Virus record (IMG/VR): IMGVR_UViG_3300045988_068596
Source of the DNA: a virus
Direction: 5' to 3' (one strand)
Length of the DNA stretch: 64,000 nt
Below the pieces are notes generated by a model. That model was not told the DNA's origin. It saw nothing but the letters and a program-made list of their open reading frames with translations, and made no database searches. The translations under genes were made by a program, and so were the position numbers. Below are positions 1-64,000 of the stretch, piece after piece; the first letter of the stretch is position 1; each line of letters begins with the position of its first letter.

Positions 1-1
1 T

Positions 2-2320
2 GCTAATACAACGCTTATCCCAGTAGAAACAGGTTCTATCCAACTTGGATTCTTGTTGAACCGTGATACAACAGGTGAAAAATCTTGGCTAAACGGTTTA
101 CGTCTACGTGATTATACAGATACGTATAAGCTAAACGATGACGTTAGAGAAACACAAGAAAATGTGGATAAAGCCCAAGCAGATGCAGATAAAGCTAACC
201 AGTCAATTGCTGATTTATCTAATGATAATCTAGTTACTCCTAACGAGAAACTAGATTTGAAAAAAGAGTGGGAAATCATTGTTGCTGAAAAACCTAAGAA
301 TGATGCTCAGGCAGATAAATTCGGAGTAAGTAAAGTAGCTTACGGTACTGCGTATACTGCTCTAGATACGTATTTAAAACCCATCTTAGCAAGCACAACA
401 ACGAACTCTGCGATTGTTGGACAAACTATGCGGGATACGTTTAAGGCGTATTACACGGCTCGTACAGACCTGTTAAACGCTATTGCATCTAAAGCTAAAG
501 AATTGGCTGATAATGCACAAGATACCGCAGATAATATAGCTGTCGGTACTCGTAACCTTTTAATCGGAACACAGGACTTTTTCAAAGGTAAATATCCGGG
601 TAATGCTAACGTTACCATTACAGATGAAAAGCTATTTGGAAATGCAGTAATGAAGAATGATTACACTACAGGTACCGGATATTCAGATATGTACCAAATG
701 ACGACCTCAATTATTCCAACAGGAACTCAGTATACACTATCGTTTTATGCAAAGGCAGACCTAGAAGGAACTAAAATGTCTTGTTACTTCTACAACCCAA
801 ATACTACGACAAGTAGTGTAAACAGTCAAGGTGGCAAACTTAGTTCTAGTGACGGTCGTACTGTATTTGTTTTAAGTACAGAATGGACTAAATACTGGGT
901 AACTTGGACACAGACACAGGCAGACAAGCCTAAGTCAGTAATTATTGGTCGTAAGACTGGTGGGGAAGAACCTAACTCTGCTTTCTATATGTCTTCTCCT
1001 ATGATGGTAGAGGGGAACAAACCACAAACGTGGATGAAAGCCCCAGAAGACATTGAAACAGCTATAAACGGTAAAGAAGGTGCATGGGTTTACTCCCCAA
1101 CAGCACCAACAAATCCGGCTGTTGGTTTAGTCTGGGTAGACTCTTCTAAAACTCCGAACCAACCAAAACGTTGGGTTGGTGGAGAAACTGGATGGGTTGC
1201 CTTAACCCCAGAAGAAGTAAAAGATTTACCTTGGGGTGAAGATGGTTCTAGTCTTGCTGACTGGGTAGCACAAGCAGAGCAAAAGATTTCTTCTGATGCA
1301 ATCATTAGTACTGTACTAGGTTCTGAGGACTTTACCGGTATTTTTGACTCCAAAGCAAATACAGAAGACTTAAATAACCTTGCTTCTTACGATGACTTAG
1401 ATGCTATGCAAGCTAAGTATGAACGTCTGTTAAAAGAAGGGATTGCAGGAATTGACTTCTCACCATATGTAACTAACACAGAGCTAGAACAATTGAAAGA
1501 TAGCTTCACTTTCTCTGTTCAACAAGCCGGTGGGGTTAATATGTTGAAAAACTCTCTAGGATTCTCTGGGACAGACTTCTGGCAAGCCTCTTCTGGTATA
1601 GATACTACTCAGAATGAACAGTTGTCTAAATTAGGATTTGGTTCCGGATTTATGATAAACCGAGTTCAAAATGCAACACTAGCTCAGACAATCGAATTAC
1701 CAGAAGCAAAACAAGGTTTGCAGTATGCTTTATCCTTCTACATGAACGTAGCTACTTTTGGAGATGTCACTGATTTCCAATGTGGGGCACATATCTACGA
1801 AGAAGGTGTGTTGAAGTATACTGTTGGGGTAACAGATGCTACACAAGAAATCCCAAGTGACTATCACTTGTATAAACTTGTATTTGAACCAGAGTCTCCG
1901 AATACTGTCATTGAATTATTTGTTACAAATGGTGCACAGGCAACTGTAATCATTTCAGGGGTTATGTACAATATTGGTAACATTGCGTTGAAATGGCAAC
2001 CATACCCAAGTGAAATCTATAACACGAACGTTAAGATTGATATTAATGGTATTACTGTTAAAAACAATCAGACAGATGGTTATACAATGATTACTCCGCA
2101 AGAGTTTTCAGGTTACGCAAGGGTTAACGGAGAGATGGAACGTATCTTTACCCTAAATGGTCAGGTAACAGAGGTTAAGATGTTACAAGCAGAGAAGCGT
2201 ATTACAATGGAACCTATTTCCGTGTTTGCGATGAACTCTAAAGAAACCAATACAATTGGTTGGGCGTTTGTTGCTTCCGGAGAGGTTGCACATTCTGCCA
2301 TAGCATCTCGTACACAATAG
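2..2320 (+). CDS. Large tail protein, C-terminal portion. The ORF is open to the window start; the TTG at 53 is only the first in-frame alternative start. It has an N-terminal coiled-coil segment followed by beta-rich carbohydrate-binding-like modules.
   Basis: The frame stays open from nt 2 with no stop. Motifs such as 'QYTLSFYAKADLEG' and 'LQYALSFYMNVATFGD' resemble CBM-like modules also seen in the 1549-aa fibre. Its position at the head of the tail/baseplate module fits a tail protein. Confidence 0.5.
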   Translation, partial: ANTTLIPVETGSIQLGFLLNRDTTGEKSWLNGLRLRDYTDTYKLNDDVRETQENVDKAQADADKANQSIADLSNDNLVTPNEKLDLKKEWEIIVAEKPKNDAQADKFGVSKVAYGTAYTALDTYLKPILASTTTNSAIVGQTMRDTFKAYYTARTDLLNAIASKAKELADNAQDTADNIAVGTRNLLIGTQDFFKGKYPGNANVTITDEKLFGNAVMKNDYTTGTGYSDMYQMTTSIIPTGTQYTLSFYAKADLEGTKMSCYFYNPNTTTSSVNSQGGKLSSSDGRTVFVLSTEWTKYWVTWTQTQADKPKSVIIGRKTGGEEPNSAFYMSSPMMVEGNKPQTWMKAPEDIETAINGKEGAWVYSPTAPTNPAVGLVWVDSSKTPNQPKRWVGGETGWVALTPEEVKDLPWGEDGSSLADWVAQAEQKISSDAIISTVLGSEDFTGIFDSKANTEDLNNLASYDDLDAMQAKYERLLKEGIAGIDFSPYVTNTELEQLKDSFTFSVQQAGGVNMLKNSLGFSGTDFWQASSGIDTTQNEQLSKLGFGSGFMINRVQNATLAQTIELPEAKQGLQYALSFYMNVATFGDVTDFQCGAHIYEEGVLKYTVGVTDATQEIPSDYHLYKLVFEPESPNTVIELFVTNGAQATVIISGVMYNIGNIALKWQPYPSEIYNTNVKIDINGITVKNNQTDGYTMITPQEFSGYARVNGEMERIFTLNGQVTEVKMLQAEKRITMEPISVFAMNSKETNTIGWAFVASGEVAHSAIASRTQ

Positions 2321-2323
2321 AAA

Positions 2324-2358
2324 GAGGGAGCCTTATCTGTAAGGCTCTCTTTTGTTGT
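2324..2358 (+). terminator. Rho-independent terminator after the first tail gene.
   Basis: Hairpin gagggagcctta-tctg-taaggctctct followed by a T-rich run (tcttttgttg). Confidence 0.6.
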
Positions 2359-2371
2359 GTTGTGCTATAAT
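2354..2371 (+). promoter_or_regulatory. Extended -10 promoter-like element TTGTGTTGTGCTATAAT.
   Basis: TGcTATAAT lies directly downstream of the terminator. It is one member of a recurring TRTGTGTGCTATAWT motif family. Confidence 0.4.
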
Positions 2372-2408
2372 TATATTATGAGAAACAAAACAAGAGGTGA
2401 GAAAATAA

Positions 2409-4820
2409 ATGGCTTTAAGCGGTAGTACATACACAGCTTTTGCACGGCATAGGCTTGTGTTAGAATGGAGAGCCTCCCAGAATGTTGCGGGCAACTACTC
2501 TGATGTAAGTATTTGGTTATACTTGCAGTCTATGGATTCCTATGGTGCTTTATATGCTCCTGCTGTTGGACAAGCACAGGTAACAGCTAATGGGGTTAAG
2601 CAAACCGAAAATGCAACATCACAATTGAATGCTTATCAGAAAAAACTATTGCTAGCCAAAGTTTGGCGTGTAAACCATAACGCAGATGGTAGCAAGTCTT
2701 TTTCTATATCTGCTAGTTATTTCGTAAACGTAACCTATTCAGGTGTTTACTACGGAACAATCTCGATACCGTCATTCTCGGTTTCATTAAATAAGATTCC
2801 ACGTAAAAGTTCGTTAAACCCTGTGCCAGATTTAAATATTCCTAATAAACTAGGGGTAAGTATTACCCGACAAAGTTCTAGTTTTACACATAATTTAACT
2901 GTTTGGGTAGCCAATAGAACAAACCCTACATTAGATAATGACTCCCATTGGGTGTATTTAAACAGTATTGAGAACGTAGGTACAAGTGGTACATTCACAT
3001 TTAGTGTAGCAAACTTCACAGAAATGTTCAAGAGGATGGGTACAAGTACCGAATGGGTAGGTAAGGTGAAGCTCTGGACGAATGGGTTAAGCGAGTCAGT
3101 GCCGAGCCAACAACGAACCTTCCGAATAAAACCTCCAATGAACGCACAGGCTTCTGGGGGTAAGTTAAAAATAAAAGCAGGAGAAAAGATTACTGTTAGT
3201 CTAAGTAACTTCCAATCTGACGGTAACTTTAAATATACAGGTGTTTTTAACTATCGAGGGGTATCTATACCAGTAGCAACAAATGTACATGCAAACTCTA
3301 TGACACTTACATTAACCCAAGCAAACGTGGATTCTATCTTGAAAGAGTCTCCAGATGATGCAGGAACATGGGGGCAAGTACGAGTAACAAGTTACTACAA
3401 TGGTGTACAATATCGAACTCCTTGGACTGGACAGCATATTGATTGTACCATTCCTAAAGAAGATTATCTACCTGTAATCAACGGAACACCGACTTATACT
3501 GACTTAAGTGCCGAAGCTACTAACGTTACCGGAAGTAACCAAGTAGCATTACAAAGTAAGTCTAATATCCGTGTGACTATTCCGGCTAACTTTGCCACAG
3601 GTCAAGGATTCTCAACAATTAAAACCGTGCAAGCTTCATTAGGTGGGGCTACAAAAACCGCTAGCTATAATGCTTCTGGTTTTAACATTGATATTGGTGC
3701 TCCAAATGAGGGTACTGCTTCCTCATTAGTTGTTACTGTTTTAGACGGTCGAGGATTTAGTACATCTTGGACAAAAACAGTTCAAGTATACCCGTATACA
3801 AATCCGGATGTTGCTTACACGATTGCTCGTAGAAATAACTTTGAAGTAGACACGGAGTTAACAGTTTCAAGTAGTTGGGCACCTGTTACTATCGGTGGTG
3901 TAAACAAAAATGCAATTACGTCAGTAACCTACGCAACTAAACGTTCAGGTACAAGTACATGGGGTTCGGAAACACCTGTTACTTTTAGTACTGATGGTAA
4001 TAAAGTTACTGTTCCTACCACTGTTGTTCAGATACCTAACGAATATAGTTGGAATTTCCGTCTAACTATTAAGGATAAATTTGGTAGTTTTTCTAGGGAA
4101 GCAAATATTCCTGCTGGAAAACCTATCATGTTTATTGATGCTGTTCGTGAATCTGTAGGTTTTGGTAACTTAACAGGTACAGGAGAAAGTCGTAACCTTA
4201 ATGGTGTAATTGAAATTGAACCTGAAAGATACCACGATTCAGGTAAAACAGGTATTCAGATGAACAATAGTGATATATCTGGGTTAAACGGGATATTTTT
4301 CTCTAATGATGTAATGGATAACCATGGAGAAGGGTTACATTTTATTAAGAGCGGTAAACCGATAAATTCTAATAACCTAGATGATTATGACTACATGTAC
4401 ATGCGTGATAGTAGTTTGTATATTAATCAAGATTCACGACCTCTATTTAAAGTTAATAGTAGTGGCTATCAAACTACGTCTAGTCTATACTATTATGAAC
4501 AAAAAATTGCGAGCACTGCAAATTTTGAATCCGCCTTTATAAACTACTCCCGGTGGGGGCAATTAATAGTGGCTAGCGTAGGATTTAGTCTACTAAAGGA
4601 CGAAGGTTGGAAAGTTTTAGCTAAACCTCCGGCAGGATTTACGCCGTCTAATGGAGGAGCAACTACACTAAGTTCACAGTCTTACCGAGGCAATACTGTA
4701 GGCATATATGTAAATAATTCTGGTTTTAATATAGTACCCTCCATTGGTTCAGGAAATGCTAAGGGAGACACTTACAGAGGTACACTAGTGTATTTAACAA
4801 ATGATAACTACCCTATTTAG
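2409..4820 (+). CDS. Tail structural protein (803 aa), possibly an XkdV-like tail fibre or tail-associated protein.
   Basis: Long ORF with an RBS (aagaggtgag). It is Thr/Ser/Asn-rich and beta-like. It is followed by small XkdW/XkdX-like genes in a tail context. Confidence 0.45.
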   Translation: MALSGSTYTAFARHRLVLEWRASQNVAGNYSDVSIWLYLQSMDSYGALYAPAVGQAQVTANGVKQTENATSQLNAYQKKLLLAKVWRVNHNADGSKSFSISASYFVNVTYSGVYYGTISIPSFSVSLNKIPRKSSLNPVPDLNIPNKLGVSITRQSSSFTHNLTVWVANRTNPTLDNDSHWVYLNSIENVGTSGTFTFSVANFTEMFKRMGTSTEWVGKVKLWTNGLSESVPSQQRTFRIKPPMNAQASGGKLKIKAGEKITVSLSNFQSDGNFKYTGVFNYRGVSIPVATNVHANSMTLTLTQANVDSILKESPDDAGTWGQVRVTSYYNGVQYRTPWTGQHIDCTIPKEDYLPVINGTPTYTDLSAEATNVTGSNQVALQSKSNIRVTIPANFATGQGFSTIKTVQASLGGATKTASYNASGFNIDIGAPNEGTASSLVVTVLDGRGFSTSWTKTVQVYPYTNPDVAYTIARRNNFEVDTELTVSSSWAPVTIGGVNKNAITSVTYATKRSGTSTWGSETPVTFSTDGNKVTVPTTVVQIPNEYSWNFRLTIKDKFGSFSREANIPAGKPIMFIDAVRESVGFGNLTGTGESRNLNGVIEIEPERYHDSGKTGIQMNNSDISGLNGIFFSNDVMDNHGEGLHFIKSGKPINSNNLDDYDYMYMRDSSLYINQDSRPLFKVNSSGYQTTSSLYYYEQKIASTANFESAFINYSRWGQLIVASVGFSLLKDEGWKVLAKPPAGFTPSNGGATTLSSQSYRGNTVGIYVNNSGFNIVPSIGSGNAKGDTYRGTLVYLTNDNYPI

Positions 4821-4829
4821 GAGGAAAAA

Positions 4830-5120
4830 ATGTATACTGTATATAAAATTTTATCGGTGAAAAATGAAAAGGGCAATTGGTATGAAATATATGAAATACC
4901 GAATGGGATACCAGTACCACCAGACTGTGTTGTTACACCTATTCCTGAAAGTTTAAAGAACCCAAAATATGATTTTGTTAAAGATGGATGGGTAGAAGAC
5001 ACAGAAGCATTAATTGAATCTTTGCAAAAGGAAAACAAAGAACTAAAGCAAAAAATAGAGTTTAACGAACTGGCTTTAATGGATGCGATTAACATGCTAT
5101 CGAGCATGATTATGAATTAA
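4830..5120 (+). CDS. Small tail-module protein (96 aa) with a C-terminal coiled coil; possibly XkdW-like.
   Basis: RBS ggaggaaaaaATG. Its position directly after the fibre-like gene fits the PBSX xkdV-xkdW-xkdX arrangement (inference). Confidence 0.35.
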   Translation: MYTVYKILSVKNEKGNWYEIYEIPNGIPVPPDCVVTPIPESLKNPKYDFVKDGWVEDTEALIESLQKENKELKQKIEFNELALMDAINMLSSMIMN

Positions 5121-5138
5121 TTTTAGGGAGGTGATAAC

Positions 5139-5285
5139 ATGTATCCACACTTAGCAATGCTCTATGCAACGTATGTCATGAAAGACCCTAAAACATGGAC
5201 GATGGACAAAGTTCCTGCTATGATTCGAGAAGATGTACAAAGAATTGTAGATGAAATGACAAAAAAAGAACAAGTACCCGAGTAG
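5139..5285 (+). CDS. Unlisted small ORF of 48 aa (MYPHLAMLYATYVMKDPKTWTMDKVPAMIREDVQRIVDEMTKKEQVPE).
   Basis: Strong RBS tagggaggtgataacATG. It falls below the 60-aa cutoff of the ORF track. Its position after the fibre gene resembles XkdX-like small genes. Confidence 0.4.
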   Translation: MYPHLAMLYATYVMKDPKTWTMDKVPAMIREDVQRIVDEMTKKEQVPE

Positions 5286-5362
5286 TCTTTCTAACACTAG
5301 GGGTTTCCATTGGTTTAGTCGCAGGACTAGCTATTGGGTTCTTCCTATAATGCTCGGGGAGA

Positions 5363-5396
5363 GGAAGAGGGTGGCTTAGGCTGTCCTCTTTTTTCT
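5363..5396 (+). terminator. Terminator hairpin aagagg-N14-cctctt followed by tttttc.
   Basis: Stem-loop plus T-run after the small ORF. It is preceded by a second hairpin whose arms tcttcct/aggaaga bracket a TATAAT hexamer. Confidence 0.45.
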
Positions 5397-5439
5397 TAGT
5401 TAATTGTACTATATTAATGGACGAAAGGACGTGATAAGT

Positions 5440-6141
5440 GTGGGACAATCAGATGGAATGGGTGGAACATTAAAAAGAATTGCTATTCAAGTCGGAGACG
5501 ACCCAAACACAGGTTGGTATAGATTTCAAGTTAACCCAACTCAATATAAATACAGCAAACCACACCGTGTAACAATCTTTAAAACAAAGTCTAACATTAT
5601 CACTGAGGACTTTGGTAAAGATATTGAAACCATTCAATTCTCCGGTACAACTGGATTTAGAAAAGACTCTAGAGGAATGAACGGTGCTGATAGATTGAGA
5701 GAACTATCTAATTTGATAGATGATTATGCAAATCAAGGTGGTAATGGTAACCGTCCGAAAGTAGAAATGAAGTTCTATAATTTTACTGATGACCAGTATT
5801 TTGTGGTTCATTTAGCCCCAGAAGGTCTCACTATAGAACGTTCTGCGGAACAGCCATTACTATTTACTTATACATTAAGTTTAGTTGTATTAAGAAAAGC
5901 AGGAGAGCCTGCTGAACGTGACCAAGTAAACCCAGAAATTGGGAACAAAAATCCAAGTGTAGGAGACAAGGATAAAGAAACAAGAAATGGTACAATTCAA
6001 ACTCCTGCGCAAATACTACATGAACAGTATAAAAATTCTGTGTTGCCAAATATAGCAGTAAACCCTAGTGGTACATCAGGTGCCTATAACTATGGTTTAG
6101 TTGAACTAAAAAGATTAATTGGTTACGGAGGTGGTCAGTAA
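5440..6141 (+). CDS. Baseplate-module protein (~234 aa), XkdQ/gpD-like by position.
   Basis: RBS gaaaggac followed by a GTG start at 5440. It is the first gene of a conserved baseplate gene order. Confidence 0.35.
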   Translation: MGQSDGMGGTLKRIAIQVGDDPNTGWYRFQVNPTQYKYSKPHRVTIFKTKSNIITEDFGKDIETIQFSGTTGFRKDSRGMNGADRLRELSNLIDDYANQGGNGNRPKVEMKFYNFTDDQYFVVHLAPEGLTIERSAEQPLLFTYTLSLVVLRKAGEPAERDQVNPEIGNKNPSVGDKDKETRNGTIQTPAQILHEQYKNSVLPNIAVNPSGTSGAYNYGLVELKRLIGYGGGQ

Positions 6142-6677
6142 TGGCAACTGTATATCAATCTGCGGACTTGCTTAGATTCTTTCGTTACTTAAATGTAAAC
6201 GTGCAAGGAGATGTCGTTAGTAATGTCATAGACGACCAACCTAACTTTATTTCAAGATTTTACACACCACACACAAGAGTGAATAAAATATCTAGCACCT
6301 TATTGGATATTGTGAAAGACAATAACATTAGTGAAACAAACAAAGAGTTATCCAAGGATTCACTAACCTATAAGTTCTTGAAGAGTGGACTACGATTAAC
6401 AGCTCCTGACATTTACCAGTTAGCTCAAATCGTAGTACTTGAATCTTTTGCTTTGATTTATGCAATTGAAGAAAAACCTGAAATGTTCAAAATGATTAAT
6501 GAATCAGATGTGAAACAAACACGGGAGAACGTAAAATATCTTGTGGACTACTTAGGAGAGAAAAAAGACTATACTGATATTGTAATGGATTTACACTCTA
6601 TGGATATTGCCCTTGGTTATATTCAAGAACAGATTCCATTAATTCAAGGAGGGTTACCAGTAAATGGCACGATATAA
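6141..6677 (+). CDS. Baseplate-module hypothetical protein (178 aa).
   Basis: Its ATG overlaps the stop of the upstream gene (ATGA, translational coupling). Confidence 0.4.
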   Translation: MATVYQSADLLRFFRYLNVNVQGDVVSNVIDDQPNFISRFYTPHTRVNKISSTLLDIVKDNNISETNKELSKDSLTYKFLKSGLRLTAPDIYQLAQIVVLESFALIYAIEEKPEMFKMINESDVKQTRENVKYLVDYLGEKKDYTDIVMDLHSMDIALGYIQEQIPLIQGGLPVNGTI

Positions 6678-7368
6678 AAAACATACAATCGTTTATGGAG
6701 AAACCATGCAATCTATCGCTCAAATGGAAACAGGTTCAGTAAACGACTGGATAAAAATTGCTGAGTATAACTCCTTGGTTTATCCATACATAGTAGACAC
6801 TATGCAAGAGAAAATGGCTAACATTGAACATTTAGCAACACCGGGAGATACCTTAGTAATTCCTGTCGAAGCTAACCTACTAGATATGGATGTAAGTAAT
6901 TTAAATCAAAGAGATATGGATTTTCTATTAAGCTTATCTCTAGGTCGTGATTTAGACATGACAAGTGAAACAGAATACTATGAAAATCATGGAACAAGTG
7001 ATGAGGTGTTCTCATTGACCCATAACGGGCACGGAGACCTTAAGACGGCTAGTGGAGCAGATAATATAAGGCAAGCAACTATCTCTCGTCTAATGACCGC
7101 TAAGGGGTCTTTAATGCTACATCCAGAATATGGTAGTAATCTACACCTACTTTTTGGCAAAACAACTATTGAACAAATGAAATTGATTAGTTTAGAAGTA
7201 TGTGAAACTGTATTAAAAGACACTCGGGTAGCTGAGTGTGTACTGGTTAGTCATTATATCGAAGAAGACCACTATGTAGGAAACTACCGAGCAACCATAC
7301 AATCAACAAAAGACCAATTTGAGTTTGTGGTGCAAAATGATAGTGTGGGCGCAATTGTTATAGAATAG
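6664..7368 (+). CDS. Baseplate wedge protein with an N-terminal LysM domain and a gp25/GPW-like domain.
   Basis: LysM-like segment 'HTIVYGETMQSIAQ...WIKIAEYNSL'. GPW/gp25-type segment 'LHPEYGSNLHLLFGKTT'. Confidence 0.55.
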   Translation: MARYKKHTIVYGETMQSIAQMETGSVNDWIKIAEYNSLVYPYIVDTMQEKMANIEHLATPGDTLVIPVEANLLDMDVSNLNQRDMDFLLSLSLGRDLDMTSETEYYENHGTSDEVFSLTHNGHGDLKTASGADNIRQATISRLMTAKGSLMLHPEYGSNLHLLFGKTTIEQMKLISLEVCETVLKDTRVAECVLVSHYIEEDHYVGNYRATIQSTKDQFEFVVQNDSVGAIVIE

Positions 7369-7382
7369 AAAGGAGTATCCCT

Positions 7383-8435
7383 GTGAGACTAAAGAAGATT
7401 TCAGAAATTTTAGGTAGACTAATTGACGTAACCATGATTAATACTCATGAGTTAAACGACTTCTCTGTAGGGTCTACAATCCGTTCCATTTACGAAGCTG
7501 TATCAATGGAACTTGAACAATACTACATCTTAGGAAGAGAAAATATTTTATGGGGTATCGAACAGGGGGTACTCAATGCTTTTGATTTTAGAAAACGTGA
7601 AGCTAAACGGGCTTATGGTATGGTTACTCTAGAATTTCATACCGTAACGCAAACCCCTGTTTATGTGCCGACAGGTACAACCTTTGACTCTAGCTTGTCT
7701 GGTGCACCTAGTAACTTGACATTTCAAACCATGCAAGACTATATAATTCCTGCCGGAGTTGTTACTGCTAAAGTAGAGGTTTACTGTACAACAGTTGGTT
7801 CCCAAGGTAACATTGCCAAAGGAAGAGTAAATCGGGTTATTAACAACATCTCTAACCTGAAAAAAGTGTATAATGAATATGACATACTTACTGGTACTGA
7901 TGAGGAAAGTATCGAATCGGTTAAAAAACGGTTCCATGCTTTTGTTGAGTCACGTGGTAGAGCTACAATCAAAGCACTAGATTATGGTACACGACAAGTC
8001 GAAGAAGTATCCGGTGTGTATATCAAAGAGGAAGTTGGTTATGTACGTATTTACGCTCATGACTTGAACGGAGACTTAAAAGACGAAACACTAGCTAAAA
8101 TCAAAACAGCTATTGAAGACTATCGACCTGCGGGAATTAAATTAGATGTGTTCCCTGTAGTCAAACTTACAGTACCAATTGATGTAACAATCACAATTAG
8201 TAATAAAAACAGAATTAACACTGCACTAGAAGAACGAATCGAATTAACTATTAGAAACTACTTAAACAGTCGTTCAGTATCAGAAACATTGGTAAAAGCT
8301 GATTTATTGCAAGCTATTATGAATATTGATGATAACTTAATTTATGACTGTGAGATTAATAATCTTAGTGGTAATCTAGATATTAAAGACGAGGAGATTA
8401 TTCGTGCAGGAGACGTAACAATAGAATTAATCTAG
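7383..8435 (+). CDS. Baseplate J-like protein (gp6/J family).
   Basis: GTG start with RBS aaaggag. Size and position after the gp25-like gene match the J family. Confidence 0.45.
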   Translation: MRLKKISEILGRLIDVTMINTHELNDFSVGSTIRSIYEAVSMELEQYYILGRENILWGIEQGVLNAFDFRKREAKRAYGMVTLEFHTVTQTPVYVPTGTTFDSSLSGAPSNLTFQTMQDYIIPAGVVTAKVEVYCTTVGSQGNIAKGRVNRVINNISNLKKVYNEYDILTGTDEESIESVKKRFHAFVESRGRATIKALDYGTRQVEEVSGVYIKEEVGYVRIYAHDLNGDLKDETLAKIKTAIEDYRPAGIKLDVFPVVKLTVPIDVTITISNKNRINTALEERIELTIRNYLNSRSVSETLVKADLLQAIMNIDDNLIYDCEINNLSGNLDIKDEEIIRAGDVTIELI

Positions 8436-8446
8436 GAGGTAACATT

Positions 8447-11400
8447 GTGAGTAATTTTTTCAGAAATATACACCCACTCTTGCGAAGAAATAAACGTCCG
8501 GAGAAGTATGATGACACGAATTTCGCTGTGTTAAATGCGTTGAACTATGAATTAACACAGGCAGAGCAAGAAACCATTGCTAGTAAAATACAATCCTCCT
8601 TAGAGTCTGCTACAGATACGTACCTAGACACTTGGGGAGATTGGTTCGGGGTGTACCGTAAGGATGGTTGGGACGATGAGTATTATCGTGCACGTATCAT
8701 ACGGGAACTACTTCTTAAGCGTGGTACAATTCCTGCTATCATTGATGCGCTAGTAGATTTTCTTAATGATAATGATGCAGTTATCCAAATCTACGAACCA
8801 TGGAGAAACATCTTCTATACAAATAAATCTAAATTAAACGGTGATGACCACTTAATGGGTTATTACTACCGTTTTGCAATTATTGACATTTCAATTGACA
8901 GACCGTTTCCTCCTGAAATCGTAGAGATTATCAAGGCTTTCAAACCTGCGGGTGTTTTATTCTATCTAAGACTAGATACAAGCTTAGCTAAGAATAAAAC
9001 AACTGTAGAAAGTCCTTATGTATACTTAGACGTAACAAATAAAACAGAATTAGAGTTCCTTAACGGTTTGTATTATGACCTACGAGGTAACATTAACTTG
9101 TCTGACCAACGAACACAAGTTGTGGGGAATAACATCTTCCACACAAATAACTCTAAGCTAAACGGAGAAGACGTGCTTGCAGGAGCATTTAACCATGGAC
9201 GAGGCTATATTCACTTAGCAAGTACCACATTGCTTGATTACACACCAAAACCTACTGATTCCATGAGTGACTTAAAAACAACTCTAGGAGAAGCAGGCTC
9301 TGATATGTACAATCAAACAAAAGAAAAAGACGGAAGAACAGCTTCTATTCAAGTACCTGCAACAAAAAATGTACACACCCTATACTCAAACAGCACCGAC
9401 TTCGGTGAATACGATTATTCGACAGCGCCAAACTTGTTAAAAACAGTTACAAGAAATCATTGGAGTAACTGGACTTCATCTGTGAGTACCCCAAAAGATT
9501 ATGTAAAAGTTTTTGATGACTATATTATTGTGGATGCCACAGACCCGTCTGCTGTAAATGTAGGAAGAAACGTTTATATACCTAATATTACACGATTGAC
9601 TAAGGGTAAGCAATATACACTAAGTGTTAGTATGATGGTTGATAATGAGTTTGATTTGAGTGAAACCAGTTATAATCAATCAGCCGTTCATTATACCATA
9701 CAAAGTAATGGTACTCCTGAAAGACCTATGATTATTAGACCTAACAAAACAATGGTGAACCAATGGCAACGTGTTTCAGTTAAGTTTACAGTACCAACGT
9801 CTATCAACGATGGTGACTATTGTTTCTTACATTTTTATGAAGGCTCTGGAGTAACAGGAAAATGGTATATTAGAAATGACATCATGATTCAAGAAGGAGA
9901 CCAAACCAGTTCCCAAGCACCAGCTAACCAAATGCCAAAAATCACAACTGATGATTATATGTTTTCACACCAGAATGTTACCAAGACTGAGGAAGAAGGT
10001 AATATCACTAATTTCAATAATTTACCAACTAGTGAACCTACTCGCAATATATACGTTAGGAACACAGAGGGTACTAAAAAACTAATCCCTTTGCTATCAG
10101 ATAAAAAACAATATACCATGAGCGTTGAAATGTGGTCTGAAAAAGAGGTAACACCAAGCATAAGATACCGTGTTAATGATAGTAACAACACACCCAAGTT
10201 CCCTTTAGAAATAGCTAATAAAAAAATACCAGCTAAACAATGGACTGAGGTGTCTGTTACTAAAACACTTGACTTACCTAGTAACCCTAACATCTTGCCA
10301 TACTTCAAAGCTAGCGATTTTAAACCGACATCTGGTGCGACTGTGGAAGACGTTGGTAAGGGCATTCAAGTAACATTTTCTAAAACAGATGGAGCTACTT
10401 TCTTAGAGTGTATACCTAATTTACAAGGTTTAAAAGCCAATACTAAATATACAATGAGCGCTGATATAACAGTTAAAGAGGGTTACACTGGTAAATTAGA
10501 TAACTTACGTATTTATTACAGAAAGTTTCCCGGTGGTACTGGGATTATTAATATGTGGGCTACTAACGCTGTGGTAGGTCAAAAAACACAAATAAAAGTT
10601 ACAGAAAATTCTAGTGCTAATACTGACCCAACTGTATATGATAGAATGTATTTAACAATCCATACAACCAGTACAGAACCATTTGTAGGCACCGTTTTAA
10701 TTGAGAATTTAAAACTAGAAGAGGGTGAAACAGTTACGCCTGACTACCCACAACACTGGCTACACATTGCTATTCCGAAAGCATATGAGGGTACTATCAA
10801 AATCAAGAATGACAGTATCAAAATTCAAGAGGGAGAAAAAACAACCAAACCATCTTGGAAACCTAACTTATTAGCTGAACCATACGAGGTTGGTGACATT
10901 CCAGTACAATCTAATATTGCACCAAATGTAGGTTTACCAGTTACTACTTCTGCCCAGTTAATAACACAACAAACACTTAAAGATTACGTTGTTAAAGGAG
11001 AAACTTACACGGTAACATTAAAAGGTACGAAACCAGCTAATCAAGGTTTTAGAGTTTTTATAGCACAAGATAACGGTAATAGGTCTATGGCTGATATGAC
11101 TCCTATAGAGGGCTTACCAGACCAATGGGGAGCTACTTTCACATATAATATTGATAATACTAATACTGGAGCTAAACAGCTACGTATTTATCAACGTTAT
11201 CCAGAATTAGGTTCATGTAAAATAGATTGGGTTAAGATTGAAAAAGGTGACACCAGAACTCCTAACATTGATTCCTACGACTACGTAGGCTCTCTGATAG
11301 AAGATACAGAAACACCTACATTAGACCCGACTAAGTATACATGGACAGTAAATGGGGATGTAACAAACAAAAAGGCATATATGGTATTTGACATTAAAAC

Positions 11401-13096
11401 ATTTATCGAAGAAAATTATGCTACAGAATTTGAAAAACTTGTTGCTGACTTAGGTGAAGACCAAGCGTTGAACGCTGTATTTGAAAATTTCAACATCTCT
11501 ACAGCACTTAAGGCTTTAGTAAGTCCAAGTTCACCAATTAATTTCTCGGTTGAACTATATGACTTTTCTACGAGTGCATGGCACAAGTTAAACACGGATA
11601 GCTTAGACTTACGTATGCGTACATTCAACTTAGTAGCAAACCGTATCACAGACTATCTAAATGATTACAAGCTATTATTTGTTCGTTACGTGTTTGATAA
11701 CGAAACAGATAAAGATGTAACAGTTGAACTAGACATGCTAAATGTACTATTCAAGTATCGTTTAGGTGACGGATATAGTTTAGGGCTACAAAGTACTGTA
11801 GAATGTTTAAGTGAAATTCCATTAAAGGGTATTACCCTTTCTAGCGATAGTGTTGAAGTTGCTACTGGTGAGACAGCAAAAGTTACTCCAACTTTAGTAC
11901 CTGCTAGCGCAACTAACACAACCTTAGAGTGGGAAATAACAGACACTAAGATTGCTACTGTAGATACTTCTGGCAATATTACAGGAGTAGCTATTGGGGA
12001 AACCACATTAACCGTGTACGGTGAAGACAGAACCATTAGTGCTACTTGCAGTGTGTCTGTAAAAGCTAGACACACCCTATACTCAAACAGCACCGACTTC
12101 GGTGAGTATGATTATAGTGGAAATACTAATATAGCTGTAACTGATGCAGATACTTTTAAACTGGGAACTGGCGGGGAACTTACCTATAATAATGGGGAAT
12201 ACACCATTTTAATGGATGGAACTGCTAGATTAAGTAGATACAACACTGATGGTAAAAATAGTGTGTATCTTGCCGATAAAACAACTTATACACTTTCTTG
12301 TGAAATGTATGTTGGTGCTGACTATACCGGAAATGCTGACCAGATATTTGCTAACTATGCTTATCTCGATGGGGGTTACACAGTACTGCAAACAACAAGA
12401 CTTTCTGCTAATGCTCCTAGAGATACTTGGATAACAGTAAAAGGGACAGCCACTATGGATTATCAAGGAAGAGTTCCTAAAGTATTATACTTTAGTTGGC
12501 AAACAGTTGCGAGCGAGACTAACCCGACTGGTACACTTAAAATCAGAAATATAAAAATTGAGCGTGGGGTCACTAATACCTCATACCAACCTAACTTACT
12601 TAATGCACCTTACTACTTAGGGAAAACTGCATTAAATGAAAATTTAATTGAATCAAAAAGCTACAGTAACTCTAATTATCTAATTGGGTCGTTTCCTATT
12701 AAGAAGTCAGTAAAGAATGGGGAAAAAGTAACCTTTACATTAAAAGGAACAAAACCTAATACGAAACAATTTGGTTTCTACATTCAAACAGCAAACGGAG
12801 CAAGTACCGAGTTTCAAGGTCATCTTGTTGCCGTTGAAGGTTTACCTAATACGTGGTCATGGACAGGTAATCTAAAAATTATGCAGACAACCACCGATAC
12901 TGCAAAAGTAGTAATCTATCAGTTACCTCCCACAGAACAGGTAGCTAATGGCTCTGCAACGATTGAATGGGCTAAGCTTGAAAAAGGAGATACAAGAACT
13001 CCTAACATTGATTCCTATACTTACCACGGTACAACTTTAACTACATCTGAAGAACCACCAAAAGACCCTAATGCGTATACATGGTCTAGTATCTAA
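8447..13096 (+). CDS. Tail fibre / receptor-binding protein (1549 aa). It has an XkdU/P2-I-like N-terminus, internally duplicated CBM-like modules and a Big_2 domain.
   Basis: GTG start with RBS ctaggaggt. The peptide 'HTLYSNSTDFGEYDYS' occurs twice, with identical 35-bp DNA at 9373 and 12071. 'EKGDTRTPNIDSY' and 'LKGTKP' modules are also duplicated. Big_2 segment 'ITLSSDSVEVATGETAKVTPTL...'. Confidence 0.6.
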   Translation: MSNFFRNIHPLLRRNKRPEKYDDTNFAVLNALNYELTQAEQETIASKIQSSLESATDTYLDTWGDWFGVYRKDGWDDEYYRARIIRELLLKRGTIPAIIDALVDFLNDNDAVIQIYEPWRNIFYTNKSKLNGDDHLMGYYYRFAIIDISIDRPFPPEIVEIIKAFKPAGVLFYLRLDTSLAKNKTTVESPYVYLDVTNKTELEFLNGLYYDLRGNINLSDQRTQVVGNNIFHTNNSKLNGEDVLAGAFNHGRGYIHLASTTLLDYTPKPTDSMSDLKTTLGEAGSDMYNQTKEKDGRTASIQVPATKNVHTLYSNSTDFGEYDYSTAPNLLKTVTRNHWSNWTSSVSTPKDYVKVFDDYIIVDATDPSAVNVGRNVYIPNITRLTKGKQYTLSVSMMVDNEFDLSETSYNQSAVHYTIQSNGTPERPMIIRPNKTMVNQWQRVSVKFTVPTSINDGDYCFLHFYEGSGVTGKWYIRNDIMIQEGDQTSSQAPANQMPKITTDDYMFSHQNVTKTEEEGNITNFNNLPTSEPTRNIYVRNTEGTKKLIPLLSDKKQYTMSVEMWSEKEVTPSIRYRVNDSNNTPKFPLEIANKKIPAKQWTEVSVTKTLDLPSNPNILPYFKASDFKPTSGATVEDVGKGIQVTFSKTDGATFLECIPNLQGLKANTKYTMSADITVKEGYTGKLDNLRIYYRKFPGGTGIINMWATNAVVGQKTQIKVTENSSANTDPTVYDRMYLTIHTTSTEPFVGTVLIENLKLEEGETVTPDYPQHWLHIAIPKAYEGTIKIKNDSIKIQEGEKTTKPSWKPNLLAEPYEVGDIPVQSNIAPNVGLPVTTSAQLITQQTLKDYVVKGETYTVTLKGTKPANQGFRVFIAQDNGNRSMADMTPIEGLPDQWGATFTYNIDNTNTGAKQLRIYQRYPELGSCKIDWVKIEKGDTRTPNIDSYDYVGSLIEDTETPTLDPTKYTWTVNGDVTNKKAYMVFDIKTFIEENYATEFEKLVADLGEDQALNAVFENFNISTALKALVSPSSPINFSVELYDFSTSAWHKLNTDSLDLRMRTFNLVANRITDYLNDYKLLFVRYVFDNETDKDVTVELDMLNVLFKYRLGDGYSLGLQSTVECLSEIPLKGITLSSDSVEVATGETAKVTPTLVPASATNTTLEWEITDTKIATVDTSGNITGVAIGETTLTVYGEDRTISATCSVSVKARHTLYSNSTDFGEYDYSGNTNIAVTDADTFKLGTGGELTYNNGEYTILMDGTARLSRYNTDGKNSVYLADKTTYTLSCEMYVGADYTGNADQIFANYAYLDGGYTVLQTTRLSANAPRDTWITVKGTATMDYQGRVPKVLYFSWQTVASETNPTGTLKIRNIKIERGVTNTSYQPNLLNAPYYLGKTALNENLIESKSYSNSNYLIGSFPIKKSVKNGEKVTFTLKGTKPNTKQFGFYIQTANGASTEFQGHLVAVEGLPNTWSWTGNLKIMQTTTDTAKVVIYQLPPTEQVANGSATIEWAKLEKGDTRTPNIDSYTYHGTTLTTSEEPPKDPNAYTWSSI

Positions 13097-13128
13097 ATAG
13101 GGATAGCAGAATAATATGCTATAATATA

Positions 13129-13160
13129 AATAGGGCACGATGCTGTGCCCTATTTTTTAA
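13129..13160 (+). terminator. Rho-independent terminator.
   Basis: Perfect 9-bp stem atagggcac-gatgct-gtgccctat followed by ttttttaa. Confidence 0.7.
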
Positions 13161-13209
13161 TTGAATGCTATATTATCTAATGAAACCATAGAAGAAAAGA
13201 GGTTATAAA

Positions 13210-13755
13210 GTGGCTATTGCAACTAATAATTCCCGAGTGTATGCTTCATTACAGCTTAAAAACAAAAAAGACAGCATGTACTTAGTTATCGGTAAAACCT
13301 CACCTTGGACAAATGAAGATGCTCCACCCGCTACTGACCCGAATACTTCAACATTACAAGAAGTTGTTGGTTACAAAAAAGTAAGTAAAGCATCTCTATG
13401 TCGTGAATACGTTGCAGATGACGAAAACAAGTACCCAGTAATTAGCTATGGTACTCGTAAATTTACTTTGATACCGGATGAAGATGCTTATAAAGAAAAA
13501 GCATGGATGGTATATATCGAATCTGAAATCGTAGGTGATGAATTACCTTTAGGTACATTTAGACAAGTAGGACTTCACACTGACCTAGTACCAAAAACAG
13601 GTGTAGATAAAGATGCGTTACTACCTACAGAAGTAACAAATGCAGGTATTTTACAATTCTTTGAAAACAGACAACAACAAAACAGAACTGCCGATGTAAC
13701 AATCCGAGAAAAATTTATCGTTACAATGGAAAACGGCAAAACATTAAAAGCGTAA
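13210..13755 (+). CDS. Structural-module hypothetical protein (181 aa).
   Basis: GTG start with RBS aaaagagg. It lies between large tail genes. Confidence 0.4.
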   Translation: MAIATNNSRVYASLQLKNKKDSMYLVIGKTSPWTNEDAPPATDPNTSTLQEVVGYKKVSKASLCREYVADDENKYPVISYGTRKFTLIPDEDAYKEKAWMVYIESEIVGDELPLGTFRQVGLHTDLVPKTGVDKDALLPTEVTNAGILQFFENRQQQNRTADVTIREKFIVTMENGKTLKA

Positions 13756-13771
13756 GAGAGGATGACAAGCA

Positions 13772-16700
13772 TTGGCAAAAGAAATTACAAATGATGATTT
13801 AAAGAAAGCGCCCTACCTTGACCGCTTTGACCCTAACAAGAATAGAACACGAGTGCTATTCAAACCGGATAAACCTCTTCAACAAGCAGAACTTAATGAA
13901 CTACAAGCAATGCAAGATTATGCGTTATCCAATGTAGCAGAGTCCGTGTTCAGTGATGGGGACATTCAAACAGGTATGGAGTATATCCTTCAAGGAACTA
14001 CGCTTACTGTTAAAAAAGGTAAAGTGTTCCTTGGTGGTAAAATGCGTAATTTTAACGAACAAAGTATTGAAATCACAGGTAGAGGTACTGAGTACATTGG
14101 TGTTAAACTTGTTCAAAAGGTAATTACCGCAGAAGACGACCCAACCTTGTTAGACCAAACAAGTGGCGTTCCTAGTCATTTCTCAGAAGGTGCAGACCGT
14201 CTAGAGGAAACAGTTGTACTAGGAGTAAACGATGATGAAGCTTCAAACATTTATCGTTTTGAGAACGGTCAATTATATATTAACCCAGATACACCAGAAA
14301 TGGACAAAATCAATAAAGTATTAGCAGAACGTACTTATGATGAATCCGGTTCTTATCGTGTACGTGGATTTGATATGTATACAGAAGTACACCCAACAGA
14401 CCCTAATAACAAAATCCAATTAGTTATTGACTCTGGACGTGCATATGTATTAGGTTTTAAAGTAGACAAACCTACAACTACTCGTATTGACATTGATAAA
14501 TCTCGTGATTTAGAAACAATCAATAACGAAGGTTTCTACTACAGTAACGAAACTCGTTTAAACAAACTAGGTAACTCACCTGTATCTAGCGTAGACCGTG
14601 TAACAGCCCAAGTGGAAGTTGCAAAAGAACAAGTGTCTCGTGGAGTTGTTGGCGGGGGTACTGATTACCTTAAAAATACTTCGGTAACAAAAGTTGTTCG
14701 TGTATGGACGGAAGGTTCAGGAGCGCACGAATATAGACAGGGAGAGGACTTCCAATTAGTTAATGGTCAAGCTATCTCATGGGCACCTACAGGGCAAGAA
14801 CCACCTGCCGGAGGTACCTACTTTGTACAATACGTTTACAACAAAACAATGATTGAAAACACTGATTATAAAGTAACTGTTAAAGGTGAAGGAGATAACC
14901 GTGAATGGTATATTGACTTTAACGAAATGACAGGTTCTAAACCAGTAGACGAATCATTAGTTAACGTAGATTACAAATACTTCTTAGCTCGTAAAGACTT
15001 AATTGTGTTAGACCATAACGGAAACTTTACTGTTCATAAAGGACAGCCTAACGCAATGCGTTTAGTAGATTCTCCTAACCATATTGACCCATTGACACTG
15101 AATATTGGTACAGTGCTTGTTTACCCAGATTCAAGCACGGCAGAAGCTAAACAATGGACAATCACTCGGTTAACGATGGAAGAGCTACAAAAATTATCTG
15201 TACGTGTAGACAATATGGAATACAACCAAGCGGTATTCTATCTTGACCAACCTGCGATGGCAGGAGAAAACCCAATCTATTTACGTGGGGTATTCTCAGA
15301 TGCGTTTATCTCTCTTGATAAATACGATACAAGTCATCCAGATGCTACAATTGCCTTTGACTTTGATACAGCAGAAATCACACTGCCTTATGCAGAGATT
15401 AATAAAACTGTACCATCCATTATCGAAGGTTCTAGTGAAGCACATGTATGGGGACGGTTAGTAACTGCACCATTTACCGAAGAAGTCGGAATTAGACAAC
15501 CATTTGCTACAGAAGCAATGAATGTTAACCCATACAATACGTTCAATAAGCAAGGTGTTCTAACACTAAATCCTAGTGCAGATAACTGGATTGAAGAAGA
15601 ACGTATCACTATCACCAAAGAAGAAACATCTACAATGACTATTCGTCAATGGTGGAGACACGGTGGAGCTTCTTGGACAAATGATGAAATGAACCTTGTA
15701 TCTAACGTAGACCTAGACAACGGTATGAATTGGAGCGACCTAAAAGACGACTACCGTAAGTCTGGATTGTCTGGTACTACACTGTCTAGTGGTGGACAAC
15801 AAACAAAAGAGTCTATGATTGAGTTCATGAGACAAATTGACGTTGAAATCTACGCTGAGAACTTAGAGCCAAATGCAAACAACTTAGTTGTGTCATTTGA
15901 TGGACTACGTGTCCCTGTAACACCATCTTCTGGTTACCGTAAAGGTTCACAAGAGGGTACTGGTATGGCAAATGCTGATGGTACGTTCAAAGGTGTATTC
16001 AAGATTCCTGCGGGTGTACGCTGTGGTACTCGTGAAGTATCTATTCGAAATGATACGAACTTAGCAAGTACAACGTTCACTGCACAAGGAACAATGAAAA
16101 CTACTGAGGACATCATCATCCGTACTCACGTAACAATCAACCTAGTTGACCCATTAGCACAATCATTCAGCTTCAATACAAACCGTATTGCTACAAGCTT
16201 CGATGTATTCTTCGCTTCTAAGGATAGCAGTACAAACATTATCTGTCAAGTACGTGGTATCTCAGAAGGCGGTCAACCAAACAAAACGGTTTATGCAGAA
16301 CGTGTATTAAAACCTTCTGAAATCAAAGTGTCTGACGATGCTAGTGTAGCAACTAAGATTACATTTGATGACCCATTGATGTGTAAAGCAGGTCAAGAAT
16401 ACTGTTTAGTGTTCATTACTGACTCTGATAAATACACAATGTGGATTGCTACAATGGGACAAAACAGAATTGATGACCCAACGCAAAGTGTGAACTCTAA
16501 CCCTTACTTAGAAGGTGTGCTTTACAGTTCATCTAATGCGAGTGCATGGTCTATTCACCAAATGTCTGACTTGAAATTTACTGTTTACACAGCTAAATTT
16601 AACGAAGAAGCTGTCTTGGAGTTCGATGTAATGAGAAACATCAACGTAGACCGTGTGGTTCTTATGTCCACATATTTAACTCCTGCGAATACAGGATGTA

Positions 16701-17230
16701 AATGGGACATGAAGATTGTTCTTAACAATGAACCTTCCGGAACAACCGTCAACGACAAACCTTGGGTTCCAATTGCGAACTATGTAGACTTAGATGTTAA
16801 CCAGATTGCTCGTGAGGTTAAACTTCGTGCAACGTTTAAAGCAAACCAATATATTTCTCCAATGCTTGCATTAGACGATATTATGTTTGCCGGTTTCTTA
16901 ACTGCCTTGAAGGGTAGCTACGTATCTCGTACAATTGATTTATCCGAGGCTCCATACAACACTGTTAAGATGTCTTACGAACAGTTTACTCCTGCCGGAA
17001 CCACTGTTGTTGCAAAATACAGTACTGACGAAGGTAAAACATGGAAGACATTCACTACTCAGCCTACAACAACACAACGTACGCAAGATTTCGTTCGTGT
17101 AGACTACGTTGAGAAGATTAATACGGGTGGAACATTTAAATCCATTAAGTTCCGTCTTGACATGTCAACCCAGAACTCATTCCTTCGCCCGAGGGTGAGA
17201 CGCTTAATGACGAATATGACCGACAAATAG
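13772..17230 (+). CDS. Large tail protein (1152 aa), a candidate adsorption-associated tail or fibre protein.
   Basis: TTG start with RBS agagagga. It is a long beta-rich ORF at the end of the structural module. The size class matches adsorption-associated tail proteins of SPO1/K-like phages (from memory, not verified). Confidence 0.45.
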   Translation: MAKEITNDDLKKAPYLDRFDPNKNRTRVLFKPDKPLQQAELNELQAMQDYALSNVAESVFSDGDIQTGMEYILQGTTLTVKKGKVFLGGKMRNFNEQSIEITGRGTEYIGVKLVQKVITAEDDPTLLDQTSGVPSHFSEGADRLEETVVLGVNDDEASNIYRFENGQLYINPDTPEMDKINKVLAERTYDESGSYRVRGFDMYTEVHPTDPNNKIQLVIDSGRAYVLGFKVDKPTTTRIDIDKSRDLETINNEGFYYSNETRLNKLGNSPVSSVDRVTAQVEVAKEQVSRGVVGGGTDYLKNTSVTKVVRVWTEGSGAHEYRQGEDFQLVNGQAISWAPTGQEPPAGGTYFVQYVYNKTMIENTDYKVTVKGEGDNREWYIDFNEMTGSKPVDESLVNVDYKYFLARKDLIVLDHNGNFTVHKGQPNAMRLVDSPNHIDPLTLNIGTVLVYPDSSTAEAKQWTITRLTMEELQKLSVRVDNMEYNQAVFYLDQPAMAGENPIYLRGVFSDAFISLDKYDTSHPDATIAFDFDTAEITLPYAEINKTVPSIIEGSSEAHVWGRLVTAPFTEEVGIRQPFATEAMNVNPYNTFNKQGVLTLNPSADNWIEEERITITKEETSTMTIRQWWRHGGASWTNDEMNLVSNVDLDNGMNWSDLKDDYRKSGLSGTTLSSGGQQTKESMIEFMRQIDVEIYAENLEPNANNLVVSFDGLRVPVTPSSGYRKGSQEGTGMANADGTFKGVFKIPAGVRCGTREVSIRNDTNLASTTFTAQGTMKTTEDIIIRTHVTINLVDPLAQSFSFNTNRIATSFDVFFASKDSSTNIICQVRGISEGGQPNKTVYAERVLKPSEIKVSDDASVATKITFDDPLMCKAGQEYCLVFITDSDKYTMWIATMGQNRIDDPTQSVNSNPYLEGVLYSSSNASAWSIHQMSDLKFTVYTAKFNEEAVLEFDVMRNINVDRVVLMSTYLTPANTGCKWDMKIVLNNEPSGTTVNDKPWVPIANYVDLDVNQIAREVKLRATFKANQYISPMLALDDIMFAGFLTALKGSYVSRTIDLSEAPYNTVKMSYEQFTPAGTTVVAKYSTDEGKTWKTFTTQPTTTQRTQDFVRVDYVEKINTGGTFKSIKFRLDMSTQNSFLRPRVRRLMTNMTDK

Positions 17231-17310
17231 AAGATGTAACTGTAATGTAACATTTCTATGCCTCTTACTGTGGTATACTTATTGTATACGAAATAGTAGG
17301 AGGTTTTTTA

Positions 17311-18273
17311 ATGGTTAAAGCATTACAATTAGCAGGTACTACATTTGGTAAATGGCACGTAAAAGAACGAGATACTTCTAAGAAAGGTAGAGCATACTGG
17401 ATTTGTGAATGCTCTTGTGGAAGAACAGTTCAATCTATTCCGAGCGGTACTCTTACTACAGGCTCATCTGTGATGTGTAAACAATGTGCAAATGAGAAAT
17501 CTTTAGTGGGTAAGACTTTTGGTAGGTTGACCGTCATTAAAGATTCAGGTGAACGAGCAACTAATGGTAGTATCCTTTGGGAGTGTAAATGTTCCTGTGG
17601 GAAGACAAGCCTTGTCAGGGGTTCAGAGTTAACAGGGGGTCGCACAAAGAGTTGTGGTTGTTACTCCACGGATGTACTCAAAAAAGTAGCCACTAAGCAT
17701 GGATTGTCTAAAGTGAACGGAAAACCCACAAAATTATTCCGGGCATGGGCTTCGATGAAACAACGGTGTTACAACAAGAACCATGCGAGTTATAAAGATT
17801 ACGGTGGAAGAGGTATAACCATATGTTCTGAATGGCGTGAAAACTTTGAAGCTTTCCATGATTGGGCTATGACTAACGGATTTTCCGATGACTTGTCTAT
17901 TGATAGAATTGACAATGACAAAGGTTACTCACCAGATAACTGTCGATGGGTAGATGCTAAAACCCAGATTCGAAATAGACGAAATACAGTTACTTATGAG
18001 TGGCAAGGAAAAGAGTATACTCGAGCTGAGTTAAGTAGGTTGACAGGTATAAATGAGCAAACCATTGCTTCAAGATTGAACAAAGGTTTTTCCCTTGAAG
18101 AAGCCCTTTCTTCAAAAATAGGCACTTCTGTATTACTTATGACCTATAAAGAGGAGACTAAACCTGTCAAACAATGGTGTAAAGAACTAGGGTTGAACTA
18201 TGCAACTGTACGTAACAGACATTATAAGGGTTGGACTGATGAAGAAGCTTTGACTGGTATACGTAATAAATAG
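17311..18273 (+). CDS. Free-standing HNH homing endonuclease.
   Basis: Duplicated Cys clusters (WICECSCGRT / WECKCSCGKT). HNH core 'DRIDNDKGYSPDNCRW'. C-terminal DNA-binding-like region. Confidence 0.6.
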   Translation: MVKALQLAGTTFGKWHVKERDTSKKGRAYWICECSCGRTVQSIPSGTLTTGSSVMCKQCANEKSLVGKTFGRLTVIKDSGERATNGSILWECKCSCGKTSLVRGSELTGGRTKSCGCYSTDVLKKVATKHGLSKVNGKPTKLFRAWASMKQRCYNKNHASYKDYGGRGITICSEWRENFEAFHDWAMTNGFSDDLSIDRIDNDKGYSPDNCRWVDAKTQIRNRRNTVTYEWQGKEYTRAELSRLTGINEQTIASRLNKGFSLEEALSSKIGTSVLLMTYKEETKPVKQWCKELGLNYATVRNRHYKGWTDEEALTGIRNK

Positions 18274-18290
18274 TCAACCAAGTTGAATAG

Positions 18291-18329
18291 CCTCTATATG
18301 CTATACTAGGCATATAGGGGTTATTTTTT
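18291..18329 (+). terminator. Rho-independent terminator.
   Basis: cctctatatgc-tatactag-gcatatagggg followed by ttattttttat. Confidence 0.7.
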
Positions 18330-18350
18330 ATGTAAAGGAGACTTATTGAT

Positions 18351-18557
18351 ATGCCAGAATCATTTAGACAAAAATCATCAGGAGCTTTAATTTTTAGACC
18401 TACAGTTTCTGAGAAAATCCATTCTAACCAGATGAAAGCTCTTGCTAAAGATAAAGAGAAATTGAACAGAGACATACAAGAGGTTAATAATTTAAAACAA
18501 GAATTGACTAAGGAATTAGAAGAAATTAGAGAATTAAAAAACAAGTTAAAAGGATAA
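18351..18557 (+). CDS. Small coiled-coil protein (68 aa).
   Basis: RBS aaaggag with an ATG start. Lys/Glu-rich heptad-like sequence. Confidence 0.4.
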   Translation: MPESFRQKSSGALIFRPTVSEKIHSNQMKALAKDKEKLNRDIQEVNNLKQELTKELEEIRELKNKLKG

Positions 18558-18685
18558 AATGTCCTATTTTAATTTTTTGACCTCCTTATATATTTAATAT
18601 TATATATTTAACTATTTATCTAAGTTATAAGTATTTATATATTATATATTTATATATAAGGGAACCAAAAATGGAAAATAGGACA

Positions 18686-18714
18686 TTGACATACACTTAC
18701 AGTACTGGTACAAT
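18686..18714 (+). promoter_or_regulatory. Sigma-A promoter TTGACA-17-TACAAT for the helicase operon.
   Basis: TTGACA at 18686-18691, 17-bp spacer, TACAAT at 18709-18714. The -35 overlaps the right arm of a 13-bp inverted repeat. Confidence 0.55.
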
Positions 18715-18750
18715 AGTATTGTAAGGTGTGAGACATTATTAGGAGGACTT

Positions 18751-20526
18751 ATGAGACTAGTAATAGATGTAATGCACACTCAGATTAGATTTGATGAAAA
18801 CGAAGGTAGTCTTCGTAGCACTATACATAGAGTAATGCACGAAGAACTTGGAGTAAAAGCAGATGGCTATCAATTTAGTCCTGCATATAAATCAGGTTAC
18901 TGGGATGGTATTATTGATTTTTATAATAAAGACAACGATACATTTCCTACAGGTCTAGTACCTAAAGTAGAGGAAATCCTAGGAAGACTACAAACTGCTA
19001 TGGGTAGTAGAGGTTACATGTTTCAATTTGAGATTATTGATGACAGACCTGACAAATTCATGGAAGTTGAAGAAATGGACTCAGAAATTAAATTGAATGG
19101 TGACAATGGAGAAATAATTACTCTACGTGACTATCAATATGATTCTGTAAAAAGTATTATTGAGAAGCAAACAGGTATTATCAATGTTGCTACTAATGGT
19201 GGTAAAACAGAGATTGCTTCTGGTTTAATACAGCAAATCCTACCTGCTTTAGAATCGGGAGAAAGGATTGCATTCTTTACAAACAGCTCCTCTATCTTCA
19301 CTCAATCTATCGACCGTATTGAAAAACGATTAGGCATTAAAGTAGGTGCCTTTGGAGCAGGTAAAAAGGATATTCAACAAGTTACATTTGTGATGATTCC
19401 AACAATTACCTCTGCTATTTCAGCAGACCCAGAAGCTAAACTTAAACTTACACCGAAAGAGCGTATGTACAAAAAGTTAGCTAAAGAGATTGCTCCTAAG
19501 TTCCTTACAGGATTTAATCAAAAAGGACTACTTGAAGGTTACATCCGTAACTTCCAAGTGAAAACAAAAGCTGATTTACAGTTGAAACATGAATTGGAAG
19601 AGGCTTACTACAGTTGTGGAACCAACAAACAGGTAGTGATGAAAATGCGTAGTTATCAAGCTGAGTATGAAAAGGTAGTCGAGAAAAAGAACGGGAAGGT
19701 CTTGAAGAAATACAACGAAGCAAAAGAGTTTTTAGAATCTGTTGCTGTTATGATTGTAGATGAGGCACACCATACTAGTTCTGATACTTGGTACCAAGCA
19801 CTAACTGCTTGTTCTAATGCTCAGTATCGTATGGCTTTAACAGGTTCTATTGACATGAAAAACCATGTGTTATGGCAAAGAATGCAAGCCATTTTTGGTT
19901 CCATTACTACCAAGGTATCAAATGACACCTTAATCAGTTTAGGTCACTCTGCAAAACCTAAAATTACCATTTTCCCAATTATTGCCCCTACAGACATCGA
20001 AAACTCCAATTACATGGATGCTTACAAGATGGGGATAGTGGACAATGTATACAGAAACTCTTTGATTGCTAAACTTACAAAGAAAATGTATGAGAGTGGC
20101 AGTGGTGTACTGGTAATTATTAATCGTATTGAACACGGGGAAACGATTAGTGAGTTATTAGATGCAGAAGGTGTACCACATTACTTCATTCACGGGGAGC
20201 TTGATAATGACTTACGTGATGAAAAGTTACAAGAAATGCGTGACGGACATTTGAAGGTGATGATTTCCTCAACAATTATTGATGAGGGGGTTGACATCTC
20301 CGGTATTGATACCTTAATATTAGGTGCAGGTGGTAAGTCCTTACGTCAAACCTTGCAACGGGTAGGTCGTGGCTTACGTAAGAAAAAGACAGGTGAAAAC
20401 AAGGTATCTGTTTTTGATTTTTACGACTTGACAAATAAACACTTGAAGAAACATTCGGAAGAGAGAAGAAAAATCTATGAGAAAGAACAATTTGAGATTG
20501 TTGACATCCCTCTTCCAACGAAATAA
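18751..20526 (+). CDS. Superfamily-2 DNA helicase (DEAH-box; UvsW/Res-subunit-like).
   Basis: Motif I 'ATNGGKTE', motif II 'VDEAHH', motif VI 'QRVGRGLR'. Confidence 0.7.
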   Translation: MRLVIDVMHTQIRFDENEGSLRSTIHRVMHEELGVKADGYQFSPAYKSGYWDGIIDFYNKDNDTFPTGLVPKVEEILGRLQTAMGSRGYMFQFEIIDDRPDKFMEVEEMDSEIKLNGDNGEIITLRDYQYDSVKSIIEKQTGIINVATNGGKTEIASGLIQQILPALESGERIAFFTNSSSIFTQSIDRIEKRLGIKVGAFGAGKKDIQQVTFVMIPTITSAISADPEAKLKLTPKERMYKKLAKEIAPKFLTGFNQKGLLEGYIRNFQVKTKADLQLKHELEEAYYSCGTNKQVVMKMRSYQAEYEKVVEKKNGKVLKKYNEAKEFLESVAVMIVDEAHHTSSDTWYQALTACSNAQYRMALTGSIDMKNHVLWQRMQAIFGSITTKVSNDTLISLGHSAKPKITIFPIIAPTDIENSNYMDAYKMGIVDNVYRNSLIAKLTKKMYESGSGVLVIINRIEHGETISELLDAEGVPHYFIHGELDNDLRDEKLQEMRDGHLKVMISSTIIDEGVDISGIDTLILGAGGKSLRQTLQRVGRGLRKKKTGENKVSVFDFYDLTNKHLKKHSEERRKIYEKEQFEIVDIPLPTK

Positions 20527-20541
20527 ACGAGGAGGTACAAG

Positions 20542-22185
20542 ATGACAAGTCAATGCTTAACAAATGAAATTCGAGCACAATATAGTCTAGGCAACGGAAT
20601 TGTTGAGTTCGTTGAAAGATTAGCTAAAAAAGCACAGCAATGGGGAGAAACATTTGCTACCCCTATACGTAAAACAACTGTAGCTGAGGAGATGGGACGT
20701 GACACACGTACTGTTACTCGGTATCTAGGACAACTTGAAGAGTTGGGTCTTGTTAGTACAGAAGCAAAACGTGGTAGAAATGGAGGAACTGTTGTCGTGT
20801 TTAATACTGATATTTTAAATTTTGAACCAACTGATAACCCGATTACTTCGGAGACAAAGGAAGCTAAGGAGATTCGTGAACGTGTCTTCCCAAAAGCACC
20901 AACTCCGAAACCTAAAAGACGGTACCGTACAAAATTAGAGATTGCAGAAGCTCGCATTTTAGAACAAAAGCAAAAAAGCTTTGAAGAACGCTTAAACGAC
21001 TTACTTGAACGTACCTTCTTGGATAGAGACTTTTTTGATAATTTCGAAGAACCTCGTTTGTATTTCCAAGGGTATTTAATTGCACAAATGTACAATGCTT
21101 ATGCAGTTATTTTCCCAAAGAATAGACACGAGTTCTTTAAAGATATTGATGTGAAAAAATCAGAGGAAGGTTTACGTAGTATGAACAAAGCTAAATCATA
21201 CAACGTGTTACCTGCTCGTTTTGTAGGAACCCCACAGTACAACAAATTTGTTGAAGTAGCTAGATACTGTAATGAGAATAATATTAACCCATTATCTTAT
21301 CTAACTGTTCAATTTGAGCGTGCAGAGCATTTAGCCGACATTGGTAAAGCTCGTGTAGGGGCTATCCCTTATGTAAACACTTTACTGTGTGAAGAAGCTC
21401 GTAAAGCTTATTCTGACAATGTAATGTTTTATCGTAAAATGCGTAATAGCTTTAACTTATTCGGTATGAGTAGTAGTTCTGTTCCGTATAAAGGGGCTAA
21501 ATATGAGATTATTGTAGCTCTACGTACTGCGTACGAATTAGATAGAACAACAAGAGATACGTTCAACTACTTATTAGATGAATTAGCTAGTGGTGCACAA
21601 CAATCAGTGAAACAAGCAACCTTGTTAGGTTATTACAACACTACTTTAAATGCTTTATCAGAAAGTGAGTTAGTAGACGAAGACCAACAATTAATCAGAG
21701 ATTTCTTAAAAGAGCAAGTATTGTTATATTCACGTAAGAACTCATTGAGCAGTACTATCTATGCTTTAGCTTTCCCATTACAAATTAACGCTGTTAATTC
21801 AGTTGCGACCCTAAAAGGTCTTGACAAAGAGATGTATTACACTTATATTGGTAACATGTACAAGGTTACAGATGTTAACGATGATGAATACAACAGTTTC
21901 ACGGAACGTGGTCGAACAATTGATTTCTCTTACAATGCTAACGATACTTTCTTTAGCACAATGCGATTAATTGCAGATTGTAAGGGTCTAGGAGTTCCGG
22001 CAGGTAAGCTAGGAAGTGCCTTACAAAAATTCGGTGAAGAAAAAGTTCCGTTAGATACTTTTGGTATGTTAGATATTGAACGTATCTATGATAAATTGAT
22101 TGATTCAGATGAGTTAGCCAAAGACCGATATATTCAAGACAAAGATGCAACCATGATGAGTATGGTTGTGACTGACGAGGGGTAG
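20542..22185 (+). CDS. Replication-associated protein with an N-terminal winged-helix/HTH (547 aa).
   Basis: HTH-like segment 'TVAEEMGRDTRTVTRYLGQLEELGLV'. It sits between two helicase genes. Confidence 0.35.
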   Translation: MTSQCLTNEIRAQYSLGNGIVEFVERLAKKAQQWGETFATPIRKTTVAEEMGRDTRTVTRYLGQLEELGLVSTEAKRGRNGGTVVVFNTDILNFEPTDNPITSETKEAKEIRERVFPKAPTPKPKRRYRTKLEIAEARILEQKQKSFEERLNDLLERTFLDRDFFDNFEEPRLYFQGYLIAQMYNAYAVIFPKNRHEFFKDIDVKKSEEGLRSMNKAKSYNVLPARFVGTPQYNKFVEVARYCNENNINPLSYLTVQFERAEHLADIGKARVGAIPYVNTLLCEEARKAYSDNVMFYRKMRNSFNLFGMSSSSVPYKGAKYEIIVALRTAYELDRTTRDTFNYLLDELASGAQQSVKQATLLGYYNTTLNALSESELVDEDQQLIRDFLKEQVLLYSRKNSLSSTIYALAFPLQINAVNSVATLKGLDKEMYYTYIGNMYKVTDVNDDEYNSFTERGRTIDFSYNANDTFFSTMRLIADCKGLGVPAGKLGSALQKFGEEKVPLDTFGMLDIERIYDKLIDSDELAKDRYIQDKDATMMSMVVTDEG

Positions 22186-22198
22186 GGAGAAAAGCAGA

Positions 22199-23671
22199 AT
22201 GAGTCAAATTCACAAACAAACCATTTATAAAGCCATTAGTGAACCTTTGTTCGCAAAGGATGTTTTTAGTCGATTACCAATTGAAGATTTTAAAGAGGAT
22301 GGATACGATATGATTGTATCCACCTTAAATCTTTATTATCGTACACACGATGCTCCGCTAGAGGAACAAACGTTGTTAACTCTTGTGGAAGACAAAATGT
22401 TGAAACAAAACAAAAGTTTAGAAGCACAGCAAGTTGCTTTTAACTTAGTAAGTGACCTTTACAAATTAGAGGAAGCAGAAACAGATTCAGAAGCAATTAG
22501 TGAAAGTGTTCAGAACTATGTACGTAAGACTTTAACACGTGAAGCTATCATGGAAGCTGTAACGAATGATGGAGCATTAGGTTCTGACCAAAACATTCAG
22601 AGCCTTATGGAGTCTTTGCGTGGAATCATGACAATCGACACAGGCGGGCATGGAGCAGAACTTTTAGATTTCTTTGCTGATATTGATAAGAAAAAAGAAC
22701 ATCTACGTAATTTACAACAAAACAAATATCCAACAGGTTTCATGGCTATTGATGCTATCTCTGATGGTGGTTTAGCCCGTGGTGAGGTTGGTATGGTTAT
22801 TGCACCTACAGGTGGTGGTAAAACTACTTGGGCAGTAAACCAAGCTAGAAATTATGTTGTACGAGGTTTAAATGTATTGTACATTCCTCTGGAAGAAAAA
22901 ATTGACCGTATGATTGTTCGTTTTGAGCAACTTTTATCTCAACAAAGCAAGAACAGTATCCTAGTTGATGGGGAGTTAAACGAACAGTTATATGACCAAA
23001 TTCAACAAGCTTACGGTGCAGGTAAAGAACAATTAAACTGGGGGAACTTATGGATTCGTAAATACAAACCCCAAGAGCTAACTCCTAGTGGGCTATCTCA
23101 ATTGATTTCTGACGTAATGATTCGTAAAGGGCAACAAATTGACGTAGTTATTATTGACTACCCTGATTTGATGAAGAATCCCCATTCAAGTGGTGGTAAT
23201 GGAGAGTCAGATGCGGGCGGTAAATTATATGAAGATATTCGTTCCATTGCCCAAGAATATGATTTTGTTTGTTGGACTCTATCTCAGTTGAACCGTGCTA
23301 GTTATGGTCAAGAAGTGAAGAATGCCGGAGCAATTGAGGGTTCAAAACGTAAAATGAATGCGGTAGAATTAATCTTCACACTTAACCAAACACCAGAAGA
23401 GTTCCAAAGTGGGTTTATTCGTGCTTACGTAGACAAGTTACGTAATAACAGTGGTGTAGCTTATGATAAAATGTTGTACTTTAAAGTTATTCCGGAAACA
23501 ATGACAATTCGTGATGAGACCCAAGAAGAACGAATGGCTCATGCGAACTTGTTAGAACAAACAATGGAAGTAGCTAGGGATAACTACAAGAAGGAAAACA
23601 ATTTTACACCAAAGGATGCCCAAAGTAAAATTAACAGTTTAAACGCACAGCTAGCGGGAGGTCTAAAATAA
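22199..23671 (+). CDS. DnaB-like replicative helicase with a RecA-fold ATPase domain.
   Basis: Walker A 'APTGGGKTTWAVNQA' and Walker B 'VVIIDYPDLM'. Confidence 0.55.
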   Translation: MSQIHKQTIYKAISEPLFAKDVFSRLPIEDFKEDGYDMIVSTLNLYYRTHDAPLEEQTLLTLVEDKMLKQNKSLEAQQVAFNLVSDLYKLEEAETDSEAISESVQNYVRKTLTREAIMEAVTNDGALGSDQNIQSLMESLRGIMTIDTGGHGAELLDFFADIDKKKEHLRNLQQNKYPTGFMAIDAISDGGLARGEVGMVIAPTGGGKTTWAVNQARNYVVRGLNVLYIPLEEKIDRMIVRFEQLLSQQSKNSILVDGELNEQLYDQIQQAYGAGKEQLNWGNLWIRKYKPQELTPSGLSQLISDVMIRKGQQIDVVIIDYPDLMKNPHSSGGNGESDAGGKLYEDIRSIAQEYDFVCWTLSQLNRASYGQEVKNAGAIEGSKRKMNAVELIFTLNQTPEEFQSGFIRAYVDKLRNNSGVAYDKMLYFKVIPETMTIRDETQEERMAHANLLEQTMEVARDNYKKENNFTPKDAQSKINSLNAQLAGGLK

Positions 23672-24711
23672 TGAAACACATTATTAACTTTTCTGATTTT
23701 CATATGCACTTTTTTAAGGACTTCTCTAAGCCAGATGCTATTTATGGGACTGACCGAGCAAAAGAACAAATAAAGGTTCTTGAAGAATTAATGAATTACG
23801 CTCGTGAGGTTAAAGGAGACGTTTTATTTAATGGAGACCTGTTTCATAAACGGGTTTCTATTGATGTCAGAATATTCAATATGATGTTCGAGGTATTTAG
23901 TTCATATCCAGATGTACCAATCATTATGGTTAGTGGTAACCACGATAAGGTAACGAACGCTCTAGCCTCTGACAGCGCTCTAGAAGCGTTTAATGCTTTA
24001 CCTAATGTAACTGTCATCTCTACAATGGAAAAGCTTGTACGGGACGAATACACGCTCTATGGAGTTAGTTACGGTGAAGAAGTAGACGAAATGAAGGAAT
24101 GGATTGCAGAGGAAGCTAAAAAGCTAGACCCTAACACAATCAATATTCTTTGTGCTCATATCGGTGTTGACGGTTCTTCTACTGGACAGTATTCCCATAC
24201 ACTTAGTGGAGCATTCAAAGTAGCTGACTTGTACCCTGATAATTTTGATATTGTTACGCTTGGTCACTATCATAAACGACAATTCTTAGGTGGTCTATCT
24301 AATGTATTTTATGTAGGTAACACCTTACAGACTTCTTTTGCTGATGAAGGTCAAGCTAAAGGCTTCATGGACATTACCTTAGATGGTAAAGAATGGAGTA
24401 TGGAATTTATTAAAGCAAACTATACCCCATTTATGACTGTAACAGCAGATACAGTGCCAGAAGACTTAAGTGGAGCATTTATTCAGTTTGTAGGTAATGT
24501 TACTGAAACCGAAGCTGTTAAAAAGCTTAAAGAAGACAATGACCTGTCTAACTTACGAATTAAAGTGCAGAAGGACTATTATGTACCTCCACGTATTGAG
24601 ATTACCGCAGGTTCTACCCCAGAAGAAGTTGTACGAGCATTCACTGATAAGAAGTATCCTGACTTACAGGACAAAGCTTTAGAATGTTTACGTATAGCTA
24701 CAGAGATATAA
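23671..24711 (+). CDS. SbcD/Mre11-like nuclease (metallophosphoesterase).
   Basis: Motifs DFHMH, GDLFH, GNHD and GHYH. It is followed by the SbcC/Rad50 gene. Confidence 0.7.
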   Translation: MKHIINFSDFHMHFFKDFSKPDAIYGTDRAKEQIKVLEELMNYAREVKGDVLFNGDLFHKRVSIDVRIFNMMFEVFSSYPDVPIIMVSGNHDKVTNALASDSALEAFNALPNVTVISTMEKLVRDEYTLYGVSYGEEVDEMKEWIAEEAKKLDPNTINILCAHIGVDGSSTGQYSHTLSGAFKVADLYPDNFDIVTLGHYHKRQFLGGLSNVFYVGNTLQTSFADEGQAKGFMDITLDGKEWSMEFIKANYTPFMTVTADTVPEDLSGAFIQFVGNVTETEAVKKLKEDNDLSNLRIKVQKDYYVPPRIEITAGSTPEEVVRAFTDKKYPDLQDKALECLRIATEI

Positions 24712-24726
24712 ATTAATAGATTTTTT

Positions 24727-24754
24727 AAGCCCAGAATGTTCTGGGCTTTTTTGG
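24727..24754 (+). terminator. Rho-independent terminator.
   Basis: aagcccagaa-tgtt-ctgggctt followed by tttt. Confidence 0.7.
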
Positions 24755-24763
24755 CATACACCC

Positions 24764-24792
24764 TTGACATGTAAGTGCTTGTAATGTATACT
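24764..24792 (+). promoter_or_regulatory. Sigma-A promoter TTGACA-17-TATACT.
   Basis: Consensus -35 and -10 elements with a 17-bp spacer upstream of sbcC. Confidence 0.55.
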
Positions 24793-24829
24793 TATGTTAG
24801 TAACAGACATATACTTACAGGAGGTAAAA

Positions 24830-26722
24830 ATGTTAAAGTTTAAACGTGTAAGCGCAAAGAACTATCTCTCTATTGGAGAAGTATCTATCGACTTAGATAA
24901 TCGAGGACTTGTTTTAATCGAGGGAATTAATGACACGAACGAAACGTTTCAGAGTAATGGTTCAGGTAAAAGTACGTTGCTTTCAACTGTCACTTATGCA
25001 CTATATGGCACTACACCTAGTGGTTTAAAAGCGGATGCTGTAATTAACAGACAGGTAAAAAAGAACATGTCTGTTATTTTAGAGTTTGAAAAAGACGGCA
25101 TTCCATACAGAATTGAACGTTATCGTAAACATAGTAAATTTAAAAATACAACGAAGTTATTTCAGGGAGATACTGATTTAACACAAAAATCTGTAGCTGA
25201 TACAGACAAAAAAATCTTAGACATTTTCGGGATTGACTACCTTACATATGCAAATAGCATCATGTATGGACAAGGAAACGTAGAAATATTTGCTACTGCC
25301 ACAGATAAAGGTAAGAAGCAGATATTAGAAAATCTGGCTGATATTGGTGTATACCGATATGCACAGGATGTAGCAAAAGAAAAAGAAAAAGAAGCTAATG
25401 CCTTAGTAGAAGAACTTGGTAGACAACATATGACCAAGGTAGCTGAAATCGAAACATTAAAACAGGTTTATTCTAGTGCATTAGAGCAATATGCTAATAC
25501 AGAAAGAATGATTGTTGCTCGGAAACAAGAGTATGAGGAAGCCAGAGTAAAATACACCGAGGCAGAAGACATGCTCACTCAAATGGAACAAGAAGTAACA
25601 CCAAAGATTGAACAACTAACTAAAGAGTTGGAAGCTTGTGCAGTTCCAGAAGATAGCTTTGCAATATCAGAGGAATTGCGAGAACAGCAGGCTAACCTGT
25701 TTAAGTTAAATCAAGCAAAAACTACTACACAACAAGCTATTAATAAAGCACAAGTAGATTTGAGTAACACTGAGCAAGCTACAAATTGTCAGTTATGTGG
25801 TGCACCTTTAGATGCGGAACATCGGCAAAAAGAGATGTTACGATTGCAACAAGAAATTCAGGAGAAACAAGCTTTCATTACACAATTGGATTCAGCAATT
25901 GTTGCTTACTCTGATTTGGAACAGAAAGCTAAAGAAAAACAGGCAAGGGTACAGCAAGAAGTTAACGAAGTTGTTACAAAACAACGCAATATACAGTCAG
26001 CTATTAATGAACTAAACAATCGTTTACGTACGGCTGAAAATGCTGTAGCACTTACACGGAACAATGTAACTAATCTATCAGGAGCCTTAGCTCACTTAGA
26101 GGGCATTCCGAAACCAGAATATGACACGGAAGCGGAAGCTCGTATTAAAGCAGAAATGGAAGACATTACTAAACGAAAAGAATTAGCAGAACAAGAAGCA
26201 AGACAATACCATATTTTAGCACTAGAAGTCTTCTCAAATAAAGGGATTCGTTCGGAGGTATTAGACCTAGTAACACCATTCTTAAATGAACGAGCTAATC
26301 ACTATTTGTCTACTTTATCCGGTTCTGATATTGAAATTAGATTTAGTACACAGACAGAAAATGCAGACGGAAGTCTAAAAGATAAATTTGATTTAGAGGT
26401 AATTAACGGTTCTGGTGGAGACACCTACCAAGCAAACTCTGAGGGTGAGAAAAAGAGAATTGACCTAGCTATTTCTTTTGCCATCCAAGACTTGGTACAA
26501 TCAAAAGCAAACATTGCTGTGAACCTAGGCTTATACGATGAATGTTTTGATGGCTTAGATTCTATCGGTTGTGAAAATGTGATTAAGATTTTGAAAGAAA
26601 GACAGAAAAACATTAGCAGTATCTTTGTTATTACACATAATGACAATCTCAAACCATTGTTCGAAAATGTAGTTACTATGCAAAAAACAGAAGGAAACTC
26701 CTTCTTAGTTGAAAAGAAGTAA
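24830..26722 (+). CDS. SbcC/Rad50-like ATPase.
   Basis: Walker A 'NGSGKST', long coiled coil, zinc-hook 'CQLCGAPL', ABC signature 'SEGEKKRIDLA', Walker B 'LYDECFDGLD'. ATG at 24830 with RBS caggaggt. Confidence 0.75.
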   Translation: MLKFKRVSAKNYLSIGEVSIDLDNRGLVLIEGINDTNETFQSNGSGKSTLLSTVTYALYGTTPSGLKADAVINRQVKKNMSVILEFEKDGIPYRIERYRKHSKFKNTTKLFQGDTDLTQKSVADTDKKILDIFGIDYLTYANSIMYGQGNVEIFATATDKGKKQILENLADIGVYRYAQDVAKEKEKEANALVEELGRQHMTKVAEIETLKQVYSSALEQYANTERMIVARKQEYEEARVKYTEAEDMLTQMEQEVTPKIEQLTKELEACAVPEDSFAISEELREQQANLFKLNQAKTTTQQAINKAQVDLSNTEQATNCQLCGAPLDAEHRQKEMLRLQQEIQEKQAFITQLDSAIVAYSDLEQKAKEKQARVQQEVNEVVTKQRNIQSAINELNNRLRTAENAVALTRNNVTNLSGALAHLEGIPKPEYDTEAEARIKAEMEDITKRKELAEQEARQYHILALEVFSNKGIRSEVLDLVTPFLNERANHYLSTLSGSDIEIRFSTQTENADGSLKDKFDLEVINGSGGDTYQANSEGEKKRIDLAISFAIQDLVQSKANIAVNLGLYDECFDGLDSIGCENVIKILKERQKNISSIFVITHNDNLKPLFENVVTMQKTEGNSFLVEKK

Positions 26723-26736
26723 GGATGGTAATTACA

Positions 26737-27395
26737 TGAAATTATATTCAGTAGATAAAGGGCGTAACCTTGGAACGGTACTCGTCCCAACAAATGTAGG
26801 CTACACACAACGTTTAGACTTCCCGCTTGACACATTGTTTGATTGGTACCCATGTTGCCCAAGATATGATTACAAGTACAGTGATACACGAGATAAGATG
26901 TACATTGTAATGATTGAGGAAAATGAAAAGCTTCCGTTACGTTACAATGTTCCGTCTACAAAAAAACGTGTTAAGTCAAAAACAGCTTGCTTTATTACAG
27001 ATACTTGGTATAATCAAGAAGTAGCTAATGACAACAAGAAGTTATTTAGCTTTGCTGAAAACTATGACATTGTAACTCCTAACAAAGAGAATTATACTCT
27101 GGAAGACATAAACAAGAGTATTGAACGTGTACAGGACATTTTAGACATGCTGTATACAGTTCAAGAAAAACAAGTAGAAAAAGACTTGATTGTTCGAGTT
27201 GGCACTTTGGAAAAAGAAGCTCCTGATTCAGAAGAATTGAAGGCAGTGCATCAGGAAATTAAAGAATACATGCAGTTAGACCGAGAGGGAAAAGCTTCAC
27301 ATGTATTAAGCTTATTGCCCCAACATGCCGAAGAGTTATATGCAAACTTTGGAGAAGTTTACACAATGTTAAATCTAATGAAGAAAGTAGTGTAG
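26737..27395 (+). CDS. Hypothetical protein (~219 aa).
   Basis: ATG at 26737 with RBS aaggatgg, inside the track ORF 26709-27395. Confidence 0.35.
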
Positions 27396-27398
27396 GAA

Positions 27399-28454
27399 AT
27401 GTTCTCAGACCTTCTAACAAATGAACTAGGCATACCAAAAGACATTGAACACGAATTGCGATATAACTGTCCGTTCTGTGAACCAAACCATGACTATAAA
27501 TTATATGTCAAGGTTAGTGATGATAGTACGAATGGATTGTGGATTTGTTTTAAGTGTGGTCGTAAAGGTAACCCTATATCGTTTGTAATGGAATACTTTG
27601 GTGTCTCTTTTGAAGAAGCATTAGAGATTCTAGAGGGTTATGGTTACAGATTCCAGAATAAGAACTACATTCCAAAAGATGATTCATTAACGGATGAAGA
27701 GTACTTATTGTTACTACTTGATACTGTAGGGAAACCTAAGACGGTAGAGGAGGAAGAAGAAGAAAAACTCACGCCCCCTCCTTTACCACAAGGATTCCAA
27801 CTATTATCTCAAAATCTATACAATCCGGAAGCATACCCATTTTTAGTTTATTGTCATAAACGAGGTTTTACTTTAAATGACATTATCCGACACAATATTG
27901 GGTATGTACTAGACAGCACAGTCAATCTTCCATCAGGAAGACAGATTAGGTTGAAGAACCATTTAGTATTTCTTACACATGGTGACGATGGACAGTATCA
28001 GTATTGGAATACACGTGCGATTGCTGATAGTTATATAAAGTCCTTTAATGCACCTAGTAAGGACGGAGAGTACTCCAAGAAGAATACTATATTCAATCTT
28101 AACATTGCATGTAAAACTCCACAAGTAGTCATTACTGAGGGAGTTCCTGATGCACTAACTTTAGGAGAATCTGGTGTAGGTACATTTGGTAAACAGGTTA
28201 CAGATGCGCAGATTAATTTAATACTTAAGAGTGTTGCTCCTGAGCAACCAATTTATGTGTATCTAGATAAGGATGCAAAGAATGAGATAAAAAAACTTGC
28301 AGAGCGTTTGTATGAACGACATAAAGAAACTTATATTGTTATAAGCCCTACAGACAAAGACCCGAACAGTATTGGTAAAGAGAGTGCTTGGGAAATTATT
28401 AAGAACCATTCTGTAAAGGCAGACGGTGTAGGTATAATCAAATTGATGTTATAG
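27399..28454 (+). CDS. DnaG-type DNA primase (zinc-binding plus TOPRIM domains).
   Basis: Zinc motif 'CPFCEPN...CFKCGRKG'. TOPRIM segment 'VVITEGVPDALTLGE' and 'VYLDKDAKNE'. Confidence 0.65.
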   Translation: MFSDLLTNELGIPKDIEHELRYNCPFCEPNHDYKLYVKVSDDSTNGLWICFKCGRKGNPISFVMEYFGVSFEEALEILEGYGYRFQNKNYIPKDDSLTDEEYLLLLLDTVGKPKTVEEEEEEKLTPPPLPQGFQLLSQNLYNPEAYPFLVYCHKRGFTLNDIIRHNIGYVLDSTVNLPSGRQIRLKNHLVFLTHGDDGQYQYWNTRAIADSYIKSFNAPSKDGEYSKKNTIFNLNIACKTPQVVITEGVPDALTLGESGVGTFGKQVTDAQINLILKSVAPEQPIYVYLDKDAKNEIKKLAERLYERHKETYIVISPTDKDPNSIGKESAWEIIKNHSVKADGVGIIKLML

Positions 28455-28463
28455 GAGGTACGT

Positions 28464-29345
28464 ATGAGTAACATTAAGTATGAAGTACATTGGGTACATC
28501 ACCAATTAGGAGTAGACAAAACACATGGTGTATTTGGAACACTAGATAAAGCTATTGAGTCCATCTATGATTGGTGGACACAGAATGACTACAATCCACC
28601 ATATGTTCGTATGTGGACAGTAGACGGTGTAACTACATTGGACTACGGGTTTCACTATATGTTCTATAAAATCAAAGAAATAAAGGAGACTAATGAATTG
28701 AATCCAGTAGTTAAGTTTACAAAGAGCGAGGGAGCCATTGCCCCAAAACGAGGACGAGAAGCTGATGTAGCACACGACTTGTTTACAGATAAGGATGCTG
28801 TAATTTTACCGGGAAGACTGGGAGCAACAGTAGTTACTACAGGAATTAGAACAGCTTTTGACCCTAATTTGTATGGTCTGTTTATCAACCCACGTGGTGG
28901 CATGATGAAATACCCATTAACTCTAGGCAATACACAAGGTGTTGTTGAAGGAGAATATCGTGGGGATGTTGGGCTTCCTCTTAAGAATACTTTCTCTTTA
29001 CAATTCGGAGAATATACTAACGCTACTCGTGTTTTAGTTATTACCGAAGACGGTAAGCTTGTAGGAAAACCAGTTAAAGAAGTACGTGAAAGCTATCCAG
29101 AATTTGATAAGCTTTATGAAGAACAGCTAACTAAATTAGGTAATGAGCTAGATTTAATCTATGACAATATATTTACTGGTGTTTCTGAAACCTATGTTGT
29201 TGCAGGAACTATCTTTATTCCAAAAGGTACTCGTTTATGTCAAGCATTCTTGCTTCCACGTTACGCTACTAATTTTGTTGAAGTAGACGAATTAGACGAA
29301 ACAGAACGTGGTGAAGGTGCATATGGTTCGTCTGGTGTTAAATAA
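28464..29345 (+). CDS. dUTPase-like protein with an N-terminal extension.
   Basis: dUTPase-like motifs 'VAHDLF', 'NPRGG' and 'GVVEGEYRGDVGLPLKN'. Confidence 0.5.
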   Translation: MSNIKYEVHWVHHQLGVDKTHGVFGTLDKAIESIYDWWTQNDYNPPYVRMWTVDGVTTLDYGFHYMFYKIKEIKETNELNPVVKFTKSEGAIAPKRGREADVAHDLFTDKDAVILPGRLGATVVTTGIRTAFDPNLYGLFINPRGGMMKYPLTLGNTQGVVEGEYRGDVGLPLKNTFSLQFGEYTNATRVLVITEDGKLVGKPVKEVRESYPEFDKLYEEQLTKLGNELDLIYDNIFTGVSETYVVAGTIFIPKGTRLCQAFLLPRYATNFVEVDELDETERGEGAYGSSGVK

Positions 29346-29581
29346 TGGCTAGTCGTATACCGGATTTAAAGATGCCACTTCTTTATCTTGTAGGAAGTGC
29401 TTCTATTGGTACTCGTGAGCATGGCTGTGATGTAACAGTTACCTTACGAGACTTTTATGTAGACACCCCTGATGACAAGTTAGAGCAACTAATAACTTTG
29501 ACGTACAAAGAAGACAAAATTGAAAATTTTACACGACTTAGTGCAGATAAATGTTCATTTCGTGTTATACTAGGAGAGTAG
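29345..29581 (+). CDS. Hypothetical protein (78 aa).
   Basis: Its ATG overlaps the upstream stop. Confidence 0.35.
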   Translation: MASRIPDLKMPLLYLVGSASIGTREHGCDVTVTLRDFYVDTPDDKLEQLITLTYKEDKIENFTRLSADKCSFRVILGE

Positions 29582-29584
29582 ACA

Positions 29585-29896
29585 ATGAAAGAATCACCAA
29601 GTGTAAAACTTACAGAAACTCATACAGTTACTCTTGTAAACACTGACGTACTTAAAGTAGGACAGGTTATTGGCTTTAGAGTTAACAGTCCTAAGCAAGT
29701 AGGCGCAGAAGTAGTAGATGTTTATTCCGAAGCTGTCGGTGTTATTGAACGTATCTGGTCAGAACGAATTGAGGTCTTAAACCTGATTACAGGTGGTCGT
29801 ACAGACCTATGGGCAAATACGTTCGATTGGAGAGAAATTGAAATACTGTCAGATGCGGAACATCTGTTGGAGGCGTATAAGAATGGAATTTGCTGA
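29585..29896 (+). CDS. Hypothetical protein (103 aa).
   Basis: ORF with an ATG start directly after the upstream stop. Confidence 0.35.
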   Translation: MKESPSVKLTETHTVTLVNTDVLKVGQVIGFRVNSPKQVGAEVVDVYSEAVGVIERIWSERIEVLNLITGGRTDLWANTFDWREIEILSDAEHLLEAYKNGIC

Positions 29897-30194
29897 GTAT
29901 TTCAATAAAATGCAAGAACATTATGCAAAAGGTGAAACTGTTGAGGTAGAAAAGCTTGTTAAAAGCGATGGTTCAAAACTAGTTACCTATGCTGAGTTTG
30001 AGGATGCTTTAGCTACTGTAGCACAGGTTACTACACTTGCTATTGAAGAAGCATTCCAAGCACAGGAAGCTAAGTTTGGTCTTGTACTAAAAACATTAAG
30101 AGAACAAAAAGTTATCTCAGAAGATACTGAAAAAGCTATTCTTGCTGAGTTTAATAATATAAATGAACTTATGGAGGACGACATTAATGAGTAA
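29883..30194 (+). CDS. Hypothetical protein (~103 aa).
   Basis: In-frame ATG at 29883 within the track ORF 29793-30194. Confidence 0.3.
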   Translation: MEFAEYFNKMQEHYAKGETVEVEKLVKSDGSKLVTYAEFEDALATVAQVTTLAIEEAFQAQEAKFGLVLKTLREQKVISEDTEKAILAEFNNINELMEDDINE

Positions 30195-30555
30195 AAAAGC
30201 AAAACGTGTAGGATTTATTTCTGAGGAAGACATGAGAACATGGACAGAGTATTTAGCTACAGGACATGTTCATGATAAAAACCATGCAAAACAGTTAGAA
30301 CGTTTAAGTAAACGTGATATTAGCTTAGGGGACGTGGCTACTGTCGTAGATTTCATGTCAAGACGTAATGATGGTTATATCACTGCTCTAATCGAACAAA
30401 ACTCTGTTAATGAAAAATTACTTAATAAATTGGGCGTAACAGATGAAATGCGTAATGAAGCGAAAGCCGAATACGAAGTTGAATTGAAACAAGCACAGGA
30501 AGAAATTAAAAAGTTACAAGAAGAGCTAGCTGAAAAACTACAAAAGGGTGAGTAA
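30187..30555 (+). CDS. Hypothetical coiled-coil protein (~122 aa).
   Basis: ATG at 30187 with RBS ggagg. Confidence 0.35.
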   Translation: MSKKAKRVGFISEEDMRTWTEYLATGHVHDKNHAKQLERLSKRDISLGDVATVVDFMSRRNDGYITALIEQNSVNEKLLNKLGVTDEMRNEAKAEYEVELKQAQEEIKKLQEELAEKLQKGE

Positions 30556-30556
30556 T

Positions 30557-31204
30557 ATGAGCACACATGAGGAATTACAGAAACTCGGTCTAGTTGACGA
30601 ACAAGGTAGCTTAAAGATAGAAGCTAGAAAAACAATGGAAACTCCGTTACAAGCTTTAGCCGATTTATTAAACGATAAGGTATCCAGTGATTCTGGGGTA
30701 TACGTAAGCGACTGCTTTCAAAGTGTTATGATTCGAGAGGAAAGACCTTATCGAGTAGTTAAGGGGTTGCATGATATTCCTACGTTGGTATTTTCGGGAA
30801 CAGTTTACCCATTGGATAGACTAACCTGTTATCCAGACATTCATAATATTAACTATCAGGATGTAAGTTTATTTAAACCTGTTAAAGAGGAGCATGTAGA
30901 CCAAATAATTTTCATGGTACAAAACCTTTATAATTTGAACAATAGAAACAACAATTTGTATATGCAGTTTAAGAGATACCAATGTGGAAAAGTTACCTAT
31001 GAAGAAATAATGAACACACTTAAGTCTAATATGGAGTTCTGGTCTGTACCTAATTATGTAGAATCATTAGTTGAAGAGTATTATGTGAACCCACATCTAT
31101 TCGATGTTAAAACACCTGTAGAACAACTAATTGAACAAGTAGAACTTATTGAGTCTAGACGTAAACGTGTTAAAGAAAGGGATGACGAGAGTACCCATGA
31201 CTGA
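30557..31204 (+). CDS. Hypothetical protein (~215 aa).
   Basis: ATG at 30557 with RBS aaagggtgag. Confidence 0.35.
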   Translation: MSTHEELQKLGLVDEQGSLKIEARKTMETPLQALADLLNDKVSSDSGVYVSDCFQSVMIREERPYRVVKGLHDIPTLVFSGTVYPLDRLTCYPDIHNINYQDVSLFKPVKEEHVDQIIFMVQNLYNLNNRNNNLYMQFKRYQCGKVTYEEIMNTLKSNMEFWSVPNYVESLVEEYYVNPHLFDVKTPVEQLIEQVELIESRRKRVKERDDESTHD

Positions 31205-31874
31205 TTACAGTGCAGTAGGAAGAAAGTCAAAATCTAAAGGTGCTCGGTTTGAACTAGAAACAGCTAAAAATTTATCTAAGTGGTGGGGACATGACTTTCA
31301 CCGTGTCCCCGCTTCTGGTGGCTTACATTGGAAAGGGAGTAACAATGTTGTTGGAGATATTGTAGCTCCTATAGAGGCAGGATTTCCTTTTGTTGTTGAA
31401 TGTAAAAACCGTGAAGAATGGACTATAGAGAACTTATTTCTCAATAATAAAGAAATAAAAAATTGGTGGGCACAGGTTGTTGGTGATGCTAAAGAATCTG
31501 GTAAGATTCCTATGCTTATCTTTACCCGTAATCGTGCTAAAACTTTTGTGATGATGGCTTACAACGAAGACCTCATCAAAGAAATCGAAGACCGTGGTTA
31601 TCCTCTTATGGTCTCTAATGTAGAGTATGTAGACGGGTATAAAGATACCCATTGTTATAAGACATTTACTACTGTGTTAGAAGCTATTACAAGCTTTAAA
31701 CCTCGTAAGAGCCAAGGGGAAGAACATCTACTCCATTATTTTAACCCAAAAGAGTATGATTGGCAAAAATCTGGTCTTGTCCGAGAAACAAAAAAGATGG
31801 AAGAAGCAAAACAACTTGATGTTGAGGAGTCTTTGGACTTACTTGTTAATTCCTATTTAGAAGGAGAAAAATAA
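31197..31874 (+). CDS. PD-(D/E)xK nuclease, Hjc/RecU-like Holliday-junction resolvase.
   Basis: Hjc-type pattern 'GARFELE...ASGG...GDIVA...VVECKNRE'. Confidence 0.45.
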   Translation: MTDYSAVGRKSKSKGARFELETAKNLSKWWGHDFHRVPASGGLHWKGSNNVVGDIVAPIEAGFPFVVECKNREEWTIENLFLNNKEIKNWWAQVVGDAKESGKIPMLIFTRNRAKTFVMMAYNEDLIKEIEDRGYPLMVSNVEYVDGYKDTHCYKTFTTVLEAITSFKPRKSQGEEHLLHYFNPKEYDWQKSGLVRETKKMEEAKQLDVEESLDLLVNSYLEGEK

Positions 31875-32239
31875 TGGCAGAAAGAAACTTTCCAGAAGCT
31901 ATTAAAACTTACTATTCTTACTTACGTGTTCCTGATTTAAAAGAACAAGTATCCAGTATCTCTATTGATTTTGTAGAGAACTGGACAGGTCAAGAAGAAC
32001 GGTATGTACTTGATACGCTCACTTCTGAAATTAAGCCTCGTTTATACAGCTTAGAAACAGCGTATATCATTGAGGGCTTTTCACTACCGGAAAAAGAAGT
32101 TGACGTAAACGTAGATGAATTGAGTAAAGAAGTAGCCGAGTTCTTTAAAAAAGCATCTACAGACTTGAAAGAAGCAATTGAGGCATCTAATGACAATCAA
32201 CCAAGTCATTCAGAAGATACTGAACCGATTAACGATTGA
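31874..32239 (+). CDS. Hypothetical acidic protein (121 aa).
   Basis: ATG overlaps the upstream stop. Confidence 0.35.
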   Translation: MAERNFPEAIKTYYSYLRVPDLKEQVSSISIDFVENWTGQEERYVLDTLTSEIKPRLYSLETAYIIEGFSLPEKEVDVNVDELSKEVAEFFKKASTDLKEAIEASNDNQPSHSEDTEPIND

Positions 32240-32399
32240 CCAATTAGAAGTCACTCCTGCGATGGTAGACGTTGTTCTCGAATATCTACCCGCAGGATTG
32301 CTTTTAACAGCCAATAACGAGGGTTGGGATGCGGTAGAGCCTGACCTGCAAGAAGTGGTTATTTCCAATTTGGAAAAAATGAGAGGAGCATCTAAATGA
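32190..32399 (+). CDS. Hypothetical small protein.
   Basis: In-frame ATG at 32190. The start is uncertain; 32262 is an alternative. Confidence 0.25.
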   Translation: MTINQVIQKILNRLTIDQLEVTPAMVDVVLEYLPAGLLLTANNEGWDAVEPDLQEVVISNLEKMRGASK

Positions 32400-32818
32400 T
32401 TGAATCAAGTAATGTAAATCATCCAAAACACTATACACAGGGAGGTACAGAAGTAATTGACGTTATTGAATACCTAACTTCTAAGTATCCCCCATCAATC
32501 CGTTACTCATTAGGTAATGTGATTAAATATGTTTGTCGTGCACCGTACAAAGGAAAAGAGGAAGAAGACTTAAATAAGGGTCATTGGTACTTGAATCGCA
32601 GTCAATCAGATATTACTGCAAGCGTAAGTAAAACTACGTGCTCTATTCCTACTTTTGACATGGAAGCTTTCATCCAAGATACTGCAAAAGGCTATCGTGA
32701 AGAACAGCAACCATTCTTTAAATCCATTATGTACATGTTGGATGATACAGAAGGAACTCCTGTGTTCCGAATACTAAACCTTGTTGAGCGTGACCTTAAG
32801 GCTCTTAAAATTGCATAG
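32396..32818 (+). CDS. Hypothetical protein (140 aa).
   Basis: ATGA overlap with the upstream gene. Confidence 0.35.
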   Translation: MIESSNVNHPKHYTQGGTEVIDVIEYLTSKYPPSIRYSLGNVIKYVCRAPYKGKEEEDLNKGHWYLNRSQSDITASVSKTTCSIPTFDMEAFIQDTAKGYREEQQPFFKSIMYMLDDTEGTPVFRILNLVERDLKALKIA

Positions 32819-32845
32819 TTACTACTAGGTAGTACAGAGTTTTAC

Positions 32846-32917
32846 TCCTTTTGCTTGTAAGGCGTTCCTGTCAGTTATGTTATAATAGAGATAGGAAAAC
32901 TAAATAGCAAAAGGAGT
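32846..32917 (+). promoter_or_regulatory. Promoter (TTGTAA-17-TGtTATAAT) embedded between 11-bp inverted-repeat arms actccttttgc/gcaaaaggagt. The downstream arm contains the RBS of the 32924 gene.
   Basis: Extended -10 TGTTATAAT at about 32869-32877. The inverted repeat spans 32848-32858 and 32907-32917. Confidence 0.4.
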
Positions 32918-32923
32918 TTAATT

Positions 32924-33718
32924 ATGAGTAGCACACCTCGAGTAAAGCGGTTAAATATCTATAATACCGACCGACACTTTAATATAAACTTAATGAAACG
33001 TGAAGACATTGCAAATAAAATTAAAGTGAATCGGTTAAATGAAAAAGAAATTGAGAAAGAGATGGATGAACTAAGCGAAGTATCGGTTGTCACACCAGTG
33101 TGGACAATGAACATGAAGAATGAAAAATCCTATCTCCTATACCAAGAAAAATATACAAATGATACATTGATACAGAAATTATTCAAACATGCAGGTTCTG
33201 TTTCTTACTATACAGATACAATTGTACCTTATTATGTTATTGAACAGATTGCTAAAAATCTAACAAGTGAAGTAATTTATCCAACAAAACCTAAATATGA
33301 AAATAGAGAGATTGAAAATATTCAGCTAGCATTTACGGCTTGTCCTGTAACCATTGATTGTCCAGTAGTTATTCCAGATGTTAGTCCTTATGACGTTTTG
33401 TTTGCTTTACACCCCTTAAAAACAAGTGTAGACAAAGTACAAATTTCATTTCCGTGGCTGTCAGAATCAGAAATATCTGATAGACATAGACGTTATTATC
33501 ATAAAGTTGGAGACCATTATGAGGTTAAAGCAAAATATAAATATCAATTCTTTAAATATGTCCAGACCTCACTATCCATCTGGGCTATGAACATTTGGAT
33601 TGTTTGTGATAGTGATGAGGATTTTGCCAATGTCGATTACTATGTACAAAAAGAAAAAAATAAAAGAAACGTCAATAGAGAACGTGCTCTCCAACGAAAG
33701 GAGAAGTCCGATGAGTAA
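32924..33718 (+). CDS. Hypothetical protein (264 aa).
   Basis: ATG start with RBS aaaggag. Confidence 0.4.
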   Translation: MSSTPRVKRLNIYNTDRHFNINLMKREDIANKIKVNRLNEKEIEKEMDELSEVSVVTPVWTMNMKNEKSYLLYQEKYTNDTLIQKLFKHAGSVSYYTDTIVPYYVIEQIAKNLTSEVIYPTKPKYENREIENIQLAFTACPVTIDCPVVIPDVSPYDVLFALHPLKTSVDKVQISFPWLSESEISDRHRRYYHKVGDHYEVKAKYKYQFFKYVQTSLSIWAMNIWIVCDSDEDFANVDYYVQKEKNKRNVNRERALQRKEKSDE

Positions 33719-34022
33719 AGATAAAACAATGAACCGGACTGATGTTGCACGTGCCATCTCTCAATATACAGGTTATCGTATGAAAGACGTGTTAGCTATC
33801 TTACAAATGGAAGATGAGGTTATCACACAAGCAATTTCACAAGGAATATCAATTAAAAACCATAAATTATGGAAATTGAATATTAAGAAAAAACCTGAGA
33901 AGGTCGCATGGGATGGCATTTCTAAGAAGACGTTTATTCAACCAGAAAAATATGTAGTTAAGTTTGTGCCACTTTCTAGGTTGAAAGAAGCTATAGATAC
34001 TTACAATGAAGAGAATGATTAG
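33711..34022 (+). CDS. HU/IHF-family DNA-binding protein.
   Basis: ATG at 33711 with RBS aaaggagaag. Sequence 'MNRTDVARAISQYTGYRMKDVLAIL...' matches the HU N-terminal helix pattern. It is about 103 aa, the correct size for HU. Confidence 0.55.
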   Translation: MSKDKTMNRTDVARAISQYTGYRMKDVLAILQMEDEVITQAISQGISIKNHKLWKLNIKKKPEKVAWDGISKKTFIQPEKYVVKFVPLSRLKEAIDTYNEEND

Positions 34023-34038
34023 TCATTCTCTTTTTTTT
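34009..34038 (+). terminator. Rho-independent terminator.
   Basis: gagaatga-ttag-tcattctc followed by tttttttt. Confidence 0.7.
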
Positions 34039-34042
34039 GCCC

Positions 34043-34070
34043 TTGACATACCTTACAAAAATGCTATACT
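34043..34070 (+). promoter_or_regulatory. Sigma-A promoter TTGACA-16-TGcTATACT for the DNA polymerase.
   Basis: Consensus -35 and an extended -10. Confidence 0.55.
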
Positions 34071-34103
34071 GAAATAGTAGAATTACAGAAAGGGGAAGAG
34101 AGC

Positions 34104-34943
34104 TTGAAAATACTGTTCTTACAAGATTATATCAGAGAGACCCATGTACATAACAGTCAGAATGGACAATATGTAGACTATAAACGTACTGACATGGGTA
34201 AAAAGCTTACAAGTTTACTTAACGACATAGGTTTAACAGGTCGTGATTATATAATTGACTACGATTATGACCTAATTCCTGAACCACAGAAGGTAAATAA
34301 TAAAACAGGTAAAGTTATTAAATACAAGGAGCCTGTATTAAAACTTCGGAAAGAACCTGAAAAACGTTTATTAAAACGATTAATGAAAACAAAACCAGAC
34401 ATCATTATTCCTATGGGAGGAATGGGATGTAAGAACTTATTGAATAGTACTTCTATTACGAAAGCACGTGGTGTTCCTGTACAAAAAACAATTACTGATG
34501 AAGAAACAGGAGAGTTTTTTGATACATGGATTTTACCAATGTTTAGTATGGAATACTTGTCAATGAATCCTAATATTGAGAACTTGGTAAAAGCAGACAT
34601 TTCTACTTTATCTCGTTTTATTGCAGAGGGTGCACAAGCATTTGAGCCAAAGAAAGTTGAGTATGAGCTTGTTATGACAATTGAACGAGTGAAACAAATC
34701 TTTGAGTTCTTGTCTCGGTTTAAACCTCTTACTGCATGGGACTTGGAAACAAATAGTCTACGTGGAGATGTATTAGGTGCGAAACCACTAGTTATGTCTC
34801 TTAGTTGGGAAGAGGGTCAGGGTGTTACGATTCCCTTAGAACATCATGAATCCCCTTGGAATGAAGAAGAACTAGCTATTGTATACAATCATTTACAAGC
34901 TTTTGTAGCTGATGCACAGCAACCAAAGGTAGGACACAACATT
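34104..34943 (+). CDS. Family-A DNA polymerase, exon 1 (3'-5' exonuclease ExoI region). It continues after the group I intron.
   Basis: TTG start with RBS aaaggggaagag. ExoI 'AWDLETNSL'. The ORF ends 'KVGHNI' directly before the intron. Confidence 0.7.
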
Positions 34944-35674
34944 TAACAACATGGGTGTTGTAAAATCCCTCTCATATCGGTGAACGCTAAGGGAGAAATC
35001 CTATGCCAATACCGAGCCTACATTAACGGTGACGTTAGATGGGGTGTAGAGACTGAGCCGAGTCCTTGCAGGACAAGGTGAGAAGTGGTGTATCATGACA
35101 GAAAGGTTGTGATACTATGAAGAAATGCAAAGTATGTGGAAAAGAAAAGGATTTAGACCAATACTACACATATAAAAAATATGGCAAAACCTATATCAAT
35201 GGTAAGTGCAAAGTGTGTACTCTAGCTCAAAACAAGAAGTATAGAGATACCACTGGTTATGACAGAGCACGTTATCAAAAAGATAAGGAAAAGATTAGAC
35301 AACTACAAAGAGAGTACAGTAAAACAGAGGAAGGGCGTAAAGCTCGGCTAGAAGCTTCAAGACGTTATCGAGAATCAGAACACGGTAAACTTAAGCAGAA
35401 AGCACGAGCAGTAGTTAACCACGCAATTAGAGATGGTAAGCTAATTAAGCCAGAAATCTGTATGGATTGTGGCAGAAGTACTCAGTTAGAGGCGCACCAC
35501 AAAGACTACAATAAGCCCTTAGATGTAGATTGGATTTGTAAAAATTGTCATGAAAATAGACACCACTTAAATGAGGGAAGTACATCTGAGTAGGTACCTG
35601 CAAGCAAACCTACTGAATTACCACAGGTGTACTAAGGTATAGTCCACTCCTTTAGGAAACTAGAGGGTACAGTG
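34944..35674 (+). mobile_element. Group I self-splicing intron (~731 nt) in the DNA polymerase gene, carrying an HNH endonuclease ORF.
   Basis: Exon 1 ends in U. The intron 5' region has GGUGUUGU, complementary to the exon-1 end ACAACAUU (P1 with U•G at the splice site). The intron ends in G before exon 2 'caatttgat'. Splicing restores the ExoII motif VGHNIQFDIRFL. Confidence 0.7.
35117..35593 (+). CDS. Intron-encoded HNH homing endonuclease (158 aa).
   Basis: Motifs 'CKVCGKEK...CKVC' and 'CMDCGRSTQLEAHHKDYNKPLDVDWICKNCHENRHH' (HNH with zinc-binding Cys). Confidence 0.7.
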   Translation: MKKCKVCGKEKDLDQYYTYKKYGKTYINGKCKVCTLAQNKKYRDTTGYDRARYQKDKEKIRQLQREYSKTEEGRKARLEASRRYRESEHGKLKQKARAVVNHAIRDGKLIKPEICMDCGRSTQLEAHHKDYNKPLDVDWICKNCHENRHHLNEGSTSE

Positions 35675-37861
35675 CAATTTGATATTCGTTTCTTAATGAA
35701 CACAAAAGGGTTTGCTTATTTTGAGAATAACCGTGATACATTGATTGGGTATTACTTAATCGTAGCACAGAAAATTGAAAGCTCTAAACGTTTGTCAGAC
35801 CTTGCTTATGAACTAACTGATATGGGCGGTTATGACAACCCGTTAGAAGACTATAAGAAGAAATACAAGGAAGACTACATTGCTCGTAAGAAAGCTGAAA
35901 TTGACGAGCTGAAAGCTTCTGAGAAAGCACGTGTAGAGAAGGAATACAAACTAGCACAGGCTAAATACAAAGAAGAAGTGGCAAAAGCTAAGAAATTAGG
36001 TAAGTCTACTAAATCAATTTTGAAACCTGTAAAAGAAAAAGTAGCTGTTCCTTCTAAGACAGAAGTTAAAACTGTGAATGAAATTGATGGTGGGGACTTT
36101 AACTATGATTGGATTCCATTAGAAATTATGCACCCATACGCAAGTGGAGATACAGATTGTTGCTTACGTATTTATAACGTACTATACCAACGAATTGCTC
36201 CTCATGAAAAAATTCTAGCTCTTTGGACAGACTTCTATCCTAAACTTACACGGACACTTGCTCATCTAGAAGCAGAAGGTATCTTCGTTGATAAAGAATA
36301 TGCGAAAGTTCTTGAAAAGGTATATGCAGAAGAGGAAGAACGTCTTATCGAAGAATTACGTAAGTTCCCTGCTGTTAAAGAGTTAGAAGCAGAGCATATG
36401 GCACTTTATAAAGCAGGTCTAGAAGAATGGAAGAAACCCAAGTCAGAACGAGACGAAGAGGTTGCTAAACTTCGTGATAAATACAAGATTTCTGATAAGG
36501 AAAACAAAGTTAAGTTCAATCCCGGCTCTGCTGTCCATAAAGGAAAAGTTCTTTATAAGATTCTTGGTCTAACATTACCTTATGACAAAGAGTCCATTAA
36601 AGAAAAACCTTTTGATAATGGTGTTCCTGAAAACGAATTAACTTGGGAAGACTACAAGACAGATAAACATGCTTTGGGCTATATCGCAGAGCACGATGAA
36701 GATGCAAAAGAATTAGCAGAAATGCTACTTGAATACTCTAAAGTAAATACCTTGAAGAACAACTTTGCTCAGAAACTTCCGTTACTAGCTTCAAACAAAG
36801 ATGGAAAAGTACATGGTTCGTTCAAGATTACTGGTACAGAAACAAGTCGTTTATCTTCAAAAGAGCCTAACATGCAACAAGTACCGTCTAAAGTCGGAGA
36901 CCCTAAACGTTTTGACTATACGTACCCAATTAAGCGTATGTTTAAAACAAGTTTTGAGAACGGGGCTTTATTACAGCTTGACTACTCAGCCCTAGAAATG
37001 CGTATTCTAGCTTTAGTAGCCGGAGACGAAGCGATGACCCAAGCTTTCTTAGACGGAGAGGACTTACACAAATCAACCGCTTCTATTGTTTGGAAAGTAC
37101 CTGTATCAGAAGTATCTAAGGATATGCGTAAGAATGCTAAGAGTGTTAACTTTGGTATTGCTTATGGTGAAACACCTTTCTCTATTGCTCCTAAATTAGG
37201 TGTAACACCAGAAGAAGCCGAACGTATCTTTGAAGACTACTTTGCAAACAAACCACGTATTAAATCCTTTATTGATGAAACACATGAGTTTGTTAAAGAA
37301 AACGGGTATGTAGATACCTTACAAGGACACCGTAGATTGATTCGTGATGCGTTCTCTAAAGACCGTAACACATTCAATGGTGCTTTACGTAAGTCAGTAA
37401 ACACGATTATTCAAGGAACTGGTGCATACTTAACAAACATGTCTTTGGTTTATATTGATGATTATCTAAGAACTAAAGGTATGAAGTCTCGTATTGCTAT
37501 CACAGTACATGACTCCATTGTAATTGATTGTCCTCGTGAAGAAGTAGACGAAGTAGCAAAAGTAGCTTGTTTTATCATGGAAAACCTACCGATTGATTTC
37601 TTAACAATTAATTGGAAAGGGGAACAAATGCGATTTCCTATTGTAGCCGATGTAGAAATCGGGGAAAACTACAATGACATGGTAGACTACGATGCAGACG
37701 AAGTGAACAAATTTGCTTCTTATAAAGGATATGTTAAGTATTACAAAGACCAAGCTAAATTTGAAGACTATAAGAACGCAGGTATGATTAGTGAGGAACA
37801 AATGGAAGTCGGTATTAATGCAGTTAAGGCTTCTATAGAACAGTACAAACTAATTGTGTAA
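35675..37861 (+). CDS. Family-A DNA polymerase, exon 2 (ExoII/III plus polymerase domain).
   Basis: Pol I motif A 'DYSALEMRILA', motif B 'RKNAKSVNFGIAYG', motif C 'VHDSIVID'. The track ORF at 35672 uses a GTG inside the intron. Confidence 0.75.
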   Translation, partial: QFDIRFLMNTKGFAYFENNRDTLIGYYLIVAQKIESSKRLSDLAYELTDMGGYDNPLEDYKKKYKEDYIARKKAEIDELKASEKARVEKEYKLAQAKYKEEVAKAKKLGKSTKSILKPVKEKVAVPSKTEVKTVNEIDGGDFNYDWIPLEIMHPYASGDTDCCLRIYNVLYQRIAPHEKILALWTDFYPKLTRTLAHLEAEGIFVDKEYAKVLEKVYAEEEERLIEELRKFPAVKELEAEHMALYKAGLEEWKKPKSERDEEVAKLRDKYKISDKENKVKFNPGSAVHKGKVLYKILGLTLPYDKESIKEKPFDNGVPENELTWEDYKTDKHALGYIAEHDEDAKELAEMLLEYSKVNTLKNNFAQKLPLLASNKDGKVHGSFKITGTETSRLSSKEPNMQQVPSKVGDPKRFDYTYPIKRMFKTSFENGALLQLDYSALEMRILALVAGDEAMTQAFLDGEDLHKSTASIVWKVPVSEVSKDMRKNAKSVNFGIAYGETPFSIAPKLGVTPEEAERIFEDYFANKPRIKSFIDETHEFVKENGYVDTLQGHRRLIRDAFSKDRNTFNGALRKSVNTIIQGTGAYLTNMSLVYIDDYLRTKGMKSRIAITVHDSIVIDCPREEVDEVAKVACFIMENLPIDFLTINWKGEQMRFPIVADVEIGENYNDMVDYDADEVNKFASYKGYVKYYKDQAKFEDYKNAGMISEEQMEVGINAVKASIEQYKLIV

Positions 37862-37899
37862 GTCTTACAAGTTTATTTAAAAAAGTTACAAAATGATGT

Positions 37900-37926
37900 T
37901 GCCCTAACTTGTAATGTGTGCTATAA
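37900..37926 (+). promoter_or_regulatory. Promoter with extended -10 TGTGCTATAAT and -35 TTGCCC.
   Basis: Member of the TRTGTGTGCTATAWT motif family. Confidence 0.4.
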
Positions 37927-37983
37927 TAATAGAGCAGACAGGTTAGGGAATGTCTGTAATACCGGAAAGGAGAATAAGACAGT

Positions 37984-38514
37984 GTGCTAGACTTACGAGT
38001 GAACGACCTTGAATTTCGTAAGATACGAGTTACCGATGAAAATGGTGAAACTGTTGTGTTTGACCTTACAGAGGAACTACAGGTAAACGAGTTTAGTGTT
38101 CGGCAAGCGTTCTTAGAACAGCCTGCGAAATACACGTATTGGACTTCTTTACTTGAACGCTTACGAATGTACCAAGAAAACTACGAGTTACAAGCTGAGA
38201 AGCGTAAAGCAGAACTGTACGAGCCTTCTAGAAAGTCTTTGATTGAGCAGGGGGTAACTAAGCCAACAAAAGACCAAATAGAAGCACAGATTATGCTTGA
38301 CGAACAGTATTATGCTCTGAGACAGAACATAATCAGTTTAACATTTAATGTTAGACAAGTGCAATATGTAGTAAAAGCCTTTGAACAAAGGAAAGACATG
38401 TTGATTCAGTATGGTGCAGACTTACGGAGGGATTTCGAGTATAGCCAGAAAGTGTCTATGCCAGACCCGCTAAAAGGTCAAAGGACAAGTTATAACAATC
38501 CATATAACACATAA
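37984..38514 (+). CDS. Hypothetical protein (176 aa).
   Basis: GTG start with RBS ggaaaggag. Confidence 0.35.
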   Translation: MLDLRVNDLEFRKIRVTDENGETVVFDLTEELQVNEFSVRQAFLEQPAKYTYWTSLLERLRMYQENYELQAEKRKAELYEPSRKSLIEQGVTKPTKDQIEAQIMLDEQYYALRQNIISLTFNVRQVQYVVKAFEQRKDMLIQYGADLRRDFEYSQKVSMPDPLKGQRTSYNNPYNT

Positions 38515-38585
38515 CCTTAGAACCTAGTTGAACAACACATAATTCGAGAAACCAAAATAAAAAACAAAAGAATGGAGAAATTAAC

Positions 38586-39902
38586 GTGAACTTTCAAGAA
38601 CAATTAAAACAACAACTTGCCCAACAAAACCGAGGAGAACGTGCTGAGGTAGACTATCCTTCCAATCATCTTAAACACAAAGAGCTATTTATTCCAAAAG
38701 AAACTAATCAAGTATTAGTTCGTATCTTACCGCCTAGTGTTTCTGGTGAAAACTACAACCAAATGGTTCGTGAAATCTTTTTACAAGCACATAACCGTAA
38801 CGGTAAAGAACTAAAATTAAATGCTGTCTTATCTGCATTCCCTAACGTAGAAGACCCATTAGACCAAGCACTTATTAACTGGAATGCACAAAACCGTGTT
38901 CCTAACAAATGGAACAAAAATGCAACTCCAACTAAGAAGTATCTTGCTAATGTTATCCAATTAATTAGAGACCCACAAACAGGTCAATTCCGATATGAAA
39001 CGGATGAACAAGGAAACTTGATGGTACGCCTATTCAAGTTATCCCATTCAGCTTGCCAAGCTATTAATGCTAAGTTAACTGATACTATGTTAACACCAAA
39101 CTTTAACCCAGATGTTCCTGATTCTGTTAAACAATACAGCTTCATTTCATCTGCGGAAGCATTCCCAGTAATGATTAGCAAACCTGCTAAAGGTTCTGGT
39201 CAAATGTCTTATAGTGTTGATGTTTATAGTAACATGCCTCTAGGAGCTTTACCACAAGGATGGGAAACTCAACTAGAAGATTTAGCTTATCAAGCTACAC
39301 CTTCATACAGTTACAATAAAGATTACATTGATTACTTTATTGATGTAGTAAACGGTGTTGAGCCTGTGAGCCAAGCACAAGGTGGACAACAAGTACAACC
39401 ACAACAAGGTTACCAAGCTCCTGCAATGGGACAAGGCTTTGCTTCTGCTCCACAACAACCTGCTTACAACATGGCACAACCACAGCAACCAATGAATACT
39501 GGTTTTAACCAACAACCTGTAGCTCCTGTTCAACCACAAGCTACAAACATAGGTACTCCTTCATTTGGTCAAACAAATATGGGAACAGCACCTACAATGA
39601 ACGGTGGATTTGCACAAGCACCACAACAACCTGTACAACCTGCTCCAATTGCAGACCCTATGGGTTTTCAAATGCCAATGAATCAAGCACCAGTAACTGA
39701 CCCATCTACTATTTCAGATGCTGATATGCCTTTTAACATGCAAGCAATGCCAGATGTAACACCGCAAGCAACAAGTGTTCCTGAGCAACCAGTAGTTGCA
39801 ACTCCTGAACCACCACAACAAGCTCCTGTAGCACCTGTAGAAACAGCTACAAATACTACTTTACCAGATGTTGATAGCTTGCTACAACAAATGCAAGGTT
39901 AG
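38586..39902 (+). CDS. Protein with a Gln/Pro/Met-rich low-complexity C-terminal half (438 aa). It is a candidate ssDNA-binding or replisome-associated protein.
   Basis: GTG start. It lies between polA and the recA-like gene. The low-complexity tail ends 'DVDSLLQQMQG'. Confidence 0.3.
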   Translation: MNFQEQLKQQLAQQNRGERAEVDYPSNHLKHKELFIPKETNQVLVRILPPSVSGENYNQMVREIFLQAHNRNGKELKLNAVLSAFPNVEDPLDQALINWNAQNRVPNKWNKNATPTKKYLANVIQLIRDPQTGQFRYETDEQGNLMVRLFKLSHSACQAINAKLTDTMLTPNFNPDVPDSVKQYSFISSAEAFPVMISKPAKGSGQMSYSVDVYSNMPLGALPQGWETQLEDLAYQATPSYSYNKDYIDYFIDVVNGVEPVSQAQGGQQVQPQQGYQAPAMGQGFASAPQQPAYNMAQPQQPMNTGFNQQPVAPVQPQATNIGTPSFGQTNMGTAPTMNGGFAQAPQQPVQPAPIADPMGFQMPMNQAPVTDPSTISDADMPFNMQAMPDVTPQATSVPEQPVVATPEPPQQAPVAPVETATNTTLPDVDSLLQQMQG

Positions 39903-39912
39903 TAATAGAGGA

Positions 39913-39940
39913 ACAGGGGGCTGAAATAGCCCCTTCTTCT
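39913..39940 (+). terminator. Rho-independent terminator.
   Basis: gggggct-gaaat-agcccc followed by ttcttctattt. Confidence 0.6.
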
Positions 39941-39982
39941 ATTTAAATTTGATATGTAATTCATTACTAGGAGGAACAAATC

Positions 39983-41230
39983 TTGGCAAGAAAAAGACAA
40001 AGTGAAACAGTAGAAGCAGGTACAATTGATTTAACAAAAGAATTGGGCTTAACTTCTTTTAGAGATACAAAATTTTCTAGTGTAGCAGACCGACTACCTA
40101 CAATGATTCCTCAGTTAGACTACATCTTAGGCGGAGGACTTCCATTTGGACGTATGGTAGAGGTTATCGGAAAGAACTCTAGTGGTAAGTCTACTTTTGC
40201 AGTACACCTTACTAAAATTGCTCAGCTATTGAAGGTGCCAACATTGTGGATTGACGTAGAGGGAACTGCCGACCCTGACCGTTTAGCCGAACTGGGAGTA
40301 AACCCCGATGCAGGGGATGTATTCATGGTAGAGCCTGCTTTGAAAAAAGATGGTACTAAGGATACAATGACTGTAGAACGGGTAGCAGAAGAGCTACAAC
40401 GTATCTTACCAGTAATTAATAAGACAGGTAAACCTATTTTAATTATCTGGGATTCCGTAGCACAGACTGCCGCTGAAAAGGAAATTGAACGTGGTGTAGG
40501 TAACCAACAACCGGGTATTAAAGCTAAAGCAATGGCACAATTCTCACAAATCATTGCACCTTTAATGACTAACTCAAAAGCATTATTTGTTGCAATTAAC
40601 CAAGCTCGTGATGAGATGGGTAGTATGTTCGGAGGTATTGATTCTCCGGGAGGACACGCACTTCACCACTGGGCTAGCTTACGACTAGAAGTCCAAAAAG
40701 CAAGTAAGATTGAAAATAGTGAAGTAAACGCCTTTGGTGTAGAAGAGAAGTCCTATATCGGACACATCATGCGTATTAAGACGTTAAAATCTAAAGTATC
40801 TAGACCACAGCAAAAAGCTGAAATGTACCTAATGGCTGATTCCGGTTTAGACCTTGAAGAAAACATCTACCGTGCATGTTTCGCAACTAATAAGCAATAT
40901 GGATTTATTAGCGGTGGTGCATGGAAAGCTTACACAACAGATTCAGGTCAAGAAATCAAGTTTAATTCTGAAAAGAATTGGGTAGACTTCTTGAAATCAG
41001 AAGAAGGGCAACCTGTACGTGATGAACTATTTGCTAAAATGATGGCTCGTAGTTTCCCTAATGGATATGCACCTTATAAAAATGAAGAGATTGACATTTG
41101 TCAAATACCATTATACAAATACGTTAAAGATTACATGGAAACTCATAAAGAAGAAGCACAACCTGTAGAAGAGCAAACAGCTCCTGTATCTGCAACAGAT
41201 GTTTCAGACTTATTAGACCAAATTAAGTAA
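39983..41230 (+). CDS. RecA/UvsX-like recombinase.
   Basis: Walker A 'GKNSSGKST' and Walker B 'LIIWDSVAQT'. RecA-like length. Confidence 0.6.
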   Translation: MARKRQSETVEAGTIDLTKELGLTSFRDTKFSSVADRLPTMIPQLDYILGGGLPFGRMVEVIGKNSSGKSTFAVHLTKIAQLLKVPTLWIDVEGTADPDRLAELGVNPDAGDVFMVEPALKKDGTKDTMTVERVAEELQRILPVINKTGKPILIIWDSVAQTAAEKEIERGVGNQQPGIKAKAMAQFSQIIAPLMTNSKALFVAINQARDEMGSMFGGIDSPGGHALHHWASLRLEVQKASKIENSEVNAFGVEEKSYIGHIMRIKTLKSKVSRPQQKAEMYLMADSGLDLEENIYRACFATNKQYGFISGGAWKAYTTDSGQEIKFNSEKNWVDFLKSEEGQPVRDELFAKMMARSFPNGYAPYKNEEIDICQIPLYKYVKDYMETHKEEAQPVEEQTAPVSATDVSDLLDQIK

Positions 41231-41255
41231 GGGGCGTTATGCCCCTTTTTATAAG
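41231..41255 (+). terminator. Rho-independent terminator.
   Basis: aggggcgttatgcccct followed by ttttat. Confidence 0.7.
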
Positions 41256-41272
41256 AGATGGAGGAAACCTAA

Positions 41273-41647
41273 TTGCGTAAAACTACACCAGTTAACACTG
41301 TACTAGAAGCCTTAGAAATGTTTCAACAAGGAACAACAACTACAGAGGTTCGTACGCCTATTTCTTTACAATCTGTACGTAAACGTTTCTTAGATGCTAA
41401 AGAAGCAGGAAAACGTGTATTGATTGAAAACTCTGATTTAAGTAGTGCAAACTCTGTTGTTGTTGATATTGACTATGTGGGTAGCCGTTGGTGCTTAGGT
41501 TATCAAAAAGTATTATACTTTGGAGAAGAGATACGCATTCCTCATACTATACACTTTTGCGATGTATATGGGGCTTACGGTAACGAAGCACAAAGAAGTA
41601 AACGGCAAGTGAAAATCATTTTTGAAGGAGAGAACCCTTTTGAGTAG
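41273..41647 (+). CDS. Hypothetical protein (124 aa).
   Basis: TTG start with RBS gatggaggaaa. Confidence 0.35.
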   Translation: MRKTTPVNTVLEALEMFQQGTTTTEVRTPISLQSVRKRFLDAKEAGKRVLIENSDLSSANSVVVDIDYVGSRWCLGYQKVLYFGEEIRIPHTIHFCDVYGAYGNEAQRSKRQVKIIFEGENPFE

Positions 41648-42257
41648 AGACCTTAACAAAGAGGAACGTGAGATTAGAAACGGAAATCGTTTCATTACTG
41701 AGGTTCACGGTAAGGGGGTCTTTCCACGAGATGTTGATAGACTGTACCACCGTTATGCCAACTTACGTTACAAGGTCTATAACACTCATAAAGACTCTTT
41801 TCGAAGTGAAGCCTCACGAAAAGAACTAAGAAGTTATATTGATGAACAATTTATCAAGTTAACGAAAGAATATGATATTAACGGAGAAGTTGATTTTCCG
41901 GGATATATCAAAAAGGCTCTTAATCTAAGAGTTAGACATAGCTTTGTGAAAGGACGTTTTCGTGATAGTGCTCGTGAACGTCTGGGAGCAGAGGACAACG
42001 AGATTGAAACATTACTGGGAACAGACACCTCTTCTCAGGAAGCAATTGAAGATGCTGAACTAATTGATGATTTACTATCTAAAGCGAAGTTTAGCCCTGT
42101 AGAACTAGCTGTATTCAGCTACTTGCTACGAGGTAAGGTAAAAGATGCTAATATCATTAAAGAGGTGTCAGCGAAGTATAAAGTGTCTCAAAAGTCCGTT
42201 AGAGATGCAATCAAAAACGTGCGGGAGTACGTTGCGTTAAATCTTAAAGACCGATAG
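41640..42257 (+). CDS. Sigma-70-family sigma-factor-like protein (regions 2 and 4).
   Basis: C-terminal HTH 'VSQKSVRDAIKNVREYV'. TTG at 41640 after RBS gaaggagag. Confidence 0.45.
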   Translation: MSRDLNKEEREIRNGNRFITEVHGKGVFPRDVDRLYHRYANLRYKVYNTHKDSFRSEASRKELRSYIDEQFIKLTKEYDINGEVDFPGYIKKALNLRVRHSFVKGRFRDSARERLGAEDNEIETLLGTDTSSQEAIEDAELIDDLLSKAKFSPVELAVFSYLLRGKVKDANIIKEVSAKYKVSQKSVRDAIKNVREYVALNLKDR

Positions 42258-42266
42258 AATTAGTTA

Positions 42267-42320
42267 AAATCCTCCTTGTGTGTATGCTATATTAGCAGTA
42301 GAAACACAAAGGAGGATTTT
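42267..42320 (+). promoter_or_regulatory. Inverted repeat whose 12 perfectly pairing bp (aaaatcctcctt / aaggaggatttt) are extended by imperfect pairs. The loop contains the extended -10 TGcTATATT. The downstream arm contains the holin RBS.
   Basis: Left arm 42267-42283, right arm 42305-42320. The start codon lies 5 nt after the arm. Confidence 0.45.
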
Positions 42321-42325
42321 TGTAA

Positions 42326-42603
42326 TGGAAGAACAAAACAACACTGGCAAATACGCTCCATTTATTCGACTAATTGTAATGGGTATCTCCTTCGTGGCTA
42401 CTGGTTTAACAACTATGTTTGGTTGGGAACCACTACCTTTTACAGACGAACAAATGAACCAAGGTTTAATGCTTGTACTTTCTGTTGGACTTGCTATCTA
42501 TAACTGGTACAAGAACAACGCTGTTACTAAGTACGGTAAAGCTAAAGAGCAAGCAGGTAAAGAAGTTGTCGGAACTCGACAAGACTTCAAACAACAAGGC
42601 TAA
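42326..42603 (+). CDS. Holin, SPP1/XhlB family (Phage_holin_1-like), with 2 TM segments.
   Basis: Two hydrophobic helices. C-terminal 'LPFTDEQMNQG...NWYKNNAVTKYGKAKEQ' resembles the XhlB/SPP1 holin motif W(W/F)KNNYVTKKG (from memory). ATG at 42326 with RBS aaaggagga. Confidence 0.6.
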
Positions 42604-42652
42604 GTTTGAGGGGGTAAACCCCCTCCTTAGTTGATATTAAAGGAGTATGACA

Positions 42653-43849
42653 ATGGAACTAACAAATTTAAGTGCTAAAACACTACCCGAATTAAACGGG
42701 AAGTTTCTTGTTGTAGAGACTCTATCAGACGGATACACAGGAACCGTAAACGGTCATTATAACTATGAAGTTGTTACTAAAGGTGAGGACTATGAAATCT
42801 ATCCCACACTTTGGAACAACGAAAAAGCGCAGTTTGTAAAAGCTGACGAAATGGTTGTGTATACAAACGGAGATACTGTATTCTATGTAACAAGAACAAC
42901 AAAAGACCCCTATAACCATGCTGTTATCAGTGAGTTAATCGTTGAAGAAGGAATGGATAAGGATAAGCGCACCCTTCAAGCTTTCCGACTATTCGCAGAC
43001 GATTTATTCTCTATCGGAAACTATAACGTGTTCTTAACACACCAAATTGATGTAGTAGACAGCCCAAATAACGTAAAAGTTGAATCAGTTTCCTTAGACA
43101 AAGAATCCGGAACATTATATGTGGGTGACACAGTAGAATTAACAGCAACTGTACTACCAGAAAATGCCACAGTCAAAGACGTAACATTCTCTGTTGTTCC
43201 AGAAGGAATTGCTACTGTAACTGCTACTGGTGCCAAGGCAACAGTTACAGCTAAAGTAAAAGGTTCAGCTAATGTTATCGTAACTACATTAGACGGAGAC
43301 AAAACAGCTCAATATGCTTTAACAGTGAAAGAACACGTTTCAGTTTCTGGTATTACTTTAAATAAAGAAGCTACTTCAATTGTTAAAGGTGCTACAGAAA
43401 CACTTGTTGCAACAGTAACTCCACCAGATGCAGAAAACAAAGCTGTAACATGGGAATCTGATAAACCTGCTGTAGCTAAAGTAGACCAAAACGGAAAGGT
43501 TACAGCAGTAGACGGTGGTACCGCTAATATTACTGCGACAACAGTTGACGGTAAGAAAGTAGCAACTTGTGTTGTGACAGTAACTGTTCCTGTAACAGGC
43601 GTTACACTAGATACGAATGCTATTACTTTAGAAATTGACGGTACACAAAAATTAGTAGCAACAGTTGCTCCTATTAACGCAACAAATAAAAAAGTAACGT
43701 GGAAATCCGATAAACCGGAAATTGCTACTGTAGACCAAGAAGGTATAGTGACAGGTATTGCAGACGGTACAGCTAACGTAACAGCAGAAACAGAAGATGG
43801 TAAGAAAGTAGCTACTTGTGCTGTAACAGTTAACCCTGCGCAAGCATAA
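42653..43849 (+). CDS. Surface/structural-type protein with an N-terminal ~140-aa domain followed by three Big_2 (bacterial Ig-like) repeats.
   Basis: Repeated segments 'VTLDTNAITLEIDGTQKLVATVAPINATNKKVTWKSDKPEIATVDQEG...TANVTAET'. Confidence 0.55.
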   Translation: MELTNLSAKTLPELNGKFLVVETLSDGYTGTVNGHYNYEVVTKGEDYEIYPTLWNNEKAQFVKADEMVVYTNGDTVFYVTRTTKDPYNHAVISELIVEEGMDKDKRTLQAFRLFADDLFSIGNYNVFLTHQIDVVDSPNNVKVESVSLDKESGTLYVGDTVELTATVLPENATVKDVTFSVVPEGIATVTATGAKATVTAKVKGSANVIVTTLDGDKTAQYALTVKEHVSVSGITLNKEATSIVKGATETLVATVTPPDAENKAVTWESDKPAVAKVDQNGKVTAVDGGTANITATTVDGKKVATCVVTVTVPVTGVTLDTNAITLEIDGTQKLVATVAPINATNKKVTWKSDKPEIATVDQEGIVTGIADGTANVTAETEDGKKVATCAVTVNPAQA

Positions 43850-43875
43850 TATACTAGGAAAAGAGGAATACTAAA

Positions 43876-44316
43876 ATGGCTAAAGAAATCGCAAATATTG
43901 CAGACTTATTAAAACCAAGCGTAAAAACTGTCGAACTAGACGGTAAATATCTTGTAGTACCTACCCTATCAGATGGGTATACTGGTACAGTACAGGGGGC
44001 TTATGCTTATGAAGTTAAGAAATCAGGAACAGACTACAAAGTAAGTGAACTTATCTATGATAAAGATAAAAACACGTTTACTCCTGCGGATGCTCCAATT
44101 ATCATGACAGATGACGATACAATTTTCTTCGTTACTCGTACGTTGATTGACCCTTACAACTACCCAGTAATTAGTGAGGCTACAGTTAAGGCTCATGAAA
44201 TTAAAGAAAAACAAGTACTTCAAGCATTTATTGCCTTTGCAGAAGACAGATTCAAACTAGGAGTATACAACGTATTCTTAGCAGATGACCCTTATATCTT
44301 GCAAGACAAAGCATAA
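43876..44316 (+). CDS. Stand-alone paralog of the N-terminal domain of the Big_2 protein (146 aa).
   Basis: Alignable motifs 'LSDGYTGTV', 'FVTRT..DPYN..VISE' and 'LQAF..FA.D.F..G.YNVFL' are shared with 42653-43849. Confidence 0.55.
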   Translation: MAKEIANIADLLKPSVKTVELDGKYLVVPTLSDGYTGTVQGAYAYEVKKSGTDYKVSELIYDKDKNTFTPADAPIIMTDDDTIFFVTRTLIDPYNYPVISEATVKAHEIKEKQVLQAFIAFAEDRFKLGVYNVFLADDPYILQDKA

Positions 44317-44364
44317 GACTAGTTTGTTCTAGTACAAAAAACCTGTACAAAATTTAAATAAAGT

Positions 44365-44424
44365 GTTGACGACTTACACCTCTCTTGGTATACTTAGACT
44401 ATACTAAATAAGAGAGGTGTTTTA
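44365..44424 (+). promoter_or_regulatory. Promoter TTGACG-17-TATACT whose -10 is bracketed by a perfect 11-bp inverted repeat acacctctctt/aagagaggtgt, followed by tttt.
   Basis: Inverted repeat at 44376-44386 and 44410-44420. The loop has a duplicated TATACT. It may also serve as a terminator for the upstream gene. Confidence 0.45.
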
Positions 44425-44426
44425 TT

Positions 44427-44663
44427 GTGGTCAAAGCTAAAAATCCTGTACAAAGACGTAGAGGAACTTACAACAGTTGTGATGTGCTAGTTGAAGAAGA
44501 GAACGGTTTCTTTTACTATAGTGTACTTAACTCAGATGGTAAAGAAATCATAGGTGGCTTTAGAGATAAAGGCTCCCAAGACATATCTACATTTTACAAC
44601 TACTTACTTAAGTTAGTAGATGACTACGTTAAATGTCCAGAGGGTTTTGTTGAAGATGTTTAA
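44427..44663 (+). CDS. Hypothetical protein (78 aa).
   Basis: GTG start after RBS agagaggtg. Confidence 0.35.
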   Translation: MVKAKNPVQRRRGTYNSCDVLVEEENGFFYYSVLNSDGKEIIGGFRDKGSQDISTFYNYLLKLVDDYVKCPEGFVEDV

Positions 44664-44925
44664 ACGTAAGAAATACTATGTAGTCCAACTAGTTGTTCAA
44701 CCAGATAGTAAGCCTTGGTACAGGTCAATACTTGTCCAAAGAGAAGACGGGTATCTGTTTACAGAAGGTTATAACAGAAAATGTCAGGTAGAGCCAATGT
44801 ATACACGTCTTGGTATGAAATATAAAAAAGTTTTTACTGAAAAAGAAATATGTGCAATCAACCCAGATTACATGTATTTTGCAGTGGAGGTGACCAAGGA
44901 TGGCAGACCTATTAATGATAACTAA
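44656..44925 (+). CDS. Hypothetical protein (~89 aa).
   Basis: Internal ATG of the track ORF 44620-44925, overlapping the upstream stop. Confidence 0.3.
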   Translation: MFKRKKYYVVQLVVQPDSKPWYRSILVQREDGYLFTEGYNRKCQVEPMYTRLGMKYKKVFTEKEICAINPDYMYFAVEVTKDGRPINDN

Positions 44926-45838
44926 GAAGAATGTTCAAGGTTATGTATTAAACTACTTACTTAAGCAATTAGCTGTGAAAAGTGAACACAACTACACTTG
45001 TGAGTTTTTAGATAAGTTTAACTTACCTGATATTAAAAATTATGCGAATAAAGCAGATGTACTAATTATTTCAGGCTTCCCTTTTTATGAGAGCCAACGT
45101 ACTACTGTGGATGAAGCATTACAGGTAATGAACAATCCGTTTAGTCAATTCTTTCACTTAGCAACTTTTGGGGATACCTATAGCAACGAGGGCAGTTTTC
45201 ATTCATATGTAGATGAATTAGTAAGCCCTGTAGGAAACTTCCCTAAAATAATTAAAGAACTAGAGAACTTCTTGAAATTTAATGATGTAATTCGGCACCT
45301 GCTTCTAAGTGATATGGAAAGTATCATCGAAGCAACCGATGCGTATAATCGTTATGAGGTAACAGATACTATTCTAGACTGGGTTTCTCTTGTAGAAACG
45401 TACAGAGAGCAGTTATACGCAAGATACGGAGTAGGTACAGACTTAGAGGAGATACTTGATAAGGATAAAACCTTAGTCAAAGCATTGCGGGAGAAAAAAG
45501 ACGATTATACCAAAAGAACACTTGGCAGAACATCTGCACAGGTAATCAACGGTACAGTCGTATGTTTTACTTACGCAGAGGAATATGTAAATGAGGTAGC
45601 CCATAAACTGATTGAGTTTTATCAATCGTACAACTATACAAAAGTAGCTGTCTTTGTTGGACGACATACCAAAGGTGATGATATGTTCAGTATTCGAACA
45701 GCAGGTATAGATGCGGGAGAACTTGCCTATAAGGTAAACAGAGGTAGAGGAAAACCTACTACTGCAACTGTTTTCTTAGGTAATTCAGGTCAATCCACAT
45801 TCAACGCATTACTTAACACACTTGCTCAAATTGTATAA
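44900..45838 (+). CDS. Hypothetical protein (312 aa).
   Basis: ATG start with RBS ggaggtgacc. Confidence 0.4.
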   Translation: MADLLMITKKNVQGYVLNYLLKQLAVKSEHNYTCEFLDKFNLPDIKNYANKADVLIISGFPFYESQRTTVDEALQVMNNPFSQFFHLATFGDTYSNEGSFHSYVDELVSPVGNFPKIIKELENFLKFNDVIRHLLLSDMESIIEATDAYNRYEVTDTILDWVSLVETYREQLYARYGVGTDLEEILDKDKTLVKALREKKDDYTKRTLGRTSAQVINGTVVCFTYAEEYVNEVAHKLIEFYQSYNYTKVAVFVGRHTKGDDMFSIRTAGIDAGELAYKVNRGRGKPTTATVFLGNSGQSTFNALLNTLAQIV

Positions 45839-45895
45839 CAAGTAAGTGTGTTATAATAATGTTAGGTATAAAACAATACACAGGGAGTGTGCTAC

Positions 45896-47179
45896 TTGAA
45901 AAAGAATAAAATGCTAGAAGACCTAATGAAACAATTAGATAACCCATACGTAATTGGGGCAATTATTGCAGGAACTTTGCAACATGACTTTAACCGTATA
46001 CACGTTAGCAAATATAATAAATATGCTCGTGAGTTTGGTTTAGACCGAGAGAACAAAGAAAGCTTAGAAGCACTAATTGAACATTTCGATTCTGATAAGT
46101 TATTAAAGGAATTGTACATGTCAAGTATTGCAGGAGAAATTAATGTGGACATGCTTCGTTCATTTAAAGATAAAACGAAAAAATCCGCATTCCAGACTTT
46201 ATCTCCATTCGTGGTAGACAACCAAGCTGTTTTAGCTCGTAATCGTGAGTTCAACAAGATTCAACGTGAGGGTGCTTACTTAGACCACTTAATTGAAGGC
46301 TTGAAAGAGCACTTATCCGAAGAACTTGAAAATACTAATACGCTTAAATATATTGAACCAGAATTACGAGTAAAAGGCAAGCCAAGTGACCGTGAAATGA
46401 TTCTATGCTTATCTGACTGGCATATTGGAGCATTTGTTAACAATATTGATACAGGCGGGTACAATTACGACATTTTCCGTGAACGGTTAAACAGTCTATT
46501 GTCAGAAGCTTTCCGTATTGTGAAAGAACAAAACATTCGAACAGTACATGTTTACCATATTGGAGACATTATTGAACATATCAATATGCGTAATGTAAAC
46601 CAAGCGTTTGAAGCAGAGTTTCCGGCAACAGAACAAATTGCTAAAGGGATTCGAGTATTAGTTGAAACACTAAATGTCCTAGCTAAAGCGGGTCTAGATG
46701 TAACATTTGGTATGGTAGGTGGTAACCACGACCGATTCCAAGGAAATAAAAATGATAAAATTCATAATGATAACGTTGCTTACTTAGTAGTTGACCAATT
46801 GCATTTCATGCAGGACTTAGGTTCTCTACACAAAAATGTAACTCTAATTGACAACCGTAAAGATGTTTACAGCTTCAAAGACAATGTAGCAGGTAAACGA
46901 ATTAAAGTAGTACATGGAGACAACGAAGGTAAGAAAGTAGACGTTAAGATTCCAAAACATATTAAAGAAGAAGTTATTGAATACTTAATCATGGGACATA
47001 TTCATACAACACGTATCATTCAAGAAGATTATTCACGATTCCATGTATACGTTGGGTCTCCTATGGGTGCAAATAACTACTCAGCAGAAAACAATCTACC
47101 AACAACAAGTCCGGCACAATTAATTATGGTCTTAGACCCTAAAGTGGATAGCCCACAATTTATGCCAATCTTTTTGTAG
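45896..47179 (+). CDS. Calcineurin-like metallophosphoesterase (~427 aa).
   Basis: Motifs 'LSDWHIG', 'HIGDIIEH', 'GGNHD' and 'GHIHT'. TTG at 45896 after RBS agggagtg; ATG 45911 is an alternative. Confidence 0.55.
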   Translation: MKKNKMLEDLMKQLDNPYVIGAIIAGTLQHDFNRIHVSKYNKYAREFGLDRENKESLEALIEHFDSDKLLKELYMSSIAGEINVDMLRSFKDKTKKSAFQTLSPFVVDNQAVLARNREFNKIQREGAYLDHLIEGLKEHLSEELENTNTLKYIEPELRVKGKPSDREMILCLSDWHIGAFVNNIDTGGYNYDIFRERLNSLLSEAFRIVKEQNIRTVHVYHIGDIIEHINMRNVNQAFEAEFPATEQIAKGIRVLVETLNVLAKAGLDVTFGMVGGNHDRFQGNKNDKIHNDNVAYLVVDQLHFMQDLGSLHKNVTLIDNRKDVYSFKDNVAGKRIKVVHGDNEGKKVDVKIPKHIKEEVIEYLIMGHIHTTRIIQEDYSRFHVYVGSPMGANNYSAENNLPTTSPAQLIMVLDPKVDSPQFMPIFL

Positions 47180-47191
47180 GAGAGTGATAGA

Positions 47192-47560
47192 ATGAACCCG
47201 ATTTACTTTTTATTATCTATCATGTATGTATTCGAGTTTGGACAAGCATTCTTGAATACGAAACGAAAAGAACGATATATGATTGAAGATGGTGGAGAAC
47301 CTCTTCCTAGAAGCTCTTACGTGTTCTTATTCATTCAATATGTATTGCGTACTCTTTTCGCAATCTTGCTTATTTTTATTGTACCAGAGAGCCTACAGTT
47401 CAACGTAGGAGGTATTACTGCCTTTATAGTAGTTTTGCTTATTATTCCATTTATCTCTCGGTTCATTGAAGTTGGTATTCGGGTATTGATTATTAAATAC
47501 TTGCAAGCCAAGCACATAAAACGTATTAAGGAACAAGGGGACGAAAAAGAGACTAATTAG
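47192..47560 (+). CDS. Small membrane protein (122 aa, 2-3 TM).
   Basis: Hydrophobic segments 'FAILLIFIV' and 'ITAFIVVLLIIPFI'. Confidence 0.4.
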   Translation: MNPIYFLLSIMYVFEFGQAFLNTKRKERYMIEDGGEPLPRSSYVFLFIQYVLRTLFAILLIFIVPESLQFNVGGITAFIVVLLIIPFISRFIEVGIRVLIIKYLQAKHIKRIKEQGDEKETN

Positions 47561-47604
47561 AGTCTCTTTTTTGTTATGTTATATTAAGTATTGAGGTGAA
47601 AAGA

Positions 47605-48249
47605 ATGAAATATACAGAAATCCAAGTAGGTGACGGACAAAGCACCTTATTAGATGTAAAAAGCAAACCTGCCTTAATTCGTAGAGGCACATTAACAATG
47701 AAAGTTAAATCAAGAGATAGTCTAATCAGTAAGGTAGAAGAGAAACCTGTATATATTGTTGAGCTAGCAGAAGAATCCTATGGTACAAGCGTTGTTTCTG
47801 TTTTTAGTGCAGTACAGGAGGGAAGCGGAGACCATGTAGTTGTTCAGAAGGCGTACACAGAGAATATTACGCAACCATCGTTTAAAGGCACCACATTTTT
47901 AGGTAAGGTTGCTCAAAAGGTTCATGAAAAGAGCTTAAAACCAAAACGGGTAATCACAACTAAACCCCCTGTTTTTTTAGCGCCTGTTGTCATGGGAGTA
48001 GATACTTTTACACAGGAACATGGACTAGGATTTTATGAACGGGAACCAGATAAATTTGTTATGAAAGACGGTCATCCTAGCATTGAGTATGGAAAGAACA
48101 CAGGAGTCTTTATTTGCTTAAACTCTATTAAGTGGGATAAAGCTTATGTCAATGCAGGACAATTGATTCAAGACTATGTAGCAGACAAACAACTATGGTT
48201 TAATCTGGGAGGAACTAAACCACAATTTAAGAGTGAAGTTAATCAATGA
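47605..48249 (+). CDS. Hypothetical protein (~214 aa).
   Basis: ATG at 47605 with RBS gaggtgaaaag. Confidence 0.35.
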   Translation: MKYTEIQVGDGQSTLLDVKSKPALIRRGTLTMKVKSRDSLISKVEEKPVYIVELAEESYGTSVVSVFSAVQEGSGDHVVVQKAYTENITQPSFKGTTFLGKVAQKVHEKSLKPKRVITTKPPVFLAPVVMGVDTFTQEHGLGFYEREPDKFVMKDGHPSIEYGKNTGVFICLNSIKWDKAYVNAGQLIQDYVADKQLWFNLGGTKPQFKSEVNQ

Positions 48250-48986
48250 CCGATAACCGTTTCTATGAGGCAGACATACAAGAGTTAATCTTGAACAAAA
48301 AACGTATTTTTGGAGACATCGGGGAAAGTGCTATTGTATTTGAGAAAGCAGTTATGAGAGGGAATACTATTTGTGATTGTTTAATCTTTACAGAAAAACG
48401 AGGCGTTATTGGTATTGAAATCAAGACAGAACGTGACTCAACAAAACGTTTGAATAAGCAACTTAAAGACTATGAAAAAGTCTGTGATTTTGTTTATGTT
48501 CTTTGTCATGATACACATGTACCAAAAGTGGAACAGATTCTAAATAGATACAATCATAGACATGTTGGTATTTTAGCTTATACGGAGTTCATGGGTGAAG
48601 CTATGTTAGGAATATACAAAGAAGCAACCCCTTCACCAAGTAAGAGTGCTTATCATATGCTAGACATTCTTTGGAAAGAAGAAATTCTAAAGATGTTAGG
48701 TACGTTCAGACATTACGGTATTCGAGTAGAGACTGCTACAGGAACCAAATTTATGCACACAGCTAACCGTAGCGGAGGTGTGAGTGGTCTTTATACGAAG
48801 TCTGCGACCGGTAGGACGATGCGAAAGCCAGACTTGATAAGAAACCTTATAAATCGTGTAGGGGGTGCTGAGGAGGCTACTAGGGTCTTCTGTGACGTGT
48901 TCATTCATAATAGACAGCATCCAGAGAAAGCTATTAAGTTAAGACACTTTAAACAGCAACCAATAAGGAGTGATAACAATGAGTAA
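48246..48986 (+). CDS. Putative PD-(D/E)xK-fold nuclease-like protein (246 aa).
   Basis: Pattern 'GDIGE...CDCLIF...GIEIKTE' (D...E-x-K). Weak call. Confidence 0.25.
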   Translation: MTDNRFYEADIQELILNKKRIFGDIGESAIVFEKAVMRGNTICDCLIFTEKRGVIGIEIKTERDSTKRLNKQLKDYEKVCDFVYVLCHDTHVPKVEQILNRYNHRHVGILAYTEFMGEAMLGIYKEATPSPSKSAYHMLDILWKEEILKMLGTFRHYGIRVETATGTKFMHTANRSGGVSGLYTKSATGRTMRKPDLIRNLINRVGGAEEATRVFCDVFIHNRQHPEKAIKLRHFKQQPIRSDNNE

Positions 48987-49482
48987 ACAAGGACTGCCTT
49001 TTGGTACTTGGGAGAACTCCGCAGGAAGAAACTACACAGGGCTAGGTAACACAGATAACGGACATAATAAAAAACGAATGTCCACAAGAGGATATTATCA
49101 TGTAGCTCTGACAAAAGAGTATAGGGGACTAACAGAGAGGGACTTTGAACTAAAACTTGAATATGGGAAAGACCTTGTTTCTCAATATACAGGTGTACCG
49201 ATTGACATGCTTGTTCTTCGTAAAAAAACAGAAAAACAAACACTTTCGTCTATAGATAGTGTATACTATGTTTGTCGAGGAAAGGAACCTATCGGTAAGC
49301 TGTCTGTAAGGGCACAGAGACGGTTTAAAGACCTTGGACTCACATTTGTATACCTAGAGAAGAACTACGCCCCTAAAGTGGTGAGAAGGGTGTCTAAGGG
49401 ACAGCGTAGCCTTCTGGGACAAACGAAATCAGATAAACGTAAAGCAAACCGAAAACAAAAGAAGCCAAAAACAACAAATTAG
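48979..49482 (+). CDS. Hypothetical protein with a basic C-terminus (~167 aa).
   Basis: ATG at 48979 with RBS aaggagtg. C-terminal segment 'KRKANRKQKKPKTTN'. Confidence 0.35.
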   Translation: MSKQGLPFGTWENSAGRNYTGLGNTDNGHNKKRMSTRGYYHVALTKEYRGLTERDFELKLEYGKDLVSQYTGVPIDMLVLRKKTEKQTLSSIDSVYYVCRGKEPIGKLSVRAQRRFKDLGLTFVYLEKNYAPKVVRRVSKGQRSLLGQTKSDKRKANRKQKKPKTTN

Positions 49483-49492
49483 GAGGACAATC

Positions 49493-50359
49493 ATGCTAAG
49501 TAAGGGGAAACAAGTTACACTTAGAAAGTTAAACAATATTATTACAAATAAGGAATACATCCTTATAGGTGCTCGTTACACGAACGATTCTTTAGAACGA
49601 GATATTCCTATTACAACTGTAATTGACGATATACTTATAGATTTGAAGAAAGAGACAATGGCAGGCTGTGTTTTCTTTAGACCAGTAGGAGATGCACAAA
49701 GAAATGCCTTATCTCTATTAAAAGATGCGTGTATGCACTTTGGTTACGGAGAATTTTTAGATGAAGCTATTGAACGTCCTGCATTGTATGCGGGGCTAAA
49801 AGCAAACGTTATGCTACCTGATACAGCCTTCTCAAATATCCAAGAAATCCCATTCAATTTTTATTTCACAGAACCAGAAGTATTTTGTGAAGAAGTAACT
49901 ATCAAGGGAAGAAAACATATTCAGTACACTGTCTTAGACAGAATCAGCTTAGATGATGTACAACATGTAGAACAATCTCTTGTTGTTCTTTTCCGTAAAG
50001 CAGAGTATGATGGAGAAACCCTGTTAGGTGCTTATACGGATACAAAATTAACAAAGACAGAAGCAATCAAAATCCTTCAATTTGTTAGTAATGGTTCCTT
50101 ACTTGAACAGGTGGTTGGGGCAGTTACTGTATTCTCAGATAAAGTAGTGTCTACACTTATTCCTTTGTTTAATGATGTAGATATAAGCTTTATGAAATCA
50201 GGAGAAGGAAACCCTGTTGTCTCTATTACAGCAGATACAGGAGGCATTGCCTTTGATGAAAAAGATTTGGACGGTATGTCTATTGAGTCTCCTAGTTTCG
50301 GAGCTTACCGTCTTGTGTTACATGTAGGGAAGGATACAGTAAGCATTTTAATTGGATAA
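49493..50359 (+). CDS. Hypothetical protein (288 aa).
   Basis: RBS ggaggacaatcATG. Confidence 0.4.
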   Translation: MLSKGKQVTLRKLNNIITNKEYILIGARYTNDSLERDIPITTVIDDILIDLKKETMAGCVFFRPVGDAQRNALSLLKDACMHFGYGEFLDEAIERPALYAGLKANVMLPDTAFSNIQEIPFNFYFTEPEVFCEEVTIKGRKHIQYTVLDRISLDDVQHVEQSLVVLFRKAEYDGETLLGAYTDTKLTKTEAIKILQFVSNGSLLEQVVGAVTVFSDKVVSTLIPLFNDVDISFMKSGEGNPVVSITADTGGIAFDEKDLDGMSIESPSFGAYRLVLHVGKDTVSILIG

Positions 50360-50470
50360 ATTTTTTTGTAAGGGAGTCAAATTATATATTGACTCCCTTA
50401 TTTTTGTGTGCTAAGATAAGTTCAGTTGTTGTACAAGGTTACAATGACAACATGTACAGGAGGGAAAGAA

Positions 50471-51019
50471 ATGAGTGTAGCATCAAGTTTAGATAGAGCT
50501 GATGAATGGTTGTTGTCGCATTTGTGTGATAAGCGTTTAGAGTATTTGTCTCAAAAAGAAGAGTTAACTGCAAATGAAAAAGCAGAAATATTACTAATTC
50601 AAGAGCTTAATATGAAACTAATATGTAATACCTTACAAAAAGAGACACCTGTTCAAACCGTACAGGGTTCTGACGTTACTAGTGGCTTATTAAGCAAAGC
50701 TTACACAAACTCTGTTAACATTACATCCCAAGAAGCGTGGTATACATCTTTGTTGAAACGTACGCTTGATGTTGTTGATGGAATACCTTGTGTAGGTAAT
50801 GTTACTGTATTTGTGGACTCAGATGAGATTAGTATTTCAATTATGGGGCACATACGACACGACAATGATTTAGCCTGCGATGTCTACGAAATTTCTTTTG
50901 AAAACCTTGGAGGTATCGAAGATTTTCTAATTCATGTTGAGGGAGTAGAAATAGCTTTACCGGACTATTTAGAGTTTATTACCGAGGAACTACCTGCCAT
51001 TTTAAAAAAATCATTATGA
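50471..51019 (+). CDS. Hypothetical protein (~182 aa).
   Basis: ATG at 50471 after RBS caggagggaaag. Confidence 0.35.
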   Translation: MSVASSLDRADEWLLSHLCDKRLEYLSQKEELTANEKAEILLIQELNMKLICNTLQKETPVQTVQGSDVTSGLLSKAYTNSVNITSQEAWYTSLLKRTLDVVDGIPCVGNVTVFVDSDEISISIMGHIRHDNDLACDVYEISFENLGGIEDFLIHVEGVEIALPDYLEFITEELPAILKKSL

Positions 51020-51031
51020 GGAGAGAGAATA

Positions 51032-51880
51032 ATGGATTTAAAACAAGCTTACAACTATGCAGTAGAACATTTAAATGAAAATGCCAAAACAGAAAGTGAA
51101 CGTATCTATGTATTAGGTGTCTTCCAATTAGGAAGCCGATATGCCGGATACGATATTGAATCAAGTGATTACGATTTTACAGTCGTTTACATGCCGTCTG
51201 CTTATGATTTGTTAAACCGTGAGTATGGACGTAGCAAAATTAAGTTTGAATACAATGATTACGAAGTAGAAATGTCTTTCATGGATATTCGTAAATACCT
51301 AAATCGTTTACTATCAAGCTCACTAGAAACATTACAAATGGTGTTTGCACCTTCCAGTATGAGTTACTATGCTAAATTTGGAGACGACAACCTATCATTG
51401 CGAGCAGAAGAACTTGTAGATTTCATGTTAAAACTACGTGATAACCGTAAGTCTTTTGTTTATTTGAACACAGATAAGCTATACGATTCAATTTCAGGAA
51501 GAGCAAAATCTTCTATAGGTAACGCTAGCATTAGTTACACAAATGATGAATATGGTCGAACAGTCAAGTATGCGATTGGTGTTGAATACATGCAAGACCT
51601 ACTTCAAGCATTATACTACAATGAAGACATTCGAGAAGGTTTGACTGTTTCACCTATGCAAGCACCTGTTTATAAGGAACATCGAAACAATCCTAGCTAT
51701 GAAATTGCTCGTTTGTACCATTCTCGTGCTGTTAACCTTATTGAGAAAATGGTCTTAAACAAAGAAGTGGTTCGTGAAACTTTACGAAAATTACAGCCGA
51801 CCGAAGATACAATTAAGGTAGTAAGAGAAGTATGGACAGAAGAGTTTGTAAACATTATCTTGGGAGGTTATGACGACTAA
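51032..51880 (+). CDS. Nucleotidyltransferase-fold (Pol-beta superfamily) protein.
   Basis: Signature 'LGSRYAGYDIESSDYDF' (G-S-x10-D-x-D), with a third acidic residue further on in 'SFMDIRKY'. The stop overlaps the next start (TAATG). Confidence 0.45.
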   Translation: MDLKQAYNYAVEHLNENAKTESERIYVLGVFQLGSRYAGYDIESSDYDFTVVYMPSAYDLLNREYGRSKIKFEYNDYEVEMSFMDIRKYLNRLLSSSLETLQMVFAPSSMSYYAKFGDDNLSLRAEELVDFMLKLRDNRKSFVYLNTDKLYDSISGRAKSSIGNASISYTNDEYGRTVKYAIGVEYMQDLLQALYYNEDIREGLTVSPMQAPVYKEHRNNPSYEIARLYHSRAVNLIEKMVLNKEVVRETLRKLQPTEDTIKVVREVWTEEFVNIILGGYDD

Positions 51881-53607
51881 TGATGACAACAGCAGTAAGA
51901 GAAAGAACATTAGATGAAATCTTAACCAATCCTAAGAAACCAATGACAGAGAAACTGGTTGAAGCTGAACAACTAATCAAGAATAGTGAGCATGTTTATG
52001 ACTTTGGGTTAGGTACAATTAAAGAAACTATGGTGATGTCTGGCAAAAACTGGTTAGCTAGTCACTTATATATCAAAGAAGTTACTACTTATGGATTTAT
52101 CTTGCAAGCCGTTGTATATAAACAGTCCTTAGTTGAGCGGGCTATTACTAACGATGAAGGTGAAGAAATAAAACCTGCTTCTTATGACTATGAGCTAAAC
52201 CGTGTATATGAGTTAGAATACAGTCTACGAGATAAGTATACTAGACTGCTTAAAAATGGTAGCCCCTTGAAATTCTCAGAGAACAACATCAGGAACATGT
52301 TTTCTGGTCAAGAAGGTGTTATTCAAAAACTAGATTCATGCTGTAACACCGAGATGTACTCTTCTATGTATGACGTGTTTAGTTGTATTGGAAATGAATC
52401 AGTACCCCAAGTAGCTCGTTTTCTTGTTAGATTTATGCAATTGAACGTGGTTGAACTAATCTATAAAAGTGGGGTTCCTATTCCTTTTGCTAAAGACTTT
52501 GCTAGAGACCAAGCTAGGAAACTTGAAAAAGGTGGTAATTGGTATGCTAGCCCAGAGCCTAATGCTAACTGGGTAGATTGCACAGCTACTGCACCTGCAA
52601 AGGTTCTTGATATTCCAAAGTCTTTATTTAAAATTATCTGTCAAGGAAATATTAGTTTCAGTAGATATGTTTCAATGCACAGAGCTATAGAAAGAGCTGA
52701 AAGTGTGGGTTTTGAAGAGGAACCTCGTGAGGAATGGAACAGGGAACTACGAATGTATATTAAACCCGAAGAAGACGAAGCTATTGTACAAAAAAGGAAG
52801 AAGTACAACGAGAAATGTCTAAAACGAAATAAACAGGGAATCATTCGAGCTTGCGGTGCACTATATCATTTGTTCACCTTTGCTGTGGAACTAGATAATG
52901 AATATGGAATTAAAAAAGCTAGTAATTTAGCTTCCCATGAGTTTGAAGATATGTTATACAGGGAAGTGGTACCTGCCCGTGTAAACAGCCTACAGAATAA
53001 CTCAGCAGTTTGTATTGCCCTTTCTTTAGGATTGGAATTAAATCGTGTTGCCAGATACATGTACTATCAATTACATGTAGAACAAGGATTTACTGACGGG
53101 TATTATAACGCAACTTACCGTGATTACTTACGTATGATGAGACAACTAGAGATTGCAGATAAAGGTAATTACCCTAAATCACTGAAAACAGTGCATGATG
53201 TAGCTGAAATGAATACTAGAATGATTAAGGATAAAGAACTGGCAGATAACTTTGCAGAACAAGTCAAACATTACCGAGAGTGGGAAGACGTTAAAGTTCG
53301 TGGTAGCAAGTATATTATGCGTGCACCTGAGAGTATAGATGACCTTGCCAAAGAAGGCTCTAGTCTAAGTCACTGTGTATTCAGTTATGCTCGTTCAGTA
53401 GCTCTAGGAGAAACTACGATTATGTTCTTACGTACTAAAGCTTGTCCAGATGATAGTCTGGTTACAGTAGAGATTAAGTACAGCCCTAGCCGAGAATGCT
53501 ATAGAATTGTACAAGCTCGTGGTCACTCTAATCGAGCATTAACGACTGCGGAGAATGAGTTCTTAGAGAAATGGTGTAAAAAATCAGGAAATGTAGAGAG
53601 AAAATAG
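51880..53607 (+). CDS. Large partner protein of the nucleotidyltransferase (575 aa). The C-terminal region has an 'EGSSLSHCVFSY' motif and may be PcfJ-like.
   Basis: Translationally coupled to 51032-51880. No catalytic motif was recognised by eye. Confidence 0.35.
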   Translation: MMTTAVRERTLDEILTNPKKPMTEKLVEAEQLIKNSEHVYDFGLGTIKETMVMSGKNWLASHLYIKEVTTYGFILQAVVYKQSLVERAITNDEGEEIKPASYDYELNRVYELEYSLRDKYTRLLKNGSPLKFSENNIRNMFSGQEGVIQKLDSCCNTEMYSSMYDVFSCIGNESVPQVARFLVRFMQLNVVELIYKSGVPIPFAKDFARDQARKLEKGGNWYASPEPNANWVDCTATAPAKVLDIPKSLFKIICQGNISFSRYVSMHRAIERAESVGFEEEPREEWNRELRMYIKPEEDEAIVQKRKKYNEKCLKRNKQGIIRACGALYHLFTFAVELDNEYGIKKASNLASHEFEDMLYREVVPARVNSLQNNSAVCIALSLGLELNRVARYMYYQLHVEQGFTDGYYNATYRDYLRMMRQLEIADKGNYPKSLKTVHDVAEMNTRMIKDKELADNFAEQVKHYREWEDVKVRGSKYIMRAPESIDDLAKEGSSLSHCVFSYARSVALGETTIMFLRTKACPDDSLVTVEIKYSPSRECYRIVQARGHSNRALTTAENEFLEKWCKKSGNVERK

Positions 53608-53881
53608 GCTATTTTAAAATGAAAAAATACTACTAGTTAGTTCATTTTCTTAAGTTAGCTAAAACGATTCATTTCAAATAACAATTTTCCACCTACAAAT
53701 GTTTCATATATAATTCGCAGAAAAAACACAAAAAACCCTACAGTTATGTGGGGTTTTCTTGCGTTTCATTTGTATCTGAAATTTAACAGTTATGTGTGCT
53801 ATATTAACAGTAGAACCTAAGAAGGGCGGGCTTTATCCGTGTTCTTAGAATATAGACATGTTGAAGGAGTTTGTATTTGAA

Positions 53882-54577
53882 ATGGCTAAAAAAGACTTAA
53901 ATAACAGCTCAGTATTGCTGAACTTATATCATAATAAATTATTGGTATCCAAGGTTGATGAAGCCCTAGACGAGGGTAAACCTTATGATTTTATTATTGC
54001 TTTTTGTAAAGAGAAATTTGACTTTGAAATCAGTAAACCCGCATTATCTCGTTATAAAGAAAAACGCAGAGAGGCAATCGAACAGGGTGTAGACCTTGAA
54101 TCTCTACTTGACAAAAGACGAAAATCTGGTAAAGTTATAGACCTAAAGGGAAAAGAGGTTGAAACTCTACCAAACACGAACACGTCTTATGACCAAACAT
54201 TTAACGCAGTAGAACAAATTTATAATGACGTTGAAGTGTTAGACACTATCATTCAAAAAGGCTTTGCTAGCTTGAAAGAAGTCGATTATGTAGAAGCACC
54301 TCTTGCCATGAAAGCTATCGAGGTTAAAGCAAAGGTTACGGGTAATCAACTGCAAGGGTTAAGTCTAGTGGGATTGCGTGAACTAAGATTACGTCAGTCT
54401 GCTAAAGAACAAGCAATGACCGAAGTTATCTTACGTTTTATCCCAGAGGAACAACACGAAGAAGTTTACCAAGCAATTGAAGAAGCAGAAGCAGAGTTCT
54501 ATGAAAACTTAGACCTAACAGCAGAAGATGCACGTATCACTAGCGCACTCGAACAAGCGGGCATGAACATTATCTAA
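53882..54577 (+). CDS. Early-region hypothetical protein (~231 aa).
   Basis: ATG at 53882 after RBS gaaggag. It is the first gene after a 250-bp non-coding region. Confidence 0.35.
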   Translation: MAKKDLNNSSVLLNLYHNKLLVSKVDEALDEGKPYDFIIAFCKEKFDFEISKPALSRYKEKRREAIEQGVDLESLLDKRRKSGKVIDLKGKEVETLPNTNTSYDQTFNAVEQIYNDVEVLDTIIQKGFASLKEVDYVEAPLAMKAIEVKAKVTGNQLQGLSLVGLRELRLRQSAKEQAMTEVILRFIPEEQHEEVYQAIEEAEAEFYENLDLTAEDARITSALEQAGMNII

Positions 54578-54590
54578 GGGGGCTATTCAA

Positions 54591-55055
54591 ATGGCAGAAA
54601 ATCTAGTGGAAGTAGACTATAGAGGGCTGACTTTACAAGAAGCACTCCAAGCGCTACTAGACAAAAAAGTATTGCTAGTCAAAGGACTAGAACAAAGTCG
54701 GAATTTAGATGTATTGATACGTCTTTATACCGAAGGAGTCGTACCTGTTACTCAAATCAGTTATGATGTTGTTCCTGCTGATGGACATTGGAGAGAAGAA
54801 TACTGGCAGATATTTGATATATCTGTTAATGCACTAAGTACGTATCCGTGTTACGTGTATGATGCTGAAACGGCTAATAAAGCACCTAAGTTCCTGATTG
54901 GAACAACAGTTTATTACACCAGTAAGATGGATAGCACTCGAGATTCCGCTATCGTTATTGGATTGTACAAAGACGATGAGGGCAATTGGCATTACAAATT
55001 AAGTAGAGACCAAGAAATTTACGCAGAGACAGAGCTTACATCAGACAGGTTGTAA
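54591..55055 (+). CDS. Hypothetical protein (154 aa).
   Basis: ATG start with RBS aagggggc. Confidence 0.35.
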   Translation: MAENLVEVDYRGLTLQEALQALLDKKVLLVKGLEQSRNLDVLIRLYTEGVVPVTQISYDVVPADGHWREEYWQIFDISVNALSTYPCYVYDAETANKAPKFLIGTTVYYTSKMDSTRDSAIVIGLYKDDEGNWHYKLSRDQEIYAETELTSDRL

Positions 55056-55082
55056 GCCTGTCTTTTTTTTGTAATTAAAGTA

Positions 55083-55111
55083 TTGACAATAAACAGTAAG
55101 CATGATATACT
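55083..55111 (+). promoter_or_regulatory. Strong early-type sigma-A promoter TATTGACA-17-TATACT.
   Basis: TTGACA at 55083-55088 and TATACT at 55106-55111. Confidence 0.6.
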
Positions 55112-55141
55112 TATGGTATAAATTAATAAGGAGAGATTCAT

Positions 55142-55435
55142 ATGAAAGAAGAAAAGACTTATACTTTAGAGGAAATTAGAGAGGAAATTAAGGAAAAAGA
55201 AAGAAAAGCTAAAGAATTAGAAGAGTTGCTTGCAAAACTACCAGAAGATGTCTTATGTAAAGAATATGATGCAATGACATACGACAGGTTTCATGCTTGG
55301 GAAAATGATTCTTGTGGACAAGTGCGGGAGTTATTGAGTAAACATGAGTATAACTTGGACTCAATTCAATTGGTTCATGACGTATTCTATACACTGGAAA
55401 ATTTGGTAGAAGGGGAAATAGAATATGGAAAATAA
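55142..55435 (+). CDS. Small acidic early protein (97 aa).
   Basis: RBS aaggagagattcatATG. Confidence 0.4.
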   Translation: MKEEKTYTLEEIREEIKEKERKAKELEELLAKLPEDVLCKEYDAMTYDRFHAWENDSCGQVRELLSKHEYNLDSIQLVHDVFYTLENLVEGEIEYGK

Positions 55436-55507
55436 GTAGTTGACAGTACTAGTACAAGATGTTAACATATTTATGTACAATAAAACAAATCAAGGAGAGA
55501 TGTACAA

Positions 55508-57814
55508 ATGAAACCATTCGAAGACATTTTTGATGTGTTGAACAAAGCACGTCAAAACAAAGACAAGGTAACACTTACTTTTATTGAAGGACTAGATAAT
55601 ATTGCTAAACTTCAAATTGAGGATTCTTCTGCTACAGCAGGAATCACTCGTTATGTAAAGTTCTACAACAATGACATCCGTAAGTTCCAGTACGTTGACC
55701 AAGCTGACTTTGAAGAAATGTATGCAGGCTTAGAAATGAAAACAGGTAAACCAAAAGAAGAAACAATTGAGTTTCCTTCTGAGGAAGTAGGAATTATCAG
55801 TGCTTTAAAAATCTTGCAACAAAGTGGTGTCTTTAGTGATGAAGACGGAATGCGAACTTTAGGAATTAACACGTCTACATTGAAAGATGCTCACTATATC
55901 TTACAGTATATTGAGCCTGCAATTGACCGTTACTTCGAATCTTTGAATAAGGATATTGAAGAATTAGACCGTGTGATGATTAACCAATCAGATGAACTTA
56001 AACAAAAAATCTGGGAGAGCTTTGTATTTAGCAAAGATAATCTAAACAAAATGCTAGATGAATTTGAATTAGCAACTTTAGACATGTTCCCAAATGTACC
56101 GTCTAATTTAATTGTTGAGACTTGTTCAGAAGTGAAGAAAACTCTTGAAGGGTTATTGATTGAAGATGCGGAAGAAAATCCTATTGAGTGTCATGATTAC
56201 CTTGTTAGTGGTTTCGTTGGTGCTGTTATCCGTATTGAACAATTTATTATTTCTGTTGCAACATTACCTTACCGTAGAACAGAATTAGAACTCAGAGAAT
56301 CAAGAGAAGCTTATATCAAAGAGCTTGCTTCAAATCTATTTCTCTTTGCAGAAGCTATTGCTCAGGTGTATGCTAGACTTGTATGCTCTATCTTAATGGA
56401 AAATTCTGCTGATATGCACAATGCTTCTGGATATATTCAAGTTATGGAAACAAAAGCGGTTCACTGGGTAAAAGAAGAAGCATTAGGTGGAACTATGTTA
56501 GCTAACAATGAGGAAGACCTTGTTGAGTTATCCCAAGCTTTAAACTCTATGACACTAGATGACGTACGTGAAACCCAAGAAGACCCTGAGAAGGCTGAGT
56601 TTAAAGAAGCTTTGGAAGAACTACTTAATGAGTTGATAGATATTTTTTCAGAAGACGAAGATGAAGAAGAGGAAGAAGACAAAGAAGACAATGAGGTACC
56701 TTTCGAAACACCTATGGTAGACATGGATGACCTCCTTGGATATTTACTATCGAAGGAACCTAAAGAAAAAGAAGAACCTGTAGAACTTTCAGATGATGCA
56801 AAAGCAGAGTTTGAGGAATACTTTGCAGATGAAATATACGAGCTTCAAGAACTCCGTAAAAAGGTAGAAGATGCTTTAACCATGTATGATAAGGTTACTG
56901 GTGAACTAGCATTAAACGAGTTAGATTCAGTAGCTATGGGAAATGTTCAATTAGCAATTTCAACGTTACGAAGAGCACTAGATAACACAGAGCTTGACTA
57001 CACTAAGAAAGGCTTACTTGAATCATTAGCTACTCTTAAAGGAGACAAACATACTTTTTATGTTGAATCTATTAGTGTTTTAGGAGATGCGTACGAGCTT
57101 TACAAAACACTTGGTGTAGGTATTACGGACTATGCACATGCAGTTGTTGAGGGCATTGAATGTTCTGTTGCGAATAAACGGGGTACAAACCCAGAAACAC
57201 AATTTGTGTTGAGTACAGTTACCTGTTTAATCGAACGTGAAATCGAAGCCTTAGAGGATGCTGAAGAATACTCAGATTTATTAGCCTTTTCTCTAGCCCT
57301 TTCATTGACTGCTGTGTTAGCAGATTGGAATAATTCATTTGGTGTAGTAAATGTTGATGTAAATGACTTTATCCCTAAGAAACGACCTTCTGTTGTTGTC
57401 GAAGAAGACGAAGAGGATGAAGAAGAAACAACAGACCTAGCTAAAGAGCTAAAAGACTTAATTCGTGGAACAGCACTAGATGCTGATACACAATCAGCTA
57501 GTGATATAGACGAAGAAGCCTTGATTACTGATTATAAAAATGGTGTCTCTCAAAGAGAACTCACAAAATGTTATAATATAAGTACAGGGAAGTTCTACTC
57601 AATTCTACGTAGACATGGTATCGCAGTAGATAGCTCTAAAGTAGCTAAAAAGGTTGCACATGTAGAAGAAAACCCGGAAGTACTTGAACAGGTTCTTAGA
57701 GATTATATCGAAGGTAAAACATTAGCTTACATCTACTCAAATTATAATCTATACAAAAACGGTTTGTTCTATCTACTAGACAAGTACCAAATTCCACGTA
57801 GAAACAAACGTTAA
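55508..57814 (+). CDS. Large poly-acidic early protein (768 aa) with a C-terminal HTH-like motif.
   Basis: Acidic tracts 'SEDEDEEEEEDKEDNE' and 'VVEEDEEDEEETTDL'. C-terminal 'SQRELTKCYNISTGKFYSILRRHGI' is HTH-like. Confidence 0.5.
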   Translation: MKPFEDIFDVLNKARQNKDKVTLTFIEGLDNIAKLQIEDSSATAGITRYVKFYNNDIRKFQYVDQADFEEMYAGLEMKTGKPKEETIEFPSEEVGIISALKILQQSGVFSDEDGMRTLGINTSTLKDAHYILQYIEPAIDRYFESLNKDIEELDRVMINQSDELKQKIWESFVFSKDNLNKMLDEFELATLDMFPNVPSNLIVETCSEVKKTLEGLLIEDAEENPIECHDYLVSGFVGAVIRIEQFIISVATLPYRRTELELRESREAYIKELASNLFLFAEAIAQVYARLVCSILMENSADMHNASGYIQVMETKAVHWVKEEALGGTMLANNEEDLVELSQALNSMTLDDVRETQEDPEKAEFKEALEELLNELIDIFSEDEDEEEEEDKEDNEVPFETPMVDMDDLLGYLLSKEPKEKEEPVELSDDAKAEFEEYFADEIYELQELRKKVEDALTMYDKVTGELALNELDSVAMGNVQLAISTLRRALDNTELDYTKKGLLESLATLKGDKHTFYVESISVLGDAYELYKTLGVGITDYAHAVVEGIECSVANKRGTNPETQFVLSTVTCLIEREIEALEDAEEYSDLLAFSLALSLTAVLADWNNSFGVVNVDVNDFIPKKRPSVVVEEDEEDEEETTDLAKELKDLIRGTALDADTQSASDIDEEALITDYKNGVSQRELTKCYNISTGKFYSILRRHGIAVDSSKVAKKVAHVEENPEVLEQVLRDYIEGKTLAYIYSNYNLYKNGLFYLLDKYQIPRRNKR

Positions 57815-57828
57815 CTTCCAAATAACTT

Positions 57829-57860
57829 TAGGCAGTGGCTACTATGGTCACTGCCTTTAA
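57829..57860 (+). terminator. Terminator hairpin ggcagtg-N11-cactgcc followed by ttt.
   Basis: Stem-loop directly after the 768-aa gene. Confidence 0.45.
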
Positions 57861-57872
57861 TAAGGAGAATAT

Positions 57873-58325
57873 TTGTTGGAAGAGACGGTTTATAATTTTA
57901 TACAAGGCTTAAGCGGGACACAATTAACTATATTAGAAGATACATTTGCTTTACTAGGACTAATCTTTATACTTATAGGAATACATTTTTTAGTAGCAGA
58001 TACAGTTGAATGGGTGAAACTTGTTAGGAATCCAAGAGTATCTACATTTGCAACAATACACATGTATTTTACTTTTTATCTACCGATGTTCATTTTCTTT
58101 TTGGTAGATGGTAGTACGGTTACTACTTTTGTTGTTTCATTACTGCTTTTTGCTGTTGCATATACATGGATTGTATGGCTTCGAGTGGGTAGATACACAG
58201 AAAATTGGTCAGTAGTACGTCCGTTTGTTACCTACATTAAAGCACAAGACCATGTGTGTACGCTAGTTATTGGTTCAGTACTTTTAAGAACAGTACTATT
58301 TTTTATAAAACTTAGGATAGGTTAA
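57873..58325 (+). CDS. Membrane protein (150 aa, ~4 TM).
   Basis: TTG start after RBS taaggagaa. Multiple hydrophobic helices. Confidence 0.45.
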   Translation: MLEETVYNFIQGLSGTQLTILEDTFALLGLIFILIGIHFLVADTVEWVKLVRNPRVSTFATIHMYFTFYLPMFIFFLVDGSTVTTFVVSLLLFAVAYTWIVWLRVGRYTENWSVVRPFVTYIKAQDHVCTLVIGSVLLRTVLFFIKLRIG

Positions 58326-58349
58326 GATAGGATAGGATAGGATGGAGGA
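58313..58349 (+). repeat. GATAGG / UAG-triplet purine repeat array overlapping the stop of the upstream gene and the Shine-Dalgarno of the 58358 gene.
   Basis: Sequence TAGgaTAGgttaagaTAGgaTAGgaTAGgatgGAGgat: six UAG/GAG triplets, mostly 2-nt spaced, ending 8 nt before the ATG. Confidence 0.6.
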
Positions 58350-58357
58350 TAAGATAT

Positions 58358-58918
58358 ATGAATGAAATAATGAGTTATGTTTGGTTGGGTGTATTTATTG
58401 CTATACCCGTAATTGGCTTTATCTATGTATATAATTACAATAGAAAAAATCCACGTTGGTACCTTCGCAAAAGCTACTGGGCGCCACTAGTGCTAGATTT
58501 AGTTGTTTTTGGTGTTTGGGCAATGGTAGGCGTAATTACACTAGCTGTTGGACATACAGAAACTACTACTAAAACATTTAATATTGAACCACTTACGGTT
58601 TATAATTCACCAGAAAATATTTATGCAAAGATAGGTAGCACGGATGACAGCTATGTTAACTTTGCAATTACAGGTAAAGGAACTCACTCTGCACCACTTG
58701 GTAACACTAGTATCCATTACGTTGAGTTCGAAGGTAGACCGAAAGTCACGGTTACTTACTACAAATTAGATTCCTCTTTCTCAGCCTTTATGGGGATGCA
58801 GGGAGAACTTGTAACTAAAAAAACTCGTGTAGATATTCAAGTACCTGTAGGTGGGGTGGATGTCACAAATACAAGTAGTACCTTTGAAGAGCAATCAGTA
58901 AACGATTTACTTAGATAA
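58358..58918 (+). CDS. Membrane-anchored protein (186 aa; N-terminal 2 TM plus a soluble domain). First cassette gene.
   Basis: ATG start. Hydrophobic N-terminus 'VWLGVFIAIPVIGFIYV' and 'LVLDLVVFGVWAMVGVITLAV'. Confidence 0.5.
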   Translation: MNEIMSYVWLGVFIAIPVIGFIYVYNYNRKNPRWYLRKSYWAPLVLDLVVFGVWAMVGVITLAVGHTETTTKTFNIEPLTVYNSPENIYAKIGSTDDSYVNFAITGKGTHSAPLGNTSIHYVEFEGRPKVTVTYYKLDSSFSAFMGMQGELVTKKTRVDIQVPVGGVDVTNTSSTFEEQSVNDLLR

Positions 58919-58922
58919 TTCC

Positions 58923-58963
58923 CTAAGTAGCGGGTTACAAAAATCCGCTAAGTAGCAGGCTAG
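58923..58963 (+). repeat. Two copies of the iteron CTAAGTAGCGGGTTACA / CTAAGTAGCAGGCTAG.
   Basis: Same repeat family as the 7-copy array at 63217-63380. Confidence 0.6.
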
Positions 58964-58992
58964 AGACATCTTTTATAGATGTCTCTTTTTTA
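58961..58992 (+). terminator. Rho-independent terminator.
   Basis: agagacatc-tttta-tagatgtctct followed by tttttta. Confidence 0.7.
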
Positions 58993-59021
58993 TTGACAAA
59001 CCTGTACAGCTATGCTACTAT
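58993..59021 (+). promoter_or_regulatory. Early promoter TTGACA-17-TACTAT (first of a tandem pair).
   Basis: Consensus -35 and -10 elements. Confidence 0.55.
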
Positions 59022-59063
59022 ATACATGTAAATAAAACAAGCTAAAAAATTTGAGCTTACCTA

Positions 59064-59092
59064 TTGACATTAAACAATGTACAGGCTATAAT
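59064..59092 (+). promoter_or_regulatory. Early promoter TATTGACATTAAACAA...TATAAT (second of the tandem pair).
   Basis: TTGACA-17-TATAAT, followed by the conserved GCTTGTAAGATAAA motif. Confidence 0.6.
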
Positions 59093-59126
59093 AAGCTTGT
59101 AAGATAAAACGAAGGAGGAATTTACA

Positions 59127-59363
59127 ATGGAAAAACAAAAACAAGTGATTACAAGAAAACAGTACGAGGAGATTATGGCACGTTATAACAAAATAGACTA
59201 TGCTATCATCGCAGGGTTCATTATCTTTGGCACAGTTATCTTTGGTTTTGGTGGATTTGTCTTTATGGCTATTGTTGGTGCGTTCACGTTCCCACGTATG
59301 AAACAAAAAAGCGTTAATTTAATGGAACAAGACTACATTGTTAGAGATGACATTCAACAGTAA
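59127..59363 (+). CDS. Small membrane protein (78 aa).
   Basis: RBS aaggaggaatttacaATG. Hydrophobic 'IIAGFIIFGTVIFGFGGFVFMAIVGAF'. Confidence 0.45.
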   Translation: MEKQKQVITRKQYEEIMARYNKIDYAIIAGFIIFGTVIFGFGGFVFMAIVGAFTFPRMKQKSVNLMEQDYIVRDDIQQ

Positions 59364-59372
59364 GCTTAATTG

Positions 59373-59401
59373 TTGACTATGAAAATTACAGGTGTTACTA
59401 T
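59373..59401 (+). promoter_or_regulatory. Promoter TTGACT-17-TACTAT.
   Basis: Near-consensus promoter upstream of the XRE-like gene. Confidence 0.5.
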
Positions 59402-59424
59402 AATGGTACAAGGAGGACAAAGAA

Positions 59425-59673
59425 ATGGCAGAAGCAAAAAAGAGCTATTCTGACATGACAGAGGAGGAAGCACAATATGCAATGGTATTAGGTGCTAGAA
59501 TCGCTCATGCACGAGAAGGGTTAGGTATTAGTCAAGGAGAACTAGGTAAGTTAGCAGGTTTCAATCAAACAACTATCTCTTTAATTGAGACAGGTAAACG
59601 GCTACCTAACTTAAAGACCCTTATCAGATTGAGTAAGATTCTTAAAAAAAGTTTGAAAATTACATTGGAATGA
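59425..59673 (+). CDS. XRE/Cro-type helix-turn-helix transcriptional regulator (82 aa).
   Basis: HTH_XRE pattern 'LGARIAHAREGLGISQGELGKLAGFNQTTISLIETGKR'. Confidence 0.6.
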   Translation: MAEAKKSYSDMTEEEAQYAMVLGARIAHAREGLGISQGELGKLAGFNQTTISLIETGKRLPNLKTLIRLSKILKKSLKITLE

Positions 59674-59705
59674 GGTAGAGAAAATAAAACAGGGGGAGAT
59701 TTATT

Positions 59706-60146
59706 ATGACAACGAAAGTAAAAGAAACAAAATCAAAAGTAAAGAATGGTGAACGTACACCGAAGGAATTTGTAGCAGGGATGAAACGTAGTAAGAAAGA
59801 CTTGTCACAAACGCAAGTGGTAACTTCTTTAATGGAAAACTATCCAGAACTTACACCAAAAGACATCCAAGAAATTACAGGTATTAAACGTGGAACTATC
59901 TATACAATCCAAAGTCGTCTACGTAGTGCTCATCGTAAGGAACATACAAAGACCGCAGATACGCCACATATGGATAAAGTAGAGTCTATTAGTGAAACCA
60001 TGAGTCCGGAAGCTATTGGTAAACAAGACTTATTCAATCGTTTAGCTGATGTATACTTAAAGAAGATTGAAGAAACCGAAGATATTGAAGAAGCTAGCAA
60101 ATATAATACGTTACTTATTCAAGTGATGGAAAGCTTAGATAAATGA
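59706..60146 (+). CDS. Hypothetical protein, possibly DNA-binding (146 aa).
   Basis: RBS gggggagatttattATG. HTH-like segment 'IQEITGIKRGTIYTIQSRL'. Confidence 0.35.
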   Translation: MTTKVKETKSKVKNGERTPKEFVAGMKRSKKDLSQTQVVTSLMENYPELTPKDIQEITGIKRGTIYTIQSRLRSAHRKEHTKTADTPHMDKVESISETMSPEAIGKQDLFNRLADVYLKKIEETEDIEEASKYNTLLIQVMESLDK

Positions 60147-60236
60147 TAGCAGGATTCTATTTATATAATTTAAGAGTCCTGATTCTACCGTATATTTAAC
60201 AGGAATGTGCGGTAGAATTTTATTTACATAAACCTA

Positions 60237-60265
60237 TTGACAATAAACAATAAATAGGATACTAT
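60237..60265 (+). promoter_or_regulatory. Early promoter TATTGACAATAAACAA-TACTAT followed by ATACATGTAAGATAAA.
   Basis: Conserved early promoter family. Confidence 0.6.
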
Positions 60266-60298
60266 ATACATGTAAGATAAATATAGGGAGATGTTTAA

Positions 60299-61045
60299 AT
60301 GCAAACAGAAACTAAAAATTTTGAAGTTATACGTAAGACAGATGATTTAATTTATTATCACTTTGCAAAAGAAAGTAGCTACGCTATCAGTAAGGTAGAT
60401 AAACAAGAGTGGGAAGAGGCAATGACTGAGTATGTGAATGATTTTCTTGAACAGGCTTACGGAAACATTCCACCTATTTCAGTGTATATTAACTCTAGGC
60501 TTTCTAGAACATTAGGTTGGTTTCAATATTATTTGAAAGACAAGGATAAACCTCCATATATTGAAGTAAGTAGCAGGCTAGTAAAAAGTGCGATTCTACT
60601 CACAGGTACTGAGCACAAGGAACTTGCATACACAGTAATTAACGACCTGTTAAGACATGAAGCTATTCACTATGCGTTGTATGTACTAGATAAACCTTCT
60701 AGTGATGGAGACGATACTTTTGAGAAAGACTTGTTTGTAACAGGGACATCCCCTAGCCTAAGTACACCAGAGTATAAAGTATATAAAAACGAGTTTCCTA
60801 GACTACTATGTAAATACTATGCAAAGTGTCCTGTATGCGATACTGTGCTTGCTTATGAGACCAGAGGACGTTACTATTGTATTCATAGATGTGTAGAAGA
60901 GGGGAAAACACATCCAGTCATCTTTAGACCTAAGAATGAATTAATCATTGGGGTACAGCCCCACGTATCTTACGGGAGAAAACTACTGGAAGGAACATAT
61001 GATGGAGCAGTTAAAGAATCTTACAGAAAGGGGATAGTTAACTAA
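60299..61045 (+). CDS. SprT-like zinc metalloprotease domain protein.
   Basis: HExxH motif 'RHEAIHYALY' plus the C-terminal zinc ribbon 'CPVCDTV...CIHRC'. Confidence 0.45.
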   Translation: MQTETKNFEVIRKTDDLIYYHFAKESSYAISKVDKQEWEEAMTEYVNDFLEQAYGNIPPISVYINSRLSRTLGWFQYYLKDKDKPPYIEVSSRLVKSAILLTGTEHKELAYTVINDLLRHEAIHYALYVLDKPSSDGDDTFEKDLFVTGTSPSLSTPEYKVYKNEFPRLLCKYYAKCPVCDTVLAYETRGRYYCIHRCVEEGKTHPVIFRPKNELIIGVQPHVSYGRKLLEGTYDGAVKESYRKGIVN

Positions 61046-61590
61046 TGGAAGTTAAAATAGACTTAACATCGGGTACAGCTACAGTTATTTTTAATGATAG
61101 TCCTACAGCAATAATAGAAAAATATCGTCATTCTATCTCATATGATGAAGTAAGTAATTACCGTAAAAGAGGGCATACAGTTTACTACGCTAACCCTGAG
61201 TATCGAGACCCCTACGTACTTAAAGATAAAGTTGTAGGTTCCAATTGGAAAGAATACATTGATAGCATGAATGAATTGCGGGAACAAATTACTCTAGCAG
61301 AGAACATAGGTATTACAGTCACAAATAAGGAAAGCTATGAAAAAGTATACAAACGAGCTTTAAAACAGTATGCACAGTTACTAGAAAAAGGAAAGCAAGA
61401 AAATAAACACAGACGTTTAATTAAGTTACTCTCTTCTCAGGACTACGAAACTTTAGTAACTTTAATAGAAACAGCTTCTTGGCATCTGTTAGACCACTAC
61501 GAGTACGAACATGCACCAATCCCACCGAAGGAGCAAGCTGTTATTGACATAAAAACTAAGTGGGATACAATAAGTAGAATAGAGGGATAA
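61045..61590 (+). CDS. Hypothetical protein (181 aa).
   Basis: ATG overlaps the upstream stop (TAATG). Confidence 0.4.
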   Translation: MEVKIDLTSGTATVIFNDSPTAIIEKYRHSISYDEVSNYRKRGHTVYYANPEYRDPYVLKDKVVGSNWKEYIDSMNELREQITLAENIGITVTNKESYEKVYKRALKQYAQLLEKGKQENKHRRLIKLLSSQDYETLVTLIETASWHLLDHYEYEHAPIPPKEQAVIDIKTKWDTISRIEG

Positions 61591-61608
61591 TATTTCCCTC
61601 TAAAATTT
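61581..61608 (+). terminator. Terminator-like hairpin agaggga-taatattt-ccctct followed by aaaattt.
   Basis: Stem-loop overlapping the gene end. Weak T-run. Confidence 0.35.
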
Positions 61609-61619
61609 AAACATATCTA

Positions 61620-61648
61620 TTGACAATAAACAATAGAAGAGTTATACT
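61620..61648 (+). promoter_or_regulatory. Early promoter TATTGACAATAAACAA-TATACT.
   Basis: Conserved early promoter family. Confidence 0.6.
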
Positions 61649-61674
61649 ATGTATGAAGATAAGGAAAGGGAGAG

Positions 61675-62007
61675 ATGAAAATGTTAAACTTTAATAAACA
61701 CGTAACAGCAGAAGATATTATCAGAGATGGAGAATACAATGATGCAGTTGTAGAACATATTATTGGAGAACTTGAAACAAGTGATAAGAAAAAATTAGCT
61801 CTATTCAAACAATGGATTGCAGACAAAAAAGAAGATGGAGACACGGAAGCTGTTGAATACTTTAAAGGTATGACAGACAAAGAAATTTTGGTTTACATGG
61901 ACTTAGACGAAATTGTAGAATACTATGAAGAAACAGGTCTTGCAGACTTTGCAGATAGTTTAGACATTGACTGGACAGGTTTACTAGAAAGCTTTGGAGT
62001 AGAATAG
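61675..62007 (+). CDS. Small acidic protein (110 aa).
   Basis: RBS aaagggagagATG. Confidence 0.4.
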   Translation: MKMLNFNKHVTAEDIIRDGEYNDAVVEHIIGELETSDKKKLALFKQWIADKKEDGDTEAVEYFKGMTDKEILVYMDLDEIVEYYEETGLADFADSLDIDWTGLLESFGVE

Positions 62008-62018
62008 GGGGAACCAAC

Positions 62019-62663
62019 TTGAACACAGAAAACAGAGTAAGAAGAGGGAGACCTCGTAAATATCCAGAGGGAGCTAAACGGGTAGACAATACAAGTTTGA
62101 TAGTCACAAAGAAACAAAAAGAATACATTGGTAATATCGCAAAGTTAAACAAGGAAACAGTAAAAGAGACAAGTAACAGGCTACTAAAAGAAGTTTTAGA
62201 TGGCAAGTTTGATTACTTGTTAACACCTATTGTAGAAGAAGATGTACCATCTGTGCCAGTAACAGTGGATAGGAAGTTGACACATGAGGTACAGAAGTAT
62301 TTAGAGGGTTACAACGAGAATGCTTCGGAAGTAATACGGAAAATAGTGGAGGAGTTTATGATTATGACAGACAGAACACTGAAAGTAGTTGGGGGTTACG
62401 AACTGGGGGTAACTTCCATTACAAAAGAGCTTAAACGATTTTGGTTGAAACCTACAGAGGAAGCAGAAGAAAATATGTTCTTTATGGATGCCTCCATTCA
62501 ACTAGATGTGGATAACCGACATGTAGTCATTCGTGAAAAATCTATGGGTGTCCGCTCAATCAGTCAAATGGAAGAGCTTAAACGCTACAAAGACCAACTG
62601 ATAGAGACAGCTTCACAATTACAGGATGCACTGGATACTTACGTTGCGAAACATTTAGGATAA
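62019..62663 (+). CDS. AT-hook-containing protein (214 aa).
   Basis: N-terminal 'RVRRGRPRKYPEG' matches the AT-hook core RGRP. TTG start with RBS tagggggaacc. Confidence 0.4.
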   Translation: MNTENRVRRGRPRKYPEGAKRVDNTSLIVTKKQKEYIGNIAKLNKETVKETSNRLLKEVLDGKFDYLLTPIVEEDVPSVPVTVDRKLTHEVQKYLEGYNENASEVIRKIVEEFMIMTDRTLKVVGGYELGVTSITKELKRFWLKPTEEAEENMFFMDASIQLDVDNRHVVIREKSMGVRSISQMEELKRYKDQLIETASQLQDALDTYVAKHLG

Positions 62664-62770
62664 ACTTTTAGGATATAGGATAGGATAAACAGGATAGGAT
62701 GCGTTTAGGATAGGATAAGATAGGATAAGATTCACTTAGGATAGGATAGGATGAAAGGAGACAGGATATA
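62654..62770 (+). repeat. Long GGATAGGATA / UAG-triplet purine repeat array (~11 UAG triplets) spanning the stop of the 62019 gene through the Shine-Dalgarno of the 62771 gene.
   Basis: Sequence ttTAGgataTAGgaTAGgataaacaggaTAGgatgcgttTAGgaTAGgataagaTAGgataagattcactTAGgaTAGgaTAGgatgaaaggag. Confidence 0.6.
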
Positions 62771-63220
62771 ATGTTAAGTACAGCAGAATATGATTCACTT
62801 AGAGAGTATTTAGTAGCCGTAATTCATAACCAAATTAGTGAGGATGAGAGAGACACACAAAGCTTAGACGTATGGAAGGAAGAGGTTGACAAGCTGACAG
62901 TAGACAATTGGAGAGAACGTTGCATAAACCTAGCAGATTTGTTATATGTAGATACTCCCGCTTCACTGGCAGACATTTACAAAGATTATAAAGAGGAGCT
63001 AAACGAAATACTCAGAGATTACACAGATGAGCTACGTGCAGGAGCTACGTTCAATAAGGTAGCTGACGAGCGCCTAGGGTGGATGTGGGAAGACTATGAC
63101 CCATTAATACTAGAAGCACATAATCAAGGTCTAGTGGCTCGTTTAGGGCTTCTAATCGTTGCTGAACAACTTGCTACTCAATTAGAACAAGGGACGTTTA
63201 CAATACCATATGATAACTAA
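62771..63220 (+). CDS. Second cassette gene: soluble acidic protein (149 aa).
   Basis: RBS aaaggagacaggatataATG. Confidence 0.45.
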   Translation: MLSTAEYDSLREYLVAVIHNQISEDERDTQSLDVWKEEVDKLTVDNWRERCINLADLLYVDTPASLADIYKDYKEELNEILRDYTDELRAGATFNKVADERLGWMWEDYDPLILEAHNQGLVARLGLLIVAEQLATQLEQGTFTIPYDN

Positions 63221-63380
63221 GTAACAGGCTAGCCTAAGTAGCAGGCTAGCTTTTTTCTTCTAAGTAGCAGGTTAGCTAAAATCTTCTAAGTAACGGGCTA
63301 CAGTAAAAAAACTCTAAGTAGCGGGCTACAAAAATCCTCTAAGTAGCGGGCTACAAAAATCCTCTAAGTAGCGGGCTACA
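63217..63380 (+). repeat. Array of seven ~16-17-bp iterons (consensus CTAAGTAGCGGGCTACA) with a ~25-bp period and conserved AAAATCCTC spacers in the 3' copies.
   Basis: Copies at 63217, 63234, 63261, 63287, 63315, 63340 and 63365. Each contains the palindrome GTAGC-GG-GCTAC. Confidence 0.7.
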
Positions 63381-63519
63381 AACAGCTTATAAAATCCCGA
63401 GGCATACCATCCGACAACCAGACCCGTCACCTTTGCCCGTTCAATATGCCACCACTTAAACCCATTTTTTTTCTTATATATAGAAGAAAAAAGTTTTTCA
63501 TCTTTTTTAGTGTTTTCTA

Positions 63520-63548
63520 TTGACATTAAGAAATAGGCATGATATAGT
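63520..63548 (+). promoter_or_regulatory. Early promoter TTGACA-17-TATAGT, followed by an RBS-like aaaggag with no ORF.
   Basis: First of tandem promoters upstream of the 63679 gene. Confidence 0.5.
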
Positions 63549-63606
63549 ATAGACAGTTAAAGAAAGGAGAAACAAAAAAATAAATAAAAAAATTTAAAAA
63601 AAGTTA

Positions 63607-63635
63607 TTGACATTAAACAATAAACACTATATAAT
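63607..63635 (+). promoter_or_regulatory. Early promoter TATTGACATTAAACAA-TATAAT followed by AAACATGTAAGATAAA.
   Basis: Conserved early promoter family. Confidence 0.6.
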
Positions 63636-63678
63636 AAACATGTAAGATAAATAAGACAAAAGAAAGAGGGAACTAAAA

Positions 63679-63954
63679 ATGGAAAAACAAATTATTGTAA
63701 ACTTTTTGAAAGAGATTGAAAAAAATATTAAAATGGTAAACAGAGGCTTAAAATCTGAAAACGAAACTCACAGCGAACTTGTTGGCATGTATGACGGCAT
63801 TAAGTTAGCAATGAAAACAATCAATCCCGACACCGTAAACATTGACTTACATTATACACGTACAATCATAGAAAACTATTTTGTAGGTACTAATGAACAA
63901 AAAGAAAACGCCCTAGAAGCTTTACAGCTTGCGTTATCAGTCGCAAAAGACTAA
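63679..63954 (+). CDS. Small early protein (91 aa).
   Basis: RBS agaaagagggaactaaaaATG. Confidence 0.4.
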   Translation: MEKQIIVNFLKEIEKNIKMVNRGLKSENETHSELVGMYDGIKLAMKTINPDTVNIDLHYTRTIIENYFVGTNEQKENALEALQLALSVAKD

Positions 63955-63964
63955 CATATAAAAC

Positions 63965-63995
63965 GGCGGGACACGTTCCCGCCTTACATAAAAAA
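63965..63995 (+). terminator. Terminator-like hairpin ggcggga-cacgt-tcccgcc.
   Basis: 7-bp GC-rich stem. A-rich rather than T-rich tail on this strand; it could act bidirectionally. Confidence 0.35.
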
Positions 63996-64000
63996 AATTA

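Follow-up and report, generated by a model that had tools for sequence, protein, structure and literature searches.

In phage T4, the Shine-Dalgarno (SD) sequence and the AUG of gene e are hidden in a hairpin on the long early transcripts, and a late promoter lies inside the hairpin-coding DNA, giving a late mRNA that does not carry the 5′ strand and is translated (PMC3014915). A corresponding arrangement has been described for I-TevI, I-TevII, I-TevIII and segB of T4 and for mobE of the Aeromonas phage Aeh1, in which the ribosome-binding site (RBS) of the endonuclease is sequestered on read-through RNA and a late promoter is placed so that the gene's own transcripts cannot fold the structure (PMC2988022). 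Among the Herelleviridae, RNA-seq of the Staphylococcus Kayvirus vB_SauM-515A1 revealed late promoters consisting of a long -10 box TGTTATATTA (one of them being TGCTATATTA) without a -35 element, with a G-enriched initiator 6 bp after the box (PMC7698491). In the same data set, the RNA-seq-defined terminator t157 (...GCCTTCCTTGTGTTATATTA...AGGGAAGGCTTTTTT) contains the late promoter pL158 (PMC7698491, Tables S2 and S3), and t75 contains pL74, on which transcription of holA-lysK is completely dependent (PMC7698491). Terminators and promoters are listed separately in that report, the main text of which uses neither the word hairpin nor the word ribosome (PMC7698491); the overlap of terminator and promoter and the occlusion of the RBS are thus visible but uninterpreted in the published Kayvirus tables. 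For the Listeria P100-like phage CKA15, ONT-cappable-seq assigned TDTGCTATATTA to genes peaking at 40 min (PMC12282133). Our literature search found no transcriptome or translation data for any Enterococcus phage of the Herelleviridae.

The locus studied herein lies in a 64,000-nt stretch of viral DNA, which was analyzed as a whole and is hereafter called the window, and in which all called genes are carried on the + strand. Positions 41600-43900 were 99% identical to the Enterococcus phages PEF1, EfV12-phi1, EFDG1 and others, and on sequence grounds the window is assigned to a Schiekvirus-like Enterococcus phage (Herelleviridae, Brockvirinae). A sigma-like gene upstream and a holin gene downstream of the hairpin, as proposed in an earlier note on this DNA, were both recovered in the profile searches (phrog_1025, E 4e-74; PF04688, E 6e-25), the latter profile scoring 87.7 bits against a curated cut-off of 27 (E 5.8e-25). 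The sigma factor gene is the final gene of the upstream replication/recombination unit; its TAG stop codon occupies 42255-42257, and the hairpin begins 8 nt later, with no separate terminator in between, within a sigma/holin intergenic region of 67 nt. The holin is homologous to that of Geobacillus phage E3, the gene of which adjoins the endolysin; the Holin_SPP1 gene of the window is not adjacent to an endolysin, and its role as a functional lysis timer is an annotation. The gene order SSB-UvsX-hypothetical-sigma-holin-Ig-domain structural proteins is kept in the Enterococcus, Listeria and Lactobacillus Herelleviridae. As a separate observation on this gene set, the UvsX-like recombinase of phage Revolver (L002, 354-1900) is annotated as two CDS about 300 nt apart, which suggests an intron, an intein or a frameshift.

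The elements of the hairpin in this intergenic region are listed in Table 1. AAAATCCTCCTT (42266-42277) is the exact reverse complement of AAGGAGGATTTT (42309-42320), giving a perfect helix of 12 bp, which is lengthened to 17 bp by the pairing of TGTGT (42279-42283) with ACACA (42304-42308) past the bulged G42278. The loop of 20 nt contains an inner mini-stem of 5 bp, TGCTA (42285-89) with TAGCA (42293-97), and the minimum free energy of the hairpin was -25.7 kcal/mol (z = -4.0 against dinucleotide shuffles). The holin SD, GGAGGA (42311-42316), is enclosed in the 3′ arm, and TTTTTGTA directly precedes the holin ATG at 42325. The earlier note had thus correctly recognized the 3′ arm (42309-42320), the perfect 12 bp, the further pairing that lengthens the stem and the SD in the downstream arm; its 5′ arm, given as 42267-42278, was displaced by 1 nt.

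Table 1. Coordinates of the hairpin at the sigma/holin junction, its flanking genes and the related elements in the window.
Feature	Position	Strand	Remarks
Phage RNA polymerase sigma factor gene	41640..42257 (start 41622 or 41640)	+	phrog_1025, E 3.7e-74; same annotation in relatives
5′ arm (anti-SD): AAAATCCTCCTT, bulged G42278, TGTGT	42266..42283	+	Upstream of predicted start
Putative late-promoter -10 box TGCTATATTA in hairpin loop	42285..42294	+	No good -35
Predicted late transcription start	42300..42301	+	Kayvirus initiator rule; 6-7 nt past the -10 box, 3-4 nt before the 3′ arm
3′ arm ACACAAAGGAGGATTTT, including the holin SD GGAGGA	42304..42320	+	
U-tract TTTTTGT, doubling as the SD-to-ATG spacer	42317..42323	+	Immediately 3′ of the G+C-rich stem portion
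Holin gene, 92 aa, Holin_SPP1 family	42325..42603	+	PF04688 and phrog_263 holin
Canonical terminator-like hairpin downstream of the holin gene	42606..42630	+	
Sister element, GCCTCTTACTGT with ATAGTAGGAGGT around TGGTATACT, then TTTTTT	17260..17304	+	ATG 17311, HNH homing endonuclease
Related hairpin without RBS lock, 16 bp, TATACT of TGCTATACT in loop, then TTTTTT	~18286..18331	+	
Sister element, ACTCCTTTTGCT with AGCAAAAGGAGT, 12 bp perfect, around TGTTATAAT (32878-86)	32844..32917	+	ATG 32924
Sister element, ACACCTCTCTTG with TAAGAGAGGTGT, 11-12 bp, then TTTTATT	44376..44420	+	GTG 44427

The hairpin is a real, non-random and conserved feature. The 64-kb window contains three inverted repeats with perfectly paired arms of 12 bp or longer and a loop of 3-60 nt, against 0.31 ± 0.52 in shuffles, and two of the three (42266 and 32844) bury an SD, the remaining one being an ordinary terminator. 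A perfect complement of at least 10 bp to the gene's own SD window was found in 3 of 30 intergenic regions, compared with 0.025 expected, a level not seen in any of 1000 shuffles. At gathering thresholds, Rfam yielded no family for the window. According to the predicted folds, the unpaired probability of the holin SD would be 0.000 on read-through RNA (-150 to +35) and 0.32 on RNA from its own promoter, as expected from the earlier proposal that the RBS is occluded in read-through but free in loop-initiated transcripts; for the three sister modules described below, the corresponding predicted values were 0.001-0.017 and 0.54-0.72.

The loop carries an extended -10 element, TGCTATATT (42285-42293), which the earlier note had already pointed out, and the complete -10 box proved to be identical at 10 of 10 positions to TGCTATATTA, a mapped late promoter of the Herelleviridae (TGYTATATTA class). 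Together with the upstream TA, the loop promoter matches TDTGCTATATTA of Listeria phage CKA15, and the loop sequence TATGCTATATTA fits both the Kayvirus and the CKA15 consensus. The best candidate in a -35 search was TTAAAA at 18-nt spacing, with 9/12 positions matching overall. From the Kayvirus rule, the late start in this phage is predicted at around 42300/42301, and since this position lies between the arms, RNA from the gene's own promoter would not carry the 5′ arm. CTGCTATATTAG is kept at the sigma/holin junction even in the Listeria phage A511, and an IMG/VR search with the loop motif returned the same three Enterococcus-phage variants together with chance matches and nothing else. Promoters of another type also occur in the window: early-type modules ATTGACA(A/T)TAAACAAT...TATACT/TATAAT are located at 55080-55110, 60236-60262, 61618-61650, 63520-63550 and 63607-63635, and resemble the sigma-A-type early promoters of Kayvirus and Listeria phages.

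The spacer between the SD and the start codon is likewise unusual. At the four genes with an SD-sequestering hairpin, 6, 5, 6 and 6 of the 8 nt preceding the start codon are T (6 at the holin gene), against a mean of 1.86 at the other 64 genes, only 3% of which have at least 5 (Mann-Whitney P = 0.00035) and the SD-start spacers of which are A-rich. In other parts of the window, a terminator is usually followed by a promoter and then by the SD, and the four hairpin-bearing intergenic regions are without a separate terminator. Since a U-tract follows all four hairpins, they also resemble intrinsic terminators. Like canonical Rho-independent terminators, the 42266 element has a stable, G+C-containing stem just past a stop codon with an adjoining U-rich tract (UUUUUGU after GGAGGA); unlike them, the elements of the window have a structured, promoter-bearing loop of 20-50 nt in place of a compact hairpin with a short loop of 3-8 nt, and the 3′ arm is the SD of the next gene. 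A simple consensus terminator scan of the window did not call the 42266 hairpin. The loops of the Kayvirus elements t157 and t75 are equally long, yet both are RNA-seq-defined terminators. The earlier model of read-through and timing was therefore sound in outline but incomplete, as it had overlooked this U-tract signature: the hairpin may itself end most upstream transcripts, so that read-through may be a minority, in which case timing would be set mainly at the level of transcription, by termination and the late promoter, with RBS occlusion acting as a fail-safe.

The four elements share a common layout, in which the 5′ arm precedes or overlaps the promoter, the loop contains the -10, the 3′ arm contains the SD, and the start codon comes next. 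At 44376 the 5′ arm lies within the spacer of a TTGACG-17-TATACT promoter. The 32844 hairpin (arms 32844-55 and 32906-17) has a structured loop of about 50 nt and a weak U-tract, UUAAUUAU, and precedes a gene for a 264-aa protein of phrog_1054, to which no function is assigned. At 17260 and 44376 the helix measures only about 12 bp. Of the parallels listed in the earlier note, 32846-32917 (more exactly 32844-32917) and 44376-44420 were confirmed, and a fourth true member, 17260-17304, was missing from its list; no RBS is sequestered at the other two. The purine-rich arm at 5337-5372 forms the 5′ half of a canonical terminator stem and is not followed by a start codon. The hairpin given as 18291-18320 does surround a -10 and carries a U-tract, but the SD of the following gene (18334-40) lies outside the arm.

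Other pairings in the window were set aside. An inverted repeat at 37905-37950, CCCTAACTTGT/ACAGGTTAGGG around TGCTATAAT, leaves out the SD of the gene that follows and is not conserved in EF24C and Revolver, and G.U-rich pairings between a terminator U-tract and an SD at 34104 and 55142 were judged uninformative. Several further features of the intergenic DNA were recorded in their own right. A 36-nt imperfect inverted repeat at 18558-18687 (AATGTCCTATTTTA... / ...TAAAATAGGACATT) with an extremely A+T-rich spacer is located just 5′ of the DNA helicase gene, its outer arms being present also in EF24C, and may serve as an origin of replication or in regulation. Repeats of 25 nt in tandem, TCTAAGTAGCGGGCTACAAAAATCC, with a small GTAGC...GCTAC palindrome in each of the approximately 5 copies, occupy 63217-63382, with related copies near 58919 (58919-58965), and tandem TAGGATAGGATAAGA-type units with a 31-nt period (62649-62752, 2.5 copies, containing the ATAGG pentamer about 15 times) fill the intergenic region before the gene at 62771. 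A 46-codon ORF at 5139-5279 with a strong SD, AGGGAGGTGA, lies below the ORF cut-off in a 319-nt gap between called genes, at a place corresponding to that of the 48-aa gene gp034 annotated in EF24C.

Comparison with relatives showed that the hairpin persists through sequence change. In EF24C, 156 and Revolver, phages of the sister genus Kochikohdavirus, the 86-nt region is 86-87% identical and the holin hairpin is kept as a 16-bp helix, in which the two pairs beside CCUCC/GGAGG are flipped (U-A, A-U to A-U, U-A), and one inner pair is G-C in Revolver, G.U in phage 156 and A-U in EF24C; in the Schiekvirus phages EfsSzw-1 and TJE1, the bulge is on the opposite strand. As the MAFFT alignment offset the 5′ arm by one column, the pairs were tabulated by hand, and the covariation is drawn from few independent lineages with about 3-5 variants per helix. 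Over all the collected helices, the non-Watson-Crick positions on the sense strand comprised 15 G.U against 1 A.C, a count biased by the helix search, which permitted G.U. At about seven positions with a Watson-Crick pair in sister variants, however, one partner only is substituted, and each of these changes yields G.U, which favors a sense-strand RNA structure over a DNA palindrome.

The other elements showed turnover of their arms. The 32844 hairpin has wholly different arms in EF24C (AATGCTCTTTCTAC/GTAGAAGGAGCATT) and in Revolver, with the SD still covered; in place of the 44376 hairpin, which they lack, EF24C and Revolver have a canonical terminator and a promoter as separate elements; and the 18286 hairpin is built on three different stems in the window, EF24C and Revolver, each with an extended -10 in the loop. 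The hairpin at 17260 travels with the gene that follows it. This gene (17311-18273) encodes an HNH homing endonuclease (phrog_374, E 2e-101) and is found in most Schiekviruses and some Kochikohdaviruses but is absent in PEf771, EFGrNG, GVEsP-1 and EF24C; in the divergent copy of phage 113, the hairpin is built from other arms, AACCTCCTA/TAGGAGGTT, its loop contains TATAAT, and the depositor annotated it as a terminator that overlaps the RBS. Apart from the hairpin, the free-standing endonuclease gene is inserted between the stop codon of a tail-protein gene and the next hairpin, with AAATAG duplicated at both junctions; it varies in presence among near-identical phages (the window, L102, L103, L104 and L109), and the two genera share 86-89% identity over the region. 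A further endonuclease gene was noticed in the DNA polymerase gene, which is uninterrupted in EF24C and split in the window (34104-34946, phrog_4008; 35672-37861, phrog_17) by an insert of about 725 nt holding an endonuclease ORF (35117-35593, phrog_2340, E 3e-53) and a weak match to the group I intron family RF00028 (18.9 bits, E 0.029, below gathering). A 10-bp hairpin, which stops 2 nt short of the ATG, carries the SD of this insert endonuclease in its loop.

Outside these genera, the same architecture with non-homologous arms followed the sigma gene in further lineages among its IMG/VR relatives (L116, L155-161 and L166). At the sigma/holin junction of Listeria A511, the promoter is kept but there is no hairpin, and the homologous 50 kb of that phage contained no Watson-Crick SD hairpins, only trivial G.U pairing of U-tracts with purines. 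Among the sigma-gene relatives, the hairpin was also lacking in the Twort-sized, Bacillus-phage-sized, Listeria and Lactobacillus (521B) phages, and its absence from lineages such as A511, the Bacillus-phage-sized relatives and Lactobacillus 521B means that it is dispensable there. Loci retrieved by the holin were mostly unrelated SPP1-type holins of small phages, with no hairpin on large contigs.

The closest described counterparts of the window's elements are the overlaps in Kayvirus vB_SauM-515A1, a member of the same family, which show the same order of 5′ arm, TGTTATATTA in the loop, 3′ arm, U-tract and start codon. The t157/pL158 pair, located directly after the sigma gene and before the Ig-domain and tail genes, is the positional counterpart of the 42266 element, while t75, the 3′ arm of which (AAAGGUCGGU) is followed by UUUUUUA-AUG of holA, precedes a holin gene, and RNA-seq backs both termination and late initiation (PMC7698491). 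t60/p59 and t142/p143 repeat the series of 5′ arm, -10, SD arm, U-tract and ATG with sigma-A-type promoters, as do the 44376 and 17260 elements. The arms are, however, non-homologous between the two phages, and the Kayvirus holin is of another family and at another locus. With T4 gene e, the lysozyme gene (and also soc and gene 49), the window would share, by analogy, the logic of a promoter in a hairpin, and it may share a lysis gene within an earlier transcription unit. Sequence, host and family are unrelated, the T4 promoter TATAAATA works with gp55 and that of the window, TGCTATATTA, would work with a gp34-like sigma, no terminator role is described for the T4 hairpins, which lack a U-tract, and the T4 gene encodes an endolysin, not a holin. 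The HNH endonuclease at 17311 has exactly the layout of the I-TevI class, including a hairpin that moves with the gene, but it belongs to other endonuclease families and phages, and its hairpin adds a U-tract and an extended -10 of the TGGTATACT/TATAAT type. Of the hallmarks of the T4 systems, base pairing of the SD in a stable helix on upstream transcripts was found here in silico, and a late promoter of the gene's own is present inside the hairpin at the sequence level, its start being predicted. The mechanism would be analogous to that of T4 gene e and to that of I-TevI, a terminator signature being added here.

Four other explanations of the layout were weighed. If the hairpin were a terminator or insulator only, the sigma operon would end in the 67-nt gap with the promoter and the SD placed there for lack of room, the purine-rich SD serving as a convenient G+C-rich arm, and read-through would be negligible, leaving no regulatory RBS occlusion. 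The U-tract bias, the identification of t157, t75, t60 and t142 as terminators by RNA-seq, the canonical terminator that replaces the 44376 hairpin in EF24C and Revolver, and the depositor's reading of the phage 113 hairpin are all in line with this, as is the 18286 hairpin, which has a loop -10 and a U-tract without an SD in its arm and is conserved with compensatory changes. The 32844 element, however, is a poor terminator on account of its long structured loop and weak U-tract, yet its SD pairing survives complete arm turnover between genera; moreover, the arm covers the SD core in every lineage, not another G+C-rich stretch, and the guarded genes, a holin and a homing endonuclease, are of the classes that T4 guards by RBS sequestration. 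We consider termination alone an unlikely account. The opposite case, a purely translational lock of the T4 gene e type as modeled in the earlier note, would involve no appreciable termination, with middle read-through transcripts occluded and only the loop-initiated late RNA translated. It draws on the geometry of hairpin, promoter and SD, on the T4 precedents and on the long loops, which disfavor termination, but it does not accommodate the U-tracts that follow all four hairpins against the A-rich spacers of other genes, or the termination by the Kayvirus counterparts in RNA-seq, and appears quite improbable.

Bacillus RNase III cleaves intergenic hairpins in the early mRNA of the SPO1-like phage SP82, and the helix might similarly be a site for RNase III or another double-strand RNase, by which the sigma and holin messages would be parted, the SD cut and the read-through RNA inactivated. 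Helices of 16-22 bp do occur, including the coaxial inner stem in EF24C; nothing specific speaks for cleavage, though, the helices at 17260 and 44376 are short, and the U-tracts would go unexplained, so that we give this idea very little credence. It is even harder to credit an element acting at the DNA level, either an operator bound by a dimeric regulator or a cruciform presenting a single-stranded -10 to the phage sigma factor. Of 15 extended -10 promoters, 6 are indeed flanked by inverted repeats stronger than those around 95% of random positions, and the -10 hexamer is exactly in the loop at 18286. The arms of the different sites have only the anti-SD core in common, which leaves no common operator, and an operator for a shared protein was rejected; the sense-strand G.U substitutions (15 vs 1) would be G.T/A.C mismatches in DNA, and loops of 20-50 nt disfavor cruciform extrusion.

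Taken together, we judge it reasonably probable that 42266-42323 is a compact terminator, late promoter and RBS lock between the sigma and holin genes. In this combined module, RNA from the upstream replication, recombination and sigma genes would fold the 17-bp hairpin, which with the UUUUU would constitute an intrinsic terminator ending the unit, and any polymerase reading through would leave the holin SD buried in the helix, so that no holin would be made from such RNA. At the late stage, the host polymerase bound to the phage sigma factor would start at the -35-less TGCTATATTA in the loop, at about 42300, and the resulting mRNA, having the 3′ arm without the 5′ arm, would neither terminate nor hide its RBS, allowing the holin to be made. 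The same module would guard the mobile homing endonuclease and two other genes of the window. Underlying this proposal are the sequence, the statistical excess, the conservation of pairing, the identity of the motif and the U-tract bias observed here; the terminator and late-promoter activities of the layout are known from Kayvirus relatives only, and we infer the transcription start, the termination efficiency and the translational block in this phage. Because the loops, 20 nt here and about 50 nt at 32844, are longer than those of typical intrinsic terminators, the termination efficiency is uncertain, and some of the U-tract is itself paired, with the AAAA in the 5′ arm, which counts against the proposal.

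In a wider perspective, the chances seem about even that the Herelleviridae use a portable cassette of about 55 nt, as yet undescribed as a unit, in which a terminator hairpin has a promoter (usually a late one for the phage sigma factor) in its loop and the next SD in its 3′ arm, and which evolved repeatedly with non-homologous arms in the Brockvirinae and Twortvirinae and moves with homing-endonuclease genes. If so, holins, homing endonucleases and other genes of these phages would strictly need their internal promoter, both transcriptionally and translationally, which would explain how a holin gene can be silent directly behind the middle-expressed replication and sigma genes in large Gram-positive myoviruses, and how mobile endonucleases insert into late operons without disturbance. 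The cassette would provide an annotation rule (5′ arm, TGYTATATTA, SD-containing arm, U-tract) for a therapeutically used phage family, as well as a small naturally occurring part with which synthetic biology could insulate a gene, restart its transcription and gate its translation within about 55 nt. The classic T4 mechanism would then extend to a distant phage family, with a terminator function added.

Follow-up and report, generated by a model that had tools for sequence, protein, structure and literature searches.

The closest described counterpart of the element reported here comes from Listeria phage CKA15, where a (TAGGA)n repeat lies in a stretch of 1.2 kb that has no coding sequence and is termed a "transcriptional dead zone" (PMC12282133, 2025). 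The repeat was mentioned in passing and an origin was suggested there. It is the same element as ours: an array running from the preceding stop codon, with non-coding DNA, AT-rich DNA and the immediate-early genes after it. However, the CKA15 paper describes the pentamer repeat only, without the CTAAGTAGC units or any homology to other genera (PMC12282133). The DNA analysed here, a 64-kb stretch (the window) of an Enterococcus Schiekvirus (Herelleviridae), differs from CKA15 in that it has the landmark twice, each copy with a gene inserted between its halves.

In the same family, the 12-bp inverted repeats at the terminal-repeat boundaries of Kayvirus (TAAGTACCTGGG and CCCAGGTACTTA) have a TAAGTA core in common with our units and are likewise conserved non-coding sequences near the early region. 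The boundary repeats are single inverted copies at both edges of the repeat, whereas the landmark units are tandem, direct and away from the measured edges; phage K has both, at different places. Iterons such as those of the lambda origin and P1 oriR resemble the units in being direct repeats of about 20–25 bp period beside AT-rich DNA that can overlap promoters, but here copy number and spacing are loose, the phage K position is duplicated and transcribed, and neither GC skew nor DnaA boxes lend support. The PeSL "mobile regulatory cassettes" of T4-type phages are likewise conserved non-coding repeats on either side of small variable early genes and at mosaic junctions; a PeSL is a single promoter-plus-hairpin unit dispersed in many copies, whereas the landmark has two repeat types free of promoters, in one or two modules per genome.

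Bacillus TRAP sites (9–11 G/UAG triplets with 2–3-nt spacers, some over a Shine-Dalgarno sequence) share with the 5′ array a UAG-GA periodicity, lack of structure and Shine-Dalgarno overlap. Unlike in the TRAP system, no TRAP-like protein was found in the window, Listeria phages lack a downstream gene, and copies run from 2 to 60. Finally, the injection-stop region of coliphage T5 is repeat-rich non-coding DNA bordering the earliest genes near a long terminal repeat, but it has no sequence relationship to the landmark, two-step transfer is not known from Herelleviridae, and where the landmark lies with respect to the terminal repeat varies by genus.

The Two Loci of the Window

TAGGA-type pentamer arrays (58313–58356 and 62654–62753) and CTAAGTAGC-type units are confined to two loci of the 64-kb window, where all lie on one strand and their order is the same. 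The 15-mer CTAAGTAGCGGGCTA, with up to three mismatches, matched 10 times (0.86 expected; 0 of 100 shuffles reached 10), always on the + strand: twice at 58923–58962, seven times at 63217–63378, and once at 60566–60580, a single unit-like copy inside a SprT-like ORF. With up to two mismatches, TAGGATAGGATA gave 20 matches against 6.9 expected; 14 of them, all on the + strand, fall within 58313–58356 and 62676–62753. Tandem Repeats Finder recovered the same arrays. All four are at the positions given in the initial annotation. In the complete genome of the 98%-identical phage ZJGS3 (150,445 bp), both motifs occur only at the same two loci, except for one stray 9-mer where chance predicts 2.9. 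The features of the two loci are these:

58308–58356, + strand: 5′ half of locus 1, TAGGA/TAAGA pentamer array of about 8 copies (motif matches, Tandem Repeats Finder)
58358–58918, + strand: enclosed gene 1, 186-aa protein with two hydrophobic segments, phrog_33649 (ORF, PHROG assignment)
58923–58962, + strand: 3′ half of locus 1, two CTAAGTAGC units 25 bp apart, with a stop codon upstream and a terminator downstream
58962–58994, + strand: intrinsic terminator, 10-bp stem and T tract, adjoining unit 2
62654–62753, + strand: 5′ half of locus 2, interrupted TTAGGATAGG-type array of about 15 pentamers (motif matches, Tandem Repeats Finder)
62771–63220, + strand: enclosed gene 2, 149-aa acidic protein, pI 4.2, phrog_17103 (ORF, PHROG assignment)
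63217–63378, + strand: 3′ half of locus 2, seven CTAAGTA(G/A)C units with spacings of 17, 26, 26, 28, 25 and 25 bp (motif matches, Tandem Repeats Finder)
63226–63258, + strand: intrinsic-terminator hairpin from units 1–2 (AGGCTAGCCT...AGGCTAGC and TTTTTT)
63385–63486, no strand assigned: C-rich, G-poor spacer, then an AT-only hairpin (TTTTCTT-loop-AAGAAAA)
63520–63635, + strand: two consensus sigma-70-type early promoters

The 5′ arrays extend over the upstream stop codon at both loci, as initially proposed. At locus 1 the array holds the TAA (58323–58325) of ORF 57873–58325 and, near its 3′ end, the Shine-Dalgarno sequence GGAGGA (58344–58349) of gene 58358–58918; ZJGS3 has two more pentamers at the same position. 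At locus 2 the array, predicted to be unstructured as RNA, holds the TAA (62661–62663) of ORF 62019–62663, and the Shine-Dalgarno sequence AAAGGAG (62755–62761) of gene 62771–63220 lies just beyond its 3′ end. The enclosed genes are indeed unrelated: their products cannot be aligned by BLASTP and are assigned to two different PHROG families. The homologue of gene 1 in phage 156 is 80% identical; that of gene 2 in KEN11 is 25% identical and lies between the same two arrays.

At locus 1 both units are upstream of the terminator and are therefore transcribed; the pair is kept in iF6, phage 156, L035, L048 and L052, and an early promoter (58993–59021) follows directly 3′ of the terminator. At locus 2 the stop codon TAA of gene 2 is inside unit 1. 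As units 1–2 constitute an intrinsic terminator (hairpin 63226–63252, then the T tract), units 3–7 lie downstream of it; this hairpin is the sole robust helix of the array, the whole-array fold having z = −0.9. In KEN11, phage K and a Twort-like contig the units are likewise followed, at the corresponding position, by a G+C-rich stretch and then an AT palindrome. The promoters at 63520–63635 head an early-gene cluster that reaches the terminal repeat (gene map from ZJGS3 and iF6). Both unit clusters of the window are directly upstream of early promoters (58993; 63520); no unit lies within any early promoter of the window.

These arrangements bear on whether the repeats act as RNA, with the UAGGA array serving in the 5′ UTR as the multi-site target of a ring- or dimer-type RNA-binding protein (through TRAP-like UAG-N2 repeats or CsrA-like GGA motifs), or else as the target of an endoribonuclease or a standby site for ribosomes, and the units as 3′-UTR sites. 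We regard this as improbable, although the 5′ array is always transcribed, overlaps the stop codon and Shine-Dalgarno sequence and is predicted to be single-stranded, the locus 1 units are in a 3′ UTR ahead of a terminator, and UAG triplets with 2-nt spacers fit the geometry of B. subtilis TRAP sites. In Listeria phages there is no gene after the TAGGA array, and a hairpin and T tract end transcription directly after it; pentamer copies vary from 2 to 60, and most units are past terminators. A search with approximate query sequences found no TRAP-, CsrA- or HutP-like ORF in the window (64 of ~150 kb covered), and to our knowledge the hosts have no TRAP. The trans-acting factor postulated initially survives as a DNA-binding protein, the most economical reading for the 3′ units; at the RNA level, 5′–3′ duplex energy in the window is not above background. 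The idea that the arrays are 5′ and 3′ modules of particular genes has to be given up: Listeria phages have no gene between them, most units of the second array are past a terminator, and the 5′ array is down to two copies in iF6 and phage 156.

Distribution and Variation

In our reading, the two families of repeats make up the halves of a single conserved, cis-acting DNA landmark, common to Brockvirinae, Jasinkavirinae and Twortvirinae and present in large virulent phages of Enterococcus, Listeria and Staphylococcus. The recurrence of the pair around different genes, which had drawn attention to the window, extends to its relatives: the pair is found in the same order and strand in Schiekvirus, Kochikohdavirus, Listeria Pecentumvirus and Staphylococcus Kayvirus, around different genes or none. 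The bipartite order was seen in ZJGS3, iF6, phage 156, EFLK1, EFP01, KEN11, A511, VEfB7, phage K and Stab20. Its constant sequence of parts is a TAGGA/TTAGGATAG array running from the upstream gene's stop codon, up to two small genes that are specific to the lineage, direct repeats built on the CTAAGTAGC core, a short G+C-rich stretch, an AT hairpin or AT-rich DNA, and strong sigma-A early promoters. The genes between the halves vary by subfamily (PHROGs 33649, 17103, 1099, 3522, or no gene).

A blastn search with the unit array matched 115 phage records, all of Enterococcus or Listeria Herelleviridae except one titled only "phage". A three-unit pattern matched in IMG/VR only contigs identified as Herelleviridae or of Herelleviridae size, and in bacterial genomes it had 36 matches, none of them in Enterococcus, Listeria or Staphylococcus. 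As (TAGGA)4 by itself occurs in 38 IMG/VR contigs, giant viruses included, it is the pairing with CTAAGTAGC units that is specific to these phages. Neither repeat array was found in the whole genome of SPO1. The initial impression that no such system has been described was nearly right: the (TAGGA)n half has been mentioned for CKA15 (PMC12282133), but our literature search turned up neither the CTAAGTAGC half nor the pairing.

In Pecentumvirus no gene separates the halves, which occupy about 1 kb of non-coding DNA, and in A511 and VEfB7 this DNA has six CTAAGTAG units on the same strand as the TAGGA array. In Kayvirus the pair is within the long terminal repeat, about 3 kb inside it in phage K, where the whole module region is reported to be transcribed (PMC9241854). 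The Twort-like contig has the units; a canonical TAGGA array was not found in it. There, five sigma-A-type promoters have CTAAGTAG(C/T) as their 17-bp spacer, and in three of them the hexamers are perfect (TTGACA and TATAAT or TATACT); arrays of CTAAGTAG(C/T) also lie just upstream of sigma-A-type promoters. All the promoter-spacer evidence is from this single contig, and among its five promoters three could be paralogs of one another.

Whereas the units were first described as palindromic iterons, a palindrome is found in some lineages only; the cross-genus invariant core is the asymmetric 9-mer CTAAGTAGC, with variable flanks. Unit number ranges from 2 to 17, with irregular spacing in Listeria phages, and pentamer copies from 2 to 27+33. 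Even between genomes 98% identical the number differs at locus 2 (six units in ZJGS3 vs. seven in the window), and the array of phage 156 consists of 2 Schiekvirus-type and 15 Kochikohdavirus-type units. When the window is compared with KEN11, DNA alignment is limited to the arrays and promoters (76–88% identity), the protein encoded between the arrays being down to 25% identity.

Exchange of Genes at the Arrays

As far as the TAGGA array, and once more starting with the unit array, phage 156 resembles KEN11; between the halves it resembles Schiekvirus. Homology resumes at 62656–62680, the left edge of the second TAGGA array, in four Schiekvirus comparisons. The arrays are conserved while their flanks diverge, and are therefore homology patches where related phages recombine, which is why different genes are found between them. 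These mosaics show that the landmark is also a crossover point for gene swaps between phages. Of the mobile-cassette idea put forward initially, the modular exchange is strengthened, since mosaic breakpoints coincide with the arrays; a dispersed cassette system is not seen, there being one or two modules per genome.

Could the arrays be recombination linkers and nothing else, persisting through the exchange of the small genes between them, much like the PeSL cassettes of T4-type phages, and having no regulatory function of their own? The junctions in phage 156 and in the four Schiekvirus comparisons, and the differing gene content among subfamilies, would fit. We nevertheless find this quite doubtful: each genome has just one or two modules, recombination at any conserved island would yield equal breakpoints, and the exact conservation of the 9-mer and the pentamer demands sequence-specific selection.

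Relation to the Genome Ends

The units have TAAGTA in common with the K-like boundary 12-mer (PMC6022877, PMC4111496), and in Brockvirinae and Pecentumvirus the landmark heads an early-gene block that reaches the terminal repeat. A genome-end signal, be it a terminal-repeat boundary or packaging site akin to the TAAGTACCTGGG repeats or a T5-like injection-stop signal marking off an early segment that enters first, is nonetheless very unlikely. The iF6 terminal repeat, 2108 bp by RAGE, begins about 5.1 kb to the 3′ side of the array (PMC10054541); in phage 163 and A511 the corresponding distances are about 4.9 and about 7.4 kb, and the phage K module is about 3 kb within the repeat. No units are present at the terminal-repeat edges of iF6 and A511. 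The arrays do not mark the terminal repeat in Schiekvirus. We know of no report of stepwise DNA injection for these phages. The KEN11 record both starts and ends in the array, which indicates an assembly break and not a terminus.

A Replication Origin?

The main rival to control of early promoters is an iteron-type replication origin, in which a phage initiator would bind the CTAAGTAGC repeats and the AT-rich DNA about 80–150 bp downstream would unwind. Downstream of the seven direct repeats of locus 2 is a 200-nt stretch (63451–63650, 20% G+C) that ranks second in AT content in the window and contains the promoters, and the homologous Listeria region is untranscribed and has been proposed as an origin (PMC12282133). 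As initiators often bind promoter sites too, the promoter-spacer data of the Twort-like contig would be compatible.

We still consider an origin unlikely. The AT-rich stretch is wholly explained by the two consensus promoters and their leaders, and the lowest G+C of the window is elsewhere, at 18451–18650, where AT tandem repeats lie directly upstream of the helicase gene. DnaA boxes are not enriched, and GC skew flips at the strand switch only, not at the arrays. The units vary in number from 2 to 17, with irregular spacing in Listeria phages. In phage K the module is inside the 8.5-kb terminal repeat and so is present twice per virion DNA; the K origin has been proposed from transcriptomics at another place, the untranscribed AT-rich gp190/gp191 gap, which has neither motif.

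Proposed Binding Sites at the Head of Early Promoters

Some features sit uneasily with binding at the DNA level. Unit spacing, at 23–28 bp, is no multiple of the helical repeat; the units of locus 1 are transcribed, as reportedly is the phage K region. Binding to DNA also leaves the cross-genus conservation of the TAGGA pentamer sequence unexplained and does not predict the constant start of that array at a stop codon. Two HTH proteins encoded between the loci were considered as the binder; with the sensitivity of tblastn, both are confined to phages of Enterococcus, and neither fits the motif distribution.

The 9-mer and the pentamer are exact across subfamilies that lack other DNA similarity, which needs sequence-specific selection and not homology alone. 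At locus 2, units 3–7 are past the terminator, and apart from the terminator hairpin the unit array has no RNA structure, which supports a function as DNA. The untranscribed Listeria region, the promoter-spacer units of the Twort-like contig and the position of both unit clusters just ahead of early promoters point the same way. The exact role of the TAGGA array is the weakest part of the model. It may be a slippage-prone transcribed junction element that would supply Shine-Dalgarno-like AGGA motifs, and may besides be a multi-site target for a second factor; with UAG every 5 nt, it gives stop codons in all three frames.

In closing, we tentatively favor, at slightly less than an even chance, the view that this non-coding landmark, besides being a crossover point, acts at the DNA level as a set of protein-binding sites heading clusters of early promoters. 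The CTAAGTAGC units would work as double-stranded DNA, an array of operator- or iteron-type sites for one putative sequence-specific protein, either made by the phage or delivered with the virion. Such a protein may act on the neighboring early promoters by repressing them, by shutting them off, or by insulating them from upstream read-through.

Two Repeat Types at the Head of Early-Promoter Clusters

The initial annotation described four repeat arrays placed around two genes, and all four are present in the sequence where it located them. At each of two loci, an array of TAGGA-type pentamers (the 5′ half) precedes a gene that is followed by direct copies of a second unit (the 3′ half), whose core is the 9-mer CTAAGTAGC.

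Features of the two loci in the window
58313-58356, pentamer array 1, containing the stop codon of the upstream ORF (58323-58325)
58358-58918, enclosed gene of locus 1, 186 aa with two hydrophobic segments
58923-58962, + strand, two units (mismatch search)
58962-58986, clear intrinsic terminator
58993 and 59064, consensus sigma-70-type promoters
60566, + strand, one unit-like match within an ORF (mismatch search)
62654-62753, pentamer array 2, with the repeat concentrated at 62676-62753 and the stop codon of the upstream ORF at 62661-62663
62771-63220, enclosed gene of locus 2, 149 aa, pI 4.2
63217-63378, + strand, seven units (mismatch search)
63226-63252, terminator hairpin followed by a T tract
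63520 and 63607, consensus sigma-70-type promoters

With up to three mismatches allowed, the 3′ unit CTAAGTAGCGGGCTA has 10 matches in the window against 0.86 expected, all on the + strand. The two enclosed genes are mutually unrelated and belong to separate PHROGs; the Shine-Dalgarno sequence of each lies at the 3′ end of the preceding pentamer array. At locus 1 both units lie between the stop codon and the terminator. At locus 2 units 1-2 are themselves the terminator hairpin, so the remaining five lie downstream of the terminator. The promoters come directly after each unit cluster, which stands 30-140 bp upstream of them; no unit lies inside a promoter in the window, and neither repeat type contains one.

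The two repeat types make up one bipartite, strand-fixed landmark that heads early-promoter clusters, and this landmark is conserved in the Brockvirinae, Jasinkavirinae and Twortvirinae. It tolerates zero to two unrelated small genes between its halves, is unstable in copy number and coincides with mosaic junctions at its arrays. The arrays had been framed as the UTRs of gene-flanking cassettes; a conserved bipartite DNA landmark that is able to hold genes replaces that picture.

Several further observations concern the same region. The isolated unit-like copy, GTAAGTAGCAGGCTA at 60566-60580, lies within a SprT-like ORF (60299-61045), and the version in the Schiekvirus ZJGS3 has one change (GTAAGTAGTAGGCTA). 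Between the locus 2 unit array and an AT hairpin is a 70-nt stretch (63385-63455) that is C-rich and G-poor on the + strand and for which no Rfam match was found. In KEN11 (Kochikohdavirus), A511 (Listeria Pecentumvirus) and a Twort-like contig the same position holds G+C-rich DNA, with no sequence similarity evident. An extended consensus is common to the early promoters, CTATTGACAWTAAACAAT...TATAAT, then (A)ACATGTAAGATAAA at the transcript start; examples in the window are at 59064-59110, 60237-60285, 61620-61665 and 63607-63655, and about nine further promoters of this type lie downstream in ZJGS3 (L002, 26384-32480). GTAAGATAAA occurs three times in the window, each time at the transcript-start position of a promoter. 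The leader motif TAAGATA resembles the pentamer variant TAAGATAGG, which may be due to chance.

The Pair in Other Herelleviridae

The region is 96-99% identical to EFDG1/Schiekvirus-type Enterococcus Herelleviridae, such as GVEsP-1, ZJGS3 and EA1. The initial annotation had proposed looking for the repeat pair in related genomes. There the pair does recur, on the same strand, but the Listeria phages have no gene between the halves.

Forms of the landmark in comparison phages
KEN11 (Kochikohdavirus): 150-bp TTAGGATAG array, 148-aa acidic gene, hairpin with T tract, and finally six or more 25-bp units
iF6 (Schiekvirus) and phage 156 (Kochikohdavirus): pentamer array reduced to two copies; 15 extra units in phage 156
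A511 and VEfB7 (Listeria): (GGATA)12-13 array from the gp171 stop codon, ending in a hairpin with T tract
K and Stab20 (Staphylococcus): TAGGATA arrays across the K_006/K_007 and K_007/K_008 junctions
Twort-like contig (L055): about 15 units across 3.5 kb, without a canonical TAGGA array

In A511 and VEfB7 the hairpin is followed by about 700 bp of non-coding DNA with six same-strand CTAAGTAG units, and then by early promoters. Four CTAAGTAGCTC units come immediately after the K_008 stop codon in K and Stab20, followed by an AT palindrome, the entire module lying within the long terminal repeat. The Twort-like contig is 93% identical to Staphylococcus phage Alsa_1. Neither array occurs anywhere in the 132.5 kb of SPO1.

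CTAAGTAGC is the only part of the unit that is invariant across the groups compared. The palindrome GTAGC-NN-GCTAC is kept in Schiekvirus and Pecentumvirus, is compressed to GTAGCTAC in the Twort-like units, and is absent from the Kochikohdavirus and Kayvirus units. A Chi-like site was rejected: some units contain AGCGG, but the position varies (G/A) and the sequence is absent from the Kochikohdavirus and Kayvirus units. Between KEN11 and the window, the only alignable DNA in the region is that of the arrays (76-88% identity) and the early promoters, and the 148-aa acidic protein of KEN11 is 25% identical to its window counterpart. Arrays that still align around a protein at 25% identity point to selection acting on the array sequence itself.

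In phage K, two unit cores in inverted orientation also build a perfect palindrome of 14 bp, TAAGTAGCTACTTA (L054, 347-362). The strong promoter that serves the first terminal-repeat gene lies about 70 bp downstream of it.

Specificity and Instability of the Arrays

The entire assembled record of ZJGS3 (150,445 bp) was scanned for both motifs. They are confined to the two homologous loci, apart from a lone 9-mer, against 2.9 expected by chance. With three units as the query, blastn returned 115 phage records, 61 from Enterococcus, 53 from Listeria and one labeled simply "phage". Two- and three-unit pattern scans of IMG/VR found multi-unit arrays only on contigs identified as, or sized like, Herelleviridae. 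A host-genome element was rejected: among 185,579 bacterial genomes the three-unit pattern had 36 matches, all of them in unrelated taxa (e.g., Bacteroidota and Planctomycetota) and outside Enterococcus, Listeria and Staphylococcus. (TAGGA)4 alone is present in many unrelated viral contigs. With that half found so widely, the specificity lies in the pairing.

Copy number changes even between close relatives. The window and ZJGS3 are 98% identical, and the unit array has 7 copies in one and 6 in the other, while pentamer array 1 differs by two copies. The KEN11 record (PP582184.1) starts and ends within the 25-bp tandem array (L001 1-150; L008 9830-9959), and the KEN16 record is probably bounded likewise. 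As the array broke the KEN11 assembly, the deposited copy number need not be the true one. In the phage 156 annotation the array appears as a protein-coding gene, PHI156_116, almost certainly in error.

Recombination at the Arrays

Phages 156 and vB_EfaH_149 are classified as Kochikohdavirus and carry a 2.4-kb insert of Schiekvirus type (17532-20100 of the phage 156 stretch, L004) that is bounded by the two arrays. Outside the insert, as far as the pentamer array on one side and starting with the unit array on the other, phage 156 matches KEN11 at 96-97% identity. The intervening 2.4 kb is instead 85-90% identical to 58295-59608 and 62669-63382 of the window, and contains the membrane-protein gene, two units, a 78-aa gene, a truncated XRE gene and the acidic gene (98% protein identity). 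The upstream edge of the landmark also serves as a junction within Schiekvirus: iF6, EFP01 and two metagenomic Schiekviruses each lose homology to the window upstream of 62656-62680 and regain it precisely where pentamer array 2 has its left edge. These comparisons argue for a role of the arrays in recombination. The earlier idea of a modular exchange system stands to the extent that mosaic junctions lie at the arrays; a mobile cassette is harder to reconcile with only two loci in 150 kb.

How the Landmark Might Be Read

The unit is linked to promoters in the Twort-like contig, where five sigma-A-type promoters have their 17-bp spacer taken up by CTAAGTAG(C/T). Of these, three are on the minus strand (TTGACA-G(C/T)TACTTA(G/A)...-TATAAT/TATACT) and two on the plus strand (TTG(T/A)(A/T)T...CTAAGTAG(T/C)CATGA-TATAAT); additional units are stacked immediately upstream of such promoters. 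Occupation of such a spacer by a protein would keep RNA polymerase off the promoter. Reading of the units probably takes place at the level of DNA, as most of them follow terminators and the Listeria equivalent is reported to be silent. We infer that a sequence-specific DNA-binding protein recognizes the CTAAGTAGC units, putative sites from which it would control the neighboring early promoters or insulate them, a reading to which we give not quite an even chance. With a UAG every 5 nt, the pentamer array would place a stop codon in all three frames, and it would also supply AGGA motifs resembling Shine-Dalgarno sequences.

The initial annotation had invoked a trans-acting DNA-binding factor. 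That proposal holds up in part, but the candidates do not fit: as far as tblastn can detect, the XRE-type protein and the 146-aa HTH protein encoded between the loci are confined to Enterococcus phages, unlike the motifs. At the BLASTP level, no protein family is common to the module neighborhoods of the different subfamilies.

The main alternative reading of the CTAAGTAGC sites is an iteron-type replication origin, which we consider unlikely. The seven tandem direct units have DNA of 20% G+C at a distance of 70-140 bp, as an origin of this kind would; the A+T richness is also accounted for by two promoters. There is no change of GC skew at the arrays, DnaA boxes are not enriched, and none of the neighboring proteins, many of which have no assigned function, received a Rep-like Pfam or PHROG assignment. 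In phage K the proposed origin is the untranscribed, AT-rich gap between gp190 and gp191 (PMC9241854), and it contains neither motif (59.5 kb examined). By the criterion applied to phage K, the gap at 18451-18660 is a better origin candidate than the arrays. In the AT-richness ranking of the window 18451-18650 comes first and the promoter cluster after the locus 2 array second.

The 18451-18660 gap has the lowest G+C of the window (18.5%), carries tandem repeats of the (TTATATAT)n type and lies directly upstream of a DNA helicase gene (18751-20526). Separately, one perfect DnaA box, TTATCCACA (62499-62515, minus strand), occurs about 150 bp upstream of pentamer array 2 in a variable gene of 214 aa; no counterpart was found near the modules of other genera.

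A terminal-repeat boundary or physical genome end is ruled out by the published termini of iF6 and phage 163, the annotated repeats of A511 and K, and repeat edges without units. The terminal repeat of iF6 is 2108 bp by restriction analysis and RAGE (PMC10054541). The distance from the array to the downstream terminal repeat is about 5.1 kb in iF6 (annotated), 4.9 kb in phage 163 and 7.4 kb in A511, whereas the phage K units are situated within the repeat, about 3 kb in; no unit occurs at the repeat edges of iF6 or A511. The start of the KEN11 record was likewise rejected as a genome end: the record also ends in the array, which marks an assembly break.

The terminal-repeat edges look conserved between the Enterococcus and Listeria phages (iF6, L005 13126-13150 and 15180-15243; A511, L006 1-20 and 3060-3125, L007 10480-10510; VEfB7, L003 4950-4975). 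The left edge reads CCCCAG(C)ATTTT, and just inside the right edge is a common G-rich element of about 45 nt, CC(C)ACCCCGTGGTT(T/C)TG(C/T)GACCGTA(T/C)TT(A/T)GGGGC. This could be the actual end-recognition signal. In the reverse complement of the Twort-like contig (2150-2340), a purine-rich TATAGG/TAAGTA array and two CTAAGTAAT units adjoin GTGCCTGGGCATTTTTG, which is similar to TAAGTACCTGGG, a terminal-repeat boundary motif of K-like phages. A relationship between this boundary motif and the unit family is possible in the Twortvirinae.

At the level of RNA, long-range pairing of the 5′ and 3′ halves (AGGAU with AUCCU; CUUAG with CUAAG) was rejected, the duplex energies in the window and in KEN11 being no better than those of random genome segments. 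The fraction of random segments at least as good was 0.6-0.7 for the window, 0.15 for KEN11 and 0.005 for phage K, the only one of the three to stand out. The unit array folds no better than its shuffles (z = -0.9), and Rfam gave no match of note over 57800-64000. A reader of the pentamer half acting on RNA seems very unlikely to us. Pentamer array 2 does fit the description of a TRAP target (at least nine (G/U)AG triplets, 2-3 nt apart, in unstructured RNA), with about 12 UAG triplets that are spaced by GA and grouped in clusters, and little structure (MFE -10 kcal/mol for 151 nt, z = +0.8). However, sequence queries found no MtrB-family TRAP at E<1 among the 472 ORFs of the window, and no CsrA- or HutP-like binder among its ORFs.

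Relation to Described Systems

One half of the landmark has been noted before. A multi-omics study of CKA15, a P100-like Listeria phage, described a 1.2-kb "relative transcriptional dead zone" that begins at the CKA15_188 stop codon with (TAGGA)27 and (TAGGA)33; 785 bp further on is a segment of 80% AT, which the authors suggest as a possible origin (PMC12282133). The pentamer arrays of the window overlap the upstream stop codon, as does the one at A511 gp171 and, as reported, that at CKA15_188, and same-strand CTAAGTAG units and then AT-rich DNA with early promoters follow in the window, A511 and VEfB7 alike. What sets the window apart is the presence of conserved genes between the halves (58358-58918 and 62771-63220). 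In K-like phages, TAAGTACCTGGG and CCCAGGTACTTA occur at terminal-repeat boundaries (PMC6022877, PMC4111496); they are inverted, one per boundary, whereas the units of the window are all direct and on the + strand. PeSL units, the mobile regulatory cassettes of T4-type phages, combine an early promoter with a stem-loop and occur in many dispersed copies, unlike the promoter-less repeats found here at two loci in 150 kb. The two are alike in that recombination junctions fall on the repeats (phage 156 against KEN11 and the window; the four Schiekvirus comparisons).

Our literature search found no mention of the CTAAGTAGC unit or of the pairing. A single paper mentions one half; the unit half, its pairing with the pentamers, the distribution over three subfamilies, and the links to promoter spacers and mosaic junctions appear to be undescribed. 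A bolder proposal, quite unlikely in our estimation, is that (TAGGA)n and (CTAAGTAGC)n form an undescribed bipartite element that organizes the genome and is conserved in three subfamilies of the Herelleviridae. Its reader would be a conserved protein of the phage or its virion, which would set the boundary of the first-expressed segment (e.g., by a pause or stop in DNA entry, or by nucleating silencing of the early region), and the element would be the preferred crossover site of the family for host-takeover genes.

Significance

Phage therapy and biocontrol look to phage K, A511/P100 and EFDG1-type phages as leading candidates. In practice, short-read assemblies break at the tandem arrays (the KEN11 record is an example), and differences in array copy number could be used to tell strains apart. 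For phage engineering, the landmark offers a natural insertion site that is tolerant of foreign genes. It can also act as a defined bait with which to identify the reader of the arrays. The element accounts for the location of gene exchange in the host-takeover region and thereby helps in interpreting mosaicism. Its conservation over three subfamilies, between which almost no other DNA similarity is left, implies a site under strong selection.

Follow-up and report, generated by a model that had tools for sequence, protein, structure and literature searches.

Seven co-oriented direct repeats in an Enterococcus myophage carry an asymmetric core that recurs across the phage family, and we tentatively interpret them as putative sites for a DNA-binding protein, most likely controlling or insulating the flanking early transcription units as an operator or boundary. 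The stretch of DNA analyzed, 64,000 nucleotides long (the window), comes from a Schiekvirus (Herelleviridae), a lytic Enterococcus myophage with terminal repeats. The asymmetric core of the repeats is invariant and stays conserved as nucleotide sequence, although the protein encoded by the enclosed gene is down to 24-25% identity. Because related phages of Enterococcus, Listeria, and Staphylococcus carry this core in equivalent surroundings, the array is probably a protein-binding control site.

A seven-copy direct-repeat array with a period of about 25 bp had been reported at 63217-63380 by the first-pass annotation, and both TRF and a count of the degenerate motif against shuffled sequence bear this out. 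All seven units are on the + strand, follow CTAAGTA[AG]C[AG]GG[CT]TA, and together span 63217-63379, starting at 63217, 63234, 63260, 63286, 63314, 63339, and 63364, with unit-to-unit spacings of 17, 26, 26, 28, 25, and 25 bp. The 25-bp array receives a TRF score of 163, and the degenerate 15-mer has 11 matches in the window against 0.96 expected, a number that none of 100 shuffles reached. With seven units and a 16-bp core, the array has the repeat layout expected of iterons, at least three same-orientation, noncoding direct repeats of about 17-22 bp. The portion in which copy number varies consists of units 5-7, three identical copies of 25 bp. A CRISPR-like array was rejected: the spacers are 1-12 bp long, A-rich, and themselves repeated, whereas CRISPR arrays combine repeats of 24-40 bp with unique spacers of similar length. 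The earlier placement of the array directly 3' of the gene at 62771-63220 (gene X) and 5' of the next early promoters is also correct, as unit 1 overlaps the stop codon (TAA at 63218-63220, within the CTAAG of the unit) and promoter-like sites follow 140 bp downstream. The features of the region are collected in Table 1.

Table 1. Repeat units and associated elements in the window
Feature	Position	Strand	Description
Second (TAGGA)n block	58313..58356	+	Directly 5' of gene 58358, whose 3' flank carries the minor site
Minor site, two units	58923..58963	+	CTAAGTAGCGGGTTAC, CTAAGTAGCAGGCTAG; 4 nt 3' of the stop codon of gene 58358-58918
Single motif copy	60566..60580	+	GTAAGTAGCAGGCTA; within SprT-like CDS; significance uncertain
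Single motif copy	62169..62183	+	ACAAGTAACAGGCTA; within RHH/AT-hook CDS; significance uncertain
(TAGGA/TAAGA)n degenerate pentamer block	62649..62752	+	Directly 5' of gene 62771; partner element of the array
Gene X	62771..63220	+	149 aa, pI 4.2, predicted all-helical; between the (TAGGA)n block and the array
Units 1-2 and T-run	63217..63259	+	CTAAGTAACAGGCTAGC, CTAAGTAGCAGGCTAGC, 17 bp apart; intrinsic terminator of gene 62771
Units 3-7	63260..63379	+	3' of the terminator; 16-bp core CTAAGTARCRGGYTA(C/G), A-rich spacer ending ATCC(T)
G+C-rich, C-skewed spacer	63380..63464	+	Between the array and the A+T-rich segment
A+T-only inverted repeat	63465..63493	.	TATATA center (TTTTTTCTTATATATAGAAGAAAAAA); helix in both folds
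Two strong sigma-A-type promoter-like sites	63520..63635	+	Serve the next small early genes

The palindrome GTAGC-GG-GCTAC, which had been described as part of each repeat, is exact in only three of the seven units (units 5-7); at this position unit 4 reads GTAACGGGCTAC and units 1-3 read GTARCAGGYTAGC. The related idea that this 12-bp palindrome is the functional core does not hold either. All five arm pairs are kept in 51 of 115 units from 14 Schiekvirus loci, so that most units are imperfect, and the palindrome is altered in Kochikohdavirus (GTAGCAGGTTGC) and missing in Staphylococcus phages (GTAGCTCCCT). A position matrix of the same 115 units reveals that C-TAAGTA-C-GG-TA is invariant, with changes confined to transitions at three positions, while the spacers, unlike the core, vary among the loci. 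The sole universal part of the unit across the phages compared is its asymmetric 5' half, CTAAGTAGC, a core of 9 bases. Its invariance in Schiekvirus and its recurrence across Kochikohdavirus, Listeria, and Staphylococcus phages indicate, at the level of sequence comparison, that this core is under purifying selection.

Units 1 and 2 constitute the intrinsic terminator of gene X, a point that the first-pass annotation overlooked. The terminator-like hairpin at 63226-63252 comprises 10 pairs and a 7-nt loop followed by TTTTCTTCTA, forms the main helix in both the MFE and centroid folds, and coincides with an annotated "terminator" in phage 113. It is conserved in 14 of 14 Schiekvirus loci, and units 1-2 are the only ones in the array to combine a hairpin with a U-run.

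Also overlooked was that the array pairs with (TAGGA)n blocks in a composite that recurs across the family, of which it is one half. This composite has the order (TAGGA)n, optional small acidic-protein gene, CTAAGTAGC repeats, G+C-rich spacer, TATATA palindrome, and strong sigma-A promoters, with both repeat types on the early-gene strand, and, as defined in this analysis, is found in the window and in its relatives. The pentamer block upstream of gene X has TRF periods of 5 and 31 and contains 12 matches to TAGGATAGGAT against 1.16 expected. Gene X falls into phrog_17103 (PHROGs, function unknown), matches no Pfam family, and has sequence homologs in close relatives only; its AlphaFold model is of low confidence, and a pLDDT of 49 is too poor for a fold search to be usable. 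The spacer that follows the array has a GC content of 0.46-0.48 and a GC skew of -0.47, compared to about +0.2 to +0.4 in the flanks, and the GC content then drops to 0.14-0.25 at 63460-63660. A consensus scan placed the promoter-like sites at 63520 (TTGACA-17-TATAGT, 11/12) and 63607 (TTGACA-17-TATAAT, 12/12). We rejected a conserved minus-strand open reading frame beneath the G+C-rich spacer as a gene, since it lacks a Shine-Dalgarno (SD) sequence and Kochikohdavirus has a different, shorter one there.

The conservation and copy-number variation that the first-pass annotation had named as informative are both evident, as all relatives examined have the array. The Schiekvirus loci read contain 5-8 units, and the range in Kochikohdavirus is 4 to about 16; Riverwalk and phage 156 have 14-16 identical units. 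Kochikohdavirus carries the same core behind a gene X homolog that is only 24-25% identical and is likewise preceded by a (TAGGA)n block, and in phage K such a block lies 5' of gp007. The Listeria phages A511 and P100 have (TAGGA)n beginning at a gene's stop codon, followed by repeats of the CTAAGTAGC core, by G-rich and then A+T-rich sequence, and by strong promoters; the pentamer block of A511 is a perfect (TAGGA)14, and its CTAAGTAGC copies are dispersed rather than tandem. The equivalent early/terminal-repeat region holds five CTAAGTAGC copies in A511 against 0.10 expected and four in phage K against 0.07 expected, and the motif is also present in P100, MCE-2014, Stab20, and one Twort-like contig. 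A G+C-rich segment of different sequence is found at the corresponding place in Kochikohdavirus, A511, and phage K, the last unit is followed at 45-125 bp by a TATATA-centered palindrome in phiEF24C, A511, and phage K too, and the arrays of Schiekvirus, Kochikohdavirus, and Listeria phages are located 130-170 bp 5' of strong early promoters. The Twort-like contig has at least 10 copies over several intergenic regions, promoter spacers included, and a consensus scan puts two of them exactly in the 17-bp spacer of TTGATT/TTGTAT-N17-TATAAT promoters.

The first 20 kb of SPO1 contain neither TAGGA nor CTAAGTAGC motifs and no composite. We rejected the notion of a universal phage motif, as 45 IMG/VR loci have two CTAAGTAGC copies 10-40 nt apart, compared to 34 and at least 120 for control 9-mers, with no enrichment of such pairs outside Herelleviridae. 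A scan of 185,579 host genomes returned, among the 120 matches listed, single scattered occurrences of the sort expected by chance, without any array. Searching the literature for the motif string did not turn up a phage paper. The array also affects public records: it is misannotated as a gene in phage 156, and assemblies break at it, so that the records of KEN11 and KEN16 begin at or within the array.

Such behavior could come from a repeat with no function beyond termination, in which an ancestral two-unit terminator was extended by slippage or unequal recombination into a minisatellite, concerted evolution keeps the units alike, and the array offers at most a stretch of homology through which modules are exchanged. 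Copy number does change freely, units are homogenized within arrays (units 5-7 here; Riverwalk and phage 156), assemblies break inside the array, and unit pairs form terminators in the Twort-like phage as they do in Schiekvirus. The (TAGGA)n block and the end of the array are also where mosaic junctions fall, and a gene duplication in Kayvirus is bordered by TAGGAT (PMC6445280). We nevertheless consider this explanation quite improbable. Slippage does not explain why the 9-mer core is kept in three subfamilies and three host genera although the enclosed genes have diverged beyond recognition, why it recurs at a second locus of the same genome, why it sits inside promoter spacers in the Twort-like phage, or why the copies in A511 are dispersed and non-tandem. 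Separately, the array and the (TAGGA)n blocks mark recombination junctions, including one transfer between genera.

The second locus in the window is the minor site behind gene 58358, where two further copies had been noted, and we confirm units at 58923 and 58948. These lie just 5' of the terminator of the gene (58962-58986) and 30-70 bp 5' of the -35 box of a promoter-like site at 58993, and the promoters at this site drive an operon encoding XRE and HTH regulators. The minor site holds two to three units in relatives and is kept in a phage fragment on the Enterococcus faecium plasmid pCBA710401, which retains exactly the units, the promoters, the small membrane protein, and the XRE gene. 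With regard to the two single copies within coding sequences, that at 60566 is broken in ZJGS3 by a synonymous change and that at 62169 is conserved there.

The position of the units next to stop codons raises an RNA-level role, in which hairpins or linear sites carried by 3' untranslated or read-through RNA would be recognized by an RNA-binding protein or ribonuclease and, together with an SD-like (UAGGA)n leader, would set early mRNA stability or processing. Polypurine 5' stabilizers are used by the early RNAs of SP82. Every copy lies on the coding strand, the first unit abuts or includes the stop codon in Schiekvirus and Kayvirus, and units 1-2 do act as an RNA hairpin in the terminator. 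The minor site and the phage K array precede a terminator and are thus transcribed, and the 3' arm has changed in Kochikohdavirus and Listeria phages by C to T and A to G, substitutions that preserve G-U pairs; the tight contact with the stop codon, the constant co-orientation, and these wobble-compatible changes keep an RNA-level role alive. It is improbable, however, on several grounds. Units 3-7 and all Kochikohdavirus and Listeria units are 3' of a terminator, and where the array sits with respect to terminators changes from one locus or genus to another. With only 4 bp the hairpin is marginal; 64 of 115 Schiekvirus units disrupt it (A-C in 28, G-G in 54), and the Staphylococcus units lack it. 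No double-sided compensatory change was found among the 115 units, and A-C mismatches are frequent. A structured RNA or hairpin array was accordingly rejected, as the stem is kept in 51 of 115 units, the fold z-scores for 63200-63500 are weak (-1.3 on the + strand and -0.65 on the - strand), and no Rfam family matches at the gathering score, with noise only at E<10. We also rejected pairing of the (UAGGA)n leader with the array (ATCCT and AGGAT are complementary), since the duplex energies are within the shuffle range in three phages. Our literature search found no transcriptome of an Enterococcus Brockvirinae phage. In the Listeria phage CKA15, a 1.2-kb zone homologous to the array region by synteny and sequence is described as a relative transcriptional dead zone, with (TAGGA)27 and (TAGGA)33 downstream of CKA15_188 (PMC12282133); this near silence also argues against a role in RNA.

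A replication origin accounts for the same layout in another way: the units would be iterons for a phage initiator, the G+C-rich spacer and the A+T-rich TATATA palindrome would form the unwinding region, and transcription from the adjacent strong promoters could help activation. The order of direct repeats, spacer, and A+T-rich inverted repeat beside strong promoters is origin-like and recurs in four genera, and an A+T-rich region does adjoin the repeats here, but with an intervening G+C-rich spacer of 85 bp. Cloned origins of lactococcal phages confer "phage-encoded resistance," and the E. faecium plasmid with two units would, by analogy, resemble such a case. The authors of the CKA15 study propose an origin in the almost untranscribed homologous zone (PMC12282133). 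We still regard an origin as rather unlikely. No initiator gene is adjacent, as gene X is acidic (pI 4.2) and no Rep, O, DnaD, or primase-type family was detected among the neighboring proteins in Pfam or PHROGs. DnaA boxes are not enriched (15 versus 21 expected), and the 25-bp spacing differs from the usual two-turn spacing of iterons. In a complete Kochikohdavirus genome the GC skew does not switch at the array but tracks gene orientation alone, and because it follows transcription it is uninformative for an origin. The Twort-like phage, with at least 10 copies scattered over sites that include promoter spacers, is unlike a single origin. The putative origin of phage K has been placed elsewhere, between gp190 and gp191 (PMC9241854), and the published origin proposals in this family are all inferences, not mappings.

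The proximity of the array to the genome end, 5.5-10.6 kb from the right end in all genera, could reflect an element for terminase recognition, a boundary of the terminal repeat, or a T5-like injection stop at the inner limit of the first-entry DNA. T5 has a repeat-rich, noncoding injection-stop region in its terminal repeat. The array is inside the long terminal repeat in Kayvirus, where a variable 35-bp tandem repeat containing CTACTAAGTACC also lies exactly at the junction between the unit genome and the terminal repeat (PMC6445280). A function of this kind is nonetheless very improbable, and a terminal-repeat boundary, pac, or terminase site is largely refuted in Schiekvirus, as the arrays are 4.5-5.2 kb from the repeat, whose boundaries are motif-free. 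The genome ends of iF6 were mapped experimentally and define a terminal repeat of 2108 bp (PMC10054541); its array is 5.2 kb upstream, with no motif at the repeat boundaries, and that of Porthos is 4.5 kb from the annotated terminal repeat. Sigma-A-type promoter-like sites, which we take as early, continue in the window for at least 8 kb 5' of the array, so the array is not the edge of the early region.

The DNA-level protein-binding role, as origin or regulator, that the first-pass annotation put forward as a candidate fits these observations better than chance or an RNA element. Between the two, control of early transcription as an operator or boundary is slightly favored over origin iterons, and the roles are not mutually exclusive. 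A sequence-specific protein would load on CTAAGTAGC and oligomerize along the array, and the resulting operator or boundary would shut off or fence the early promoters of the host RNA polymerase. The binding protein would probably be phage encoded. None of the neighboring DNA-binding genes co-occurs with the motif across genera, and co-occurrence of the array with local XRE, HTH, or RHH genes fails at this level. Neither the AT-hook/RHH gene at 62019 nor XRE could be linked to the array as binder: an unrelated gene is in the place of the former in most array-bearing relatives, and no homologs of the latter were detected in the Listeria phages with the motif. A partition centromere of the parC/parS/tubC type was also rejected, as this is a lytic phage with terminal repeats and no ParA, ParM, or TubZ family was detected with Pfam and PHROGs among the ten proteins at 57873-63220; for these ten, the earlier statement that there is no partition NTPase gene is borne out.

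Several observations qualify the operator or boundary reading. With a 25-bp period, successive units are not in helical phase, an unusual arrangement for a protein that binds cooperatively on one face, and the free variation in copy number (4 to about 16) implies that no particular dose is required. A distance of 140 bp separates the main array from the nearest promoter, with no overlap, and no promoter spacer of the window contains a full motif; motifs in promoter spacers are known from a single distant relative, and there only through consensus scans.

Schiekvirus, Kochikohdavirus, P100/A511-like, and K-like phages are the main therapeutic and biocontrol myophages against Gram-positive pathogens, and to our knowledge neither the origin nor the switch that shuts off early host RNA polymerase transcription has been mapped in them. 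A motif kept across three subfamilies amid gene turnover offers bait for the binder, a target for origin tests, and a handle for phage engineering, and the two units beside a phage repressor gene on an E. faecium plasmid may indicate a natural anti-phage device. A more far-reaching and doubtful proposal is that the whole composite is an ancient cis-acting machine of Twortvirinae, Brockvirinae, and Jasinskavirinae, serving as an origin or early-region master switch and as the putative target of a core phage protein. If so, the hypervariable repeat number would tune early expression or replication along with host range.

Among known systems, iteron origins (lambda ori, P1 oriR, SPP1 oriL, and the repeat origins of lactococcal and streptococcal phages) share with the array noncoding, co-oriented repeats of 16-25 bp, an adjoining A+T-rich inverted repeat with strong promoters, and a second, smaller cluster elsewhere. 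They differ in that the array has no adjacent initiator gene, no enrichment of DnaA boxes, an out-of-phase 25-bp period, a copy number of 4 to about 16, and Twort-like copies scattered in promoters. Repressor operator arrays, such as those of omega in pSM19035 (7-10 heptads) and the scattered asymmetric operators of P1 C1, likewise place asymmetric tandem sites 5' of promoters, with copies in promoter spacers in one relative and regulator genes close by; the units here are much longer than heptads and lie farther apart, the main array is clear of any promoter, and the repressor is only putative. The Sal-box/TTF-I sites of mouse ribosomal DNA, Tus-Ter, and RTP-Ter are similarly oriented, asymmetric tandem sites behind the 3' end of a transcription unit. 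We know of no protein-bound terminator or fork-barrier array in phages of Bacillota, and this resemblance would be one of pure analogy.

Other counterparts are in the family itself. Listeria phages differ from the window in having no gene between (TAGGA)n and CTAAGTAGC, dispersed CTAAGTAGC copies, and a long perfect (TAGGA)n microsatellite; the CKA15 paper, in the passages searched, describes the TAGGA repeats and an A+T-rich segment but not the CTAAGTAGC motif (PMC12282133). The Kayvirus study discusses recombination and packaging rather than protein binding at CTAAGTAGC (PMC6445280). Its 35-bp repeat abuts the terminal repeat, which the Schiekvirus array does not, yet it shares CTAAGTA with the array core and also varies in copy number, and the TAGGAT clusters of Kayvirus are the same element as the (TAGGA)n blocks described here.

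The main array follows gene X (62771-63220, encoding a small acidic protein) and consists of seven direct repeats on the + strand. Their core, CTAAGTA[AG]C[AG]GG[CT]TA, occurs 11 times in the window (0.96 expected), a count that 0 of 100 shuffles reached. The first-pass annotation had described this array, two more copies after gene 58358, and a 12-bp palindrome in each repeat. Both sets of repeats are present, the second being termed here the minor site, whereas the exact palindrome, GTAGCGGGCTAC, is restricted to units 5-7; from the unit positions and counts, the earlier observation therefore holds save for the claim of a palindrome in every unit. The two full-core copies inside coding sequences share an identical codon register and orientation, and by our own estimate the chance expectation for such matches is about 0.015. 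In phage ZJGS3, a synonymous change breaks one of the two.

Repeat units and associated blocks in the window
Feature	Position	Strand or orientation	Remark
Main array, seven units	starts 63217, 63234, 63260, 63286, 63314, 63339, 63364	+	from sequence
Minor site, two units	58923 and 58948	+	3' of gene 58358-58918
Single full-core copy in CDS	60566-60580	same as other single CDS copy	encodes S-[SN]-R-L-[VL]-K
Single full-core copy in CDS of 214-aa protein	62169-62183		in-frame; encodes S-[SN]-R-L-[VL]-K
(TAGGA/TAAGA)n block	62649-62752		directly upstream of gene 62771-63220
(TAGGA/TAAGA)n block	58313-58356		directly upstream of gene 58358-58918

The first two units of the array double as a terminator. 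The TAA stop of gene X is the TAA within unit 1, and units 1 and 2, spaced 17 bp apart and each with GCTAGC at its end, combine into a hairpin of 10 pairs with a T-run behind it, a predicted intrinsic terminator; the annotation of phage 113 places a terminator at the equivalent position.

[quoted passage not shown] Essentially all large ORFs of the window are on the + strand, and from about 55 kb on there is a series of short operons, with hairpin terminators and sigma-A promoter-like sites close to consensus, a pattern that is, as far as sequence tells, that of an early region. Conservation and copy-number variation among relatives, which the first-pass annotation had named as a check, are both evident: the main array and minor site occur in 14 of the 14 Schiekvirus loci read, with 5-8 and 2-3 units, respectively, and one further partial contig holds the main array only. 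The terminator pair (units 1-2) and unit 3 are fixed across these loci, and the variable copy number resides in the 25-bp unit CTAAGTAGCRGGCTACAAAAATCCT. Across 115 units, 12 of the 16 core positions are essentially invariant, three vary by transitions only, and the 3'-terminal base is C or G. The array is real and under selection: an oriented set of putative binding-type sites that varies in copy number. The alternative, that it is a minisatellite derived from the terminator and devoid of further function, is decidedly unlikely. Phage iF6 carries an insertion directly upstream of gene X, an HNH homing-endonuclease gene on the opposite strand (MT909815.1 148078-148641); in other Schiekviruses, this interval holds only the (TAGGA)n block and a variable gene.

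Only 51 of the 115 units retain the stem that the palindrome would form; mismatches are A-C in 28 units and G-G in 54, and no unit shows a double-sided compensation. An RNA-level role would fit the co-orientation of the units with transcription, which is without exception, the contact of the first unit with the stop codon, the position of the minor site and of the phage K array ahead of their terminators, and certain 3'-arm changes that allow G-U wobble pairs. We nevertheless consider it unlikely, since Rfam matches and covariation (115 units) are absent, folds are unremarkable, and complementarity between leader and array is no greater than in shuffled sequences. Most units also lie 3' of a terminator in the window, Kochikohdavirus and Listeria phages, and the homologous zone of Listeria phage CKA15 has been described, on the basis of RNA-seq and cappable-seq, as a relative transcriptional dead zone (PMC12282133). 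We clearly favor function at the DNA level, where a protein-binding role of the array is fairly probable.

Such binding sites are predicted to control or bound early transcription, a role that we advance tentatively. In the Twort-like contig IMGVR_UViG_3300012308_000002, two copies sit exactly in the 17-bp spacers of sigma-A-type promoters, CTAAGTAG(C/T)CATGATATAAT; the promoters of the XRE and HTH operon lie a short way downstream of the minor site; and an E. faecium plasmid captured exactly units, promoters, a small membrane protein and an XRE gene. Against this role, the main array overlaps no promoter, and none of the local DNA-binding genes follows the motif from genus to genus: most relatives carry an unrelated 162-aa gene in place of RHH/AT-hook gene 62019, phage 156 has about 16 units yet only a truncated XRE gene and no other window-type regulator gene in the region read, and XRE homologs were not detected in Listeria phages. 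The plasmid, pCBA710401 (NZ_CP025687.1 ~131.9-133.1 kb), is conjugative and of Inc18 type; beside IS256 it bears the 3' part of a membrane-protein gene, two units, a terminator, tandem promoters, a 78-aa membrane protein and the XRE regulator, and this Schiekvirus fragment may be a captured phage repressor or a decoy module against these phages. The variable slot at 62019-62663, where the 162-aa gene of most relatives is annotated HTH/'transposase', encodes in the window a 214-aa protein with an N-terminal RGRPRK AT-hook and, by eye, two successive ribbon-helix-helix-like segments that could form a single-chain pseudo-dimer. The gene contains a perfect DnaA box (62507, - strand).

Direct repeats, a G+C-rich spacer and an A+T-rich palindrome arranged next to strong promoters resemble a replication origin, and the CKA15 study proposes one for the homologous Listeria zone (PMC12282133). 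Such a role is doubtful here, as the array has no initiator gene next to it, DnaA boxes show no enrichment, GC skew is uninformative, a different locus has been proposed for phage K (PMC9241854), and the copies of the Twort-like relative are scattered across several intergenic regions. The transcription-control and origin roles may overlap; the likelihoods assigned to these two and to genome-end functions do not sum to that of DNA-level binding. The stretch at 63380-63464 is C-rich, with a GC skew of -0.47 that is strongly inverted relative to the otherwise G-rich + strand; it has at least two diverged variants among Schiekvirus relatives, and neither a conserved ORF nor a fold was found in it.

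Both unit-trailed genes are preceded by degenerate (TAGGA)n blocks, which are the array's partner element and had not been connected with it in the first-pass annotation; TAGGATAGGAT has 12 matches versus 1.16 expected. The blocks start at the 3' end of the preceding ORF (ORF 57873-58325 ends ...KLRIG* by reading into one) and contain TAG stops in three frames and many SD-like AGGA.

(TAGGA)n blocks likewise occur in Kochikohdavirus, Listeria and Kayvirus phages, and the array is half of a composite element kept across three Herelleviridae subfamilies. Universal conservation is limited to the asymmetric 9-mer CTAAGTAGC; the unit's 3' half differs from genus to genus. Kochikohdavirus has a (TAGGA)n block, a 148-aa acidic gene (24-25% identical to the gene X product), a terminator and then CTAAGTAGCAGGTTGCAAAATCCY units that have lost the DNA palindrome, numbering 4 in phiEF24C, 14 in Riverwalk, about 16 in phage 156 (annotated as CDS PHI156_116, repeat peptide QNPLSSRL) and at least 11 in KEN11. 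Both ends of the KEN11 record (PP582184.1) fall inside the array, indicating that assembly broke at a repeat exceeding the read length; for KEN16 and Sw5, BLAST coordinates alone place the start of the match no more than ~12 bp into the record. Phage 156 (LR031359.1 97.9-100.7 kb), though classified as Kochikohdavirus, has Schiekvirus-type versions of both framed genes, its XRE gene cut down to 62 aa, and its gene X protein is 98% identical to that of the window, indicating recent transfer between genera with junctions at repeat elements.

The gp171 stop of Listeria phages A511 and P100 (Jasinskavirinae) marks the start of a perfect (TAGGA)14; after it come ~0.7 kb of non-coding sequence in which 5-6 CTAAGTAGC-core copies are dispersed (CTAAGTAGC itself, 5 in A511 versus 0.10 expected), G-rich and A+T-rich segments and strong promoters. 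The Twort-like contig carries at least 10 CTAAGTAGC copies on one strand across 3.3 kb of the Tre-gene region, and two adjacent GTAGCTAC-bearing copies there constitute an intrinsic terminator. Neither motif was found in the first 20 kb of SPO1, and outside Herelleviridae, the frequency of paired CTAAGTAGC in IMG/VR does not exceed that of paired control 9-mers. The accessible parts of the literature describe TAGGA repeats only (PMC12282133, PMC6445280), and we found no account of CTAAGTAGC arrays there.

Genome-end functions are highly improbable for the array. The terminal repeats of iF6, mapped experimentally, are 2108 bp (PMC10054541); the array lies 5.2 kb upstream of the right one (4.5 kb from the terminal repeat in Porthos), and the motif is missing from the iF6 boundaries, so a terminal-repeat or packaging role is unsupported in Schiekvirus. 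In Staphylococcus Kayvirus phages (K, MCE-2014, Stab20), the long terminal repeat itself contains a leader rich in TAGGA and two small genes, after which come four CTAAGTAGCTCYC copies, the first containing or touching the stop codon, and then a TATATA palindrome (CTAAGTAGC, 4 copies versus 0.07 expected in the phage K region). A different, variable 35-bp tandem repeat containing CTACTAAGTACC abuts the Kayvirus terminal repeat (PMC6445280). In phage K (KF766114.1 ~139.7-139.83 kb), this repeat occupies the junction of unit genome and terminal repeat, with a palindromic TAAGTAGCTACTTA ~350 bp inside the latter, and both may be relatives of the array core at the genome end.
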